DNA from: Armatimonadetes bacterium JP3_11
GTDB lineage: Bacteria; Armatimonadota; Fimbriimonadia; Fimbriimonadales; GBS-DC
Assembly (NCBI GenBank): GCA_002254605.1
Contig: NKPV01000003.1
Location: forward strand, 1 to 54,680
Direction: 5' to 3'
Length of the DNA: 54,680 nucleotides
Each line of letters begins with the position of its first letter. The first letter of the stretch is position 1. Both the position numbers and the translations under genes were made by a program. Below are positions 1 through 54,680 of this stretch, in pieces. The notes under the pieces are model-generated. The model had not been told where the DNA came from, did not search any database, and saw only the letters and a program-made list of their open reading frames with translations.

Positions 1-633
1 GTCGGCAACATAACTCACATTTCCACCCGAGTCGATCCGAAATACGCTCGCAACTTTGTAATCGGAGCGCCTCTCGGTTACATAAAGAAGGTCATGGTTC
101 CATGAACCCACATGGTCGATGTGCAAAGCAATTCCCGATTCAACAACATCGTTGAGACCTGTCAGCGTCGCCCAAGTGGGATTCGCAGTGCTTCCATCAC
201 CACTATATCGCGCGACATGGTACCTCCAGGCATTGTTATCCCATTCTCGCCTGAAGGCAAAGATCTCATCTTGTTGGAAGCCGTTCGGAAGATTGCGCTG
301 TACGGCGACCGGGTAGTTGAGCCACCAACCAAAGCGCGTGCGAGGTAGGTTAGAGAACCCAGAAACATTGCTACTGGGAGTGCCCGAGGTATCAGGGTTT
401 GAAAGATCGAGCTGCCACAAGTCTGTGTCCGGAGTGACGACCTGATTAGTACCAAAGCTGTCGCCAACCACCTTGTGACGACCTGGCTGGTAGGCTAAGT
501 GGTAGGGAAGGGCAACTCTACCAACATCAGTCACCGTTACCTGGGCAAAGAGCATCTCAGTTGCTAAGGCACATACGAAGCCTACGATCAATCCAGCCGC
601 TTTTGTGTAAGCATGATGTCTGTGAATCATCAT
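1..633 (-). CDS. Secreted hypothetical protein, partial (3' end beyond the window edge)
   Basis: Not in the ORF track because it has no stop in the window. GGAGGT RBS, then ATG at 633 and an open frame to base 1: MMIHRHHAYTKAAGLIVGFVCALATEMLFAQVTVTDVG...; signal-peptide-like N-terminus ending LFA-Q. Confidence 0.8.
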   Translation of the reverse strand, partial: MMIHRHHAYTKAAGLIVGFVCALATEMLFAQVTVTDVGRVALPYHLAYQPGRHKVVGDSFGTNQVVTPDTDLWQLDLSNPDTSGTPSSNVSGFSNLPRTRFGWWLNYPVAVQRNLPNGFQQDEIFAFRREWDNNAWRYHVARYSGDGSTANPTWATLTGLNDVVESGIALHIDHVGSWNHDLLYVTERRSDYKVASVFRIDSGGNVSYVAD

Positions 634-1001
634 TAACACCTCCAGATTGATTTTCACTAAATCATGACTCACTTTGGGGTGAATACCGGACAAAAAAATT
701 GGAGATTCAGTATGTGTTTTCGCCGTTCACAATCTAAGCGCGACAGTGGCTTCGCATTGGTGGGTATTACAGCCCGTGTGTATCCGTTGAGATACTGCCC
801 CACAAAATGCCTCGTATCGCCCCCTTATAGGGGTTCGAGAGAAATTCAGACGCTCTCACTTCCCTGCCCTCCTCTCACTCTGGGAGAGGGAAAACGGCTC
901 ACGTGGCTTTTTCAAACCCATCTGACAGATAATTTCGGTTTAGGCAAAAGGCTTGTTTTACCCTATTTAGGTTATAATTAGATTAGAACCGAGGTGCAAG
1001 A

Positions 1002-1793
1002 ATGAGACAGCTGGGCTTTACCCTTATAGAGTTGCTGGTGGTCATCGCGATAATCGCGATATTGGCTGCGATTCTGTTTCCGGTGTTCGCGCAGGCACGT
1101 GAAAAAGCGCGCCAGACGACTTGCCTTTCGAACCTGCGTCAGTTGGGCACAGCATTTGTGATGTACCGTGCCGACTGGGAAGGGCGAAACCCTGGACCTG
1201 GAGATGGTGGACACTGTCCCGGAAGTTGGTCACAACCTGACTGGCCCAGTTGGATGACAGGATTCGTGTCGCGTTTGGATGCTCAGTGGGTACCTTGCTA
1301 CCCCGTGTTGATAAATGCGTTTGACCCCAACTCCGCAGTGAGCGGAATTTGGCTCCTATGGGGTCATGTTACCAAAGGGGTGATTTACCCCTATGTCAAG
1401 AACGCTGACATCTATATCTGCCCTTCCGACCGGCGTGGGCGCGAAAAGAAGTTGAGTTACTCGATGAACGCGGTCGCTTCCTATATTCCAGAGCCCGTGG
1501 TAGAGCGTCCGGCGGAATTTATCCAACTCATCGACGAGGGTGAAACGCTCAACGATGGCTACTTCTATGCGATCGCAGGCAACCAGTTTGTGGACTGCCC
1601 TTCCATTGTCCACTCTAATGGGGCGAACTTTCAGTTTTTCGACGGGCACTCGAAGTGGATCCGAGCGCGCCATACGGCGCAGCAAGCGCGGATTGGTCAA
1701 TGTCTGGATACCGTACCGAAGCACTATTTCTGCCCGAAGGTTCCCTTTCCTGAGTCGAGTATGTACGGCGCCGCCTGTCAGAGCGCGCCCTAA
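1002..1793 (+). CDS. Prepilin-type N-terminal cleavage/methylation domain protein (DUF1559, H-X9-DG C-terminal motif)
   Basis: [41 protein letters not shown]-terminus; YICPSD; [16 protein letters not shown]; GAGGT RBS. Confidence 0.93.
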
Positions 1794-1839
1794 GCAAGTG
1801 GGAACACGAAGCCTTCTGGGCTGATAGCTTACCTACAGT

Positions 1840-1872
1840 CAGGAGGGGCGAGCGTTCCGCCTGCCCCTCCTG
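1840..1872. terminator. GC-rich hairpin between convergent genes, probable terminator
   Basis: caggaggggc (1840-1849) pairs with gcccctcctg (1863-1872), between the DUF1559 and rnj stop codons. Confidence 0.6.
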
Positions 1873-1873
1873 T

Positions 1874-3517
1874 TCAGACTTCTGTCACCACGACCACGAT
1901 CATCGGGCGTCGGCTGAGGTGCTTACGGCAGAAACGGCGCAGCACCATTGTCAGCTCTTCGCGAATATTATCCCAATCGCTGATCTCGGCGGGCGCCATC
2001 TTGCCCAGTGTCTCTTGCACTGCTATGCGCGCCAGTTCGGGCTGGATTTCGTTTTGCCATTCAAAACCGCGCAGAATGAATTGGGGGTCATCGACGAGGT
2101 CGCCTGTCTGAGCGCGCACGGTAATCAGGGCGACCATGATGCCTTCCTGGGCGATGTGGCGTCGGTCGCGGATAATCGCTTCTGGCACGCCGCCTTCCAC
2201 GCCTTCTTCGATGAGTAGTCTGCCTGCGGGCACTTTCTCCTCCAAAGTGGCGGCGCCGTTTTCGATACGCAACACACTCCCGTTCTCCAGCAGGAACATC
2301 TGCTCCTCGCGATAGCCCATTTGTCGCGCCAGTTCGAAGTACGCGGCTTGATGACGGGGCTCACCGTGCACCGGCGCAAGGTAGCGCGGCTTGAGCAAGC
2401 TAATCATGAGCTTCAGCTCTTCCTGACTGGCATGCCCCGATACATGCACAGGCGCAATCTCGTCGTGATAGACCTTTGCGCCTAAGCGCACAAGGCGGTT
2501 CACCGTGCGCCAGACCAGGCTCTCGTTGCCGGGAATGGGCGTAGCAGATAAAATGACGGTGTCGCCGGGGGTGATTTTCAGGCGGGGGTACTCGTCCGCG
2601 GCGATTTGGCTAAGCGCGGAGAGCGGCTCGCCCTGACTGCCTGTCGTCAGCACCAGTATCTGCTCTGGGGGATAGTCATCAATCTGCTTTGCGCTAATCA
2701 TCACGCTCGGCTCAATGCACAGATAGCCCTGCTGGTGGGCAATCTCCACATTCTGCTCCATCCGCCTCCCCAGCACCGCGACCTTGCGCCCATAGAGCTG
2801 CGCCATATTAATCGCCTGCTGCAAACGATGGATATTAGAAGCGAAAGTGGTAATCAGGATACGCCCCTGCGCGTTGGCGAACAGCGTGTAGTAGGCGTCG
2901 CTGACAGTGCTTTCGGAGGGTGTCCAGCCGCTCCGCTCCGCGTTGGTGCAGTCGCTAAGCAGTAGCAGTACGCCCTCGTCGCCCAGCCGCGCCAGGTGAT
3001 TGAAATCGGTGCGCACACCGTCGACGGGGGTATGGTCAAACTTGAAATCGCCTGTGAAGACCACGATGCCCTCGGGGGTGCGCAGCGCATAGCCCACGCA
3101 GTCGGGGATGCTATGCGTCACGCGAATCGGTTCCACAGTCAAATCGCCCACCGTGAACGGCGTTGGGGGCTTGATGGGGCGTAGGTCGGCGTTTAGGCGT
3201 CGCTCGCGCAACTTATGCTCAATCAGCGCCAGCGTGAGCGGCGTGCCATAAATCGGCAGGTTGCCCAAGCGCGGTAAAATGTAAGGCAGCGCGCCTACAT
3301 GGTCTTCGTGCCCGTGCGTCAGCAGAATGCCCTGCACCTCGTCGCAAATGCTCCACAGATACTCTGGATCGGGAATCACTAAGTCCACGCCAGGCAAATC
3401 CTCGCCTGGAAACGAGATGCCACAATCGATGATGACTGCTTGATTATCCCAGCGTACTAAGTTGAGGTTTTTACCGATTTCGCCACTGCCGCCAAGCGGG
3501 ATGATTTCGATTGCCAA
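1874..3517 (-). CDS. rnj: Ribonuclease J
   Basis: IIPLGGSGEIGKN, THGHEDHVG metallo-beta-lactamase motif, TGDFK, GSQGEP, HVSGHA, PVHGE. Start placed at TTG 3517 after AAGGAGG instead of the track start 3610. Confidence 0.95.
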   Translation of the reverse strand: MAIEIIPLGGSGEIGKNLNLVRWDNQAVIIDCGISFPGEDLPGVDLVIPDPEYLWSICDEVQGILLTHGHEDHVGALPYILPRLGNLPIYGTPLTLALIEHKLRERRLNADLRPIKPPTPFTVGDLTVEPIRVTHSIPDCVGYALRTPEGIVVFTGDFKFDHTPVDGVRTDFNHLARLGDEGVLLLLSDCTNAERSGWTPSESTVSDAYYTLFANAQGRILITTFASNIHRLQQAINMAQLYGRKVAVLGRRMEQNVEIAHQQGYLCIEPSVMISAKQIDDYPPEQILVLTTGSQGEPLSALSQIAADEYPRLKITPGDTVILSATPIPGNESLVWRTVNRLVRLGAKVYHDEIAPVHVSGHASQEELKLMISLLKPRYLAPVHGEPRHQAAYFELARQMGYREEQMFLLENGSVLRIENGAATLEEKVPAGRLLIEEGVEGGVPEAIIRDRRHIAQEGIMVALITVRAQTGDLVDDPQFILRGFEWQNEIQPELARIAVQETLGKMAPAEISDWDNIREELTMVLRRFCRKHLSRRPMIVVVVTEV

Positions 3518-3692
3518 CGGTGATAGCCTCCTTACCCAAACAAATATAGTATAGCATGCGAGGATACTCCTTCTGTCGTGTTGTCCGCTTCGCCGCGCCC
3601 AACGCTGCAAACGCCCTCAGTGCCGCCCGCTTAGACTCGCCGACAACAGCCGCTTAACTTCGCTTTTACCTTGAATCGTGTATTATCTGGGC

Positions 3693-5255
3693 ATGCGTAT
3701 TCTATCTTGGCGTTTTGGGTTTGCAGGGCTGTTGTTGAGTTTTGCCTTGAGCGCGTTGGCGCAACAGTTCGCGACGGGTGTCGTGTTCCATGACCGCAAT
3801 CGCAACGGTATCCGCGACGCAGGCGAGCCGGGCGTGCCCAATGTGTTAGTCTCCAATCAGCGCGAGGTCGTCAAAACCGACGGGCAAGGACGCTATCGCC
3901 TCCCAGTGGACGATGATACTATCCTCTTCGTGGTCAAGCCGCGCGGATGGAGGACACCGCTTTCGGAGAGAAATGTACCCCGTTTCTACTATATTCATAA
4001 GCCGAGCGGCTCTTTCCCCGTGCGTTTTGGCGGCGTCGCGCCGACGGGGGCGTTGCCCGCTTCGGTAGATTTTCCGCTCTACCCCCAGCGCGAGGCGGAA
4101 CGCCACACGGCGCTGATATTCGGCGACACGCAGCCACGCGATATGACGGAGGTGTTCTACATCGGGCGTGATGTAGTGCGCGAGCTGATCGGAACGAAGC
4201 AGGCAGCGTTCGGAGTCGTGTTGGGCGATGTGCTGTTTGACGACCTGAGCCTGTTCCCCGCTATTACCCAGATGATGGGGCAAATAGGCATCCCGATCTA
4301 CTATGTGCTGGGCAATCATGACCTCAACTTCGACTCGCCCGACGACCAGCACAGCGACGAGACTTGGCATCGCCACTTCGGACCGAACTACTACGCCTTC
4401 CAGTACGGTCGCACGCACTACATCGTGCTGGATGATGTGGTCTGGACTGGCGCCCAGGGCGAGCAGCGGGGGCGCTATGCGGCGGGCTTGGGCGAGCGGC
4501 AGATAGAGTTCCTCCGCAACTACCTTCGCTATGTGAACCGCAACGATTTCATCGTACTGCTGATGCATATCCCGATGTGGGAGTGGCCCGATTCGGAGCG
4601 TCGGCAGGTGTTTGCGATGCTTGCGCCGTTTCCGAACACGCTCTCGTTTTCAGCACATACTCATGTGCAACAGCATCGCTTTTTCGGTGCGGATGCAGGC
4701 TGGAACGGACGCTCGCCCCATCACCACATCAATACAGTTACGGTGTGCGGTAGCTGGTGGACAGGCGCACCTGACCCTGTCGGCATCCCCCACACCACCA
4801 TGCGCGACGGTACGCCGAACGGCTACCTGTGGCTGGATGTGAACCGCAATCGGTATCGCGTGCGGTATCAGGCGGCGCGCCGTCCGCCCAACTACCAGAT
4901 GCACATCTACACGCCGGATTCGGTCGATCACGCCAAGACGGGGGAAACGCCCGTGTTGGTGAACTACTTCTTTGGCTCGGAGTTCTGCACCGTGCAGATG
5001 CGTGTGAACGGCGGGGCTTGGATACGCATGCAGCAGGTGCAGGATACACCCGACCCCGCCTACGCGACACTGAAGCAACAAGAGCGGGAGTTTAAGCTGC
5101 CGGGACGCCCGCTTCCCAGTGTGAGCCCAGCGGTGCATCTCTGGAGGGCGAACCTACCGCCAGGACTCCCGCGTGGGTTCCACCAAATCGAGGTGCAGGT
5201 GCGCAACCTCTTCGGTGATGAGTTCACCGATAGGTGCATTATTCAGGTGCGCTGA
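3693..5255 (+). CDS. Secreted calcineurin-like metallophosphoesterase with N- and C-terminal accessory domains
   Basis: Signal peptide (ALA-Q); GVVFHDRNRNGIRDAGEPG N-domain; motifs GDTQ, LGD, GNHD, MHIP, AHTH. ATG 3693 preferred. Confidence 0.85.
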   Translation: MRILSWRFGFAGLLLSFALSALAQQFATGVVFHDRNRNGIRDAGEPGVPNVLVSNQREVVKTDGQGRYRLPVDDDTILFVVKPRGWRTPLSERNVPRFYYIHKPSGSFPVRFGGVAPTGALPASVDFPLYPQREAERHTALIFGDTQPRDMTEVFYIGRDVVRELIGTKQAAFGVVLGDVLFDDLSLFPAITQMMGQIGIPIYYVLGNHDLNFDSPDDQHSDETWHRHFGPNYYAFQYGRTHYIVLDDVVWTGAQGEQRGRYAAGLGERQIEFLRNYLRYVNRNDFIVLLMHIPMWEWPDSERRQVFAMLAPFPNTLSFSAHTHVQQHRFFGADAGWNGRSPHHHINTVTVCGSWWTGAPDPVGIPHTTMRDGTPNGYLWLDVNRNRYRVRYQAARRPPNYQMHIYTPDSVDHAKTGETPVLVNYFFGSEFCTVQMRVNGGAWIRMQQVQDTPDPAYATLKQQEREFKLPGRPLPSVSPAVHLWRANLPPGLPRGFHQIEVQVRNLFGDEFTDRCIIQVR

Positions 5256-5273
5256 GGTATCCTGCATAAAGCG

Positions 5274-6194
5274 ATGGGCTTGCAGCGGTATGCATTCAAC
5301 CAAATCCGTATGGGCGTCGATACGCCCATCGTGGTCTACGCCGAGCGCGAGGAGCAGGCGGTGCGCGCATGCCGCGCCGCCTACGCGCGCATCACCACAC
5401 TGGAAGAGCGCATGAGCGACTACCGCGCTGAGAGCGAGTTGAACCTGCTTTGCCAACACGCTGTGGGAAGATGGGTAAAGGTCAGCCCGGAGCTGTTTTA
5501 TGTGCTTTGGCGGGCGCAAACGCTGGCACGGCAGACCGAAGGCGCGTTCGATGTGACGGTCGGTCCGCTGGTGCGGCTCTGGCGAGAGGCGCGGCGCACG
5601 GGGAAACTGCCCGACGCGGCAACCTTGCGCGACGCCAAAGCGCGTTCGGGTTATCGACTTCTGGAACTCAGCCTCCCCCGACGCGCCGTGCGCTTGAAAG
5701 CCGAACGGATGCAGCTCGATTTAGGCGGTATCGCGAAGGGATACGCCTGCGATTGCGCCTTGCGCGAACTGCGCAAACATGGCATCACACGCGCCCTGAT
5801 TCAAATGGGGGGAGACATCGTCGCGGGCGACGCACCTCCCGACTCACCAGGGTGGAAGATCGATTTGCCTAACTCGCGTAATGAGCTGCTTCTCAAAAAC
5901 GGTGCGCTCTCCACTTCGGGGAGCACGGAGCAATATGTAGAAATCAACGGTGTGCGCTACGCGCATATCATCGACCCGCGCACAGGGCTGGGACTTACAA
6001 AACTAATTTTAGCGCGTGTGCGTGCGCGCGATGGGATCACTGCCGACAGCTTAGCCACAGCAGCCGCGGTGCTGGGCGAACCTGACGCCCAGCGGCTGGA
6101 GCGACTTTACAAAGGAGTGCAGATAACGGTGTCGCAGGTTCGCCTCAATCACTCAGGCCAACCGTGGAACGGCTCCCACGGACGGCTCACATAG
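5274..6194 (+). CDS. apbE: FAD:protein FMN transferase (ApbE/Ftp)
   Basis: GAFDVTVGPL, LDLGGIAKGY, GGDI, STSG, HIIDPRTG and ADSLATA motifs. Confidence 0.93.
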   Translation: MGLQRYAFNQIRMGVDTPIVVYAEREEQAVRACRAAYARITTLEERMSDYRAESELNLLCQHAVGRWVKVSPELFYVLWRAQTLARQTEGAFDVTVGPLVRLWREARRTGKLPDAATLRDAKARSGYRLLELSLPRRAVRLKAERMQLDLGGIAKGYACDCALRELRKHGITRALIQMGGDIVAGDAPPDSPGWKIDLPNSRNELLLKNGALSTSGSTEQYVEINGVRYAHIIDPRTGLGLTKLILARVRARDGITADSLATAAAVLGEPDAQRLERLYKGVQITVSQVRLNHSGQPWNGSHGRLT

Positions 6195-6472
6195 TCAGCG
6201 AACGCAAACGCGAGCATAATCAGCAGCCAGAAGAAGCCTGCACCCGCAAAGAGCCACGCCAACTTACCGCTGAAGCGCACATGCATAAAGTTCATAATCA
6301 CAATCGTCGCCTTCCACACGGCAATCGTGAGCGCAATCACGACGCCCAGCCAGTTTGGCACATTCGGAATGTATCCCGCGACGACCGTCGCCACCAAAAG
6401 CGCCATCAACCACCATAGCGTGTGCGTATATAGCGACACAGGATGCACATGCGATTCATCATGACCTGCCAT
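6149..6472 (-). CDS. Cytochrome c oxidase subunit IV (caa3-type)
   Basis: Three TM segments, IAVWKATIVIMNFMHVR motif; last gene of the oxidase cluster. Confidence 0.88.
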   Translation of the reverse strand: MAGHDESHVHPVSLYTHTLWWLMALLVATVVAGYIPNVPNWLGVVIALTIAVWKATIVIMNFMHVRFSGKLAWLFAGAGFFWLLIMLAFAFADYVSRPWEPFHGWPE

Positions 6473-6478
6473 GTCGTT

Positions 6479-7306
6479 TTACCTCCCGATGAGATACAGC
6501 AGCGGGAACAGGAAAATCCACACGATGTCCACCAGGTGCCAGTAGAGTCCGGTCATTTCTACGGGCATGAAGTCCGCGACGGGTTTATTTTTCGCGTGGT
6601 CTATCAGCGCGCGCCCGATAAGTATGCCGATGATAATCATCCCAATCAGCACATGGAGACCGTGCAAACCCGTCATCACGAAGTAGAAGCCGAAGAACAG
6701 GCGCGTGCGCTGTTCGAACTCTTCGGGCGTGACTTTTTTGAAGGCGGTGAACTGACCGTCGCGCGTCTTGCCTAACTCATAAAACTTTTGTCCATTTTCC
6801 TCCACTTCGCGCAGCTCGCCGATTTTTTGGGCGTGCTCCACGACGGCGTGCGCGCTATAGTCCCCGCCTGGGAAGAGATGATGCTCGAACTTCGCGCTGT
6901 ACTCGAAATACTTATTTACCATAAAGACGCCTGCAAACAGGAAGGTGAGGAATAGATAGAACGCCTGTTTTTTGTGTCGGTTTTGCATCGCGGCACGAAC
7001 GGCGCGTGCCATCGTGTAGCTACTAAACAGCAGCACAAAGGTGTTGAGCGTTCCTATCGGCACGCTGAGTTCATGATGGGCGAGGGTAAACTCCAGCACA
7101 TACTTGAATCGGTAGATGGCGTAGGCGGTAAAGATGGCGCCGAAAAAAAGCACCTCTTGCACGATGAACGCCCACATCCCAATCAAATAGGATGTGTTCT
7201 GCTGTTCAATCGTTTCGAACTGCTCGCCTAAGATGCCATCGCCGTGATGGTGTCCATCGGTCGTCTGTTCCAGCGTCGCCGTTCTCTGCAGTTCTTGCAC
7301 GCTCAC
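6479..7306 (-). CDS. coxC: Cytochrome c oxidase subunit III
   Basis: GMWAFIVQEVLFF, NTFVLLFSS, YFVMTGLHGLHV, GLYWHLVDIVWIFLFPLLY; GGAGGAGG RBS before the GTG. Confidence 0.93.
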   Translation of the reverse strand: MSVQELQRTATLEQTTDGHHHGDGILGEQFETIEQQNTSYLIGMWAFIVQEVLFFGAIFTAYAIYRFKYVLEFTLAHHELSVPIGTLNTFVLLFSSYTMARAVRAAMQNRHKKQAFYLFLTFLFAGVFMVNKYFEYSAKFEHHLFPGGDYSAHAVVEHAQKIGELREVEENGQKFYELGKTRDGQFTAFKKVTPEEFEQRTRLFFGFYFVMTGLHGLHVLIGMIIIGILIGRALIDHAKNKPVADFMPVEMTGLYWHLVDIVWIFLFPLLYLIGR

Positions 7307-7377
7307 AGTCAGTTAGCCTCCTCCACCTTTAGAGAGTGTACCATACTTGGTAGCCGCATCTATGCTGTAAGGGGGGG

Positions 7378-7405
7378 GTGGCTTGGACAGGATTGTCCAA
7401 GCCAC
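7378..7405. repeat. Perfect 12-bp-stem palindrome (REP-like or RNA-stabilising hairpin) between coxA and coxC
   Basis: gtggcttggaca-ggat-tgtccaagccac. Confidence 0.65.
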
Positions 7406-7415
7406 AAAAGCCCCA

Positions 7416-9089
<1,674 letters not shown>

Positions 9090-9091
9090 AG

Positions 9092-10087
9092 TTAGTTACC
9101 TCCATTGCCAGCAAGCGATTTGATATAGGCAATTAGTTGGACTAATTGCTCTTCGGATACTTGCCCCTGATAGGGGGGCATCAGGTTTTGATAGCCGGCG
9201 TGAATCTTTGCGCCGGGGTTCAAAATCGATTCGCGAATATACGCCTCATCACCCTTGACGGTGCGTCCGTCCGCGAGTTTGATTTCGCTGCCCCAGGTTT
9301 TGGTGATGTCGGGCACTTTGACGGCGGAGTTGGGGTTCAGGTGGCAAGCGTTGCAGCCGAGCGCTTTGAAGGTTTGTTCGCCTTGCTGGGCGAGGGTGAG
9401 CGTCCCGCCGCTTGTCGCGCCGCCGCCCATGCTGGTTGTGGCAGTCGCCAATCCCTGCCCCCCCTTCTCCAGCCACGCCTGAAACTCGTCCTCTGGCAGC
9501 ACGATCACTTTGCCAATCATCTCAGAGTGCTTCGTGCCGCAATACTCCGTACAGAACAGATGGTACTCTCCGGGCTTTGTGGGTGTGAAATACATCGCGT
9601 TGTAGCGCCCCGGCACGGCGTCGCGCTTAATACGAAACGCTGGGATGGAGAAGGCGTGGATGACATCCTGCGAGATGAGGCTCACCTTCACGAGGCGTCC
9701 CGCAGGCAGAGTGAGTACATTATTTTCGCGCACGCCGTTCGGGTGCTGACAGTGCCACATCCACTGTTTGCCGATGACGAACACCTCATAGTAGCCCTCA
9801 CGCGGGGCGTAGATATCGGCGTAGAGTTTGGTTGCCCAGCCGAAAATGACCAGCGCCAATATCAGAGGGATAATCGTCCATGCCAGTTCCACGCGCAGAT
9901 CGCTTTCGGTGGCGTTGGAGCGGTCTACCGCGTTGTTGTCCGCGCGGTAACGAACAGCGAGGTAGATCACCCCTAACAACACGATGACGCCGAACACGAC
10001 TGCCAGCAGCGTGATGGCCCAGTAGAGCAGCGAGATGTCCGCGCCCTCTTTAGAGGCTGTGGGCGGTACTAATGGGAAGTTCCACAT
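9092..10087 (-). CDS. coxB: Cytochrome c oxidase subunit II with C-terminal cytochrome c domain
   Basis: DVIHAF and [12 protein letters not shown] CuA ligands; CNACH heme c motif with distal MP. Confidence 0.95.
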
Positions 10088-10971
10088 CAGTTATTCACCT
10101 CACTTGAATGGTCGGTTGTGTGTTTACGGCGTCGCTCTAACAGGAGCGCGCCGCCAATCAAGGTCGCTAAGCTGAGTACCGTAATGATACCCGCTAACTG
10201 GATCACACGCAGGATCACCAGCCCATAGCGTCCTGTGGATGGGTCGTACTGGAAGCAATACATCACGGCGCTCAGCACGGGGTTGCCGATTTTTCCTTGC
10301 GACGATTCCGCAAGGGCAAACTTCAGGTCACGCGCGGAAAATTCCACTCCCATCAGGTAGCGTGAGAGTTTCCCGTCGGGCGTAGCAACCATAATCCCTG
10401 CGCCATGGGCATACTGCTTAGTTTGTGGGTCGTAGGTGTATTTGAAGCCGACGGCGTCCGCCAAACGCTTGATGTTTTTCTCTTCGCCTACCAGGAAGTG
10501 CCACCCTTGCTCGGCGGTACCGTGTTTGTATTCCTTTGCGTAGTTCGCCTTCTTTTTGGCGGCGAGTTCGGGGGTCTCGGTCGGCGAAATGCTCACCGTC
10601 ACCACCTCAAACTCCTGCCCCGCTTTCCAGTCCAGCGCGTTCATCGCGCGCGTCAACTCATTCAGCACGACGGTACAGAGCATAGGGCACTCGTAGTACG
10701 CCAACACCAAAATCACGGGGCGCTTGCCGAAATAGTCGCCCAGTTTAACGGTTTTCCCTGACTCGTCTTTGAAGGTCAACTCTAACGGGATTTGTGCGCC
10801 CAGCTTCTGTTCGATTCCAATCTGGCTGGTGATACTCTCGTAGCGCTCTTTGGCGGCGGTCTCGCCGATTTCGCCGCTGGGACCCCGATAGAGTTGCGCC
10901 GACGCCCAACTCTGCAGTATGCTCCATACTAAGAGTCCAATCCATAGTCGGTTTCGATAGGTCATAGCCAT
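10087..10971 (-). CDS. SCO/SenC family copper chaperone
   Basis: YYECPMLC (CxxxC), YAHGAG, signal peptide, C-terminal TM segment; adjacent to coxB. Confidence 0.9.
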   Translation of the reverse strand: MAMTYRNRLWIGLLVWSILQSWASAQLYRGPSGEIGETAAKERYESITSQIGIEQKLGAQIPLELTFKDESGKTVKLGDYFGKRPVILVLAYYECPMLCTVVLNELTRAMNALDWKAGQEFEVVTVSISPTETPELAAKKKANYAKEYKHGTAEQGWHFLVGEEKNIKRLADAVGFKYTYDPQTKQYAHGAGIMVATPDGKLSRYLMGVEFSARDLKFALAESSQGKIGNPVLSAVMYCFQYDPSTGRYGLVILRVIQLAGIITVLSLATLIGGALLLERRRKHTTDHSSEVNN

Positions 10972-10990
10972 ACACGCTCCTTATGTATTA

Positions 10991-11383
10991 TTACAGCCCT
11001 TTTTGCAGGATTAGTTCCTTCGCGCGCTCCACGGGGATACGCACCTTGCCGGTTGTTTCGTCGAGGACTTCGTAGGTAGTCGTTTTACGCTGCTCTTCGG
11101 CGGCGAACTTTTCCCAATCGCGCATGGGGAAACCTTGCACGCGCGGCTCAGGGGGCAGTTGCCGCTGGAGCGCTTCAGGGCGCACCGAGGGCAAGTCTGC
11201 GCGTTGGTTTGGCAGCACCCACTGATACACAATCCACGAGATGATGAGCGTAGCAATCATCATAAACAGGATGAGCGCGAGGAACTGCGTCATTCGTCCA
11301 ACCGACAGATCGCGCTCCTCATACGGCTCCTTCTGGATTAGCTCCAACTCTTTTGGGTCTACGGGTTTCAGCATTTCCGCCAT
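10991..11383 (-). CDS. ACIII-associated single-TM protein (ActG-like)
   Basis: YEERD, a TM segment, PPEPRVQ and VRIPVERAKELI; lies between actF and SCO as in ACIII-oxidase clusters. Confidence 0.65.
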   Translation of the reverse strand: MAEMLKPVDPKELELIQKEPYEERDLSVGRMTQFLALILFMMIATLIISWIVYQWVLPNQRADLPSVRPEALQRQLPPEPRVQGFPMRDWEKFAAEEQRKTTTYEVLDETTGKVRIPVERAKELILQKGL

Positions 11384-11395
11384 AGTTTCGCCTCC

Positions 11396-12613
11396 TTAGT
11401 GCGCCGCCTCCAGTAGACGCGGCTCGTTCTTGGGTACAAGGGCGCGCTTGAGCAAGTTGCCCAGCATCAAGTAAAACCAAATCCCACCCAAGCCCACGAA
11501 CGCCGCCACATCATAGAGACTGATGCTCAGCGTTTCGGACCACATCGGCTTAATCTGCCAGAAAATTTCCACGACGCGGATCGCCAACACAATGATCACA
11601 CCGACGAGCAGCTGTTTCGGTATCCACTTCGTGCGTGGCGCCATAAACCAGAAGAACGGGATGAAGAACTGGAATATCGGGATGAGGTACGCGATATACT
11701 GCCAGCCGCCCAGATTGCGCCGCAAATAGAACTGCGTGAACTCGTACAGGTTGCCCGAGTAGGTAATCAGCAGTTGTGAGAACGAGACATACGACCAGAA
11801 CACGCAGAGCGTGAACATAAAGTTGCCCCAGTCGCGGCGGTAGCCTTCATAGCCCTCGTGGTAGACGATGGGCTTATAGAGAGGCAGGTCGCGCCACGAG
11901 AGCACCATATACAGCGCGAGCGCGAGCATGTTTAGCCCGAAGCCCGCGATCATAATCACCGCATACATCGTGGAGAACCAGTGGGGCTGCAGCGACTGCC
12001 CCCAGTCGACCATCGCCAGGGTGAAAGTGATCATGAACACCACGATTCCGAACGCGGCGAAGCCCGAGCGTTGGCGCGAGAGGAACTCGGCTTTGACAGG
12101 GTCGCCGACCTCGTCTTCCTGTTTTGAGCCGTCCCAGAGCCGCTTGGCAAAGAATGCCCAAATCGCGATATAGATGACGGCAGCGATGGCGAAGCGCGTT
12201 TCGTTCAGCCACGGGCGCTTCGCCTGCAGCACAGGATCCGCAGCGACGACCTCTTTGTGTGTCCATTCAAAAATGTTGTGCGCTACGAACACATCATACA
12301 GAATCGGCAGCAGCGCCAACGCCATCAGGGGGAATATCAGCATCGCCGCCGATTCAAAAATGCGAATCAGCGGTAGTCCCCAGCGTCCTCGCACAGTGTG
12401 GAGCAGCAGGCTAAGCCCCAGCCCGCCCAGCGTCATGCCCATCCAATAGAAGAACGCGAGGTGGTAGCCTTGGAGAGCGAGCTTGGGGTTCGTCGCCAAG
12501 CCTGTCGCCCACACGGCTAAGCCCAGAATCCCCAGCCCCAGCGCGATGGGGCGTCCCCGCGTGATTCGCTGCCGAACTTCCTGTTCCGAGAGTGCCGTTG
12601 TTGTCGCTGCCAT
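11396..12613 (-). CDS. actF: Alternative complex III membrane subunit ActF
   Basis: Polytopic membrane protein; DWGQSLQPHWFSTMY, FWSYVSFSQLLITYSGNL; operon position. Confidence 0.88.
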   Translation of the reverse strand: MAATTTALSEQEVRQRITRGRPIALGLGILGLAVWATGLATNPKLALQGYHLAFFYWMGMTLGGLGLSLLLHTVRGRWGLPLIRIFESAAMLIFPLMALALLPILYDVFVAHNIFEWTHKEVVAADPVLQAKRPWLNETRFAIAAVIYIAIWAFFAKRLWDGSKQEDEVGDPVKAEFLSRQRSGFAAFGIVVFMITFTLAMVDWGQSLQPHWFSTMYAVIMIAGFGLNMLALALYMVLSWRDLPLYKPIVYHEGYEGYRRDWGNFMFTLCVFWSYVSFSQLLITYSGNLYEFTQFYLRRNLGGWQYIAYLIPIFQFFIPFFWFMAPRTKWIPKQLLVGVIIVLAIRVVEIFWQIKPMWSETLSISLYDVAAFVGLGGIWFYLMLGNLLKRALVPKNEPRLLEAAH

Positions 12614-12615
12614 GC

Positions 12616-13293
12616 TTAGTTCTCCTGCGCAAGATTGCGTGGCTGACGCTCGCGTTTTGCCTGCTCCGCTTGCGCCAGCTTCTCGATATCCTCTGGAGCT
12701 AAATCTTTCAGGTTCGCGTTCTGGCTGAGTTGCAGCACGCGCACATAAGCCGCCACTGCCCAGAGTTCTTCATCGGTCATCCGCGAGCCATAGCCGTACA
12801 TAATGCCGAAGCCGTATTTACCCGAGCTGAAGAAGTAGCCTATCGGCTGCGTGAGGAGCTGCTCGCGCACCAGCGACGGTACGGGTCGAGGCCACTGCCC
12901 ACGCAAGGCGATCATGCCTTTGCCGTCGCCTGCGCGCCCGTGACACTGGGCACAGAAGATGTTATACTTCTCCTGTCCCTTGTTCAGAAACTCGCGCGTG
13001 AGCTTGACCTGCGGCGGTAGTTTCGTGAGCAGGTTGCCCTGCGAATCCTTGCCCGTAATGAACGGATCGTTCGGGTCTTGCAGTTTGCCTCGCGCGATGG
13101 TGTTTTCTGGCATCGGGCGCGAACCGTCGCCGTAAATCTTGCCATCGAAGCCCTTCACCGGGTCTGTGAGGGCATAAAATTCGCTATTCGCCTGTGCCTT
13201 AACTTTCTGCTGCACCCACATATCGGTGCGGCAGCCTGTGAGTACCAGCAAGCTCAGCGCCAGCAGTCCACCAAGCGCGTATCGTTTCATCAC
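12616..13293 (-). CDS. actE: Alternative complex III monoheme cytochrome c lipoprotein ActE
   Basis: Lipobox LTGC; GQEKYNIFCAQCHGRAGDG; WAVAAYVRVLQLSQ. Confidence 0.9.
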   Translation of the reverse strand: MMKRYALGGLLALSLLVLTGCRTDMWVQQKVKAQANSEFYALTDPVKGFDGKIYGDGSRPMPENTIARGKLQDPNDPFITGKDSQGNLLTKLPPQVKLTREFLNKGQEKYNIFCAQCHGRAGDGKGMIALRGQWPRPVPSLVREQLLTQPIGYFFSSGKYGFGIMYGYGSRMTDEELWAVAAYVRVLQLSQNANLKDLAPEDIEKLAQAEQAKRERQPRNLAQEN

Positions 13294-13838
13294 TCGGGCA
13301 CCTCCGCGATGCTAATCGGGTTCAGCGACTGCAGAAACTCGTACACCTTATCGCGGTTGAAATTCGGGTCCTTGCTCTCGATGCAGACGAAGAAACGGTC
13401 GGTGCTGGCGCGAGCGAACTGGGGCACATTGAACACGGGGTGGTAGTAGGTGAGCATGCGGTTATAGATATGCGTGCCGAAGAACGCGCCGAACGCCGCC
13501 GCCAACACCATGCCCTCAAAAGTAATCGGGATGAAGTAAGGCCAGCTGAGCAGGTCACGCCCCGCCACATTCAGCGGATAGTCGACCAAGCTCGTCCATG
13601 CCTGCAGGCTGAACGCGCCGATGGCGCCGAGAAGCCCCATCGTGAACACCGTCCAGGGCACCTTGGCTTCTTTGACGCCCATCGCGGCGGTCAGCCCGTG
13701 GATGGGGAACGGCGTGTAGCAGTCGAAGTTGCGGTAGCCGGCATCGCGGGTGCGTCGCGCCGCCTCCAGCAGCTGGTCGGGCGTCTCAAACTCCGCCATG
13801 ATGCCGTAGAGCCGGGGAGCGGTCTCTGGGTGTGCCAT
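13290..13838 (-). CDS. actD: Alternative complex III subunit ActD (DUF3341)
   Basis: GIMAEFETP, YTPFPIHGL, DYPLNVAGR, FIPITFE, DRFFVCIE. Confidence 0.9.
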   Translation of the reverse strand: MAHPETAPRLYGIMAEFETPDQLLEAARRTRDAGYRNFDCYTPFPIHGLTAAMGVKEAKVPWTVFTMGLLGAIGAFSLQAWTSLVDYPLNVAGRDLLSWPYFIPITFEGMVLAAAFGAFFGTHIYNRMLTYYHPVFNVPQFARASTDRFFVCIESKDPNFNRDKVYEFLQSLNPISIAEVPE

Positions 13839-15274
13839 TACTGACCACCTCCTTGCGGGGCGGGTGCGGTGGGCTTGCTCTTATGGGTGTGTGCGCCGCC
13901 GTGCCCGTTATGCCCGTGATAGAGTTTGTACCAGAGCTCCTTCAACTCCGCCACCGCCAACATCGGGATAAATCGCGCGAACACGAACATCATCATAATG
14001 AAAAAGCCGATTGTGCCCAGATAGAGCCACCAGTCGTTAATCGTGGGAGTGTACATGCCCCACGCCGACGGGGTGAAGTCACGATGCAGGCTCATCACCA
14101 CAATCACGAACCGCTCGAACCACATCCCGATGTTCACGATAATCGAGATGATGAACAGCGCCAGCAAGTTCTGCCGAATCTTAGGCGACCAGAGCAGTTG
14201 GGGCACGATGCCATTGCAGAAAATCAGCGCCCAGTACGCCGCCCAGTACGGACCGAAGAATCGGTTCACCACCAAGAACTGCTCGAACTGGTTGCCACTG
14301 TACCAGCCGAAGAACATCTCGCACAGGTAGCCGTAGAACACTATCCAGCCCGTGGCGAGCATCACCTTTGCCATCCAGTCGATGTGGTTCATGGTGATGT
14401 AGTCTTGCAGTTTAGGATACAGGATGCGGAACGGGATGACGAGGGTGAGCACCATCGCGAACCCCGAGAAGATGGCGCCTGCGACAAAGTAAGGTGGGAA
14501 GATGGTGACATGCCAGCCTGGTACGATAGAAATCGCGAAGTCTAACGACACGATGGAGTGTACCGACAGTACCAGGGGTGTGGACAGCCCTGCCAGCAAC
14601 AGGTACGCCTGCTCCCAGCGCAGCCAGTGGATGGCGGAGTTGCGCCACCCCAGTGCAAAGATACCGTTCAGCACACGGGAAATTTGGCTCTTGGCGCGGT
14701 CGCGCATCTTCGCCAAGTCGGGGATCAGCCCCATGTACCAGAACAGCACGGAAACCGTGAAGTAGGTGGACACCGCCCACACATCCCACTCCAGCGGGCT
14801 GCGGAACTGGGGCCACATCGCCAGCCAGTTGGGGATGGGGAACAGCCAGTACGCCACCCAGGGTCGCCCCGTGTGGAACAGCGGGAAGATGCCTGCGCAC
14901 ATCACGGCGAAAATCGTCATCGCTTCCGCGAACCGGTTGATAGACATGCGCCAGGCTTGTCGCAGCAGGAGCAAAATCGCGGAGATGAGCGTCCCCGCGT
15001 GCCCAATACCGATCCACCAAACGAAGTTGATGATGGCGAATCCCCATGCGACGGGCTGATTGATGCCCCAGATTCCTAAGCCTACAGCTACCAGATACAC
15101 GAGCGCCATCAGCAACGCGAACGCGCCGATCAGCCCCAGCCCGAACATAATCGTCCACGCCATCGGGTGGCGCTCCATCGGGATGCTGGTAATCTGATCC
15201 GTGATGCGCTCGTAGGTCTGCTGCCCCTCAAATAGAGGGAACTCCTTGATTTCTGCCTTAATGGTCTGTTGCAT
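13838..15274 (-). CDS. actC: Alternative complex III quinol-binding subunit ActC (NrfD family)
   Basis: NFVWWIGIGHAGTLISAIL, HTGRPW, QFRSPLEWD, VLSVHSIVSLDFA, GMWFERF. Confidence 0.93.
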   Translation of the reverse strand: MQQTIKAEIKEFPLFEGQQTYERITDQITSIPMERHPMAWTIMFGLGLIGAFALLMALVYLVAVGLGIWGINQPVAWGFAIINFVWWIGIGHAGTLISAILLLLRQAWRMSINRFAEAMTIFAVMCAGIFPLFHTGRPWVAYWLFPIPNWLAMWPQFRSPLEWDVWAVSTYFTVSVLFWYMGLIPDLAKMRDRAKSQISRVLNGIFALGWRNSAIHWLRWEQAYLLLAGLSTPLVLSVHSIVSLDFAISIVPGWHVTIFPPYFVAGAIFSGFAMVLTLVIPFRILYPKLQDYITMNHIDWMAKVMLATGWIVFYGYLCEMFFGWYSGNQFEQFLVVNRFFGPYWAAYWALIFCNGIVPQLLWSPKIRQNLLALFIISIIVNIGMWFERFVIVVMSLHRDFTPSAWGMYTPTINDWWLYLGTIGFFIMMMFVFARFIPMLAVAELKELWYKLYHGHNGHGGAHTHKSKPTAPAPQGGGQ

Positions 15275-18200
15275 GGCTTGCCTCCGCGCCGCTCAGTTCT
15301 GGATTCGGATTGTCGATTTTGGCGAGGTAAGTGGTTCGTGGTCGGGCGTTCAGCTCGCCCAGAATTGTGAAGTTATGCGGCTGTTGTCGCATCTGATGCA
15401 CGCGGCTCTGGGGATCGTTCAGATCGCCGAACACGATTGCTTGGGTGGGGCACGCTTGCTGACACGCCGTAACCACTTCGCCATCGCGAATGCGTCGGTT
15501 CTCGCGCTTGGCTAAGATGCGCGCCTTGCTAATCCGCTGCACGCAGTAGGTGCACTTCTCCATCACACCGCGCCCGCGCACCGTGACATCGGGGTTTTGC
15601 AGCAGGTGCAGCACAGGCGACTTCATGTAGCTGTAGCGATAGTAGTTGAAGCGTCGCACCTTGTACGGGCAGTTGTTGGAGCAGTAGCGTGTGCCCACGC
15701 AGCGGTTATAAACCATCGCGTTCAGCCCCTCGTGATCGTGTACGGTTGCCGCCACAGGACACACCAGCTCACACGGGGCGTTCTCACACTGCATACAGGG
15801 GATGGGCATCTGGTACACGCGCGGGTTCTCTGCTTTGCCCTTGAAGTAGCGGTCGATGCGCAGCCACAGCATTTCGCGCCCGCGCATCACCTCTTCCTTG
15901 CCCACGACGGGGATGTTGTTCTCCGCTTGGCAAGCCGTGACACACGCGCTACAACCCGTGCAGACGGTGGGGTCAATCACCATCGCCCATGCGTAGCGAT
16001 AGTTGTCGGGGTTCTCGTAGCGGTCATAAGTCCACCGCTCCGGATACATCGTCGGATGTTTCCACTCGTAGCCCTTGCGGTGCGACTTGTTTTTCAGCTC
16101 CGGGTCCTGCTTGAACTCCTCCAGCAGCCCAGTTAGAATGATAGGACGATGTTGCGTGCTGTCTAAATGGATGTCCCCTTTCTGGCGCGTGTCGATAAGG
16201 TGATGCTCTTCGGTGCGCGCTACGGGATACCGCTCGGCTTGCGGGACGACCTCCACGCCGGTACGAATCCAGGGCGAATCCGAGGTGCGTAGCAGGTAGG
16301 CGTTGAACCCGGCGCCAGAACCTTTTTCGCCGGCGCGGGTGCGCCCATAGCCCAGATGGAGCGTGATGCAGTCGTCGGCGTGTCCTGGAATCGGGTACGC
16401 CGCCACGCGCATCGCCTGCCCGTTCACGCTGAGCGTCACAATCGGCGCGTCGCCTTTCACAAACGAGGCGTCCTCAAAGAACGCCCAAGTGCCCTTGCGG
16501 CGCAGTCCAAGCGCCTCAAAGGTCTTGAGGCTCATGTAAGCGAGGTTGTCCCAGCACACGCGCGTGACGGGCTTGGGCAGTTCTTGGAGCCATGCGTTGT
16601 TGGCGAACCGTCCGTCGTACACGGTGGGGTCGGGCGCAAAGCGCAGTTCGTAGGTCTTGACGCTCGCTTGTACGGGGGCAAGTTCGTAGATTGGCGCTTG
16701 CACAATAAGCGGCGTCTGCTTCAGCGCAACCTGCGTGACGGGCTTCGCGGTGCGGGGCAGCACGCCGTCATGCACGCCTTTGCGCCACACGGCGTCGAAC
16801 TGCGCGTCGGGCGCCAGCTTCGCCTGCTTCCAATAGTCCTGTACTAACTTGAAGGTCTCACCCGGCGCGCCGTTGAGTTGCGCCATCACCTCCAACGCGC
16901 TGCGCGTGTTGGGATAGAGCGGGAAAATCAATGGTTGCTGAATGGTGACCGTGCCGTCGAACGCGCGCACATCGCCCCATGTCTCAAATGGGTGGCTTTC
17001 GGGCAAGTGCCACACGCACAGCGCAGCGGTCTCATCCACATACATCCCGTGATGGACGCTGAACGGCACTTTCGGGATGAGGTCTTTGAAGTTCAAGTCG
17101 GCGGGGGCATTGTAGGCGGGGTTCACGCCGCCCAGCATAATCAGCACTTCCACCGCGTTGTTTTTCAGGTCGTCGGCGAGCTGCTTGATGTCTTGCATGT
17201 GCAGCACGGGCTTCTCTTCGGGGGGCGCGGTGAACACGACCGTCTTACCCAAGTTGCCCAGGTGCGCGTTGATGGCGTGGGCGATGGCGTGGACGGCGGG
17301 TGGCTGTGCCTCGCCGACGATTACAAGGCTCTCGCCCCGATGCGCCGCCAAGTCGCCTGCCGCGACTTGCGCCCATTTCTGCTCGGTCTCGGTCAGCTCG
17401 CCCTCAACGGTTGCCTGTACTGGCGCTCCAAGCAGTCGGGCAATCTCGTACAGCAGGCGTGCGATCTTGCTGGAGCGGATAGGCAGATGCTCATCCGCTG
17501 TCATGCCTGTCACCGTGAACATCGGCTCCGCGACATAGAGGCGGTTCATTTCGGTCTGCCCTGCGCGGATGCGTCTGCCGTCGGCGAACTCACGGGCATA
17601 GCGCACGGCGCCTGGCTCGGTATACAGAAAATCGCTGTCCAGCGCGACAATGACCTTCGCGTTGCGCAGGCGATAGATGGGGTTGAGCCACTCGCCGAAC
17701 GCGAGCCGTGCGCCTTCGTACACATTGTCGCGATTCACAGGCTCATATTGGTACCACTTCGCCTGCGGATAGGTCTGCAGGAACTTCTGAATCTGCGCAG
17801 CGAGCGATGGGGAAACCACACGCCCCGTGAGGATTCGGATGCCTGCGCCGCCTTTGGCGGCTTGCTGTCCCAGCGCGTTTTGCACATCGGCTTCAAACGC
17901 TCGCCAAGTTTCGGGGCGTCCAAAACGCAGCACAGTCTGCGAGCGGTCAGGGTCATAGAGGTCTAAGATTTGGGCTTGCGTGATGGCGTCGGTCGCGCCG
18001 AGGCTGGTCGGGTGGTCGGGGTTACCTTCCAGTTTGACGGGGCGCCCTTCGTACACGCGCCCCAGCACGCCAATCGCGTAGCCGTTGGTCAGCACCGCCG
18101 TCGCGTAGTAGTTCGAGACGCCCACCGTGCGGTCGGTCGGCGTCTTGGGACGCGAGATGACAGGACCCTGCGGCTTATAGCCGCACGCCGAGAGCCCCGC

Positions 18201-18386
18201 CAGCGCCATCGACGCGCCCATGAGCTTCAGAAACTGCCGACGGCTCACGAAGTCGCCCAGCGGCGCCGCCTGGCTCGGAAACTCCCGCTTCAGAATCTCC
18301 TCAAACTCAGGCGATTGCTCTAACTCGCTCAGGCTCCGCCAAAACTGTTCGCCTGCGCCTTGAGTCTCCTTGCGTGTCGCTTCCAT
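15258..18386 (-). CDS. actB: Alternative complex III subunit ActB (molybdopterin-oxidoreductase-like domain fused to an Fe-S domain)
   Basis: FWRSLSEL, Tat-like SRRQFLKLMG, GRPVKLEGNPDHP, LYDPDR; C-terminal CTGCSAC, CMQCENAPC, CVGTRYCSNNCPY, CTYC clusters. Confidence 0.94.
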   Translation of the reverse strand: MEATRKETQGAGEQFWRSLSELEQSPEFEEILKREFPSQAAPLGDFVSRRQFLKLMGASMALAGLSACGYKPQGPVISRPKTPTDRTVGVSNYYATAVLTNGYAIGVLGRVYEGRPVKLEGNPDHPTSLGATDAITQAQILDLYDPDRSQTVLRFGRPETWRAFEADVQNALGQQAAKGGAGIRILTGRVVSPSLAAQIQKFLQTYPQAKWYQYEPVNRDNVYEGARLAFGEWLNPIYRLRNAKVIVALDSDFLYTEPGAVRYAREFADGRRIRAGQTEMNRLYVAEPMFTVTGMTADEHLPIRSSKIARLLYEIARLLGAPVQATVEGELTETEQKWAQVAAGDLAAHRGESLVIVGEAQPPAVHAIAHAINAHLGNLGKTVVFTAPPEEKPVLHMQDIKQLADDLKNNAVEVLIMLGGVNPAYNAPADLNFKDLIPKVPFSVHHGMYVDETAALCVWHLPESHPFETWGDVRAFDGTVTIQQPLIFPLYPNTRSALEVMAQLNGAPGETFKLVQDYWKQAKLAPDAQFDAVWRKGVHDGVLPRTAKPVTQVALKQTPLIVQAPIYELAPVQASVKTYELRFAPDPTVYDGRFANNAWLQELPKPVTRVCWDNLAYMSLKTFEALGLRRKGTWAFFEDASFVKGDAPIVTLSVNGQAMRVAAYPIPGHADDCITLHLGYGRTRAGEKGSGAGFNAYLLRTSDSPWIRTGVEVVPQAERYPVARTEEHHLIDTRQKGDIHLDSTQHRPIILTGLLEEFKQDPELKNKSHRKGYEWKHPTMYPERWTYDRYENPDNYRYAWAMVIDPTVCTGCSACVTACQAENNIPVVGKEEVMRGREMLWLRIDRYFKGKAENPRVYQMPIPCMQCENAPCELVCPVAATVHDHEGLNAMVYNRCVGTRYCSNNCPYKVRRFNYYRYSYMKSPVLHLLQNPDVTVRGRGVMEKCTYCVQRISKARILAKRENRRIRDGEVVTACQQACPTQAIVFGDLNDPQSRVHQMRQQPHNFTILGELNARPRTTYLAKIDNPNPELSGAEASHATDH

Positions 18387-18395
18387 CGCTCCTCC

Positions 18396-19121
18396 TTACC
18401 GATGGCAAATCGAGCAGTCGCTCAACTGCTCCTTGTGGATGTTGTAATGCTTCACCAGCAACTTGCCCAACTCCAACTGGTTGCGCGGAATGTTGTTCGG
18501 GTCATAGGGGATGCCATACTTATCTAACATCGCCTTCATCTCTTCTTGGGTGCGCGGGGTCTTGTAGTACATGTTAAAAACTTCCTCTTTGGGGCGAATG
18601 TTTTTCTCGGGGTTGCGGTGGCAGTCCAAGCACCACTGCATCGAGAAGTATTGCGATTTATGTGTCAGGTGCATCTTCTCGATGCCGCCGTGGCACGAGG
18701 CGCAACTGATGCCTTTGTTCACATGGGCGCTGTGGTCAAAATAGACGAAGTCGGGCAGATTGTTCACTTTGTTCCACACGAGGGGGGTGTTGTTATTGTA
18801 GCTATCACGCACGGGCTGCAACAAGGGGCTATTCGTCCAGATTTGCGAGTGGCAGGTCATACACACTTCTGTGGAGGGGACGCCTGCGTGCGCCGACTGC
18901 GTCACAGACCAGTGGCAGTACCGACAGTCGATGCCCAGCTCCTCGTAGTGGTGTTTATGGCTGAACGGCACGGGCTGGTCGGGCGGTTCGCCAACTTTCG
19001 TCCACCACGGCGAGCGCGTAATCGCCGAGCCTCCGACCGCCAAGCCGACTATCGCCAGCAAGCCGCCTACCACAGCCACGCGGGCTAATGTATTATGATG
19101 ACGCCGAAATACCTGTGCCAT
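18396..19121 (-). CDS. actA: Alternative complex III pentaheme cytochrome ActA
   Basis: Five CxxCH motifs (CRYCH, CMTCH, CASCH, CLDCH, CSICH), QPVPFSHKHH, N-terminal TM. ATG 19121 follows GAGGTG. Confidence 0.94.
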   Translation of the reverse strand: MAQVFRRHHNTLARVAVVGGLLAIVGLAVGGSAITRSPWWTKVGEPPDQPVPFSHKHHYEELGIDCRYCHWSVTQSAHAGVPSTEVCMTCHSQIWTNSPLLQPVRDSYNNNTPLVWNKVNNLPDFVYFDHSAHVNKGISCASCHGGIEKMHLTHKSQYFSMQWCLDCHRNPEKNIRPKEEVFNMYYKTPRTQEEMKAMLDKYGIPYDPNNIPRNQLELGKLLVKHYNIHKEQLSDCSICHR

Positions 19122-19187
19122 AACGGTCACCTCGTACGATTAGCGTACCCTCCGCTAGGAGAACTGATTCCTCCTGCCGAAGAACGC

Positions 19188-19205
19188 TTGTGATAAATTG
19201 CACAA
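19188..19205. promoter_or_regulatory. Rex- or CRP/Fnr-type operator in the act operon leader
   Basis: TTGTGATAAATTGCACAA versus the Rex consensus TTGTGAA-N4-TTCACAA (2 mismatches). Confidence 0.6.
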
Positions 19206-19316
19206 ACTTAGCCACGCTAAGCATTTTCTTCATAGCGAATCGCTTTCGGGAAGACTTGCGTAGGAGATCAGGCTTCGTCGCTCGTATCCCCTGCGCAAGT
19301 CCTCCAACGACGCTAT

Positions 19317-19346
19317 ATAATACCTAATTATCGGGCGTGTTGTCAA
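19317..19346 (-). promoter_or_regulatory. Sigma70-type promoter of the act/cox operon
   Basis: Minus strand TTGACA-18 nt-TATTAT. Confidence 0.7.
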
Positions 19347-19364
19347 GGGATTCAAGAGGGCAGA

Positions 19365-19382
19365 TTGTGAATGATTTCACGG
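19365..19382. promoter_or_regulatory. Second Rex- or CRP/Fnr-type operator, upstream of the act promoter
   Basis: TTGTGAATGATTTCACGG (TGTGA-N6-TCAC core). Confidence 0.6.
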
Positions 19383-19409
19383 AAATGGGAGCTGATTGGA
19401 AGAGCGCCC

Positions 19410-19730
19410 CTAAGCCCTTCTGAACAACGCCCAGAGCATCGCCACGAATGTAATCGCGCTGAGAATCATCGTAATTCCGCCCGGCATCCATTTGCCGGTA
19501 GTGAAGAATCGGTAGGCGAAGAACACAGCCAGCGCCAACGCCACCCCTGCGCCCAAGCCGAAGCCTGCCGTGGGGTTGCGAAAGCTTAGCCCGAAGCCCA
19601 ACAGCAGCAACGCCGCCGCAATCAGACCGTTGACCAATGAGACCACACTCTGTGCCTGTGTGTAGCCCATGACGCCGCCCGCAGCAATAATAATCGCATA
19701 CAGCAGTAGCACCACTTGGAATGCATTCAT
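19410..19730 (-). CDS. TMEM14 family small membrane protein
   Basis: MNAFQVVLLLYAIIIAAGGVMGYTQAQSVVSL...RFFTTGKWMPGG; ATG overlaps the argD stop (ATGA). The track start at 20000 is rejected. Confidence 0.8.
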   Translation of the reverse strand: MNAFQVVLLLYAIIIAAGGVMGYTQAQSVVSLVNGLIAAALLLLGFGLSFRNPTAGFGLGAGVALALAVFFAYRFFTTGKWMPGGITMILSAITFVAMLWALFRRA

Positions 19731-20935
19731 ACCGACACCTCCTGAAACACTGCAGCGAGAACTTCGATGGACTCGTCGACATCGCTTTGGGTAATCACCA
19801 GTGGGGGCACGATGCGCAGCACCGTGTCGCTGACGGCGTTGAGGATGAGGCGTCGCGCCAACGCTTTTTGGAACACAGTTCGCGCTACGGGGTGCGTCAG
19901 TTCCACCCCAACCATTAGCCCGCGCCCACGTACTTCGCAAATCGGCGCACCATGTGATTGCAAGGCACGCAGGCGTCCCTGCAGATACGCCCCGACACAA
20001 GCAGCGTTCTCCAGCAGGTTCTCTTGTTCTATGATTTCGATCACGGCGAGCGCGGCGCTACAGGCAAGCGGATTGCCGCCGTAGGTCGTACCGTGTTCAC
20101 CCGCCTGCAGCACTTCGGTCGCGACGCCCCGCATCAAACACGCCCCCACTGGGAACCCACCGCCCAAACCCTTCGCCACCGCGACCACATCGGGCAAGAC
20201 GCCTGCATGCTGATAGGCGAACCACTTCCCTGTGCGCCCGAAGCCCGCTTGCACCTCGTCGACAATCAAGAGGGCATTATACCGATCGCATAAGTGGCGT
20301 GCTTCCTGCAGATACTCGTCGTGGATAGGATGGATACCGCCTTCGCCCTGAATCGGCTCCAGTAGGATAGCAGCGGTGCGTTCGCTGAAGGCGTCGCGCA
20401 GCGCGTGCAGGTCATTACGAGGCAAGGCGCGAAAACCAGGGAGCAGCGGTTTGAAGGGCTCCTGATACTTCGCTTGCATCGTCGCTGAGAGGGCGCCCAT
20501 CGTGCGTCCGTGAAAACTGCCTTCCAGCGTGAGGATTTCATAGTCAGGCGTCTTTTTGACGGCATTGGCGAACTTACGGGCGATTTTGATGCCCAGTTCG
20601 CACGCTTCTGCGCCGCTGTTGCAGAAAAATGCCTTTTCCATGCCAGACAGGGCGCACAAGCGTTGAGCCAGGCGCGCCTGCGGCTCGGTCAGGAAAAAGT
20701 TGCTAGTGTGCATCAATGTGCCCGCCTGCTCGCAGATACGCTGCACTAAGTGGGGATGGCAGTGCCCCACACTACACACGGCGATCCCCGCGAGAAAGTC
20801 TAAATAGGCGTTGCCCTGATCGTCGTAGAGCCGCGCCCCCGCGCCGCGCACGAACACGATGGGCTGCCGCCGATACACGGGCAAGACATAACGCTGGTCT
20901 AACTCCGCTACCGTCTCATACAAAGGCGTCGCCAT
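19727..20935 (-). CDS. argD: Acetylornithine aminotransferase (class III PLP enzyme)
   Basis: YLDFLAGIAV, FCNSGAEA, SFHGRTMG, EPIQGEGG, DEVQAGFGRTG, AKGLGGGFP, HGTTYGGNP. ATG 20935. Confidence 0.88.
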   Translation of the reverse strand: MATPLYETVAELDQRYVLPVYRRQPIVFVRGAGARLYDDQGNAYLDFLAGIAVCSVGHCHPHLVQRICEQAGTLMHTSNFFLTEPQARLAQRLCALSGMEKAFFCNSGAEACELGIKIARKFANAVKKTPDYEILTLEGSFHGRTMGALSATMQAKYQEPFKPLLPGFRALPRNDLHALRDAFSERTAAILLEPIQGEGGIHPIHDEYLQEARHLCDRYNALLIVDEVQAGFGRTGKWFAYQHAGVLPDVVAVAKGLGGGFPVGACLMRGVATEVLQAGEHGTTYGGNPLACSAALAVIEIIEQENLLENAACVGAYLQGRLRALQSHGAPICEVRGRGLMVGVELTHPVARTVFQKALARRLILNAVSDTVLRIVPPLVITQSDVDESIEVLAAVFQEVSV

Positions 20936-21019
20936 ACCCTGCGAGTATACCTGATAGGGGAGGTACGGAGCGAGTGCGAACACAGAATGCCCTTAAGAAA
21001 AGGAGACCCGCCAAGTCGC

Positions 21020-23023
21020 CTACGCCTGCCAAGCAGGCAGGCACACGCAGAAGGTGGTTCCTTTCCCAACCTCGCTCTCGACGGTGATAAATCCCCGATT
21101 TTGACGCACGACACCGTAGACCGTTGCTAACCCCAACCCCGTATTGCCCAGTCCCTTCGTGCTGAAAAATGGCTCGAAGATACGGTCGCGTAGCTCTGCG
21201 GGAATACCCTCGCCGGTGTCTTCCACAAGGAGGCAAACATACTCCCCCGGCGCCAGATCCTCGCTCTCCGAAATGTTGCGTAGTTGCTCCTCGTTATAGG
21301 TTTCGCGTCGCGTCCGAATTGTGAGTTGCCCACTGCCTTTGCTGTTCATCGCATCACGCGCGTTGAGAGCGAGGTTCAAGATAATCTGTTCGAACTGGGA
21401 GGGATCTATCATGACAGTGGTATCGGCGTCGGTCAGTTGGAGCTGCACGCGAATATTCTCGCCAAGCGTGCGTCCCAGTAGGGGCAGGAGTTCGCGAACG
21501 ACTTTGTTGATCTCGGTGGGCAGGGGTTGGGTGAGTTGTTTTCTGGCGTATCCCAGCAGTTGGCGCACCAGTTTTGCAGCGCGTTCACTTGCTTCGATGA
21601 TGTGTTTCAGGTCGCTTTGCACGGGATGTTCAGCGGGCAAGCGTGCCTGCGCCAGTTCGGCGAAGCCAATAATTGCTGTGAGCAGATTGTTGAAGTCGTG
21701 CGCAATACCGCCTGCCAGACGCCCGATGCTCTCCATCTTCTCCGCGTGGAACAGGCGTTGCTCCAACGCTTTCCGCTCCGTGATATCGATATCTGCGCAA
21801 ATGAAGCGGGTCGTACCCCCTTGACGAATGGGGAACAGTGAAGACAAAATAACCCGCTCTCTGCCATCGGCGGTGCGAATACGCCACTCACGAAGCGGGG
21901 CGGGTTTGCCCGTGCGGGCAACCTCTTGGAGGTCTTGCAGAAACGCCTCCTGTTCCTCGGGAGTGAAAATCAGGGCGTCCAGGGTTTTCCCTTCCGCTTG
22001 CTCTTTTGTGAATCCATAAAAATCTTCGGAGGCGCGGTTCCAGAACAGGATGCGCCCTTGTTCATCGTATATCTGCATCGCGACCGTCGGAGCATTCTCT
22101 AAAATGTCTCGAACCTGTTGCAGCGCTGATTCCAGCTCCTGACGCGACTCTTCGATTTGGCGGGTATATTTCTGCTGCTGGATAATCGGTCCCGTAATCA
22201 CCATCAAGGTGCTCAAGGTGAGGAAAATAAACAGCCATCCGAAGACGTAATCACGCAAATCGATGGGTTGGGCTGCTTCCCAGTACGGCACCTGTATCGC
22301 CAGCGTGAGTACAGAGACGAGGGCGATGAGGGTGACACCACGGTGTTGATACAAAAACGTTGCGGCGACGAACACAGGCAGCAACATGGACAACGCAGGC
22401 GCGGGCAGTACCGCCACGCGTTGGAGATAAAACGACCCCCACCCCGAAACCCCACATAGGAGCGTTAGCCCAATGAGCGCAACATAGTCGCGCTTGCGCA
22501 TATGCCAGTTGTTCCACCAGACCAACAAAAAGCCCCCAGCGACCAGATGTCCCATCACATCGCCCATCCAGCGATGCAAAACGGAAAGCGCCCAGCTCTG
22601 AGAGGGGGTAATGCCATATTCCACTCGCAAAACGGTGTTCAGGAGGGGCGAAACAATCGCCGTCACCAAGCTAATCCCCGTAAACCAAACGACATCACGC
22701 CAGTGAAGGAAGCGCGGGTCGACGCGCAGCGAGCGCAACAAGGTCGCCGCTGTACCTGCTTGGATTAGCACAGGAATGGCGCTGAGCAGCGCGAGGTCCC
22801 ATCTCCGCCAGACCATGTAAACGACTCCAATGACGCCCAGTCCCGTTCCCAGCAACCCCACTCGATAGCCCCACCAATAGGTCAGCCCCAACGCCACCCC
22901 TGCCGGTAGCCAAATCAAACTGCTACGATCGGGCAAATAGGCAAACTGCAGGCTCACCCATGCCGCAAGAGCATAGGCGGCAGCAGTAACTCCCGTTTTC
23001 CATGCCGTCGCCAAAGTGATCAT
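21020..23023 (-). CDS. MASE1-PAS sensor histidine kinase
   Basis: N-terminal membrane domain (LIWLPAGVALG), PAS (WNRASEDFYG...DITERK), H-box LAGGIAHDFNNLL, NARDAM, FEPFFSTK, GLGLA; GGAG RBS. Confidence 0.9.
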   Translation of the reverse strand: MITLATAWKTGVTAAAYALAAWVSLQFAYLPDRSSLIWLPAGVALGLTYWWGYRVGLLGTGLGVIGVVYMVWRRWDLALLSAIPVLIQAGTAATLLRSLRVDPRFLHWRDVVWFTGISLVTAIVSPLLNTVLRVEYGITPSQSWALSVLHRWMGDVMGHLVAGGFLLVWWNNWHMRKRDYVALIGLTLLCGVSGWGSFYLQRVAVLPAPALSMLLPVFVAATFLYQHRGVTLIALVSVLTLAIQVPYWEAAQPIDLRDYVFGWLFIFLTLSTLMVITGPIIQQQKYTRQIEESRQELESALQQVRDILENAPTVAMQIYDEQGRILFWNRASEDFYGFTKEQAEGKTLDALIFTPEEQEAFLQDLQEVARTGKPAPLREWRIRTADGRERVILSSLFPIRQGGTTRFICADIDITERKALEQRLFHAEKMESIGRLAGGIAHDFNNLLTAIIGFAELAQARLPAEHPVQSDLKHIIEASERAAKLVRQLLGYARKQLTQPLPTEINKVVRELLPLLGRTLGENIRVQLQLTDADTTVMIDPSQFEQIILNLALNARDAMNSKGSGQLTIRTRRETYNEEQLRNISESEDLAPGEYVCLLVEDTGEGIPAELRDRIFEPFFSTKGLGNTGLGLATVYGVVRQNRGFITVESEVGKGTTFCVCLPAWQA

Positions 23024-23183
23024 GCTCTCCTAAAAAACCTTTCGGAACATCCCCAGGAAATCTCACGACAGACGCCCTAAACGGCGCCGCGGGCTATCTC
23101 CCGATACCTAAGCATACCCAAAACATCCGCAGGAGTTCTCGGGCGCAGCACGAACTTCTATCGTGTAGGAGGCAGATTGTGCA

Positions 23184-24332
23184 ATGGATATCCTACCTGG
23201 CATCGAGGGTGCAGGAGCGTTGGCGAAGCTGGTGTACCGACGCGCGGGGCGCTCGAAACGCGTTTCCAGCTGGGATCGAACAGGCGGCAATCGGGACTTT
23301 TTGACAATTCCTCAGGGCGCGACAGCGACCTTAGCGGACATTGCTGGCGCAGGCTGTATCCGCCATCTCTGGATCACGGTGGGCTGCCGCGACCGTCTCT
23401 ATTTACGGAAGACCGTCCTCAAAATGTACTGGGACGGCGAGTCGGAACCCAGCGTGCTGGCGCCGTTGGGGGACTTTTTTGGACTGGGACACGGCATCGC
23501 GCGTTCTTACATGTCGCTCCCATTTACGACGGTTACCCACGAAGCCAACGAGGGCGACTACGGCGGCGGCGTCGCGCTCAACTGCTATTTCGCGATGCCG
23601 TTTTCAACAAGGGCGCGTATCGAAGTCGCTAACGAATGCGACACGGAAATCGGCTCGTTCTACTACTATATCGATTACGAAGAGTACGACGCCCCCTTAC
23701 CTGACCAGGTTCTGCGCTTCCACGCGCATTATCGCCAGGAGTATCACACGACCGGCACGCAGGGCAACCTGTTCGAGCAGTGGCGTAACTATTGGGAACT
23801 GTTGGACACCCCCAACCTAAGCGACGCTGAGAACTATCTGATTCTGGACGCGGAAGGCGCAGGGCACTATGTCGGGTGCGTGCTCTCGGTGGACAATATC
23901 GACCCACTGCCGGTTATCCGCAAACTGGGCGGTCAGGAACAGGTCATCGCGGAGTACACTTGGTGGGGCGAGGGCGACGATATGATTTTCATCGACGGCG
24001 AGCCGTGGCCCCCGTCGCTGCACGGTACCGGATCGGAAGACTACTTCTGCCAGGCGTGGGGGATGCATCCCAAAGCGTACCTCTATGCAGGCGCCTCAAT
24101 CCCAGAGAACGACCCGAAACACCCCAATCGCCATCAGTGTACCTCGTATCGGTTCCATGTGGAAGACCCGATCCTGTTCACGAAGTCGATTCGCGTAAGC
24201 ATTGAGCATGGACACGCCAACTTGCAAGAGAACGACTACTCCAGTGTAGCGTACTGGTATCAGACGGAGCCGCATAAGCCATTAGAGCCGTTGCCTCCTG
24301 TCGCAGAGCGTATTCCGAGAAACCTGCGTTGA
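23184..24332 (+). CDS. DUF2961 / glycoside hydrolase family 172 protein
   Basis: SSWDRTGGNRD, GAGCIRHLWIT, YWDGESEPSV, WWGEGDD, GTGSEDYF, YRFHVEDPI, IEHGHAN, SSVAYWYQ. Confidence 0.88.
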   Translation: MDILPGIEGAGALAKLVYRRAGRSKRVSSWDRTGGNRDFLTIPQGATATLADIAGAGCIRHLWITVGCRDRLYLRKTVLKMYWDGESEPSVLAPLGDFFGLGHGIARSYMSLPFTTVTHEANEGDYGGGVALNCYFAMPFSTRARIEVANECDTEIGSFYYYIDYEEYDAPLPDQVLRFHAHYRQEYHTTGTQGNLFEQWRNYWELLDTPNLSDAENYLILDAEGAGHYVGCVLSVDNIDPLPVIRKLGGQEQVIAEYTWWGEGDDMIFIDGEPWPPSLHGTGSEDYFCQAWGMHPKAYLYAGASIPENDPKHPNRHQCTSYRFHVEDPILFTKSIRVSIEHGHANLQENDYSSVAYWYQTEPHKPLEPLPPVAERIPRNLR

Positions 24333-25093
24333 ACTCGTTGTGGATTTTCCCGATAGCGGTTGGTGCGGGCGCGTTCGGCTCGATGTTAGGGCTGGGCGGC
24401 GGGATTATTTTGGTGCCTGCACTCACCCTGCTGTTTGGCGTGCCGATTAAGCAGGCGGTTGCAGCAAGCTTGGTGGCGGTCGCGGCAACCTCGTGCGCGG
24501 GCGTGCAGAGCTACTTGCACGCAGGGTTGGTGGACTGGCGTCTCGGCGTGCGGCTGCTCATCCCCACGCTGCTTGGCGCGATTGCGGGAGGCTTAATGAT
24601 TGGCTTTATTCCTGGAGAAATGGTGCGCTGGCTGTTTATCGTACTAATTCTGTACGTATTGAGCCAGATGCTCTGGGCGATGCGCCACCCTACCCCGCCA
24701 CAAGAGACCCGTCCCGATTGCCGCACCGTGTGGAACCCTCGTCAGCGTGGGATTGCGGTGGGGCTTTCGATATTGGGCGGCGTTATTTCCGCGCTATTGG
24801 GCGTCGGCGGCGGGCTAATTCAAGTACCCCTGATTCATACCATTCTCAAGGCGCCGTTGCGTTGCGCCATCGGCACCAGCACTTTTCTCATCGGCGCGAC
24901 GGCGTCCGCCAGTGCGTTGCTCTATCTTGTGCAGGGCAAACTACAACCCGATACGGTGGTGCCTGCGACGCTGGGGATAGTGATTGGCGCACGGCTGGGC
25001 GTGAAAATCGCCCAGCGAATGCCAACGCTTGCCCTGAGACTGATTTTCGTGGGGGTGATGCTGTATACCGTTGTGCGTCTCGCGCTGAAGTGA
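24329..25093 (+). CDS. TauE/SafE (TSUP) family membrane transporter
   Basis: Duplicated GLGGG / GVGGG motifs, about 8 TM segments; TTG start overlaps the upstream stop. Confidence 0.88.
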   Translation: MNSLWIFPIAVGAGAFGSMLGLGGGIILVPALTLLFGVPIKQAVAASLVAVAATSCAGVQSYLHAGLVDWRLGVRLLIPTLLGAIAGGLMIGFIPGEMVRWLFIVLILYVLSQMLWAMRHPTPPQETRPDCRTVWNPRQRGIAVGLSILGGVISALLGVGGGLIQVPLIHTILKAPLRCAIGTSTFLIGATASASALLYLVQGKLQPDTVVPATLGIVIGARLGVKIAQRMPTLALRLIFVGVMLYTVVRLALK

Positions 25094-25094
25094 T

Positions 25095-25253
25095 CTAACG
25101 AGTACGCGGACGTTTCCAAAGACGCCGCTTTGCCTGATTGCGCTTATGCGCGTCGTCTTGGAATCCATCCCCCGAACGCATCTCCCTGTCAATTTCGAAT
25201 AGAGTTACCACAAGCCAGCCGATCCAATCGATCAAATACCAGAATAAGCCCAT
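25095..25253 (-). CDS. Putative 52-aa small membrane protein
   Basis: GGAGG RBS before ATG 25253; MGLFWYLIDWIGWLVVTLFE hydrophobic N-terminus and a basic tail; fills the gap between tauE and the glmL-like gene. Confidence 0.45.
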   Translation of the reverse strand: MGLFWYLIDWIGWLVVTLFEIDREMRSGDGFQDDAHKRNQAKRRLWKRPRTR

Positions 25254-25309
25254 TTCCCGTCCTCCCGACCGGGCTAATGATACCCTCGCAAAGCCTATTA
25301 GGCTTGCTC

Positions 25310-27085
25310 TCATGGCTTTGGCAAGCCCAGTGCGCTCATCCACTCGATTAGTTTTTGGCGGCGCGTGGCGTCGTCTTGGGGCAGCTGCAGTGGGCGTCCT
25401 CGCGCGTCCACCACCACGCCTACCACGCCGCCTTCCAGCGTCACTTCGACGGGTTTGCCCTTGCCCGCGCCGACATCGAGGTTGCGTGCGGGGCGCAGGG
25501 TCGCTTGAAGCGTCTCACCCACTCCCAACGGCAACACACGCAGCTCACCATAGCGGAAGGTCTCGCTCTTGCCGTTGTATTCAATGGTGAGGCACGGCTC
25601 ACCCTCTTTGCCTTGCCCCACTGGCGCCACGCAGGAACCCAAGCGGATCAGGCAGTCGCGGTCGAACACTTGCGCTGCCGCTTCGGGATGCACCGTCGAC
25701 AGCACGCCGAGTTGAGGCATCATGAAGATGGAGTCGACCGCCAGCATGGTGACGCCTTCGGGCTGATAGGCGTCCATCATCATCAGGGCGGATTGGGCGC
25801 GTCGGGGTGCGTGGCTCAGCACGCCGCCGCTGCCGATAATCATATCGAGTGTCATCATCTGCACCAGCGTCTTGCCCGTTTCGACCTGCTCTAACGCCTC
25901 GCCGATGGTGCGTTGCTGCTGCACGCCTTTCAAACCGCGCGCCAGCTGCTTGTGGTGGATGAACGCTAAACGCAGCGCTTCGCGTGCGACGGCTTGCTCC
26001 AGCAATAGATCCTCATAGGTCTGCGGAATCGTAGTGGGGCGAATCATCTTGTTGCGCAGGCGGTTGCGCACCTCGTACTCTTCGATGTCAAACGGCAGCC
26101 AGCGGCGGATGTTCTGGATGCCCGCCTCCAGCATCACATTGCAAATTGAGTAGCTCATGCCCAAGTTCGCGCTTACCGTGCGGGTATAGTTGCCATCGAA
26201 CACCGAGAACACATCGGTCGTCGCGCCGCCGATGTCCACGCCTAAGATATTGATTCCCCGTTGCTCGGCGATGGTCACCATGATTTTGCCCACCGCGTTC
26301 GGGGTCGACATAATGTCGGCGGAGGTCCAGGTCATCAGTTTGGAATAGCCCGGCGCTTGCTGCATCACATGTTCCAGGAACAGTTCGTGGATGGCTTCGC
26401 GTGCGGGCCCGAGGTTCTCGCGGTCCAAGTCGGGGCGTAGGTTATCGACGATGCGCAGGTCGAACCGTTCGCCGAGCAAGTGTTGGATTTCCTCGCGGGC
26501 ATCTTTGTTGCCGGCGAAGATGACGGGCAGGTTCATTGTGCCGAAGCGTGGGCGCGGGTCTGCCGCGATGAGCAGCTCGCCCAGCTCCACTAAGTGCGTC
26601 ACGGTACCGCCATCCGTCCCACCCGACAGGAGCACGATGTCCGGGCGCAGTTCGCGCAGGCGTTGTATCTTTTGATAGTCCTTGCGTCCGTCGTCGATGG
26701 CGATAACATCCATAATAATCGCGCCGGCGCCGAGCGCGGCGCGCTGCGCACTTTCAGCGGACATCTGGCGCACGACCCCCATCACCATCATCTGCAGTCC
26801 ACCGCCTGCGCTGGAGGTGGACAGATACAAATCCACGCCACGCTTCTCGTCTTGTTGCGGTGTGAGAATCTTGCCGTCTTGGATGAGTTGTCGCCCGGTA
26901 AGGTCTTCCAGTTCGCGGGTGGCGTTCAGCACGCCGATGGTCACATCGTCGAAGGGGGCTTCGACGGTGGTGGGCGCTTCGCCGCGATTGACGAGTCGGT
27001 ATTCCTCGCCGCGCTTCTCGATCAAAATCGCTTTCGTGGTCGTACTACCGCAGTCGGTCGCTAAAATCGAGCGCACTTCCGCCAT
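25310..27085 (-). CDS. Glutamate mutase L (GlmL)-like actin-fold ATPase
   Basis: ATDCGSTTTKA, SSAGGGL, LSGGTDGG, VDIGGATTDVFS, RTVSANLGM, GSGGVLSH. Confidence 0.82.
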   Translation of the reverse strand: MAEVRSILATDCGSTTTKAILIEKRGEEYRLVNRGEAPTTVEAPFDDVTIGVLNATRELEDLTGRQLIQDGKILTPQQDEKRGVDLYLSTSSAGGGLQMMVMGVVRQMSAESAQRAALGAGAIIMDVIAIDDGRKDYQKIQRLRELRPDIVLLSGGTDGGTVTHLVELGELLIAADPRPRFGTMNLPVIFAGNKDAREEIQHLLGERFDLRIVDNLRPDLDRENLGPAREAIHELFLEHVMQQAPGYSKLMTWTSADIMSTPNAVGKIMVTIAEQRGINILGVDIGGATTDVFSVFDGNYTRTVSANLGMSYSICNVMLEAGIQNIRRWLPFDIEEYEVRNRLRNKMIRPTTIPQTYEDLLLEQAVAREALRLAFIHHKQLARGLKGVQQQRTIGEALEQVETGKTLVQMMTLDMIIGSGGVLSHAPRRAQSALMMMDAYQPEGVTMLAVDSIFMMPQLGVLSTVHPEAAAQVFDRDCLIRLGSCVAPVGQGKEGEPCLTIEYNGKSETFRYGELRVLPLGVGETLQATLRPARNLDVGAGKGKPVEVTLEGGVVGVVVDARGRPLQLPQDDATRRQKLIEWMSALGLPKP

Positions 27086-27180
27086 AGGCTCTCTCTCCTG
27101 CCCTGCGAGTGGGCGCAGAATAGTATACCTAAACGCCTGATGACCGTCATTCCAAGCAACCGAAGTTGATTCGTGTGTCG

Positions 27181-28386
27181 TTAGGCTGTCAACCGCCCCT
27201 TCCGCAGAAGCATTTCACGCACCGCCTGAAGGAGTTGCTCTGCGCAGTCGCGTTTGCTCATGAGCGGTAGTGGCACGACGCGTCCATCCGCGTAAATGAG
27301 AGTGAGGCGGTTTGTGTCTCCCTCGAAGCCGCTCTCAGGCTCCAGCACATTGTTCACTGCAATCAGGTCTAAATTCTTGCGCATGAGTTTTTCTTGAGCG
27401 TGATGCAAGATGTTATCGGTTTCTGCAGCGAAGCCGACCACCACGCGATTGCCTTTATGCTGCGCCACTGTGCCGAGAATGTCGGGATTGGCGACAAGGC
27501 GAAGCGTCCAGTGTTGTGATTGGCGCTTGCGTTTGGTGGGGAGGGGTCGTTCGGGGCGATAATCAGCGACGGCTGCCGCTGCGATAAACACATCACACGC
27601 CTCAAATGCCGCCTGTACCGCCTCGAACATCTGTTGCGCGGTCTGCACGCGCACCACCTCTGCGCCAACAGGCGGGGTCAGCGCAGTGGGTCCGGTAATC
27701 AGCCGAACTACTGCCCCATGCGCCAGGGCGGCTTCGGCGACGGCGTAGCCCATTTTCCCACTGGAACGATTGCCCACGAAGCGCACGGGGTCTATGGGCT
27801 CGTAGGTAGGACCTGCGGTGACGAGAACCCGCACCCCTTGAAGGTCGTGCGTGCGTTGCAAGCGTTGCTGCACCGCCTGCACGATGACGGGAGTATCCGC
27901 GATTTTGCCCCAGCCTTCGTCGCCGCACGCCATCACCCCATAAGTGGGGTCGATGAATTCCACTCCCCGCGCTCTCAAGGTCTGCACATGCGCTTGGGTT
28001 GCGGGATGAGTCCACATCGCGGGGTTCATCGCAGGCGCAACGAGAATTGGCGCGCGGGTCGCTAAGGCAATCGTGGTGAGCATATCATCCGCCAAGCCGA
28101 GCGCGAGGCGGGCAATCGTGTGCGCGGTGGCAGGGGCAATCAGGATGAGGTCGGAGTCTTGTGCCAAGCGGATGTGGGCAATCTGCCCCGGCTCGGGCTC
28201 GTCGAACACATCGACAACGACGGGGTTCCCCGTGAGCGCAGCCAGAGTGGCAGGGCTAATCAGACGCGTCGCAGAATGAGTCATCACCACGCGCACGGTA
28301 TGCCCCGCACGCATCAACTCCCTCGCGACATCGCACGCCCGATACGCCGCGATACTGCCCGTAACACCCAGGAGAATAGTAGACAC
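27181..28386 (-). CDS. coaBC: Bifunctional phosphopantothenoylcysteine decarboxylase / phosphopantothenate-cysteine ligase
   Basis: GVTGSIAAY, APATA, APAMNPAMW, VTAGPTYEPIDPVR, NRSSGKMG, AAVADY, GFAAET. Confidence 0.95.
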   Translation of the reverse strand: MSTILLGVTGSIAAYRACDVARELMRAGHTVRVVMTHSATRLISPATLAALTGNPVVVDVFDEPEPGQIAHIRLAQDSDLILIAPATAHTIARLALGLADDMLTTIALATRAPILVAPAMNPAMWTHPATQAHVQTLRARGVEFIDPTYGVMACGDEGWGKIADTPVIVQAVQQRLQRTHDLQGVRVLVTAGPTYEPIDPVRFVGNRSSGKMGYAVAEAALAHGAVVRLITGPTALTPPVGAEVVRVQTAQQMFEAVQAAFEACDVFIAAAAVADYRPERPLPTKRKRQSQHWTLRLVANPDILGTVAQHKGNRVVVGFAAETDNILHHAQEKLMRKNLDLIAVNNVLEPESGFEGDTNRLTLIYADGRVVPLPLMSKRDCAEQLLQAVREMLLRKGRLTA

Positions 28387-28495
28387 CGCCGAGATTATAC
28401 CAACTGCACCGCGTGGGCGTTATCCGCGCCGTTGCGCCCCAAACTCTGCTGGAAGGCAGCGCGACGGCGCGGACATCCACCCCGAGCAAGCAAGT

Positions 28496-30400
28496 TCAGA
28501 ACTTGTATCCCAAGTTGGTCGCGAACACGCCCGCACGGTTGCCCGCTGGGTTAGGGCCGCCGCTCAATAACGCAACGCCCTTGCCGTCGGTGTTGATGTA
28601 CTGATAGAGTAAATTGAACTCGATGTTCTCGCCGAGGTCGTAGGCTGCACGGAGCGTGAGGTAGTTCCACTCGGGTTTGCCCCGCTGGTTGTTAAGAGCC
28701 AAGCTGTTAATTTCCCAGCCGACATACTCGTAGGTGAGATGGAACCGCCAGCGCGGGGTGTAGCGATAACTCGCCTCCAGCATCACGCGGCGCAGCCGAT
28801 CGCTTCCTTGATAGCCGCGGTTAAACGGGAGCTTCGCCGCGCCTGTATAAAAGTCCGCCGTCAATCGGAGAGTTAAGGCGTTGTTCACTTGATAGGTGGA
28901 GCTCAGATAAGTGCCTTTTATGTCTGAGGGGTTATAGAGGTAGCCGATGCGCCCCCAGTTGCCCGGCGCGACGAAATACGGTTCGATTTCACGATAGCCG
29001 ATTAGCGCGTCCCAGCGTTCATTGAAACGATAGCTCGTACTGAGGTCGAACGCTTTGTTGCGACCTCCGACCACACGGTTGTCGCCGCGTAGCAGGATGC
29101 TCACAGCATATTCAAACCGCACATCGATCTCGCTGAAACGGGAGCTTAGGTCGAACCCCAGCACATCCACGCGGTTGACATCCGTGCGCACGGTGTTATT
29201 CAGGTGGTCGAAGGTACGATTCCGCCCAACGCCTGCGGCGAAGTAGGTCGCGCCGAGGCGCACGGGGTATTCCGTGATATGGAACTGATAGTCCAGGCGC
29301 AGCCCCGCGAGCTGGTCTGCAGGTGCACTTACCGAGGCGTTGTGGTTCGCAAAGTAGATGGGGAAAAAGCGTGTGGTGTTCGATCGGATACCGTAGCTAC
29401 TGAGTAGGAACACCTGCGCGTTGAGGTTGCCAAACGCTGCGCTCAACAGCGCGCCGTCGGCGCGGTGCGCTCGGTCACGGTAGCGCTCGAAATCGAGATA
29501 GTAATCGGGTTCGATTCGCTGAAAAGTGTACGGTGTCAGTTTCAGGGGCACGCGCCCAACTTGCGCTTGCACGCGCGTTCCAAAAAGGTCTAAGGGGGCG
29601 GTGAGATACGCCTCCCAAAGGGTAACATCTGTCGCCCCTACGGTGTAGGCGTTTTTGTTGAGGCGCAGCGAGTCTGCAAGGCGTGTTCCTTCGCGCGTGT
29701 AGGGCAGATAGTTGCCCACGATGAAGGTCGCCTTCGCGTCCACCTGTTCGTTGATGGGCATATCGATGTTCAGCCCCAGCTCATGCAGCACACCCACACT
29801 TTGCAGGAATTTGCCGGAGGGGTTGATGGCATTTCCGTTGAGGGTGTACGCGCTGCGCCCATCGTAGCTGTGCGTTCCGAACACAGCGAGCGTCATATCG
29901 CCTGTGAGTCGCTGCTTGCGTCGCTCCTCTCGGCGGATACGCGCCTCCAGATCGGCGAGGTCGCGTCGCAAGTCGCGCATGCTAATTGCGAGCTGGCTCA
30001 TTTCGGGTTCAAACTCTTGCGCGAGGCGTTGCAGGTTCTCCACCGCGCTGCGCAGTTGCTGCAGTTCGCGTGCTGCCTGTTGCAACTCTTGAACCTGTCG
30101 TTCTGGCGACGCGGGTTGGGTAGTTGGGTCAGCGGGCGCCTGCTGATTCAGTCGCGCCTCCAGCTGACGAATGCGCTCCTCGACCACGCGGTAGGCGCGG
30201 GCAATCGCCTGCGCAAACTCTGCACGGCTTACCTCGCGGTTCGGCTTGAACTCACCATCGGGAAAACCTTCCAAAATGCGTAGACGCACTAACTCCCGAA
30301 TTGCCTGATATGCCCAGTGTCCGGGCGGTACATCGCGCATCTGTGTCCAAGCGCATGCCGTTAACAGTCCTGTCGTAATCAGAACTATGCCTGTCCGCAT
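28496..30400 (-). CDS. SLH-domain outer-membrane protein (SLH + coiled coil + predicted beta-barrel)
   Basis: Signal peptide; DVPPGHWAYQAI...GFPDGEFKPNREVSRAEFA SLH domain; heptad-rich stalk; amphipathic beta segments ending NLGYKF. ATG 30400 after AAGGAGG. Confidence 0.85.
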   Translation of the reverse strand: MRTGIVLITTGLLTACAWTQMRDVPPGHWAYQAIRELVRLRILEGFPDGEFKPNREVSRAEFAQAIARAYRVVEERIRQLEARLNQQAPADPTTQPASPERQVQELQQAARELQQLRSAVENLQRLAQEFEPEMSQLAISMRDLRRDLADLEARIRREERRKQRLTGDMTLAVFGTHSYDGRSAYTLNGNAINPSGKFLQSVGVLHELGLNIDMPINEQVDAKATFIVGNYLPYTREGTRLADSLRLNKNAYTVGATDVTLWEAYLTAPLDLFGTRVQAQVGRVPLKLTPYTFQRIEPDYYLDFERYRDRAHRADGALLSAAFGNLNAQVFLLSSYGIRSNTTRFFPIYFANHNASVSAPADQLAGLRLDYQFHITEYPVRLGATYFAAGVGRNRTFDHLNNTVRTDVNRVDVLGFDLSSRFSEIDVRFEYAVSILLRGDNRVVGGRNKAFDLSTSYRFNERWDALIGYREIEPYFVAPGNWGRIGYLYNPSDIKGTYLSSTYQVNNALTLRLTADFYTGAAKLPFNRGYQGSDRLRRVMLEASYRYTPRWRFHLTYEYVGWEINSLALNNQRGKPEWNYLTLRAAYDLGENIEFNLLYQYINTDGKGVALLSGGPNPAGNRAGVFATNLGYKF

Positions 30401-30468
30401 CGTCTCCTCCTTGAGTAAGGTCTCGTGTATGATACCCGCTCGCGCAGGGTATACTGGCAATCAGTCTC

Positions 30469-30608
30469 GAGGGTGTTCGAAAATTGCCCTTGCAAGGGGC
30501 AAAACCCCTTTTGGGAAGGGCAGACCCGCGTGTCTGCCCCTACAGATCTGTGTAGGGGCGCACCTGTGTGTGCGCCCTTTTCTACCCCTCGATTTTTCGA
30601 ACACCCTC
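30469..30608. mobile_element. MITE-like element with perfect 15-bp terminal inverted repeats
   Basis: GAGGGTGTTCGAAAA (30469-30483) and TTTTCGAACACCCTC (30594-30608); no transposase; internal REP palindromes; no clear target-site duplication. Confidence 0.65.
30516..30579. repeat. Inverted doublet of GTAG-type REP palindromes
   Basis: aagggcagacccgcgtgtctgcccctac (30516-30543) and gtaggggcgcacctgtgtgtgcgccctt (30552-30579). Confidence 0.72.
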
Positions 30609-30633
30609 ACCAGCCTCTTGCGGCGTGGGTGCT

Positions 30634-31551
30634 ATGAAAATCGTGATTGCTGGCGGCACAGGTTTTATTGGCAAAGCGATGGTGCGGGCATGGGCTCCGG
30701 AACATCATCTGGTGATACTCACGCGCGCTCCTGAACGCGCCCAGCCCCAGTTGCCTGCAGGCGTGCGTGCCCTTGGCTGGGACGGCGAAACATTGGGCGA
30801 CTGGGTACAACAGTTGGAAGGCGCAGGCGCGCTGATTAACTTGGCAGGCGAGTCCATCGCCCAGCGCTGGACGCCCGCGGTGAAACAGCGGCTTTGGGAT
30901 AGTCGGGTGAAGACCACCGCGCTGTTGACGCAGGCGGTTCAGCAGTTGCAATCGCCTCCGCGCGTGATGTTGCAGGCGTCGGCAATTGGCATTTACGACC
31001 AAAATCCCAGAACGACCTGCGACGAGTCGTGCCCACCGGGTTCAGGATTTTTAGCCGAGTTAGGTAAGGCGTGGGAATCCGCCGCGCAGCCTGTGCAAGA
31101 GCGGGGCGTGCGATTGTGCCTAATGCGTTTCGGTGTCGTGTTGGGCGAGGGCGGCGGCGCGTTGGAACGCATGCTGACCCCCTTCAAACTCGGCATGGGC
31201 GGTCCGCTGGGATCAGGTCAACAGTGGCTCTCATGGGTTCACATTGAGGATGTGGTGGGCGCAGCAGCATTCCTGATGGAACGCGACGACCTGTCCGGCG
31301 CGTTCAACTTCACCGCCCCGAACCCCGTCACGATGAATGAATTCGCCAAGACGCTGGGCAAGGTGCTGTTGCGCCCCTCGTTCGTGCGTGCGCCTGCGTT
31401 CGCACTGCGCTTGGTGCTGGGCGAAGGCGCTGATGCGCTACTGCAGGGGTCGCGCGTGTTGCCCAAGCGACTGCTCGAGGCAGGCTACGAATTCCTGTAC
31501 CCCCATCTGGAGGATGCACTGCGCCGTCTGCTTGCATCTAACCACGCCTAA
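30634..31551 (+). CDS. TIGR01777 family NAD-dependent epimerase/oxidoreductase
   Basis: MKIVIAGGTGFIG, INLAGESI, ASAIGIY, GGPLGSGQQWLSWVHIED, FNFTAPNPV. ATG 30634. Confidence 0.9.
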   Translation: MKIVIAGGTGFIGKAMVRAWAPEHHLVILTRAPERAQPQLPAGVRALGWDGETLGDWVQQLEGAGALINLAGESIAQRWTPAVKQRLWDSRVKTTALLTQAVQQLQSPPRVMLQASAIGIYDQNPRTTCDESCPPGSGFLAELGKAWESAAQPVQERGVRLCLMRFGVVLGEGGGALERMLTPFKLGMGGPLGSGQQWLSWVHIEDVVGAAAFLMERDDLSGAFNFTAPNPVTMNEFAKTLGKVLLRPSFVRAPAFALRLVLGEGADALLQGSRVLPKRLLEAGYEFLYPHLEDALRRLLASNHA

Positions 31552-31579
31552 GCAGGTATAATCATCCCGATCAACGAGG

Positions 31580-32413
31580 ATGACACTCGGCAAACAATAC
31601 ACGCTCACCGACGAGCAGGTGGCTTTCTATCAGGAGCAGGGCTATTTGCACCTTCCTGGCGTCCTCACACGCGAGGAAGCAAACTCCTTGCGCGAGGAAG
31701 CCCATGCCCTGATTCATCGGCTTGCCAAGACGCGCGGTGGCGAGAGTGCGGTGCAAGCCCAGTGGGGGAGCGCGAAACTCGTCTCGGAGCTACCCACCAC
31801 GCTCTTGCACTGTCATAATGTGCAGTTCCACAGTGCCGCGTTCACGCGCCTCATCTGCGACCCGCGTCTCACCGACCGCATTGCAGACTTAATCGGACCC
31901 AATATTCAGTTGCACCATACGAAGCTTTTCATTAAGCCCCCCGAACGCGGCGCGCCGTTCCCGATGCACCAAGACTACCCCTACTTCCCCCACGAGAAAC
32001 ACACGATGCTCGCTGCGATTTTCTTCTTCGATGATGCGCCCCCTGAAAAAGGCTGTCTTTTAGTGATGCCTGGCAGCCACAAGCTCGGTCCAATTCCCCA
32101 TGACCCTGAAGGGGGTTGGCACTTGCCGATTGCGCAGTACCCTCTGGAAAGCGCAACGCCGGTTCCTGCTCAGGCAGGCGATGTCGTGGTGTTCAACTAC
32201 CTCACGATTCACGGCTCTGGGGTCAATACGAGTTCGGAAGCACGTACGACGCTGCTGGTGCAGATGCGCGACCCGACTGACCACCCCACCGTCGCCACGC
32301 ACCTCTCGCGCGGGCAAGGCATGATGTTGCGCGGGATAGACCCTGAAGCCGACGCCGACCCTTCCACCGACTCGGCGTCGCGGTTTCTGCGTCGTTTAAA
32401 TAACCCGGCTTGA
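31580..32413 (+). CDS. Phytanoyl-CoA dioxygenase (PhyH) family Fe/2OG dioxygenase
   Basis: QEQGYL, KLFIKPP, HQD (HxD), GCLLVMPGSH, distal HGS and conserved R. Confidence 0.88.
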   Translation: MTLGKQYTLTDEQVAFYQEQGYLHLPGVLTREEANSLREEAHALIHRLAKTRGGESAVQAQWGSAKLVSELPTTLLHCHNVQFHSAAFTRLICDPRLTDRIADLIGPNIQLHHTKLFIKPPERGAPFPMHQDYPYFPHEKHTMLAAIFFFDDAPPEKGCLLVMPGSHKLGPIPHDPEGGWHLPIAQYPLESATPVPAQAGDVVVFNYLTIHGSGVNTSSEARTTLLVQMRDPTDHPTVATHLSRGQGMMLRGIDPEADADPSTDSASRFLRRLNNPA

Positions 32414-32547
32414 TAGACACGGGAACCTGCCCCGAACTTTTCAGGTATACTTGCATGCGCGAGGAATCGCCCCTGACGGGGCGAACGGCTCTTGCCGATA
32501 ATCGTCTATACTAAGTTGGGTATCCTAAGCGCTACTACAGGAGGCGT

Positions 32548-34488
32548 ATGTTGAGTAAGAATGCACGCACTTTTTTGACCGTCGTGGGGTTTGTGTTGGT
32601 GCTGCTGCTCCTGATGCAATACCTGCGTCATTTGCAGCCGATGGGCGCACGGGAGTTGACCTACACCGACCTCGTGAATGCGGTGCAGCAGCGCACAATC
32701 GCCGAAGCGACCGTACAAGGGAATCGGCTCGTGGGGACGCTGAAGGACGGTGCCGCGTTCCATGCAGCCCTGCCCCCGGAAGGCTCCGCACGCGACACGC
32801 TCTATAAACAGATGACCGAAGCGGGAATCCGCCTTAAGTTCACTGAAGACAGCCGCGTGCCCGACTACCTGAGCCAGATGCTGGGCACATTTTTGGTGAT
32901 CTTACTAATTGGAGGGCTGTTCTGGTTCCTCCTGATGCGGTCGGCGCAGGCGGGGAACAATCAGGCGTTCTCGTTCGGCAAAGCGCGCGCCCGCCGCTAC
33001 AACGAGAGCATTCCGCGCGTGACCTTCGACGATGTCGCCGGCGTAGAGGAAGCAAAACAGGAACTGGCGGAAATCGTAGACTATCTCAAGAACACGCAGA
33101 AATATCAGAAACTCGGGGCAAAAATCCCCAAGGGTGTCCTGTTGCTGGGACCGCCGGGCTGTGGCAAGACGCTGCTGGCGCGCGCCGTCGCAGGGGAAGC
33201 CGGCGTGCCGTTCTTCCATATCAGCGGCTCCGATTTCGTGGAGATGTTTGTCGGCGTCGGCGCTGCACGCGTGCGCGACCTGTTTGAGACCGCCAAAGCG
33301 AACCGTCCCGCCCTGATTTTCATCGATGAAATCGACGCCGTCGGACGCCAGCGCGGCACCGGGCTTGGCGGCGGACACGATGAACGCGAACAGACCCTCA
33401 ACCAACTCCTTGTCGAAATGGACGGCTTTGACCCCAATCTGGGGATCATCGTTATCGCCGCCACGAACCGCGCCGACATTTTAGACCCTGCGCTGCTGCG
33501 TCCCGGACGCTTCGACCGCCATATTGTCGTCGACCCACCCGATGTGGAGGGGCGCAAAAAGATTCTGGAAGTCCATACCAAAGGTAAGCCGCTTGCGCCC
33601 GATGTCGACCTGGAGGTGCTTGCCAAGCGCACCCCCGGATTCACCGGGGCGGATTTGGCAAACCTCGTGAACGAAGCGGCGCTCATCGCTGCGCGACGCA
33701 ATAAGACACGCATCAGCATGGAAGAGTTCGAGGAAGCCGTCGACCGCGTCATCGCGGGTCCTCAGCGACGCAATCGCGTGGTGGACAAGCGCGAGCGCGA
33801 GGTGGTCGCCTATCACGAGGTGGGACACGCGATTGTGGGCGAGCTTCTGCCAGAAGCTGAACCCGTGCATAAAATCTCGATCCTGCCGCGGGGGATGGCG
33901 CTCGGCTACACCATCCAGATGCCCGAACGCGACCGGTATCTCTATTCACGCCAAGCGCTGCTGGATCGTATTACCACGATGCTCGGTGGGCGCGTGGCGG
34001 AAGAAATTGTCTTCGGTGAGGTGGGCACAGGGGCGCACGATGACCTCAAACGCGCTACGGAAATCGCCCGCGCTATGGTCACCGAATACGGCATGAGCGA
34101 GAAACTCGGACCGCTCACCTTCGGCAGGCGGCACGGCAACCCCTTCCTGGGACGCGACATTATGGAAGACCGCAACTACAGCGAGCAGGTCGCCTACGAG
34201 ATTGACCAAGAGGTGCGCCGCATCATCGAGGAGTGCTATCAACGGGCGAAGGAAATCCTGACACGCCATCGCGACAAGATGGATCGCATTGTGCAGGCGT
34301 TGATGGAACGCGAGAACCTCTCGCGTGAAGAGTTTCTGGCGCTGATGCGAGATGAAGAGGGCGAAGACCCTGTGCGCACACTCGAGCCTGCCCCAACCGA
34401 GCCCCCCACGGTAGCTCCTGAAACCAGCAACGAAGAGAACACGGCGCCCACCAAACGCCTGCGCCCACGCGCCGCGCCCAGCAGCTAA
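32548..34488 (+). CDS. ftsH: ATP-dependent zinc metalloprotease FtsH
   Basis: Two TM segments, Walker [37 protein letters not shown]; GGAGG RBS. Confidence 0.96.
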
Positions 34489-34489
34489 C

Positions 34490-34558
34490 ATGCGCCCCAG
34501 GGGGAGGGACACCTGGGGCGCATCGGAGAGGGAGGGACAAGATGCTATGACCGCACAC
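34490..34558 (-). ncRNA. Candidate sigma54-dependent small RNA with two UGUCCCUCCC motifs
   Basis: Lies downstream of the sigma54 element at 34569-34584; 12-bp stem atgcgccccagg/cctggggcgcat with a 10-nt loop; the loop sequence is repeated at 34530-34539; no credible ORF. Boundaries inferred. Confidence 0.45.
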
Positions 34559-34568
34559 TATGGGGTGT

Positions 34569-34584
34569 AGCAACTTTCGTGCCA
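34569..34584 (-). promoter_or_regulatory. Sigma54 (-24/-12) promoter
   Basis: TGGCACGAAAGTTGCT matches the TGGCACG-N4-TTGCW consensus exactly. Confidence 0.75.
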
Positions 34585-34622
34585 TTCAATCCACTCCATG
34601 CTATAATTGAGTGGAGGTTAAT

Positions 34623-35408
34623 ATGCCGTTAGAGTTTCGTAGCCGTGAGGACGAGGGGTTCTCGATCCGCCGATTCCTGAAAACTTTCGGTGCGGGCGTC
34701 GCTGTGTTTCTGATCTTCATGGCGATAGGCTACTACCTGATTGGTCCGCGCATCACGGTCTCGGAAGAGGGGCAACTTCGGCTACGCTTCGCCGCACACT
34801 CCAGAGGCGATTCCGTAGCACCACCCGATGCTAACGCTGCAAAGCCGATGCCCAAAGTCGAAGTTTACGAAAAGCTCGCACCCGATGTCACGGCAGGGAC
34901 AAGCGCAATCATCGGCTCGCGTGAGGTCGCACCGTTCGATTACGAACAGTATCAACAGAAACGACGCGAGCGAAAACCGAAGCCGCCCGCGACAATCCCA
35001 CCGCAAGCAGATGCGACGCCAACCGCAACGGACGACGACTATTTTGTACCTGATACCCCACCCGACGAGCCAGTTTCTCCACCGATGGAGCCTGCCCCCA
35101 CCCCAACCGAGCCCCCCACGACCGAGCCTACACCACAGCCACCAACGCAGACAGAAACAACAACACCTCAGCAAAACGCGCTCTATCGGGTACAGGTGGG
35201 AGTCTACGAGAACCGCGAAAATGCCAATCTGACAGCCCAAGAGTTGCGCAGCCGCGGCTTTGAAGCGAGCATCGTGCCCTTTCAACGCGACGGCAAAACG
35301 CTCTATCGCGTGCAGGTACTCGTGACACGCGATAGAGCGAAAGCCGACATGCTCAAGTCGCAGTTAGAAAGCAAAGGCTTCCCCGCAACGATTTTAAACG
35401 CGCAATAG
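34623..35408 (+). CDS. SPOR-domain protein (single TM, Pro/Thr-rich linker, C-terminal SPOR)
   Basis: TM segment near the N-terminus; LYRVQVGVYENRENA and LYRVQV repeats. ATG 34623 after GGAGG, with TATAAT at 34602-34607. Confidence 0.88.
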   Translation: MPLEFRSREDEGFSIRRFLKTFGAGVAVFLIFMAIGYYLIGPRITVSEEGQLRLRFAAHSRGDSVAPPDANAAKPMPKVEVYEKLAPDVTAGTSAIIGSREVAPFDYEQYQQKRRERKPKPPATIPPQADATPTATDDDYFVPDTPPDEPVSPPMEPAPTPTEPPTTEPTPQPPTQTETTTPQQNALYRVQVGVYENRENANLTAQELRSRGFEASIVPFQRDGKTLYRVQVLVTRDRAKADMLKSQLESKGFPATILNAQ

Positions 35409-35410
35409 CG

Positions 35411-36316
35411 CTATTTCTCTGCGCAATGTTCGCGCGCAAGCGCACGCAGCTTCGCGAGCGCTTGCTTTTCTAATTGACGCGTGCGCTCACGCGAGAGACG
35501 CTTGACATGACCCGGCGGAATTTCGTTCACATCCAGCCCCAAATGACGATAAATCGCCCATCGCTCGCTCGGGGTGAGATGTTTCTCGATAATATCGAAG
35601 ATTTCCGAAACCCACACGCGCTCCACTGCAACGGCTTCGGGGTCGGCTTCTTCGGGACTGGTTAGCAATCCCCCAAGAGGGGTACTCTGATCATCGCGTG
35701 CTTTATACTCGAGAGAATAGTTCGCACGGGCGTAACGCGATAATCTAATTACCTTGCTAACTGGCATCTCCAAATGCGCAGCAATCTCTTCCTCGGTCGG
35801 CTCCCTACCGAGTGTTGCCCGCAGCTCGTTGCGCGTGCGTTCAATCTTACGCAAGGAGTCGACAGCGTGATTAGGTAGGCGAATCATGTTCATATGAGCG
35901 TCCGCAGCACGTCCTACGCTCTGCCGAATCCAGTGAACCGCGTAGGTGCTGAAACGCAGACCCCGACTCAGATCAAAGTTGCGTATCGCTTTGACCAATC
36001 CGATAGCACCTTCCTGCACGAGGTCTTCCAGCGGTAATCCGGGGCGAACATATCGACGCGCGACGCTAATCACGAGGCGCAGGTTCGACTCGATGAGGCG
36101 GTTCTGGGCGTCTTCATCGCCTGCCTGCGCGCGGTGGAGCAGCTCCAACTCCTCCTCAGGCTGTAAAAGCGGGCGGCGCAATAACTCGCCCCAAATCGAG
36201 TCCAGAGCAGTACCACGCAAGCTCTGCTCGGCTTCAGGCTCCAATTCAGGCGCCTCGTTGCCCCAGCACTCCATTTCAGCTGCTTCCATATAATCTGGAA
36301 CGGAATACATTCTCAC
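35411..36316 (-). CDS. Alternative sigma70-family sigma factor (RpoD/RpoS-like, no region 1.1)
   Basis: LLQPEEE, NLRLVISVARRY, DLVQEGAIGL, FSTYAVHWIRQ, IRLP, LGREPTEEEIA, SRERTRQLE. Confidence 0.9.
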   Translation of the reverse strand: MRMYSVPDYMEAAEMECWGNEAPELEPEAEQSLRGTALDSIWGELLRRPLLQPEEELELLHRAQAGDEDAQNRLIESNLRLVISVARRYVRPGLPLEDLVQEGAIGLVKAIRNFDLSRGLRFSTYAVHWIRQSVGRAADAHMNMIRLPNHAVDSLRKIERTRNELRATLGREPTEEEIAAHLEMPVSKVIRLSRYARANYSLEYKARDDQSTPLGGLLTSPEEADPEAVAVERVWVSEIFDIIEKHLTPSERWAIYRHLGLDVNEIPPGHVKRLSRERTRQLEKQALAKLRALAREHCAEK

Positions 36317-36350
36317 GAATACCCCCGCTGCGTGTTGCTATCATCAATAC

Positions 36351-36366
36351 AGCAACTTTCGTGCCA
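36351..36366 (-). promoter_or_regulatory. Sigma54 (-24/-12) promoter of the sigma factor gene
   Basis: TGGCACGAAAGTTGCT, about 35 nt upstream of the GTG; identical to 34569-34584. Confidence 0.8.
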
Positions 36367-36427
36367 AATGATTCGTTGGAGATTCGCGAGGCGGTTTCGG
36401 TGGGGGGAAATGGCTCCAGTGTGGCGC

Positions 36428-36504
36428 TGGTCGGGGCGGGCAGATTCGAACTGCCGACCTCTCCCACCCGAAAGGAGCGCTCTACCATGCTGAGCTACGC
36501 CCCG
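36428..36504 (-). tRNA. tRNA-Pro (anticodon CGG)
   Basis: CGGGGCG acceptor stem, GCTC/GAGC D-arm, CTCCT-TTCGGGT-GGGAG anticodon arm, GGCAG-TTCGAAT-CTGCC T-arm, encoded CCA. Confidence 0.96.
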
Positions 36505-36515
36505 ACCTGATTTGA

Positions 36516-36545
36516 ATTGTACCCCATCGCGCGCTCAGGCGTCAA
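36516..36545 (-). promoter_or_regulatory. Sigma70-type promoter of tRNA-Pro
   Basis: TTGACG-18 nt-TACAAT immediately upstream of the tRNA. Confidence 0.7.
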
Positions 36546-36653
36546 GGGGGGCGGAAGGCGTTCAAAAACTCGCCTTATGGCGCGAGAGCAGCCCCCTCTC
36601 CCACGAGGTTCTGTGCCCACGCAGTCCTTCCTGCAACGGGTATAACTGCCCCG

Positions 36654-37094
36654 ATGGCTTTTTTGCGGTATCAGATGCGTATGATGGCTCAGCTCCTTTT
36701 CTGGGCGGGGGTGAGTCTGGGCGTGGGCGTGCCGATGCTGTTCTCGTCAGGGGAATGGGTTCGCGCCTTTGGGGGCATGACAGTCGCTTGGGCACTCGTG
36801 AATGCTCTTATCGCGATAGCTTCCCTGTTCAGTGTGCGACGCAAGGCACGCCAAAATGCGCGCGTTGAGACGATTGCGGGCTGGATGCGCCATCTGCTGC
36901 GCCTACTCTGGATCAATGCGGGGCTGGATGTCGTGTATGTGTTGGTGGGTGTAGGGCTAATCCGCTGGGAGCCTACGAATCCGATGGTGAACGGTTTCGG
37001 ATGGGCAGTCATTTTGCAGGGTGCGTTCCTGTTGTTGTTTGACACTTGGCACGCCGTGCGCCTTCCACGCACGGTACACCTCCCACAGGAGTAA
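36654..37094 (+). CDS. Hypothetical 4-TM membrane protein (resembles DUF6992)
   Basis: Four hydrophobic segments; WINAGLDVVY and LQGAFLLLFD motifs. Family name recalled, not searched. Confidence 0.65.
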   Translation: MAFLRYQMRMMAQLLFWAGVSLGVGVPMLFSSGEWVRAFGGMTVAWALVNALIAIASLFSVRRKARQNARVETIAGWMRHLLRLLWINAGLDVVYVLVGVGLIRWEPTNPMVNGFGWAVILQGAFLLLFDTWHAVRLPRTVHLPQE

Positions 37095-37171
37095 GAGAAG
37101 CGCTTCCCCTTACCCACCGACAGGGATCCCGCCCCGTGTGGCGAAATGCTAATGTGAGGAGGTCAACAACG

Positions 37172-38707
37172 ATGCTGCTACACCAGATTATCGAGCGTGG
37201 GGCAAGCCAACATCCCGATAAGCCTGCGCTCATTTTTCGAGACCAATCGATTTCCTATGCCCAGTTATGGGGCGCAGTGAACGCGTTTGCGCGGGGACTG
37301 CGCGATGAGTTGGGTATCCAGGCGGGCGACCGCGTGGGCATCATGCTGCCGAACCTACCGCAGTTTGTGATTGCCTACCATGCGTTGGGGCGGTTGGGCG
37401 CCATCGCCGTGCCGGTGAATCCCCTGCTCAAAGCGGCTGAAATCGCCTACATCTGGAACGATGCGGGCGTCAAAGCGGCAGTTACCTTCCCAATGACGCT
37501 GGAGACCGTGCTGCAGGCGAAACCCGAAGTGTCCAGCCTGCAGACCGTGTTGCTCGTCGGCGCGGAGGGTGAACTGCCCAAAGGGGTACGCCCGTTCGAG
37601 AGCCTCATGAAGCCGCACGGCGACCCGTTGCCACCCGCGCCCGTCAGCGTGAACGACCCCGTCGTGTTCATCTACACTTCGGGCACCACGGGATTCCCCA
37701 AAGGCGTGATGCTCTCCAGCGACAACATTCTGTTCGATATCGAGGCGTGTCAAGCGTTGCTGGAACTTGATCCCGACGAGCGTTTTTTGACCGTGCTGCC
37801 TCTGTTCCACTCGTTCGGGCAGACGGTATGTATGAATTTCTGCCTGTGGCTGGGTGGCACTACGGTGCTCATGGAACGATTCCTGCCCCAGCAGACTCTG
37901 GAGGCATTGGAGAAACACCGCATTACGCTTTTCCCGGGCGTGCCCGCAATGTACGCGGCGATACTGCATGTGCCCGCCGAGCGTGAGTACGACCTCAGTG
38001 CGCTCAAATATTGCGTCTCGGGCGGCGCGCCGATGCCCGAACCCGTACAACGCGCCTTCGAACAGCGGTTCAACTGCGCCATTCTGGAAGGTGATGGACC
38101 GACCGAGTGTTCCCCGGTAACCAGCGTGAACCCACCGCCCCACAAAGGCGTGCGCAAAATCGGCTCCGTCGGCATCCCTCTGCCCGGAGTCGAAATAAAA
38201 ATCTTCGACGAGAACGACAACGAGCTGCCCGTCGGCGAAATCGGCGAGATCGTGGTGCGCGGGCGCAATGTGATGCTCGGCTACTTCAACAACCCCGAAG
38301 CGACCGCTGAAGCGATGCGCAACGGCTGGTATCACACGGGCGATATGGGCAAGTTCGACGAGGACGGCTACTTGTATATCGTCGATCGCAAGAAAGATAT
38401 GATTATCGTGGGCGGGATTAATGTGTACCCCAGCGAAGTGGAGCGCGTGCTGATGGAGCATCCTGCGGTGGCGATGTGCGCGGTGATTGGCAAGCCCGAC
38501 CCCGAACGCGGCGAGATACCGATTGCCGTCATCGTGCCCAAGCCCGACACCCAGCCCGACGCGCGTGAGATCATCCGCTTCGCCCGTGAACGCCTCGCGA
38601 ACTTCAAAGTGCCCCGCGAGGTGATTTTCCGCAGCGAACTACCCATGTCCAACACGGGCAAGGTGCTGAAGCGTCTCCTTAAGAAGGAGTTGGAGCTGGA
38701 GAGTTGA
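37172..38707 (+). CDS. Long-chain fatty acid-CoA ligase (AMP-binding)
   Basis: YTSGTTGFPKG, LPLFHSFG, SGGAP, GWYHTGD, IVDRKKDMII, SNTGKVLK. ATG 37172 after GAGGAGG. Confidence 0.9.
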   Translation: MLLHQIIERGASQHPDKPALIFRDQSISYAQLWGAVNAFARGLRDELGIQAGDRVGIMLPNLPQFVIAYHALGRLGAIAVPVNPLLKAAEIAYIWNDAGVKAAVTFPMTLETVLQAKPEVSSLQTVLLVGAEGELPKGVRPFESLMKPHGDPLPPAPVSVNDPVVFIYTSGTTGFPKGVMLSSDNILFDIEACQALLELDPDERFLTVLPLFHSFGQTVCMNFCLWLGGTTVLMERFLPQQTLEALEKHRITLFPGVPAMYAAILHVPAEREYDLSALKYCVSGGAPMPEPVQRAFEQRFNCAILEGDGPTECSPVTSVNPPPHKGVRKIGSVGIPLPGVEIKIFDENDNELPVGEIGEIVVRGRNVMLGYFNNPEATAEAMRNGWYHTGDMGKFDEDGYLYIVDRKKDMIIVGGINVYPSEVERVLMEHPAVAMCAVIGKPDPERGEIPIAVIVPKPDTQPDAREIIRFARERLANFKVPREVIFRSELPMSNTGKVLKRLLKKELELES

Positions 38708-41070
38708 CAACGGCGATGCGCGTACGAATCGGAACCTTGGCGAGGGTAAGCGTTCTCTTACTCCTCTTCGCCCTCGCCGATGCCCAAACGCCTACGCCTG
38801 CCGAGTCGAAGCCCACGCTCGGCGTCGCAATCGATTACATCCCCGAAACCTTCAGTGAGACGCTTGTGCGCCTCGAGACGCTGGGCATGGAGGAAGTCAT
38901 TGTTCGCCTGGCGGAGCTGCCCACGCCGGAACACTGGGACGCGCTGGTGCAGGCGGCGGAGAACTCTGGACTACGCTGGCAGTTGTGGCTCTCGAACCTT
39001 CCACGCGCCGACGGCTGGCAGGTCGCCCCCGAACGGTATCGCATGGCGGGCAACCCCGATGGTGTGTATACCATCCAAATCCCCGATGCGACGCGCACCT
39101 TGCTGGCGGTCTCCCCACGCGAAACGCCCTTCCTGCGTCTGCAGACAACGCTTGAACTTAGCAATGGACGCGCCATCACAGCGATTGGCGACACTGCGGA
39201 GAGCGTGCTGTTGCTGTATCCTCTGCGCCGAAACGCTTTGCCCGACCTATGGGACGGCTGGGATGCCTATCGCGACACGCTCCTAAGCCTGCTCCAGCGG
39301 CGCACACCCAAAACGCACTTTCGGGGCTGGATTGTTCAAAGCGATTGGGATGTGCTGAGCCTGAGTGCGTTCCCGATTAGTCCGCTTGCCCACGCCGAGT
39401 GGCTCGCGTTCCTCAAGACCCGCTACCCCGACCTGACCGATCTGGAGCGAGCGTGGGATGTGAGCGTGAAGTTGGAGCGGCACGAGCAGGCGGCGCGACT
39501 GATTCCACTCTGGCGTGAGGGGCGCGGACTGCCGATGCTCGTCGCGCTGGATGGATCGGTCAAGCCCCAAGAGCTGAACAGCAACCGCAGCCGCTTCTGG
39601 GACGACTGGCAAGCGTTCCTGCTGGAGCGTTGGCGTGGGGTGCTGAGCGGGCTGCGCCGCGCCTTGCACACGCACACGCCCAACTCTGAGTTTTTGGTGT
39701 TGCAAACCGCGCCGAACCCTGCCGAACTGCCCACGCCCGAAGCGTTCACCGACCCCCAGCTCCCCACAGGATGGCTCCTACCGGCTGACCAACGGGACGC
39801 ATGGCGCACACGCCTCCTGATAGAAACGCAACGACGCGAACGAATCGGTGTGCCCTTGCAAACCGTCCTCTTGGAGTGGGCGGGCGACGACACAGAACGC
39901 GCCAGTCTGTTCCAAACCTTCGCGCGAAATATGGGAATTGAGCGCATCTATTGGCTTGTAGATGCGCAGAGGATCCCCGAGGCGGCGTGGCAAGCGTTGC
40001 GCCAGACCGACACCCTGCCCGATACGCCCGCGTTTCAGCCTTTCCCAATAACCATGTGGGGACTGACTCAAATCCGCCAGTACCGCAGCGGGTGGTGGCT
40101 TCCCAGCGAGCAATCCGACCTGCAACCCTTGCTGTGGGGATTCGAGATTCACGGCTTCCAGCGCGGCGCGGAAATACGCGCCCTCGATGCGCAGGGCAAC
40201 CTGCAAATCACGCGCCAGTTGGAACTGTGTTTGTGGGTGGACGAGGGGGAACGCGAGATTACCCTCCGCCGCTTCGACCGTGCCCCCCTCACCGCGTTCG
40301 ACTTGGACGGCAATCCCGTGCAGTTGGATGTGCGCGGCGACCGCGTGCGACTGCGTATCGGCACGGTTCCCGTGCGCATTCGTGGCTTCCAGAGCGAGCC
40401 TGTGTGCGAGACGAGTGTGGAGCAGTGGGTCGCGCGTGTGGACGCGCTGCTAAAACGCGGCAACCCCACAGGACAAGACGCTGCGGTGCTGAAGTTCAAC
40501 TTCGACAACGCGCTCAGCGTCTATCGGCGCACCCCTATGCAGGGGTTCGGTCTCGTGCGCACCAACTGGTTCGAGTTCGAACGCGCCTATCAGTCCTACC
40601 GTTGGATTGAAGCGGAGAACGCGCGCCTGCATGAGTTCGGCACGATACGGCGCGACAAGGCGATGAGCGGGGGCGCAACACTTTGGCTCCGTACCATGAT
40701 GCCCATTGAGAGCGTGTCGGCGACCTATAACCTCGCCCTGCGCGAAACGCAGACCTATACGATTTGGCTGGCGGTTCGCGGCGCCCCTACAGGCACGGTG
40801 GAGTGGCAAATCGTTCAGCCTGCCGACACGGAAGCGAAACCCATCGCCGAGGGGGTCGCGTTGCTCTCCGCTGAACGCGCCGTGAGCCGCTACGCCGACC
40901 AATGTTTCTGGATTCCGCTGGGGAACGCACCCCTCAAAAGCGGCGACTACCAACTCCGCCTGCGTTGGAAACCCGACGCGCAGCAACCTCCCCACTACGC
41001 CGAGTGGGATGTGATTCTGGTCGCACCCGCAGGCGTCCAGCCCAAAAATGTGTTGCCACCGATTTACTGA
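38704..41070 (+). CDS. Large secreted hypothetical protein (possible glycoside-hydrolase-like and carbohydrate-binding domains)
   Basis: Signal peptide (ADA-Q); WLAFLKTRYPDLTDLERAW resembles a GH42 helix; WIEAE...MSGG...WDVILV C-terminal beta-sandwich. True start may be ATG 38716. Confidence 0.7.
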   Translation: MTTAMRVRIGTLARVSVLLLLFALADAQTPTPAESKPTLGVAIDYIPETFSETLVRLETLGMEEVIVRLAELPTPEHWDALVQAAENSGLRWQLWLSNLPRADGWQVAPERYRMAGNPDGVYTIQIPDATRTLLAVSPRETPFLRLQTTLELSNGRAITAIGDTAESVLLLYPLRRNALPDLWDGWDAYRDTLLSLLQRRTPKTHFRGWIVQSDWDVLSLSAFPISPLAHAEWLAFLKTRYPDLTDLERAWDVSVKLERHEQAARLIPLWREGRGLPMLVALDGSVKPQELNSNRSRFWDDWQAFLLERWRGVLSGLRRALHTHTPNSEFLVLQTAPNPAELPTPEAFTDPQLPTGWLLPADQRDAWRTRLLIETQRRERIGVPLQTVLLEWAGDDTERASLFQTFARNMGIERIYWLVDAQRIPEAAWQALRQTDTLPDTPAFQPFPITMWGLTQIRQYRSGWWLPSEQSDLQPLLWGFEIHGFQRGAEIRALDAQGNLQITRQLELCLWVDEGEREITLRRFDRAPLTAFDLDGNPVQLDVRGDRVRLRIGTVPVRIRGFQSEPVCETSVEQWVARVDALLKRGNPTGQDAAVLKFNFDNALSVYRRTPMQGFGLVRTNWFEFERAYQSYRWIEAENARLHEFGTIRRDKAMSGGATLWLRTMMPIESVSATYNLALRETQTYTIWLAVRGAPTGTVEWQIVQPADTEAKPIAEGVALLSAERAVSRYADQCFWIPLGNAPLKSGDYQLRLRWKPDAQQPPHYAEWDVILVAPAGVQPKNVLPPIY

Positions 41071-41121
41071 ATCCGCCGTGCAAGGTACAATCTATGCCGA
41101 GGCTAACTGGAGGCAATATCG

Positions 41122-41754
41122 ATGGCAAACTTGGAGTTCCGACAAGTACAACTGAACTTGAATGCGCCGGTGGGACCGCTGAACGATGTGCGACGCATGC
41201 GGATTATGGACGCCATCGGCGAGGGGTTCAATCCACAACCCGTGCCCATCGCGGGCGCCATCGCGCTGGTGAACCCTATATCGCGTGAGGCGATTTTTAT
41301 CAACGAAAACCAAATCCAATATACCTGTGACGGGATGCCTGCACAGTTTTCACCCTCGCGCGTGGAGACACTGCTCAGCGCAATCCGCGATACCCTGCTG
41401 CTGGAAGACCGATTCCCGATGATTCTTCAGATTATCGCCCACCAAGACGCGAACGGCTCGGCGTTTGAGAAGACGGTGGAAGCCTTCACGCCCATCCCGC
41501 CGCCCACCCTGCGCAGTTACTTCCCCGGCTTACGGGGACTGGGGCTGCGCATCACCTTCGAAGAGACGCCGTACATCTGCGACCTGCGCATCGAGCCGCT
41601 GTTCAGCGACCCTGCCTACTTTTTCATTCAGTTTAACGCTGGCTCGCAACAGACCGCGCAGTCCATCGCCGTGACCGTAGACGACACTGCCAACTGGCTG
41701 AATCGACTGCAAGGCGATATCGGCGATGTTATTCAAGAGATTCTGGGCGCGTAG
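41122..41754 (+). CDS. Hypothetical protein
   Basis: GGAGG RBS, upstream GGTACAAT, 210-aa ORF that fills the gap; no motif recognised. Confidence 0.7.
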   Translation: MANLEFRQVQLNLNAPVGPLNDVRRMRIMDAIGEGFNPQPVPIAGAIALVNPISREAIFINENQIQYTCDGMPAQFSPSRVETLLSAIRDTLLLEDRFPMILQIIAHQDANGSAFEKTVEAFTPIPPPTLRSYFPGLRGLGLRITFEETPYICDLRIEPLFSDPAYFFIQFNAGSQQTAQSIAVTVDDTANWLNRLQGDIGDVIQEILGA

Positions 41755-42637
41755 GCAGGAAGACGCCCCCGAGCCACGAACCGAGAAACCCATGCAAGAG
41801 ATTACCGCTGAGTTCAGCGCGGAGGAACTGAGCAGCGCCATCCCCGAAGAGCCGTTGCGTGTCATTCCGCGCGTGAAGTTCGTCGCCCGCTCCGAAATCG
41901 GACACGCACGCGAGAACAACGAAGATAAATTCGACTTCTATGAGCCGGATGAAGAGCATCTGCTCGCGGCGCGGGGCAGCGTCTATTTGGTGTGCGACGG
42001 CATGGGCGGGCACAACGCGGGACAAATCGCCAGCGAACTCGCCGCGAAGCAGTTCCTGCACGCCTATTATCACCTTGGAGGCTCCGCACAAGACGCCGCA
42101 CGGCAAGCCGTCTTGCAAGCGCACCACTACATCGCCGAGATGGCAAACAAAATCCCCTCGCGCTACGGCATGGGCACCACTCTCACCGCCTTGATTCTCA
42201 AGCAAGATGAGGGTATTCTCGTGCAAGTGGGCGACAGCCGATGCTATCGCCTGCGTGAGGGCGTGTTCGAGCAACTCTCGCGCGACCAAACCCTCGTAGC
42301 GCAACTTGTCGAGCAAGGGATTCTTACCCCCGAACAGGCGCGGTATCACCCGCAGCGCAATGTGATTCGGCAAGCCGTCGGCGTGCAAGACCCCAGCGAG
42401 CCGTTTGAACCCGATATCGAGACCTTTCCCCTACACGCGGGCGACCTCTACCTGCTCTGCTCCGACGGCTTGAACGACATGGTAGAGGACGCCGAAATTG
42501 AGGCGATTCTTCGCTCCGAGCCGCTGACCCGCGCCGCATGGAAACTGGTCGACCGCGCCCTTGCCAACGGCGGACGCGACAATATCACAGTCCTGCTCGT
42601 GCAAGTGCAATCCCTGCAGCCTGTGGAGCAGGTATAA
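41726..42637 (+). CDS. PP2C-family (PrpC/Stp1-like) Ser/Thr protein phosphatase
   Basis: RENNED, VCDGMGGH, GMGTT, VGDSRCY, LLCSDGL, GGRDNIT. Start uncertain. Confidence 0.92.
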   Translation: MLFKRFWARRQEDAPEPRTEKPMQEITAEFSAEELSSAIPEEPLRVIPRVKFVARSEIGHARENNEDKFDFYEPDEEHLLAARGSVYLVCDGMGGHNAGQIASELAAKQFLHAYYHLGGSAQDAARQAVLQAHHYIAEMANKIPSRYGMGTTLTALILKQDEGILVQVGDSRCYRLREGVFEQLSRDQTLVAQLVEQGILTPEQARYHPQRNVIRQAVGVQDPSEPFEPDIETFPLHAGDLYLLCSDGLNDMVEDAEIEAILRSEPLTRAAWKLVDRALANGGRDNITVLLVQVQSLQPVEQV

Positions 42638-42648
42638 TCGCCCCACAG

Positions 42649-43830
42649 ATGGAGCGGCGAACAGCGACCTCACCAAGCGATTGGGCAACGCGCATCCTGT
42701 GGCTCATTATGACGCTTGCGCTCATTGCGCTTGCGCTCTATGTGGTCTGGTCGGTGCGCCAAGTAATTAGCCTGATGTTCATCTGCGGCGCGATTGCCTA
42801 CCTGCTGATCCCGCTGGTGGACTGGCTCAGCAGGAAGCGTCCCCGTATTTTCTCGCCGTTGGCATGGCGTGGAGTTGTCAGTCTGCTGGTGACGCTTGGC
42901 TTCTTCGTGCTGGTTGGCGCGGCGACGGTCGCGTTTATCGCTCCGTTTGTGAATGAGGCGCGCGACTTCCTGCGCGACCTGCCCCGCTATCAAGAGCAAC
43001 TCAGCCAAACCGCCGCCGACTGGCAAAGAGCTTATCAAGCCTGGTACGAAGGTCTTCCTCCCCAGGCACAACAGTGGCTGGACCAGCAACGCGAGTCGCT
43101 CTTGCGCTCGCTCAATCGCGCTACAGACGACCTGCAAGCCACCATTCAGGGCGCCCTCCAGCGAACAGGGGTGTTGCTTAATCTGGTGGTCGAGCTGTTT
43201 CTCGTGCCTGTGGTCGTGTTTTACTTGCTGTTTGACTCGCATCGTCTCAAGCGTGAAACTCTACGCTGGACGCCGCCACGCTATGTACGCCTCGCGCTGA
43301 ACCTGATGCATGAGACCAATCGCGTCATGCGCGGCTACATCGTAGCGCAGCTGATCCTTGGCGTAATCGCAGGGATAGCCACCTGGATTGGCTTGCAGCT
43401 GATGGGCGTCAAGTACGCAGCGACGCTTGCCCTATTTGCAGGCATCGCACGCGCAATCCCCGTTATCGGTCCCGTGGTGGCGAGCATACCGATTGTGCTT
43501 ATCGGGCTCATCCAAGAAGGCTTTGGGCTGGGACTGAAACTCACCCTGTTTCTTACTGCTCTGTTCGTGATTGAGCATAAAATGGTTATGCCGAAAATCA
43601 TTGGTGATCGCGTGGACTTGCATCCCGTGCTGGTGATTATTGTGTTGTTGATTAGCGGCAAGTTTTTCGGGCTGATGGGCATGTTTTTCGGCGTGCCGGT
43701 GGCGGTCATCGTTCGGAATGTGACGGCGGCGCAGCAGCGTCGTACCCGGACGCGCCCCAAGGTACATCGGCTCTCAGTCTCGGAACGCGCCGAGCCGCTT
43801 GCCTCACGCACGGGGACAGGAGGTCAATAA
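42649..43830 (+). CDS. AI-2E family transporter
   Basis: AYLLIPLVDWL, GYIVAQL, IPVIGP, PKIIGDRVDLHP, GMFFGVP. ATG 42649. Confidence 0.88.
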   Translation: MERRTATSPSDWATRILWLIMTLALIALALYVVWSVRQVISLMFICGAIAYLLIPLVDWLSRKRPRIFSPLAWRGVVSLLVTLGFFVLVGAATVAFIAPFVNEARDFLRDLPRYQEQLSQTAADWQRAYQAWYEGLPPQAQQWLDQQRESLLRSLNRATDDLQATIQGALQRTGVLLNLVVELFLVPVVVFYLLFDSHRLKRETLRWTPPRYVRLALNLMHETNRVMRGYIVAQLILGVIAGIATWIGLQLMGVKYAATLALFAGIARAIPVIGPVVASIPIVLIGLIQEGFGLGLKLTLFLTALFVIEHKMVMPKIIGDRVDLHPVLVIIVLLISGKFFGLMGMFFGVPVAVIVRNVTAAQQRRTRTRPKVHRLSVSERAEPLASRTGTGGQ

Positions 43831-44649
43831 GTGGATATTCTACAAGCAATCTGGCTGGGCGTTCTACAGGGCTTGACGGAGTTCCTACCGATTTCCAGTT
43901 CTGCGCACCTCATCCTGATGCGCTTCTGGTTTGGCTGGGAGATTGGCGACCCGCAAGCGGAGCTGGTGTTCGATGTCGCGCTCCATGTGGGCACACTGAT
44001 AGCGATTGTGGTCTACTTTTGGCGCGACTTGACGCGCCTCGTGGGCGCAGCGTTCAGCAAAAGTCCCGAACATGCCGTTGATAAACGGCTCGCGTGGAGT
44101 ATCGTGGTCGGCTGTATCCCCGCTGCAATTGGTGGTGCGCTTTTTGAAAATCCCGTCGAGGAGTTTTTTCGCTCCCAATACGCCTTAATTGCAGGGCTAT
44201 TGATTGGCGTGGGGCTCCTGATGGCTATTGTCGACCGATTGGGGCGTAAAGAGCGCACTCTGGAGTCGATAGGTATTTCCGAAGCCATCGTGATTGGCGT
44301 GGCGCAAGCGTTCGCACTTATTCCTGGTTTCTCGCGTTCGGGGATTACGATTGTGGCAGGGCTGATGCTGGGCTTGCAACGCGAGGCGGCGGCGCGGTTC
44401 TCGTTTCTGTTGGCGACGCCCATCACCTTGGGCGCAGCGGTATGGTCGTTTCGCAACTTGTTCAAAGGGGGCGTCCCCTCCGAGATGATTGCGCCGATGC
44501 TGGCAGGTGGCGCGGCGGCGATGGTCGTCGGCTGGCTCTGTATCGCGTTCCTCCTTCGATACCTGCGCACGCGCTCGCTGATGCCGTTTGTGGGCTATCG
44601 TGTGGCAATCGGCTTGGCAACGCTGGCTAAGATTTTTTGGGGAGGGTAG
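43831..44649 (+). CDS. uppP: Undecaprenyl-diphosphate phosphatase
   Basis: QGLTEFLPISSSAH, LHVGT, PGFSRSGITI, AARFSFLL. Confidence 0.95.
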   Translation: MDILQAIWLGVLQGLTEFLPISSSAHLILMRFWFGWEIGDPQAELVFDVALHVGTLIAIVVYFWRDLTRLVGAAFSKSPEHAVDKRLAWSIVVGCIPAAIGGALFENPVEEFFRSQYALIAGLLIGVGLLMAIVDRLGRKERTLESIGISEAIVIGVAQAFALIPGFSRSGITIVAGLMLGLQREAAARFSFLLATPITLGAAVWSFRNLFKGGVPSEMIAPMLAGGAAAMVVGWLCIAFLLRYLRTRSLMPFVGYRVAIGLATLAKIFWGG

Positions 44650-44658
44650 CATCAGGGC

Positions 44659-45558
44659 ATGCGTGTGTTGGTAACGGGCGCAGCGGGCTTACTGGGCGCG
44701 GAGGTCGTGGAGCGGTTCCGCGCCGCGAATCTGGAGGTGGTGGGAGCGGCTCGTCGCCCGCACGCTGCGCCTGCTGCGTCACTTGCGGAGCCGTTGTCGG
44801 GGGGCGTGGTGGCTCTTGACATCACCCAACCCGACGCCGTCCGAGCGGTCTTCGATACCTTGCGCCCCGAAGTCGTCGTCCACTGCGCCGCTATGACACA
44901 TGTGGACGCCTGCGAACACCACCCTCGAGAAGCCTATCGCGTGAACGCCTTCGGCGCAGAGGTCATCGCCTCCAACTGTCAGCGGATAGGTGCAGTGTGT
45001 GTTTATATCTCCACCGACTATGTATTCGACGGGAGCAAGCGCGCGCCATACCACGAATACGACGCTGAGAACCCCCTCAGTGTGTACGGGCGCTCCAAAT
45101 TCGCGGGTGAGCAGGCGGTGCGGACGCTCTGCCCGCGCCACTACATCGCGCGTGTGGCGTGGCTGTACGGTAAGCAGCGCAAGAGTTTCCCCCAGTTCGT
45201 GCTGGAGCAGGCGCGTGCAGGCAACTCGCCTCCCGTAATCAGCGACCAGATCGGCTCGCCCACCTATGTCGCCGATGTCGCCGACCGATTACTCCAACTC
45301 ATTCAGACCGACTGCTACGGAACCTACCACCTGACGAATACGGAGCCTGTCTCGCGCTATGAGTTTGCTTGTGCTTTGCTTCAGGCGGCAGGGTTCGCCA
45401 TCGAGCCAACTCCTGTGCCGTTTAAGCAGTGGCACACGCCAGCTCCGCGTCCTGCCTACTCTGCGCTCATCTCGTGGCGGCTGGAGTGGGCAGGCGTGGC
45501 GCCGATGCCCTCGTGGAAAGACGCCATGCAACGGTTTCTGGCGAACGTGTCGTCCTGA
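44659..45558 (+). CDS. rfbD: dTDP-4-dehydrorhamnose reductase
   Basis: VTGAAGLLG, AAMTHVDACE, ISTDYVFDG, YGRSK, DQIGSPT, APRPAYS. Confidence 0.9.
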   Translation: MRVLVTGAAGLLGAEVVERFRAANLEVVGAARRPHAAPAASLAEPLSGGVVALDITQPDAVRAVFDTLRPEVVVHCAAMTHVDACEHHPREAYRVNAFGAEVIASNCQRIGAVCVYISTDYVFDGSKRAPYHEYDAENPLSVYGRSKFAGEQAVRTLCPRHYIARVAWLYGKQRKSFPQFVLEQARAGNSPPVISDQIGSPTYVADVADRLLQLIQTDCYGTYHLTNTEPVSRYEFACALLQAAGFAIEPTPVPFKQWHTPAPRPAYSALISWRLEWAGVAPMPSWKDAMQRFLANVSS

Positions 45559-45566
45559 TCAGGCGT

Positions 45567-46724
45567 TCAAGCGCTCGCCCGCGCCAGTTCCACGATTTTC
45601 TGCGCTGCCTCTTGCATCGTTTCCGCGGGGATAAGCGGCGTGCCCTGCAGCAAGGCGCGTCCCTCTTCGGCGTGCGTGCCTGCAAGGCGCACCACTACCG
45701 GAATCTGCACATTCAGCGTCTCGAACGCCTCTAACATACCGCGCGCCACCTCATCGCCGCGCGTGATGCCCCCGAAGATGTTGAACAGGAGCCCTTTCAC
45801 ATTCGGGTCCATCAGCACGAGTTCGACGGCTTGGCGCACGCGGTCGGCTTTGGCGCCGCCGCCGATGTCCAAAAAGTTCGCGGGGCGTCCGCCAGCGCGC
45901 GCCACCTCATCGACGGTACACATCACCAAGCCCGCGCCGTTGCCGATAATGCCGATGTCGCCTCCCAAACGCACATAGGCGATACCACGCCTACTGGCTT
46001 CTGCTTCGATGGGGTCTTCGAGGCTCTCTTCGTGCAGCGCCGCCAGTCGTTTCTGGCGATAGAGCGCGTTTTCGTCGATCGTCATCTTGGCGTCCGCCGC
46101 GATGATGCGTCCGTCTGCCAACACGGCGCAGGGATTAATCTCCGCCAGATTCGCATCCACGGCGATATAGGCGCGATAGAGACCATGCAGGATAGCACTC
46201 AGCGGTCGTATGTGGTCTTGGGGGATCCGTGCAGCATAGAGTATCTCGCGTGCTGCGTAGTCGGTCAGCCCCAGCAGCGGGTCGACCGCGACGGTTGCAA
46301 TCGCGTCGGGGTGTTGTGCCGCAACCTCCTCGATATCCATTCCCCCATACTTGCTGACCATCAGCACATTGCGCTGGGGAGTGCGGTCAACGGTGATCCC
46401 GATGTAATATTCGTGTTGGATTTCGACGGCTTCCTCGACCAGCACCTTCTCGGCGATAAGCCCTTGCGGGTTTTGGGGCGAGATAAGTCGCTTGCCGAGA
46501 ATGCTTTCTGCTGCTTGAGCGGCTTCGTCGGGGTTTTGGGCGAGTTTGATGCCGCCGGCTTTCCCGCGTCCGCCCATCAGCACCTGCGCTTTGACCACAA
46601 CGGGCTTGCCAAGTCGCTCGGCGACGGCTTTCGCCCCAGCAGGCGTGCTGACTACCTCTCCTTGCGGTGTCGGAACGCCGAAATCGCTCAATATCTGCTT
46701 CGCCTGATACTCGTGCAGTTTCAT
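45567..46724 (-). CDS. sucC: Succinate-CoA ligase beta subunit
   Basis: MKLHEYQAK, KAQVLMGGRGKAGG, GGMDIEE, EINP, GNGAGL, NFLDIGGG, NIFGGI. Confidence 0.94.
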   Translation of the reverse strand: MKLHEYQAKQILSDFGVPTPQGEVVSTPAGAKAVAERLGKPVVVKAQVLMGGRGKAGGIKLAQNPDEAAQAAESILGKRLISPQNPQGLIAEKVLVEEAVEIQHEYYIGITVDRTPQRNVLMVSKYGGMDIEEVAAQHPDAIATVAVDPLLGLTDYAAREILYAARIPQDHIRPLSAILHGLYRAYIAVDANLAEINPCAVLADGRIIAADAKMTIDENALYRQKRLAALHEESLEDPIEAEASRRGIAYVRLGGDIGIIGNGAGLVMCTVDEVARAGGRPANFLDIGGGAKADRVRQAVELVLMDPNVKGLLFNIFGGITRGDEVARGMLEAFETLNVQIPVVVRLAGTHAEEGRALLQGTPLIPAETMQEAAQKIVELARASA

Positions 46725-46776
46725 AGTGCGGCTCCTATCGGCGTAGGAGTATACCCTGCAGGAAATTCCGTACGCA

Positions 46777-47844
46777 ATGGCGAATTCTTACTCAGTGAAC
46801 GGCACGGGGTATGTAGTGCCTCAGGTGGGTTGTTCCGTATGTGGTGCGGGCTGCGAGCCGATGCAAGAGCGGTGTGCCCGTTGCCTTCATGACCCATTCG
46901 AAAATGTGGGCGTGCGGCTGGGTCCGCTTAGTACGCGCCAGTTCCTGCGCAACTTCGGCTGGAGGCTCCTGATAGGAATCCCGTTTCTGGGGTGGCTGTT
47001 TTGGCGTGAAGGCGACCATCTGACGCATTGGTACGAACTGCCTCGCTGGGCGCAGCTGGGGTTGGGCGTGCTGATTGCTGCGGCGCTGCTGACCTTTCTG
47101 TACCAGCTCTGGCTTACTTGGCAAGCTTCTCAAGCTGCGCTGGTGCTGACGCCCGCGGAAGTATGGCTCTACCAGCGACGCGGTGGACGAGTCTACTTTG
47201 AGCGCATGAGCTGGCTGGAGTGCCTCCCCCCTGTGGCGGCACGTGGCTGGGGTCTGTTGGAAGCGCTCAGCGCGTTGACCCACATCATCTTGCACGCCGG
47301 GCTACAGTGGTTGGCATTTCTGGTTCCCGATCAGGTTTACGAGCTGCGCTTGCGCAGCCGTTTCGATTCGGGGAGGCAGTGGCGGCTCGCACTGGCAGGC
47401 GCCCAATACCACCCCCGTTTCACCCTGACCCAGATAGCGCAGTTCGCCCTGCCTTACTGGCTTCAGAGCGGCATCGTGTGCATCGAGCCAGGCTACGAAC
47501 CCTCCCCAGACCGCAAATTCCTCGCGCTGGATATGTCCACTCGCACGCTTCGCGCCTACGCCTTCAGCGAGGTGCGCTTGGAGGAGAGCGCTATGCGCAT
47601 TCGCCACGAGTCGCACAACCCTGACGGCAGCCTCGTGGAGAACGACCACTCGCTCGACGCCGACGCCGCCCGCGCCCAAGAGAAAGAGCAACTCACTCTC
47701 ACAGAACTGAACCTGCCTGCGTATGCAGTACCCTACGGCGATTATTGGCTCCGCGCTGATTGGAACCTCATCAAGCGCATCGAGCACCGACGCGCCGCCA
47801 GCGAGACCGCAAGTTTGCCAGTTCAAACCCCAAAACCCGCATAA
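46777..47844 (+). CDS. Hypothetical membrane protein with an N-terminal CxxC-x9-CxxC motif
   Basis: CSVC and CARC followed by two to three TM segments; divergent from sucC and fills the gap. Confidence 0.65.
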   Translation: MANSYSVNGTGYVVPQVGCSVCGAGCEPMQERCARCLHDPFENVGVRLGPLSTRQFLRNFGWRLLIGIPFLGWLFWREGDHLTHWYELPRWAQLGLGVLIAAALLTFLYQLWLTWQASQAALVLTPAEVWLYQRRGGRVYFERMSWLECLPPVAARGWGLLEALSALTHIILHAGLQWLAFLVPDQVYELRLRSRFDSGRQWRLALAGAQYHPRFTLTQIAQFALPYWLQSGIVCIEPGYEPSPDRKFLALDMSTRTLRAYAFSEVRLEESAMRIRHESHNPDGSLVENDHSLDADAARAQEKEQLTLTELNLPAYAVPYGDYWLRADWNLIKRIEHRRAASETASLPVQTPKPA

Positions 47845-47867
47845 TCTCCAGCAGGAAACAAGCCGTT

Positions 47868-47883
47868 TGGCATATAAAGTGCT
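47868..47883 (+). promoter_or_regulatory. Sigma54 (-24/-12) promoter of the PEP-CTERM gene
   Basis: TGGCATATAAAGTGCT (GG-N10-GC), about 40 nt upstream of the ATG. Confidence 0.62.
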
Positions 47884-47924
47884 TGAATTCCCCCCGACTG
47901 CAACACACAGTCAGGAGGAAAACC

Positions 47925-48578
47925 ATGCAAAAACGATGCTTATGGGGGATATCTACGGTTGGGTTATTTGTCGCTCTACTCAACAACGCCTCTGCGAATA
48001 CAACCCTGTTTAATAACGATAAAGTAATCCAGCTCGGTATCGTAACGCTCAAAGTCACGCAAGTATCGCCCGGGATCACTACCCAGATTATCTACGGCAG
48101 CGCGCTCAATGTGCAAGCCGGGGAGTATGTACTGAACCCCACAACCGCCCCGAAGACCTGGGCGTTCTGCGTGGACTTAGACCATGTAATAAATCTGAAC
48201 CAGACCTACACCTACGAGATCTGGCTTGCGTACGGGCGTGCGGGCGCGTTGCTCAACTTGCGCGATTCGTTCCTTACAGGCTCCAACCTGAACAAGAAGG
48301 GCGCCGCGTTCCAAGTCGCACTCTGGGAGATTGCCCATGACCATTCGTTGGGCAACCCTATCAATCTGAACAGCGGCGCCTTCCAATATACGGCGGATGC
48401 GACCGTCCAGAGCTACGCGAACTCGCTGCTCAGCGCAACGGCAGGTCAGGCAGATTACTACTACTTCCTGCGCAGCACGAGCGGGGCGCAGAACCTGGCG
48501 ATGGTTCCTGAACCCGCCTCGATGCTCGCGTTGGCGACGGGGGTCGTAGGTCTCATCGCCCGACGGCGCAAGAATTGA
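47925..48578 (+). CDS. PEP-CTERM sorting domain protein
   Basis: Signal peptide (ASA-N); AFCVDL, AAFQVALWEI; C-terminal VPEPASMLALATGVVGLIARRRKN. ATG 47925 after AGGAGG. Confidence 0.93.
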   Translation: MQKRCLWGISTVGLFVALLNNASANTTLFNNDKVIQLGIVTLKVTQVSPGITTQIIYGSALNVQAGEYVLNPTTAPKTWAFCVDLDHVINLNQTYTYEIWLAYGRAGALLNLRDSFLTGSNLNKKGAAFQVALWEIAHDHSLGNPINLNSGAFQYTADATVQSYANSLLSATAGQADYYYFLRSTSGAQNLAMVPEPASMLALATGVVGLIARRRKN

Positions 48579-48589
48579 TGGGGCTTTTC

Positions 48590-48651
48590 AAGGGGCAGAC
48601 CTCTCTGTCTGCCCCTTCCTACTTCTGTAGGGTGCATGCGGGTGCACCCTG
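48590..48651. repeat. GTAG-type REP doublet between the convergent PEP-CTERM gene and trpA
   Basis: aaggggcagac-ctctct-gtctgcccctt...ctac ttct gtagggtgca-tgcggg-tgcaccctg; related to 30516-30579. Confidence 0.68.
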
Positions 48652-48695
48652 AAACTCCACACGGTGTGCGTTCAACACGCACAACAAGCAACCGT

Positions 48696-49502
48696 TTACC
48701 GAATCTTCGTTGCTATCTTCAGTCCTCGCAGATACTCGCCGATCGCCGTTCGCCAGTGGGGCGAGTCCGCGAACTCGTGCAAGTAGCGCACCAGCTGACT
48801 GCCGACCACCGCGCCGTCGGCAATCTGTGCAATTTGGCGCACATGCTGCGGCTTGGATACGCCGAATCCCACCGCGATGGGCAGGCTCGAATGCTCTCGA
48901 ATCCGCGCCACAAGGTCGGGCAAGTCGGGAGGCAGTTGGTCGCGCGCTCCTGTGACCCCCGTACGCGATACACAGTAGATGAACCCCTGCCCCCGTTCTG
49001 CCACAAGACGAATACGCTCGGTGGTGCTGGTGGGCGTAAGCAGAAAAATCGGCTGCAAAGCGTATCGTCGCGCATAATACAACCATTCGTCGGCTTCGTC
49101 GGGAGGGAGGTCGGTCATCAGGCACGCGGTGAAGCCCGCTTGCAGTGCGTCGCGGGCAAATCGCTCCACCCCATAGCGCTGCACGGGGTTGTAATAAGTG
49201 AAGGCAATCAGGGGGATCGTAAGATCGCCACTCACCTGCGAAACGGCTTCCAGCACGCGCGGCAGTGTTGTTCCGTGTTGTAGCGCGCGATGCATCGCCG
49301 CCTGAATCACGGGACCATCTGCCAGGGGATCGCTGAAAGGGAACCCCACCTCCACTATGTCCACGCCCGAATCCTGCAGCAGATGGAGGACATCAGGCAG
49401 GCGTTCCAGCGAGGGGTCGCCTGCCGTGATGTAGGCAATCAATGCCGCTTCGCCCCGCGCCTTGAGGCGCTCAAAAACAGGTTCCAATCGCTCTGTACGC
49501 AT
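48696..49502 (-). CDS. trpA: Tryptophan synthase alpha chain
   Basis: YITAGDP, EVGFPFSDPLADGPVIQ, YYNP, DLPPDE, SRTGVTG, VGFGVS, ADGAVVGS. ATG 49502. Confidence 0.95.
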   Translation of the reverse strand: MRTERLEPVFERLKARGEAALIAYITAGDPSLERLPDVLHLLQDSGVDIVEVGFPFSDPLADGPVIQAAMHRALQHGTTLPRVLEAVSQVSGDLTIPLIAFTYYNPVQRYGVERFARDALQAGFTACLMTDLPPDEADEWLYYARRYALQPIFLLTPTSTTERIRLVAERGQGFIYCVSRTGVTGARDQLPPDLPDLVARIREHSSLPIAVGFGVSKPQHVRQIAQIADGAVVGSQLVRYLHEFADSPHWRTAIGEYLRGLKIATKIR

Positions 49503-49578
49503 GCGAGGGGGATTGTACCTGTTTTGGCGACTAAGCCGTGCGTTCCCAATCTCCCGCCCCTGCGCACGGAATAACCAT

Positions 49579-51351
49579 CTAAGCGCCACAAAGGTTCACC
49601 CGAACCCACCCGCGCACGGAGTTAATCAAGTAAATCGCTTCCGCTCTTAGGAGTTCCTCCATCGTGAGGATACGCTCCTGAATCGTGCCGCGCTCCAGAA
49701 GGTGCTGGCGATAGACGCCGTTCAGGAGACCACACCCCACAGGCGGCGTGTACAGCCTGCCGTCCAACCGCACCACCACATTCGCGAGGGTCGATTCCGT
49801 AATCTCTCCGCGCGGGTTCCATAAAATCACATCCTCACAGTGGGGGTAAGCGGCGCGCGCCTTTTCGTAGACCGTGCGATGCGTGGTTTTGTGGTAGAGG
49901 AACACCTCGCTGGGGTCAATCGGTTCTGGCGCAAGCGCGACGCGCCAAACGGGGGGCTTCGGCTCCAGGGGAGACATTTGCACGCGCACCTCACCGCGAC
50001 GGTTCAGCAGGAGGCGACACCGCGCTCGGCGCAACGACTCGGTGGAGGCATATCGACCTGAAGCCTCCATGAGCAGGCGACGCACCTTCAACTCATCGAA
50101 GGGGAACCCGAAATAGTCTGCCGAGCGTTGCAGTCGTTGCAAGTGCTTCTCCAGCAAAAAGTAGCCGCGCCCTACTCGCCAGAGCAAAGTCTCTAATAGT
50201 TCGAACTCTGGATGCGTACGCAGCAACAGGTGCGCCTTCGTGAGGCATTCCGCATATTCGGCTTGATTCTCCGAATCCCAGACAATACCACTACCCACCC
50301 CGTACTCGAACTGTTGGGTTGCGCGGTCATAGCACAGGGTGCGGATCGCCACATTGAACTGCGCTTGCCGATTAGGCAGCACCACGCCGACGGCGCCTGT
50401 GTAGATTCCGCGCGGCGTGGTTTCTAACTCGTGGATAATCTGCATCGCGCGGATTTTCGGCGCGCCCGTGATGGACGCCGCAGGAAACAACGCGCGAAAG
50501 ATTTCGGGCAACGACGCATCGGTTTGCGCCTCCACCGTGGAAGTCATCTGCCAAAGCGTCGCGTAGCGTTCCACCTCGAATAATCGAGGTACACGCACCG
50601 TGCCCATGGCGGCGATGCGCCCCAAGTCGTTGCGTACCATGTCCACAATCATCAGGTTCTCGGCGCGGTTCTTTTCACTGCAGCGCAACGCCTGCGCCTG
50701 TTGGAGGTCTTCCTCCAGCGTGACGCCTCGCGGCGCCGTGCCTTTCATCGGGCGGCTCACGATGCGCTTCCCCTCCAACGCGAAGAACAGCTCCGGCGAG
50801 AGCGATAGGATGACATACTCGCCTGCGTCGATGTAGGCGGCGTAGGGCACGGGCTGGGCGCGGTACAGGTGGCAGAAAAGGCTCAGAAGCATTCCGTCGT
50901 CAGTAGGGAGGGTTGTCCGCAATCGGAAACTGTAGTTCACCTGATACACATCGCCAGCTCCGATGAAATCCCGAATGCGTCGGACGGCGTAATCATAATC
51001 CGACTGCGTAAGCGTGGGCTGCCAATCCAGTCGCTCAACCGTCTGCCCTTTGTTTTGAACAAGAGACAAGGGTTCGGGGTAAATGTCGAGTTGCTGATAC
51101 AGCCCGAACCACAAGAGCGGTAGCCCAGTCTGCGCCTTGGGGAACGCCTGATCGAACCCCTGCGCCGCCTCGTACGCCATGAAGCCGACCGCCGACAGCC
51201 CTGCCTGTGCAGCGCGTTCCACTTCGGCAAGCGCAGGCAGCAACTCAGCGTGGGTGTACGCCGCGATAACCGTTTCGGGGCGACCGCCATGAAGCCAATA
51301 CGCACGCCCATCGCCGCCGTAACGCCGTACAAGAACGCCTGGGAAGGACAT
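49579..51351 (-). CDS. pabB: Aminodeoxychorismate synthase component I fused to an ADC-lyase-like (class IV aminotransferase) domain
   Basis: GDVYQVN, SPELF, RPMKGT, AENLMIVDMVRNDLG, SITGAPK, FNVAIRT; C-terminal HLQRL, HKTTHR, GLLNGVYR, NSVRG. Confidence 0.9.
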   Translation of the reverse strand: MSFPGVLVRRYGGDGRAYWLHGGRPETVIAAYTHAELLPALAEVERAAQAGLSAVGFMAYEAAQGFDQAFPKAQTGLPLLWFGLYQQLDIYPEPLSLVQNKGQTVERLDWQPTLTQSDYDYAVRRIRDFIGAGDVYQVNYSFRLRTTLPTDDGMLLSLFCHLYRAQPVPYAAYIDAGEYVILSLSPELFFALEGKRIVSRPMKGTAPRGVTLEEDLQQAQALRCSEKNRAENLMIVDMVRNDLGRIAAMGTVRVPRLFEVERYATLWQMTSTVEAQTDASLPEIFRALFPAASITGAPKIRAMQIIHELETTPRGIYTGAVGVVLPNRQAQFNVAIRTLCYDRATQQFEYGVGSGIVWDSENQAEYAECLTKAHLLLRTHPEFELLETLLWRVGRGYFLLEKHLQRLQRSADYFGFPFDELKVRRLLMEASGRYASTESLRRARCRLLLNRRGEVRVQMSPLEPKPPVWRVALAPEPIDPSEVFLYHKTTHRTVYEKARAAYPHCEDVILWNPRGEITESTLANVVVRLDGRLYTPPVGCGLLNGVYRQHLLERGTIQERILTMEELLRAEAIYLINSVRGWVRVNLCGA

Positions 51352-51481
51352 GCCTCAATAGGATACCTTCGGAACAGCACCGCTACCCCAAAGCAGCAAA
51401 CCGCCCGCCAACATGTTTGGGCAAATACGAAAAGAACCCGTGTGGCAATCAGGTATAATCATGTGTGGAGGCGTATAACTT

Positions 51482-52177
51482 ATGAGCGTTCAAACCGCAC
51501 CGCAACTCGGCTGGCGAGAGAAGCTCAAGGGAGACAACTACTTCCTGCACAAGCTGCACTCCCTCACGGGAATTTTCCCCGTCGGCTACTATCTCGTACA
51601 GCACCTGTTTCTGAACTCGATGGCGGCGATTGACCCCAAGTACTTCAACGCGGTGGTCTACTTTTTCAACGCCATCCTGCCGAAACCGGTGCTGTGGGCG
51701 ATGGAGCTGTTTTTTATCATTCTGCCCTTGCTGTTTCACTCGCTATATGGCTTCGTGATTACCTATCACGGGAAGGCGAATATCTTTCGCTATCGTTTCC
51801 GTGAGAACCTTGCTTACACGCTGCAGCGCGTCTCGGGCGTGGTGATTTTCTTCTTCCTGCTGTTCCATGTCTATTCTACGACCGTGAGCCACAAGCTGTA
51901 TGGCAAGGATATCTCGTACAGTGGTATGCAGGCGCATTTCTCGGAGCCGTGGGTGGTCGCGCTGTATGTGATTGGGATTACGGCGAGTTCGTACCACCTG
52001 TTCAACGGCGTGTGGAACTTTGCGATTCGCTGGGGCATCACCATTGGGGAGCGTGCCCAGCGCAACCTGTACAAGTTCTGTATGGTCGGCTTCGTTTTAC
52101 TGACTGTGCTGGGGATTACGGCGTTGGCGGGCTTTTTTATGCACGAAGCGCCGCCGAATCCCTTGGCGAACCACTAA
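51482..52177 (+). CDS. sdhC: Succinate dehydrogenase cytochrome b558 subunit (Bacillus-type, 5 TM)
   Basis: KLHSLTGIFP, LFHSLYG, LQRVSG...FHV, YHLFNG...WGIT: four heme-ligand His. Confidence 0.9.
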   Translation: MSVQTAPQLGWREKLKGDNYFLHKLHSLTGIFPVGYYLVQHLFLNSMAAIDPKYFNAVVYFFNAILPKPVLWAMELFFIILPLLFHSLYGFVITYHGKANIFRYRFRENLAYTLQRVSGVVIFFFLLFHVYSTTVSHKLYGKDISYSGMQAHFSEPWVVALYVIGITASSYHLFNGVWNFAIRWGITIGERAQRNLYKFCMVGFVLLTVLGITALAGFFMHEAPPNPLANH

Positions 52178-52189
52178 GGAGGCAATCGT

Positions 52190-54064
52190 ATGGCAAAGAA
52201 GCAAGTTGCCGTTGTTGGAGGCGGCTTAGGCGGTCTGATGACTGTGATGAAGCTCGCGGAAGCGGGCGTGCATGTGGATCTGTTTTCCCTTGTGCCGGTG
52301 AAGCGTTCGCACTCGGTGTGTGCGCAGGGCGGGATTAACGGCGCTGTGAACACCAAAGGCGAGGGCGACTCGCCGTGGATTCACTTCGACGACACCATCT
52401 ATGGGGGCGACTTCTTGGCGAACCAGCCACCTGTGCTGCGCATGGCGGAGCGCGCCCCCGCGATTATCTATCTACTGGATCGCATGGGCGTGCCGTTCAA
52501 CCGCACTCCCGAGGGCTTGATCGACTTCCGACGATTCGGCGGCACACGCCACCACCGCACGGCGTTCGCTGGCTCCACCACAGGGCAGCAACTCCTCTAT
52601 GCCCTCGACGAGCAGGTGCGCCGCTGGGAAGTGGAAGGGCGTGTGACCAAGTACGAAGGCTGGGAGTTTCTCGGGTTGATTCTGGATGAGAACGGCGTTT
52701 GTCGTGGTCTCGTGGCGCAAGACCTGCGCTCGATGGAGATTCGCGCCTTCCGCGAGGAAGCCGTTGTGATTGCAACGGGCGGACCCGGCATGCTTTTCAA
52801 GAACACCACCAACTCGATTATCTGCACAGGTTCCGCAGCGAGCATCTGCTATCAGCAAGGCGCGTACTACGCCAACGGCGAGTTCATCCAGATTCATCCC
52901 ACCGCAATCCCGGGCGAAGATAAGTGCCGTCTCATTTCGGAAGCGGTGCGCGGCGAGGGCGGGCGCGTGTGGGTTCCCAAAGACCCGCACGACAAACGCC
53001 CTCCCCGCGACATCCCCGAAAGCGACCGCTGGTACTTCCTGGAGGAGAAATATCCTGCCTATGGCAACCTCGTGCCGCGCGACATCGCCACGCGTGAGAT
53101 TTTCGATGTGTGCGTAAACCAACGGCGCGGCATTCAGGGCAAGAACCAAGTCTATCTGGACATCACCCACCTGCCCCGCCACCAAATCGAGAAAAAACTG
53201 CTCGGCATCCTGGAGGTGTACCTGAAGTTCGTGGGTGAGGACCCACGCGAGGTTCCGATGCGCATCTATCCCGCGCAGCACTACTCGATGGGCGGGCTGT
53301 GGGTCGATTACGCCGTGAATGGCGACGGACTGATGGAGCCAGTGCATCCGCGCAACCAAATGACGAACATTCCGGGGCTGTACGCCGTGGGCGAGGTGGA
53401 CTATCAGTATCACGGCGCGAACCGACTGGGCGCAAACTCGCTACTGAGTTGTATCTTCGCGGGCGAGGCGGCAGGTCCCGCGATTGTGGAGTACCTCAAA
53501 AATGTGGAAGGCTCCGCGTTTGACCTGCCCAGCAGCCTCTTCGAGCAAGAGCAGCGCAAGCATCAAGCCCAGTTCGAGGAGATTAGCAAGCGCACTGGGA
53601 GCGAGAACCCCTACCGCCTCGCCGATGAGATGCGCATCCTGATGGACGAGAATGTGACCGTCGTACGCGAGAACGCACGCCTCGCACGTACCATAGAGCA
53701 GCTCAAAGAGCTGCGCGAGCGCGTCAAGCATGTGAACATCGCCGACCACGCGGGGTGGACGAACCAAGTTATCCCCTTCGTGCGCACCCTGCAACACCAA
53801 CTGGAGCTGGCGATTTGTATCACAGCGTGCGCACTCGACCGCAACGAGAGCCGCGGGGCGCACTACAAACCCGAGTTCCCCCAGCGCGACGATGAGAACT
53901 ACCTCAAGACCACCATGGCGCGCTGGACACCCGACGGACCTGAGATTCACTACGAGCCTGTGGATGTGAGCCTTATCAAGCCGCGCCCACGCCGCTACGA
54001 CACGCCGAAAACGGAAACAAAGACCGAGGCGAAAGTCGCAGCAGGCGTGAAGGGCGGGCAGTAG
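52190..54064 (+). CDS. sdhA: Succinate dehydrogenase flavoprotein subunit
   Basis: GGGLGG, RSHSVCAQGGING, QIHPT, SEAVRGEGG, HYSMGG, HGANRLGANSL, ESRGAH. Confidence 0.95.
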   Translation: MAKKQVAVVGGGLGGLMTVMKLAEAGVHVDLFSLVPVKRSHSVCAQGGINGAVNTKGEGDSPWIHFDDTIYGGDFLANQPPVLRMAERAPAIIYLLDRMGVPFNRTPEGLIDFRRFGGTRHHRTAFAGSTTGQQLLYALDEQVRRWEVEGRVTKYEGWEFLGLILDENGVCRGLVAQDLRSMEIRAFREEAVVIATGGPGMLFKNTTNSIICTGSAASICYQQGAYYANGEFIQIHPTAIPGEDKCRLISEAVRGEGGRVWVPKDPHDKRPPRDIPESDRWYFLEEKYPAYGNLVPRDIATREIFDVCVNQRRGIQGKNQVYLDITHLPRHQIEKKLLGILEVYLKFVGEDPREVPMRIYPAQHYSMGGLWVDYAVNGDGLMEPVHPRNQMTNIPGLYAVGEVDYQYHGANRLGANSLLSCIFAGEAAGPAIVEYLKNVEGSAFDLPSSLFEQEQRKHQAQFEEISKRTGSENPYRLADEMRILMDENVTVVRENARLARTIEQLKELRERVKHVNIADHAGWTNQVIPFVRTLQHQLELAICITACALDRNESRGAHYKPEFPQRDDENYLKTTMARWTPDGPEIHYEPVDVSLIKPRPRRYDTPKTETKTEAKVAAGVKGGQ

Positions 54065-54079
54065 TTTCAACAGCAGAAT

Positions 54080-54113
54080 CGGTAGGGGCAGCCACTCAGG
54101 TCTGTCCCTACCG
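54080..54113. repeat. GTAG-type REP palindrome downstream of sdhA
   Basis: cggtaggggcag-ccactcaggt-ctgtccctaccg. Confidence 0.62.
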
Positions 54114-54214
54114 GTGTACCGGCTGGTCTTCAACACTGCCGATGTGTCCCTCGTCCCTACCCCCTGCGCCGAGGTGCCCTTCGAGCCGATAATACCTTTT
54201 CGAGGGCGATTCGT

Positions 54215-54680
54215 ATGCCAGAACGAGTGCTCATCGTGGATGATGAGGAAGATTTGCGCTATATCTATACGCGCCAGTTGCGCAACGACGGCTACTTGCT
54301 GGATACCGCCGCGGACGGGGAGGAGGCAATCCAGAAAATCCAGACGAACGAGTACGCCGTTATCCTAACGGATATGCGCATGCCACGCAAAGATGGGCTG
54401 GCAGTCATCGCCGCCGCACGCGAGCACCTGCCTGAAACCGAAATCATCGTCCTGACGGGGCACGGCTCGCTGGAAAACGCGCTGCAGGCGTTCAAAGCAG
54501 GCAATATCTTCGAGTATCTGCTCAAACCGTTAGACGATATTGGCGTGCTGAACACGGTCGTCGCGCGTGCGCTGGAACGGCGCAACCTGCGCAAGCACAA
54601 TCGGGAACTGTTTGAGCAACTCCAACGCGCCTACGAAGAGCTGCGCCAGAAATCCGAGGCGCTCATTCAACAGGAAAAGA
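54215..54680 (+). CDS. Receiver-domain protein, probably a hybrid response regulator/histidine kinase, partial
   Basis: Not in the ORF track (no stop). MPERVLIVDDEE...LTDMRMP...LTGHG...YLLKP, then a coiled coil ending LIQQEK, typical of the linker before a HisKA domain. Confidence 0.88.
   Translation, partial: MPERVLIVDDEEDLRYIYTRQLRNDGYLLDTAADGEEAIQKIQTNEYAVILTDMRMPRKDGLAVIAAAREHLPETEIIVLTGHGSLENALQAFKAGNIFEYLLKPLDDIGVLNTVVARALERRNLRKHNRELFEQLQRAYEELRQKSEALIQQEK

Follow-up and report, generated by a model that had tools for sequence, protein, structure and literature searches.

A conserved candidate sigma-54-driven small RNA gene in Fimbriimonadales

The minus strand between ftsH and a SPOR-domain protein gene of Armatimonadetes bacterium JP3_11, a member of the Fimbriimonadales, very probably carries a genuine, conserved and uncatalogued gene for a sigma-54-driven small RNA. 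We establish the structure of this gene, its membership of a sigma-54 regulon, its conservation and its strand polarity from a window of 54,680 nt (the whole stretch of DNA analysed) and from related genomes. On balance, we think that this minus-strand gene stands on its own and specifies a small regulatory RNA of ~70 nt that acts in trans, in part by pairing with Shine-Dalgarno (SD) sequences, and its most likely function is translational repression through pairing with G-rich SD sites. A sequence-only reading of the window had proposed an RNA of this kind and, taken as a whole, is supported by most of the checks described below.

Gene structure and predicted transcript

The features of the locus, in window coordinates, are as follows.

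32548-34488, plus strand: ftsH (FtsH_fam, 848.8 bits, cut-off 600), convergent with the small RNA gene
34486-34488, plus strand: ftsH stop codon, 1 nt from the start of the hairpin
34484-34558, minus strand: predicted non-coding small RNA of about 69-75 nt, from covariance models R1 and R2
34490-34523, minus strand: terminal hairpin with a 12-bp stem and the 10-nt loop UGUCCCUCCC (34502-34511), from the fold and covariation
34525-34552, minus strand: single-stranded segment GGUCAUAGCAUCUUGUCCCUCCCUCUCC, which holds the linear C-rich motif (34530-34539), from the consensus fold
34558, minus strand: predicted transcription start, a G, 12 nt downstream of the C in the -12 GC
34570-34584, minus strand: sigma-54 -24/-12 element TGGCACGAAAGTTGC of the small RNA gene, exact match
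34579-34607, plus strand: predicted sigma-70-type promoter of the SPOR gene, GTGCCA-17-TATAAT, score 10/12, TG extension
34623-35408, plus strand: SPOR-domain protein gene (PF05036, 49.3 bits)
35411-36316, minus strand: gene for a sigma-70-family sigma factor of 301 aa, RpoS/RpoD-like (Sigma70 regions 2, 3 and 4)
36352-36366, minus strand: a further sigma-54 promoter with the same 15-mer, 36 nt ahead of the start codon of the sigma-factor gene

The coordinates of ftsH and the SPOR gene therefore place both genes that flank the element on the plus strand, in agreement with the sequence-only reading. The perfect sigma-54 element that it described on the minus strand of this gap is present, with the pattern TGGCAC-N5-TTGC and the correct spacing. 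Two matches to the element occur in the window against 0.30 expected, a count reached in 5 of 100 shuffles. The second match, upstream of the sigma-factor gene (whose product scores under every equivalog cut-off), has no mismatches to TTGGCACRAAAGTTGCTG, the 18-nt consensus of the genome's sigma-54 sites, and the small RNA's site has two. Counting the usual sigma-54 spacing from the element predicts a start at 34558, the same position as first proposed. The promoter is invariant or nearly so in 21 copies from three genera (TGGCGC in one), and within the genus alignment the unit varies solely in the stretch from -11 to +2.

On 34482-34584, covariance model R1 scores 122 bits and R2 scores 114.9 bits. 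Within the predicted RNA, the 10-mer GGGAGGGACA (plus strand; UGUCCCUCCC in the minus sense) occurs at 34502-34511 and 34530-34539 and nowhere else in the window, once as the whole loop of the hairpin and once in the linear part, as had been noted; the description of a 12-bp stem that ends 1 nt from the ftsH stop was also accurate. The conserved cores in relatives are shorter than the 10-mer: the loop core is CCCUCCC and the linear core CCUCCCUCUC. The small RNA displays CCCUCCC twice, once single-stranded and once in the loop of its terminal hairpin. The segment at 34525-34552 is unpaired in the RNAalifold consensus and, apart from one G/A position, invariant in 12 of 13 genus copies. The hairpin has a fold energy of -28.7 kcal/mol (z -3.1) and likely serves both as an intrinsic terminator and as a second seed.

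We also considered two open frames at this position. In relatives, the AUG (34521-34523) of a 12-codon frame within the hairpin reads ACG or AAG, and a 120-aa antisense frame (34223-34585) is not conserved, with indels in the variable start region breaking it. We reject a coding reading because of these start-codon changes and indels.

Four metatranscriptome runs from a single study and sample provide contigs that carry no information on strand, transcript ends or level. These contigs cover ftsH, the SPOR gene and the sigma-factor gene, with nothing at 36338-36600. Positions 34490-34563 are covered wholly or partly by such strandless contigs in three of the four runs, and one contig bridges ftsH to the SPOR gene. 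Contig ends fall at 34563 and 34535, and coverage gaps at 34536-34651 (X3) and 34483-34623 (X4); none of these can be read as a transcript end, with 34563 a weak hint.

Conservation and strand polarity

The sequence-only reading called for a test of conservation in relatives, and promoter, repeated motif and hairpin are found as one unit with a covarying stem in three genera. By covariance model, the promoter-RNA-hairpin unit is single-copy and present in 20 of the 28 other genomes of the family: 12 of 16 in the genus of the window (g1) and 4 of 4 in each of genera g2 and g5. BLAST finds the region in 12 of the 16 other genomes of the genus, and the four genomes without a hit are 65-85% complete. 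The linear core CCUCCCUCUC is retained in g2 and g5, and CCCUCCC is kept in the loop of 20 of 21 copies. Genus g4 yielded no copy by covariance model. Its member G019 also has no match to a promoter-plus-CCTCCC pattern, and no copy was seen in up to 150 nt following each of 30 TGGCAC-N5-TTGCT sites, out of 34 in G019 and G023, the other four sites being in G019. A search for the promoter-motif-motif pattern across 185,579 species returned 16 stretches, all from Fimbriimonadales or Armatimonadota metagenome-assembled genomes. Among 150 genomes sampled across the phylum, under strict filters that may miss weak relatives, the sole match besides the genome of the window (G000) was G033, which was also matched in the search of the order.

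The unit matches no Rfam family. A scan of the window at gathering level returned tRNA only. A permissive scan of 34300-34800 gave five chance-level matches to eukaryotic families, the best of them, to an unrelated eukaryotic family, at 18.2 bits against a gathering score of 70. Covariance models for Qrr, GlmY, CrcZ and other Rfam small RNAs gave no match at gathering score at the locus.

The stem shows compensatory changes in 8 of 10 pairs of a 20-sequence alignment, in which 99.5% of cells are paired and none of 500 shuffles paired as well. In an independent alignment, RNAalifold predicted the terminal hairpin as the sole structure; 6 of its 9 pairs show compensatory changes, and the 5′ part stays unpaired. 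Three G-U cells in the stem would be A-C if read on the opposite strand. The nine nucleotides 3′ of the hairpin contain a mean of 4.3 T residues in the minus sense versus 0.7 in the plus sense, and each of the 21 copies has its T-richer tail on the minus-sense side, weakly so in G000. The sequence-only reading had cautioned that a strong U-tract is missing. This caution stands for G000 and G005, in which the U-tract is mostly lost and the ftsH stop codon abuts the stem, but it does not apply to most relatives, in which a U-tract directly follows the hairpin in the minus sense. In the window copy the tail is GUUAGCUGC, a poor U-tract, so transcription of the small RNA may continue, antisense to ftsH. 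Beyond the hairpin in the minus sense, positions 34459-34443 hold another terminator-like site.

Gene neighbourhoods bear on whether the transcript is instead a cis-antisense RNA to the ftsH 3′ end that controls mRNA stability or termination, with its C-rich motifs incidental. Such a role would fit the abutment of hairpin and ftsH stop, the poor U-tract of the window copy and the long antisense frame at 34223-34585, and also the fact that ftsH adjoins 10 of the 12 other g1 copies. Eight g1 copies have the arrangement ftsH-RNA-SPOR-sigma, three have ftsH only, one has SPOR and sigma only and one has none of these neighbours. However, the unit lies away from ftsH in G001, in G015 and in all g2 and g5 genomes. 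In the one genome checked in each of these two genera, promoter, motifs and hairpin are kept beside unrelated genes (mutS and an FGGY kinase in g2, lipoate ligase and Rrf2 in g5). With the frame broken by indels and a U-tract directly after the hairpin in most relatives, we judge an ftsH antisense role improbable. We hold it very unlikely that the plus strand is the functional one, with the hairpin as ftsH terminator and the GGGAGGGACA copies as CsrA GGA sites in the ftsH 3′ UTR or SPOR leader. The genome encodes csrA, the plus strand carries five GGA triplets, one set of them in the loop, and folds equally well (-28.2 kcal/mol), and the bridging RNA contig spans ftsH into SPOR. Yet the minus-strand -24 element marks the exact end of the conserved block, which persists without adjacent ftsH or SPOR, and both the T-rich tails and the G-U cells favour the minus strand. 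On the plus strand, G001 has a separate terminator-like hairpin and T-run before the element. CsrA decoy RNAs normally have many GGA hairpins, and the locus has one where several would be expected. The CsrA-type site in the ftsH 3′ UTR, raised as a caveat in the sequence-only reading, is thus disfavoured by the retention of the unit's own minus-strand promoter and terminator polarity and by its occurrence away from ftsH. Hardly credible, finally, is an explanation in which the sigma-54 site acts as DNA, the holoenzyme occluding the sigma-70 promoter of SPOR and the transcript being a by-product. The SPOR -35 hexamer GTGCCA, at 17-nt spacing to TATAAT, is indeed the reverse complement of the -24 TGGCAC. 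This overlap is nevertheless lost through longer spacing in G010, G012 and G008; the unit has no SPOR neighbour in G004, G009, G016, G001, g2 and g5; and occlusion leaves the invariant transcript body and the covarying hairpin unexplained.

The sigma-54 regulon and candidate targets

Both rpoN and an enhancer-binding protein, whose confirmation in the genome the sequence-only reading called for, are present: rpoN on C342 (105.7 bits, open frame of 470 aa) and one REC-AAA+ protein on C90. Of nine PF00158 matches in the genome, this one scores 246.8 bits and the rest at most 33.3. The activator (396 aa) consists of REC, Sigma54_activat and AAA_lid domains and has no helix-turn-helix (HTH) domain; its gene adjoins that of a PAS histidine kinase, and it scores 379 bits with the PrsR model, against a cut-off of 502.6. 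As the activator has no DNA-binding domain, it probably switches on every sigma-54 promoter at the same time and, being the sole one in the genome, probably places the small RNA within a single global sigma-54 regulon. The promoter of the small RNA belongs to a genome-wide set of nine sites within two mismatches of TTGGCACRAAAGTTGCTG, besides which there are two weaker ones. Genes downstream of sigma-54 sites encode four PEP-CTERM proteins, one Poly_export/SLBB protein, one REC-PilZ protein and the sigma factor, so that the majority of the other sites lie ahead of PEP-CTERM or polysaccharide-export genes; the Poly_export exporter is pepcterm_export-like in NCBIfam. The identical promoter in front of the sigma-factor gene would fit the suggested co-induction of the small RNA with its neighbour. 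The genome also encodes Hfq and contains two further sigma-54 units lacking an open reading frame (ORF). The C161-type unit, found in 27 of the 28 other family genomes, displays AAGGAGG in a covarying hairpin. The C160-type unit keeps UGAGAGGAGG just before its terminator and occurs in six genomes of the genus, G000 included.

From these elements we infer the following route from transcription to target. RNA polymerase with sigma-54 would bind the -24/-12 element at 34570-34584 and be activated by the single REC-AAA+ protein, so that the promoters of the PEP-CTERM genes, the Wza/Wzc-type polysaccharide exporter, the REC-PilZ protein, the neighbouring sigma factor and the small RNA would fire together. 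Transcription would run from near 34558 to the GC-rich hairpin at 34523-34490. The two CCCUCCC copies, which resemble the 3′ end of 16S rRNA, would then pair with GGGAGGG SD sites and, probably with Hfq, block translation initiation at the ribosome sites of target mRNAs. The best candidate targets would be genes of the same exopolysaccharide (EPS) programme, above all the Wza-like exporter gene (C56:29464), which is sigma-54-driven and has the ribosome site GGGAGGGA.

Among 1,606 crudely called genes, 633 have GGAGG in the ribosome-site window and only five have GGGAGGGA. GGGAGGG or GAGGGAGG occurs in 2 of 6 sigma-54-proximal genes versus 20 of 1,606 overall, a post hoc comparison based on a crude gene caller. 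The GGGAGGGA of the Wza-like gene is kept in 22 of 24 family orthologues. Against the SD-pairing model, this site is also kept in genus g4, where the small RNA was not found, and the model gives no account of the invariant 5′ part GGUCAUAGCAUCUU of the RNA. Complementarity singles out no target, with perfect matches of at least 8 nt in 47 of the 1,606 genes, and the duplex energies computed for the same crude gene set gave a list dominated by G-rich leaders whose top has no functional theme. The longest match spanning a start codon, 11+5 bp over SD and AUG, is to C85:2115, a gene whose secreted product belongs to no known family; we rejected this target, as the match is lost in most relatives. 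Other candidates from the target search are C168:28609 (pilin-like, GGAGGGACAGAUG) and C294:7700 (GGAGAGGGAGG).

That no single mRNA target emerges would also fit an RNA that is real and sigma-54-driven and mainly binds either a protein, through its C-rich motifs, or the other ORF-less sigma-54 RNAs, as an antagonist or sponge. Both the C161- and C160-type units show GGAGG-type sequences, and, when the sequences are compared by eye, UGAGAGGAGG is complementary to CCUCCCUCUC apart from one bulge. Pairing with the C161-type loop, however, would comprise only 5-6 bp, the C160 type was found in just six genus genomes, far fewer than carry the small RNA, and for the protein-binding variant no partner that binds C-rich RNA was identified. 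We regard a main role of either kind as unlikely. For the favoured SD-pairing RNA, we tentatively propose a wider role as the translational brake of a one-switch 'cell exterior' programme, acting as an incoherent feed-forward loop on the unusually G-rich GGGAGGG(A) ribosome sites that would distinguish its EPS export and assembly genes. It is likewise possible, at the same low level of confidence for the whole combination, that the one activator fires the PEP-CTERM genes, Wza/Wzc, a second sigma factor and three ORF-less RNAs, and that the small RNA itself may be buffered by the co-induced small RNAs that bear GGAGG.

Known systems and significance

Sigma-54-dependent small RNAs with their activators include Qrr1-5 (LuxO), GlmY (GlrR), CrcZ (CbrB) and NrsZ (NtrC). 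Rajeev et al. (2011, PMC3333781) describe another, Dv_sRNA2 of Desulfovibrio vulgaris, a target of the response regulator DVU0679. Like all of these, the small RNA described here lacks an ORF and has a -24/-12 promoter, a predicted NtrC-type two-component activator and its own likely terminator; unlike them, it belongs to the Armatimonadota, with no sequence or structure match to them through Rfam. Its activator has no DNA-binding domain and is the sole one of its genome, so that the RNA is probably not privately controlled by an activator of its own.

In RsaE/RoxS, the UCCC loops of RNAIII and the actinobacterial 6C RNA, exposed C-rich motifs are considered to block initiation by base-pairing with G-rich ribosome-binding sites. 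The present RNA resembles these Gram-positive examples in its exposed C-rich motifs and, we infer, in its mechanism, but it shares no homology with them by Rfam and differs in promoter type and taxon. According to Reinkensmeier and Giegerich (2015, PMC4615179), the alphaproteobacterial cuckoo RNAs (RSs0680/CcsR, SmelC397) carry CCUCCUCCC in each of two to four adjacent hairpin loops, and this C/U-rich, anti-SD-like loop motif is their sole strong conservation, with stems that drift by compensatory change. Like them, the small RNA combines a conserved C-rich loop motif with compensatory stem change. In contrast to the cuckoo RNAs, it has a single hairpin, whose loop carries one CCCUCCC while the other copy is single-stranded, and a sigma-54 promoter; in the genomes searched it is confined to Fimbriimonadales or Armatimonadota, and it has no Rfam match, which sets it outside the cuckoo group.

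On the activator side, H. pylori FlgR is regarded as a sigma-54 activator that lacks a DNA-binding domain. Chlamydia CtcC lacks this domain as well and, according to Soules et al. (2020, PMC7482065), has REC and ATPase domains and is most similar to AtoC; the activator found here fits that description, a comparison that concerns the activator and not the RNA. Haft et al. (2006, PMC1569441) describe the PrsK/PrsR/PrsT system with sigma-54 promoters of the PEP-CTERM/exosortase regulon, and there the shared upstream DNA motifs are given for Proteobacteria only, with a DNA-binding PrsR. Here, too, -24/-12 promoters precede PEP-CTERM and EPS export genes and the activator is a REC-AAA+ protein. It differs from PrsR in scoring below the PrsR cut-off and lacking an HTH domain, and the regulon includes ORF-less RNA genes.

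A literature search on Armatimonadetes and small RNAs found no description of a regulatory RNA for Armatimonadota, and one combining sigma-54, small RNA and PEP-CTERM found no paper. As a regulator the small RNA is of a well-known kind, within which it forms a new family, and it would be a further case of a sigma-54-driven small RNA with anti-SD seeds. Its gene is conserved and cleanly bounded, and its inducer pathway can be predicted: one histidine kinase plus one activator. The gene belongs to a compact regulon that has exopolysaccharide export and PEP-CTERM proteins at its centre, which extends sigma-54 control of PEP-CTERM genes beyond Proteobacteria. If the 'cell exterior' proposal is true, the RNA would add a layer of EPS and biofilm control in a phylum with no described small RNA. 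The regulon thus offers a testable model of how uncultured Fimbriimonadales of mats and hot springs turn on a surface or biofilm programme.

The conserved unit between ftsH and the SPOR gene

The 134-nt gap separating ftsH from the SPOR-domain gene of Armatimonadetes bacterium JP3_11 (assembly of 2.6 Mb, 359 contigs and 59% GC; the window is contig C237) holds, on the minus strand, a sigma-54 element followed by a predicted small RNA.

Features of the gap and its flanking genes
32548-34488, plus: ftsH (FtsH_fam, 848.8 bits)
34523-34490, minus: hairpin of the small RNA, 12-bp stem (fold)
34570-34584, minus: sigma-54 -24/-12 element TGGCACGAAAGTTGC (exact match)
34579-34607, plus: sigma-70-type promoter of the SPOR gene, GTGCCA-17-TATAAT
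34623-35408, plus: SPOR-domain gene (domain match)

Starting at 34558, 12 nt downstream of the promoter GC, the predicted RNA has the 5′ part GUGUGCGGUCAUAGCAUCUUGUCCCUCCCUCUCCG. The 10-nt hairpin loop, UGUCCCUCCC, is a second copy of a 10-mer in this linear stretch; these two copies, both inside the unit, are the only ones in the window. The stem reaches to within 1 nt of the ftsH stop codon. Because promoter, 10-mer pair and hairpin all read as it stated, the sequence-only reading was correct in each element, including the 34558 start and the position of the stem. A motif scan found two sigma-54 matches in the window versus 0.30 expected. The divergent promoters of the small RNA and the SPOR gene overlap in JP3_11 and do not overlap in three other genomes (G010, G012 and G008).

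The gap sequence is present by BLAST in 12 of the 16 other genomes of the genus (g1), and the four without a match are 65–85% complete. A 13-sequence g1 alignment shows an unvarying promoter, free variation from -11 to +2, a transcript body GGUCAUAGCAUCUU(G/A)UCCCUCCCUCUCC that is unchanged in 12 copies, and a hairpin stem and loop core CCCUCCC that are likewise constant; the conserved block extends from exactly the -24 element to just past the hairpin. With a covariance model, 20 of the 28 other genomes in the family each yielded a single copy, distributed by genus as g1 12/16, g2 4/4, g5 4/4, g3 0/1, g4 0/2 and g6 0/1. Promoter and repeated motif, on whose conservation the original proposal had been staked, are thus kept as one unit across g1, g2 and g5. 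Two other families of the order Fimbriimonadales contain four weak, plausibly related units; in each, a promoter-like site is accompanied by a C/U-rich stretch and by a hairpin whose loop is also C/U-rich. One of the four, in genome G033, was the sole match in a sample of 150 other genomes drawn from the whole phylum. Across 185,579 species, the promoter–motif–motif pattern matched 16 stretches, all titled Fimbriimonadales or Armatimonadota MAGs.

The neighbourhood is less constant than the unit. Among g1 copies, eight lie in the order ftsH–RNA–SPOR–sigma, three adjoin ftsH only, one adjoins SPOR and sigma only, and one adjoins none of these; no g2 or g5 copy has the window's ftsH, SPOR or sigma gene adjacent (neighbours named in one genome each are mutS and an FGGY kinase in g2, and lipoate ligase and Rrf2 in g5). 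An ORF scan and the g1 alignment revealed no conserved ORF in the unit, and no Rfam family matches it. Comparison of these sequences indicates that the unit is an independent gene.

Structure, strand and alternative readings

From one genus to another, the stem GCGCCCCAGG/CCUGGGGCGC is replaced by GCGCUCUGGC/GCCAGAGCGC, GGGGUCCCGA/UCGGGACCCC and GGAGCCUCGG/CCGAGGCUCC while the loop CCCUCCC is retained throughout. In an alignment fitted to the covariance model, 8 of 10 pairs are altered on both sides, 99.5% of cells pair, and none of 500 shuffles did as well. RNAalifold, run on a separate MAFFT alignment restricted to the transcribed parts, predicted this hairpin alone, with 6 of 9 pairs compensatory and the 5′ part with CCUCCCUCUC unpaired. 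The minus strand is favoured by three findings: it carries the sigma-54 promoter; three G-U cells would become A-C on the opposite strand; and the 9 nt past the hairpin average 4.3 T in the minus sense versus 0.7 in the plus sense, with minus exceeding plus in 21 of 21 copies. An earlier caveat about a weak U-tract holds for the window copy and its closest relative, which have lost most of the run owing to the ftsH stop codon lying against the stem, but this T excess argues against it overall. A second terminator-like site lies at 34459-34443, 30 nt beyond the hairpin.

This polarity bears on the suggestion that the plus strand is functional and carries CsrA-type sites in the ftsH 3′ UTR. JP3_11 does encode csrA, but promoter and terminator both point to the minus strand and the unit moves away from ftsH in some genomes, which count against that reading. 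Synteny makes a dedicated antisense role at ftsH unlikely. Alternatively, the sigma-54 site could act by occluding the overlapping SPOR promoter, whose -35 hexamer reads as the -24 element in reverse complement; occlusion, however, accounts neither for conservation of the transcript nor for copies without SPOR. A less likely reading is that the small RNA binds a protein or co-induced small RNAs.

Four metatranscriptome runs, from one sample of one study, contain the stretch as assembled contigs. These cover the ftsH, SPOR and sigma genes, and no run has coverage at 36338-36600, which argues against bulk DNA carry-over. Positions 34490-34563 are covered wholly or partly in three of the four runs; contigs stop at 34563 in one case and at 34535 in another, and a single contig joins ftsH to SPOR. 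This shows that the small RNA stretch is present in RNA libraries and no more, the contigs carrying no strand or end information.

Possible mode of action and relation to other small RNAs

Both exposed C-rich motifs are similar to the anti-Shine–Dalgarno end of 16S rRNA, JP3_11 encodes Hfq, and, of 1606 crudely called genes, 633 have GGAGG in the ribosome-site window. In the simplest reading, the small RNA would act in trans as a repressor, masking G-rich ribosome sites. We lean slightly towards pairing with Shine–Dalgarno sites and regard the Wza-like gene as a candidate target only, because g4 keeps the site there without an RNA detectable by covariance model, pattern or site reading. Exact complements are rare in the 1606 windows (GGGAGGG in 12, GGGAGGGA in 5); GGGAGGG or GAGGGAGG occurs in 20, several belonging to the exopolysaccharide (EPS) programme.

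Genes with a G-rich ribosome site
Wza-like gene, sigma-54-driven
Wzc-like gene, behind the Wza-like gene
Gene on contig C346, sigma-54-driven
PEP-CTERM-system ATPase, TIGR03015-like
44659-45558, plus: rmlD, dTDP-4-dehydrorhamnose reductase (299.2 bits), site GGGGAGGG

The motif is found in two of the six sigma-54-proximal genes of the set versus 20 of 1606 overall, a post hoc comparison of small numbers. A(C/U)GGGAGGGA is retained at the Wza-like gene in 22 of 24 family orthologues, and the two without it belong to g3 and g6, genera where the small RNA was not found. Complementarity does not discriminate, with perfect matches of at least 8 nt in 47 genes, and the proposed mode of action gives no account of the invariance of GGUCAUAGCAUCUU. 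The gene at C85:2115, with the longest start-codon-spanning match, was rejected as a target; that match is not conserved in relatives. Two unrelated genes, C294:7700 (minus) and C295:18866 (minus), have the same 18 nt, GAGGGAGGAGACCCTATG, as their ribosome-site region; one codes for a protein of 137 aa without a known family, the other for CheB.

Further sigma-54 units and related sequences in JP3_11
C161 (L201), ~31115-31255, minus, promoter 31253: second ORF-less unit; RNA of ~100 nt (GGAGAGCAAAGCCUGCCCUCAUAAGGAGG...CUUAUGAGGC), then terminator hairpin
C160 (L188), ~14024-14175, minus, promoter 14172: third ORF-less unit, opposite convergent TPM/LemA genes; RNA of ~115 nt ending GGGCGGGGGAUUCCCCGCCC and a U-run
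C346 (L033), 872-1088, minus: sigma-54-driven gene for an unknown secreted protein, leader ~190 nt
C341 (L086), 3362-3392: hairpin GTCCCTCCCCC/GGGGGAGGGAC directly after a PEP-CTERM protein gene (3397-4305, minus)

The C161 unit, which has no Rfam match, is present by BLAST in 27 of 28 other family genomes and five of six genera; its stem CCUCAUAAG/CUUAUGAGG becomes CCUCGC/GCGAGG in another genus, and its loop displays AAGGAGG. The C160 unit, found in six g1 genomes including JP3_11, conserves UGAGAGGAGG immediately ahead of its terminator; apart from one bulge, this sequence is the complement of CCUCCCUCUC in the ftsH–SPOR small RNA. In the C346 leader, CUCCCCCUCCC lies ~55 nt upstream of the GGGAGGGA ribosome site and is a possible cis anti-Shine–Dalgarno; the leader of the g4 homologue contains CCCUCCAUCACCCUCCCCC. 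The C341 hairpin shares a 15-nt identity with the small RNA loop region (blastn-short E = 0.12), which could be chance or a pairing site.

The ftsH–SPOR unit is a real, well-delimited new sRNA family and, in kind, a sigma-54-dependent small RNA with an anti-Shine–Dalgarno-like seed. Known sigma-54-dependent small RNAs include Qrr, GlmY, CrcZ and NrsZ. Another, Dv_sRNA2, under DVU0679, is described in PMC3333781. The cuckoo RNAs share the anti-Shine–Dalgarno-like seed; in them, only the CCUCCUCCC loop is conserved in sequence while the stems change in a compensatory way (PMC4615179). The unit belongs to none of these families, as judged by its motif, number of hairpins, taxon and lack of an Rfam match. 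We found no literature on small RNAs of Armatimonadota, nor any linking sigma-54, a small RNA and PEP-CTERM.

The sigma-54 regulon and its activator

JP3_11 contains both proteins that the sequence-only reading presupposed, rpoN (profile search) and an enhancer-binding protein. Genome-wide, nine sites differ from TTGGCACRAAAGTTGCTG at no more than two positions, and a further two, weaker, are intergenic. The genes behind sigma-54 sites encode four PEP-CTERM proteins, a Wza-like Poly_export/SLBB protein (pepcterm_export-like, with a Wzc-like tyrosine autokinase gene next), a REC-PilZ protein, an unknown secreted protein and a sigma factor.

Sigma-54 activator gene and the second promoter in the window
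35411-36316, minus: sigma-70-family sigma factor gene, RpoS/RpoD-like (domain search)
36352-36366, minus: second sigma-54 element, identical 15-mer, 36 nt upstream of the sigma factor gene
36428-36504, minus: tRNA-Pro (CGG), just upstream of the second promoter
C90, 8939-10126 (L003:1255-2442), minus: sole sigma-54 activator, REC + AAA+ + lid, 396 aa

The promoter at 36352-36366 is predicted to drive the sigma-70-family gene, which would constitute a sigma cascade. Of nine Sigma54_activat matches, only one is a true activator (246.8 bits; others ≤33.3). Its gene adjoins a PAS-HisKA histidine kinase gene, and prfA begins 19 nt past it. The protein scores 379 bits against the PrsR (PEP_resp_reg) model, under the 502.6 cut-off, and a domain search found no helix-turn-helix or other DNA-binding domain in its 396 aa. 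In Haft et al. 2006 (PMC1569441), sigma-54 motifs upstream of PEP-CTERM genes are described in Proteobacteria only, where PrsR, in contrast to the JP3_11 activator, binds DNA. The JP3_11 protein resembles Chlamydia CtcC, described in PMC7482065 as a sigma-54 activator closest to AtoC that likewise has no DNA-binding domain. Such an activator would act from solution on every sigma-54 promoter, so induction of the small RNA unit at 34558 is expected to coincide with that of the EPS/PEP-CTERM genes and of the adjacent sigma factor gene.
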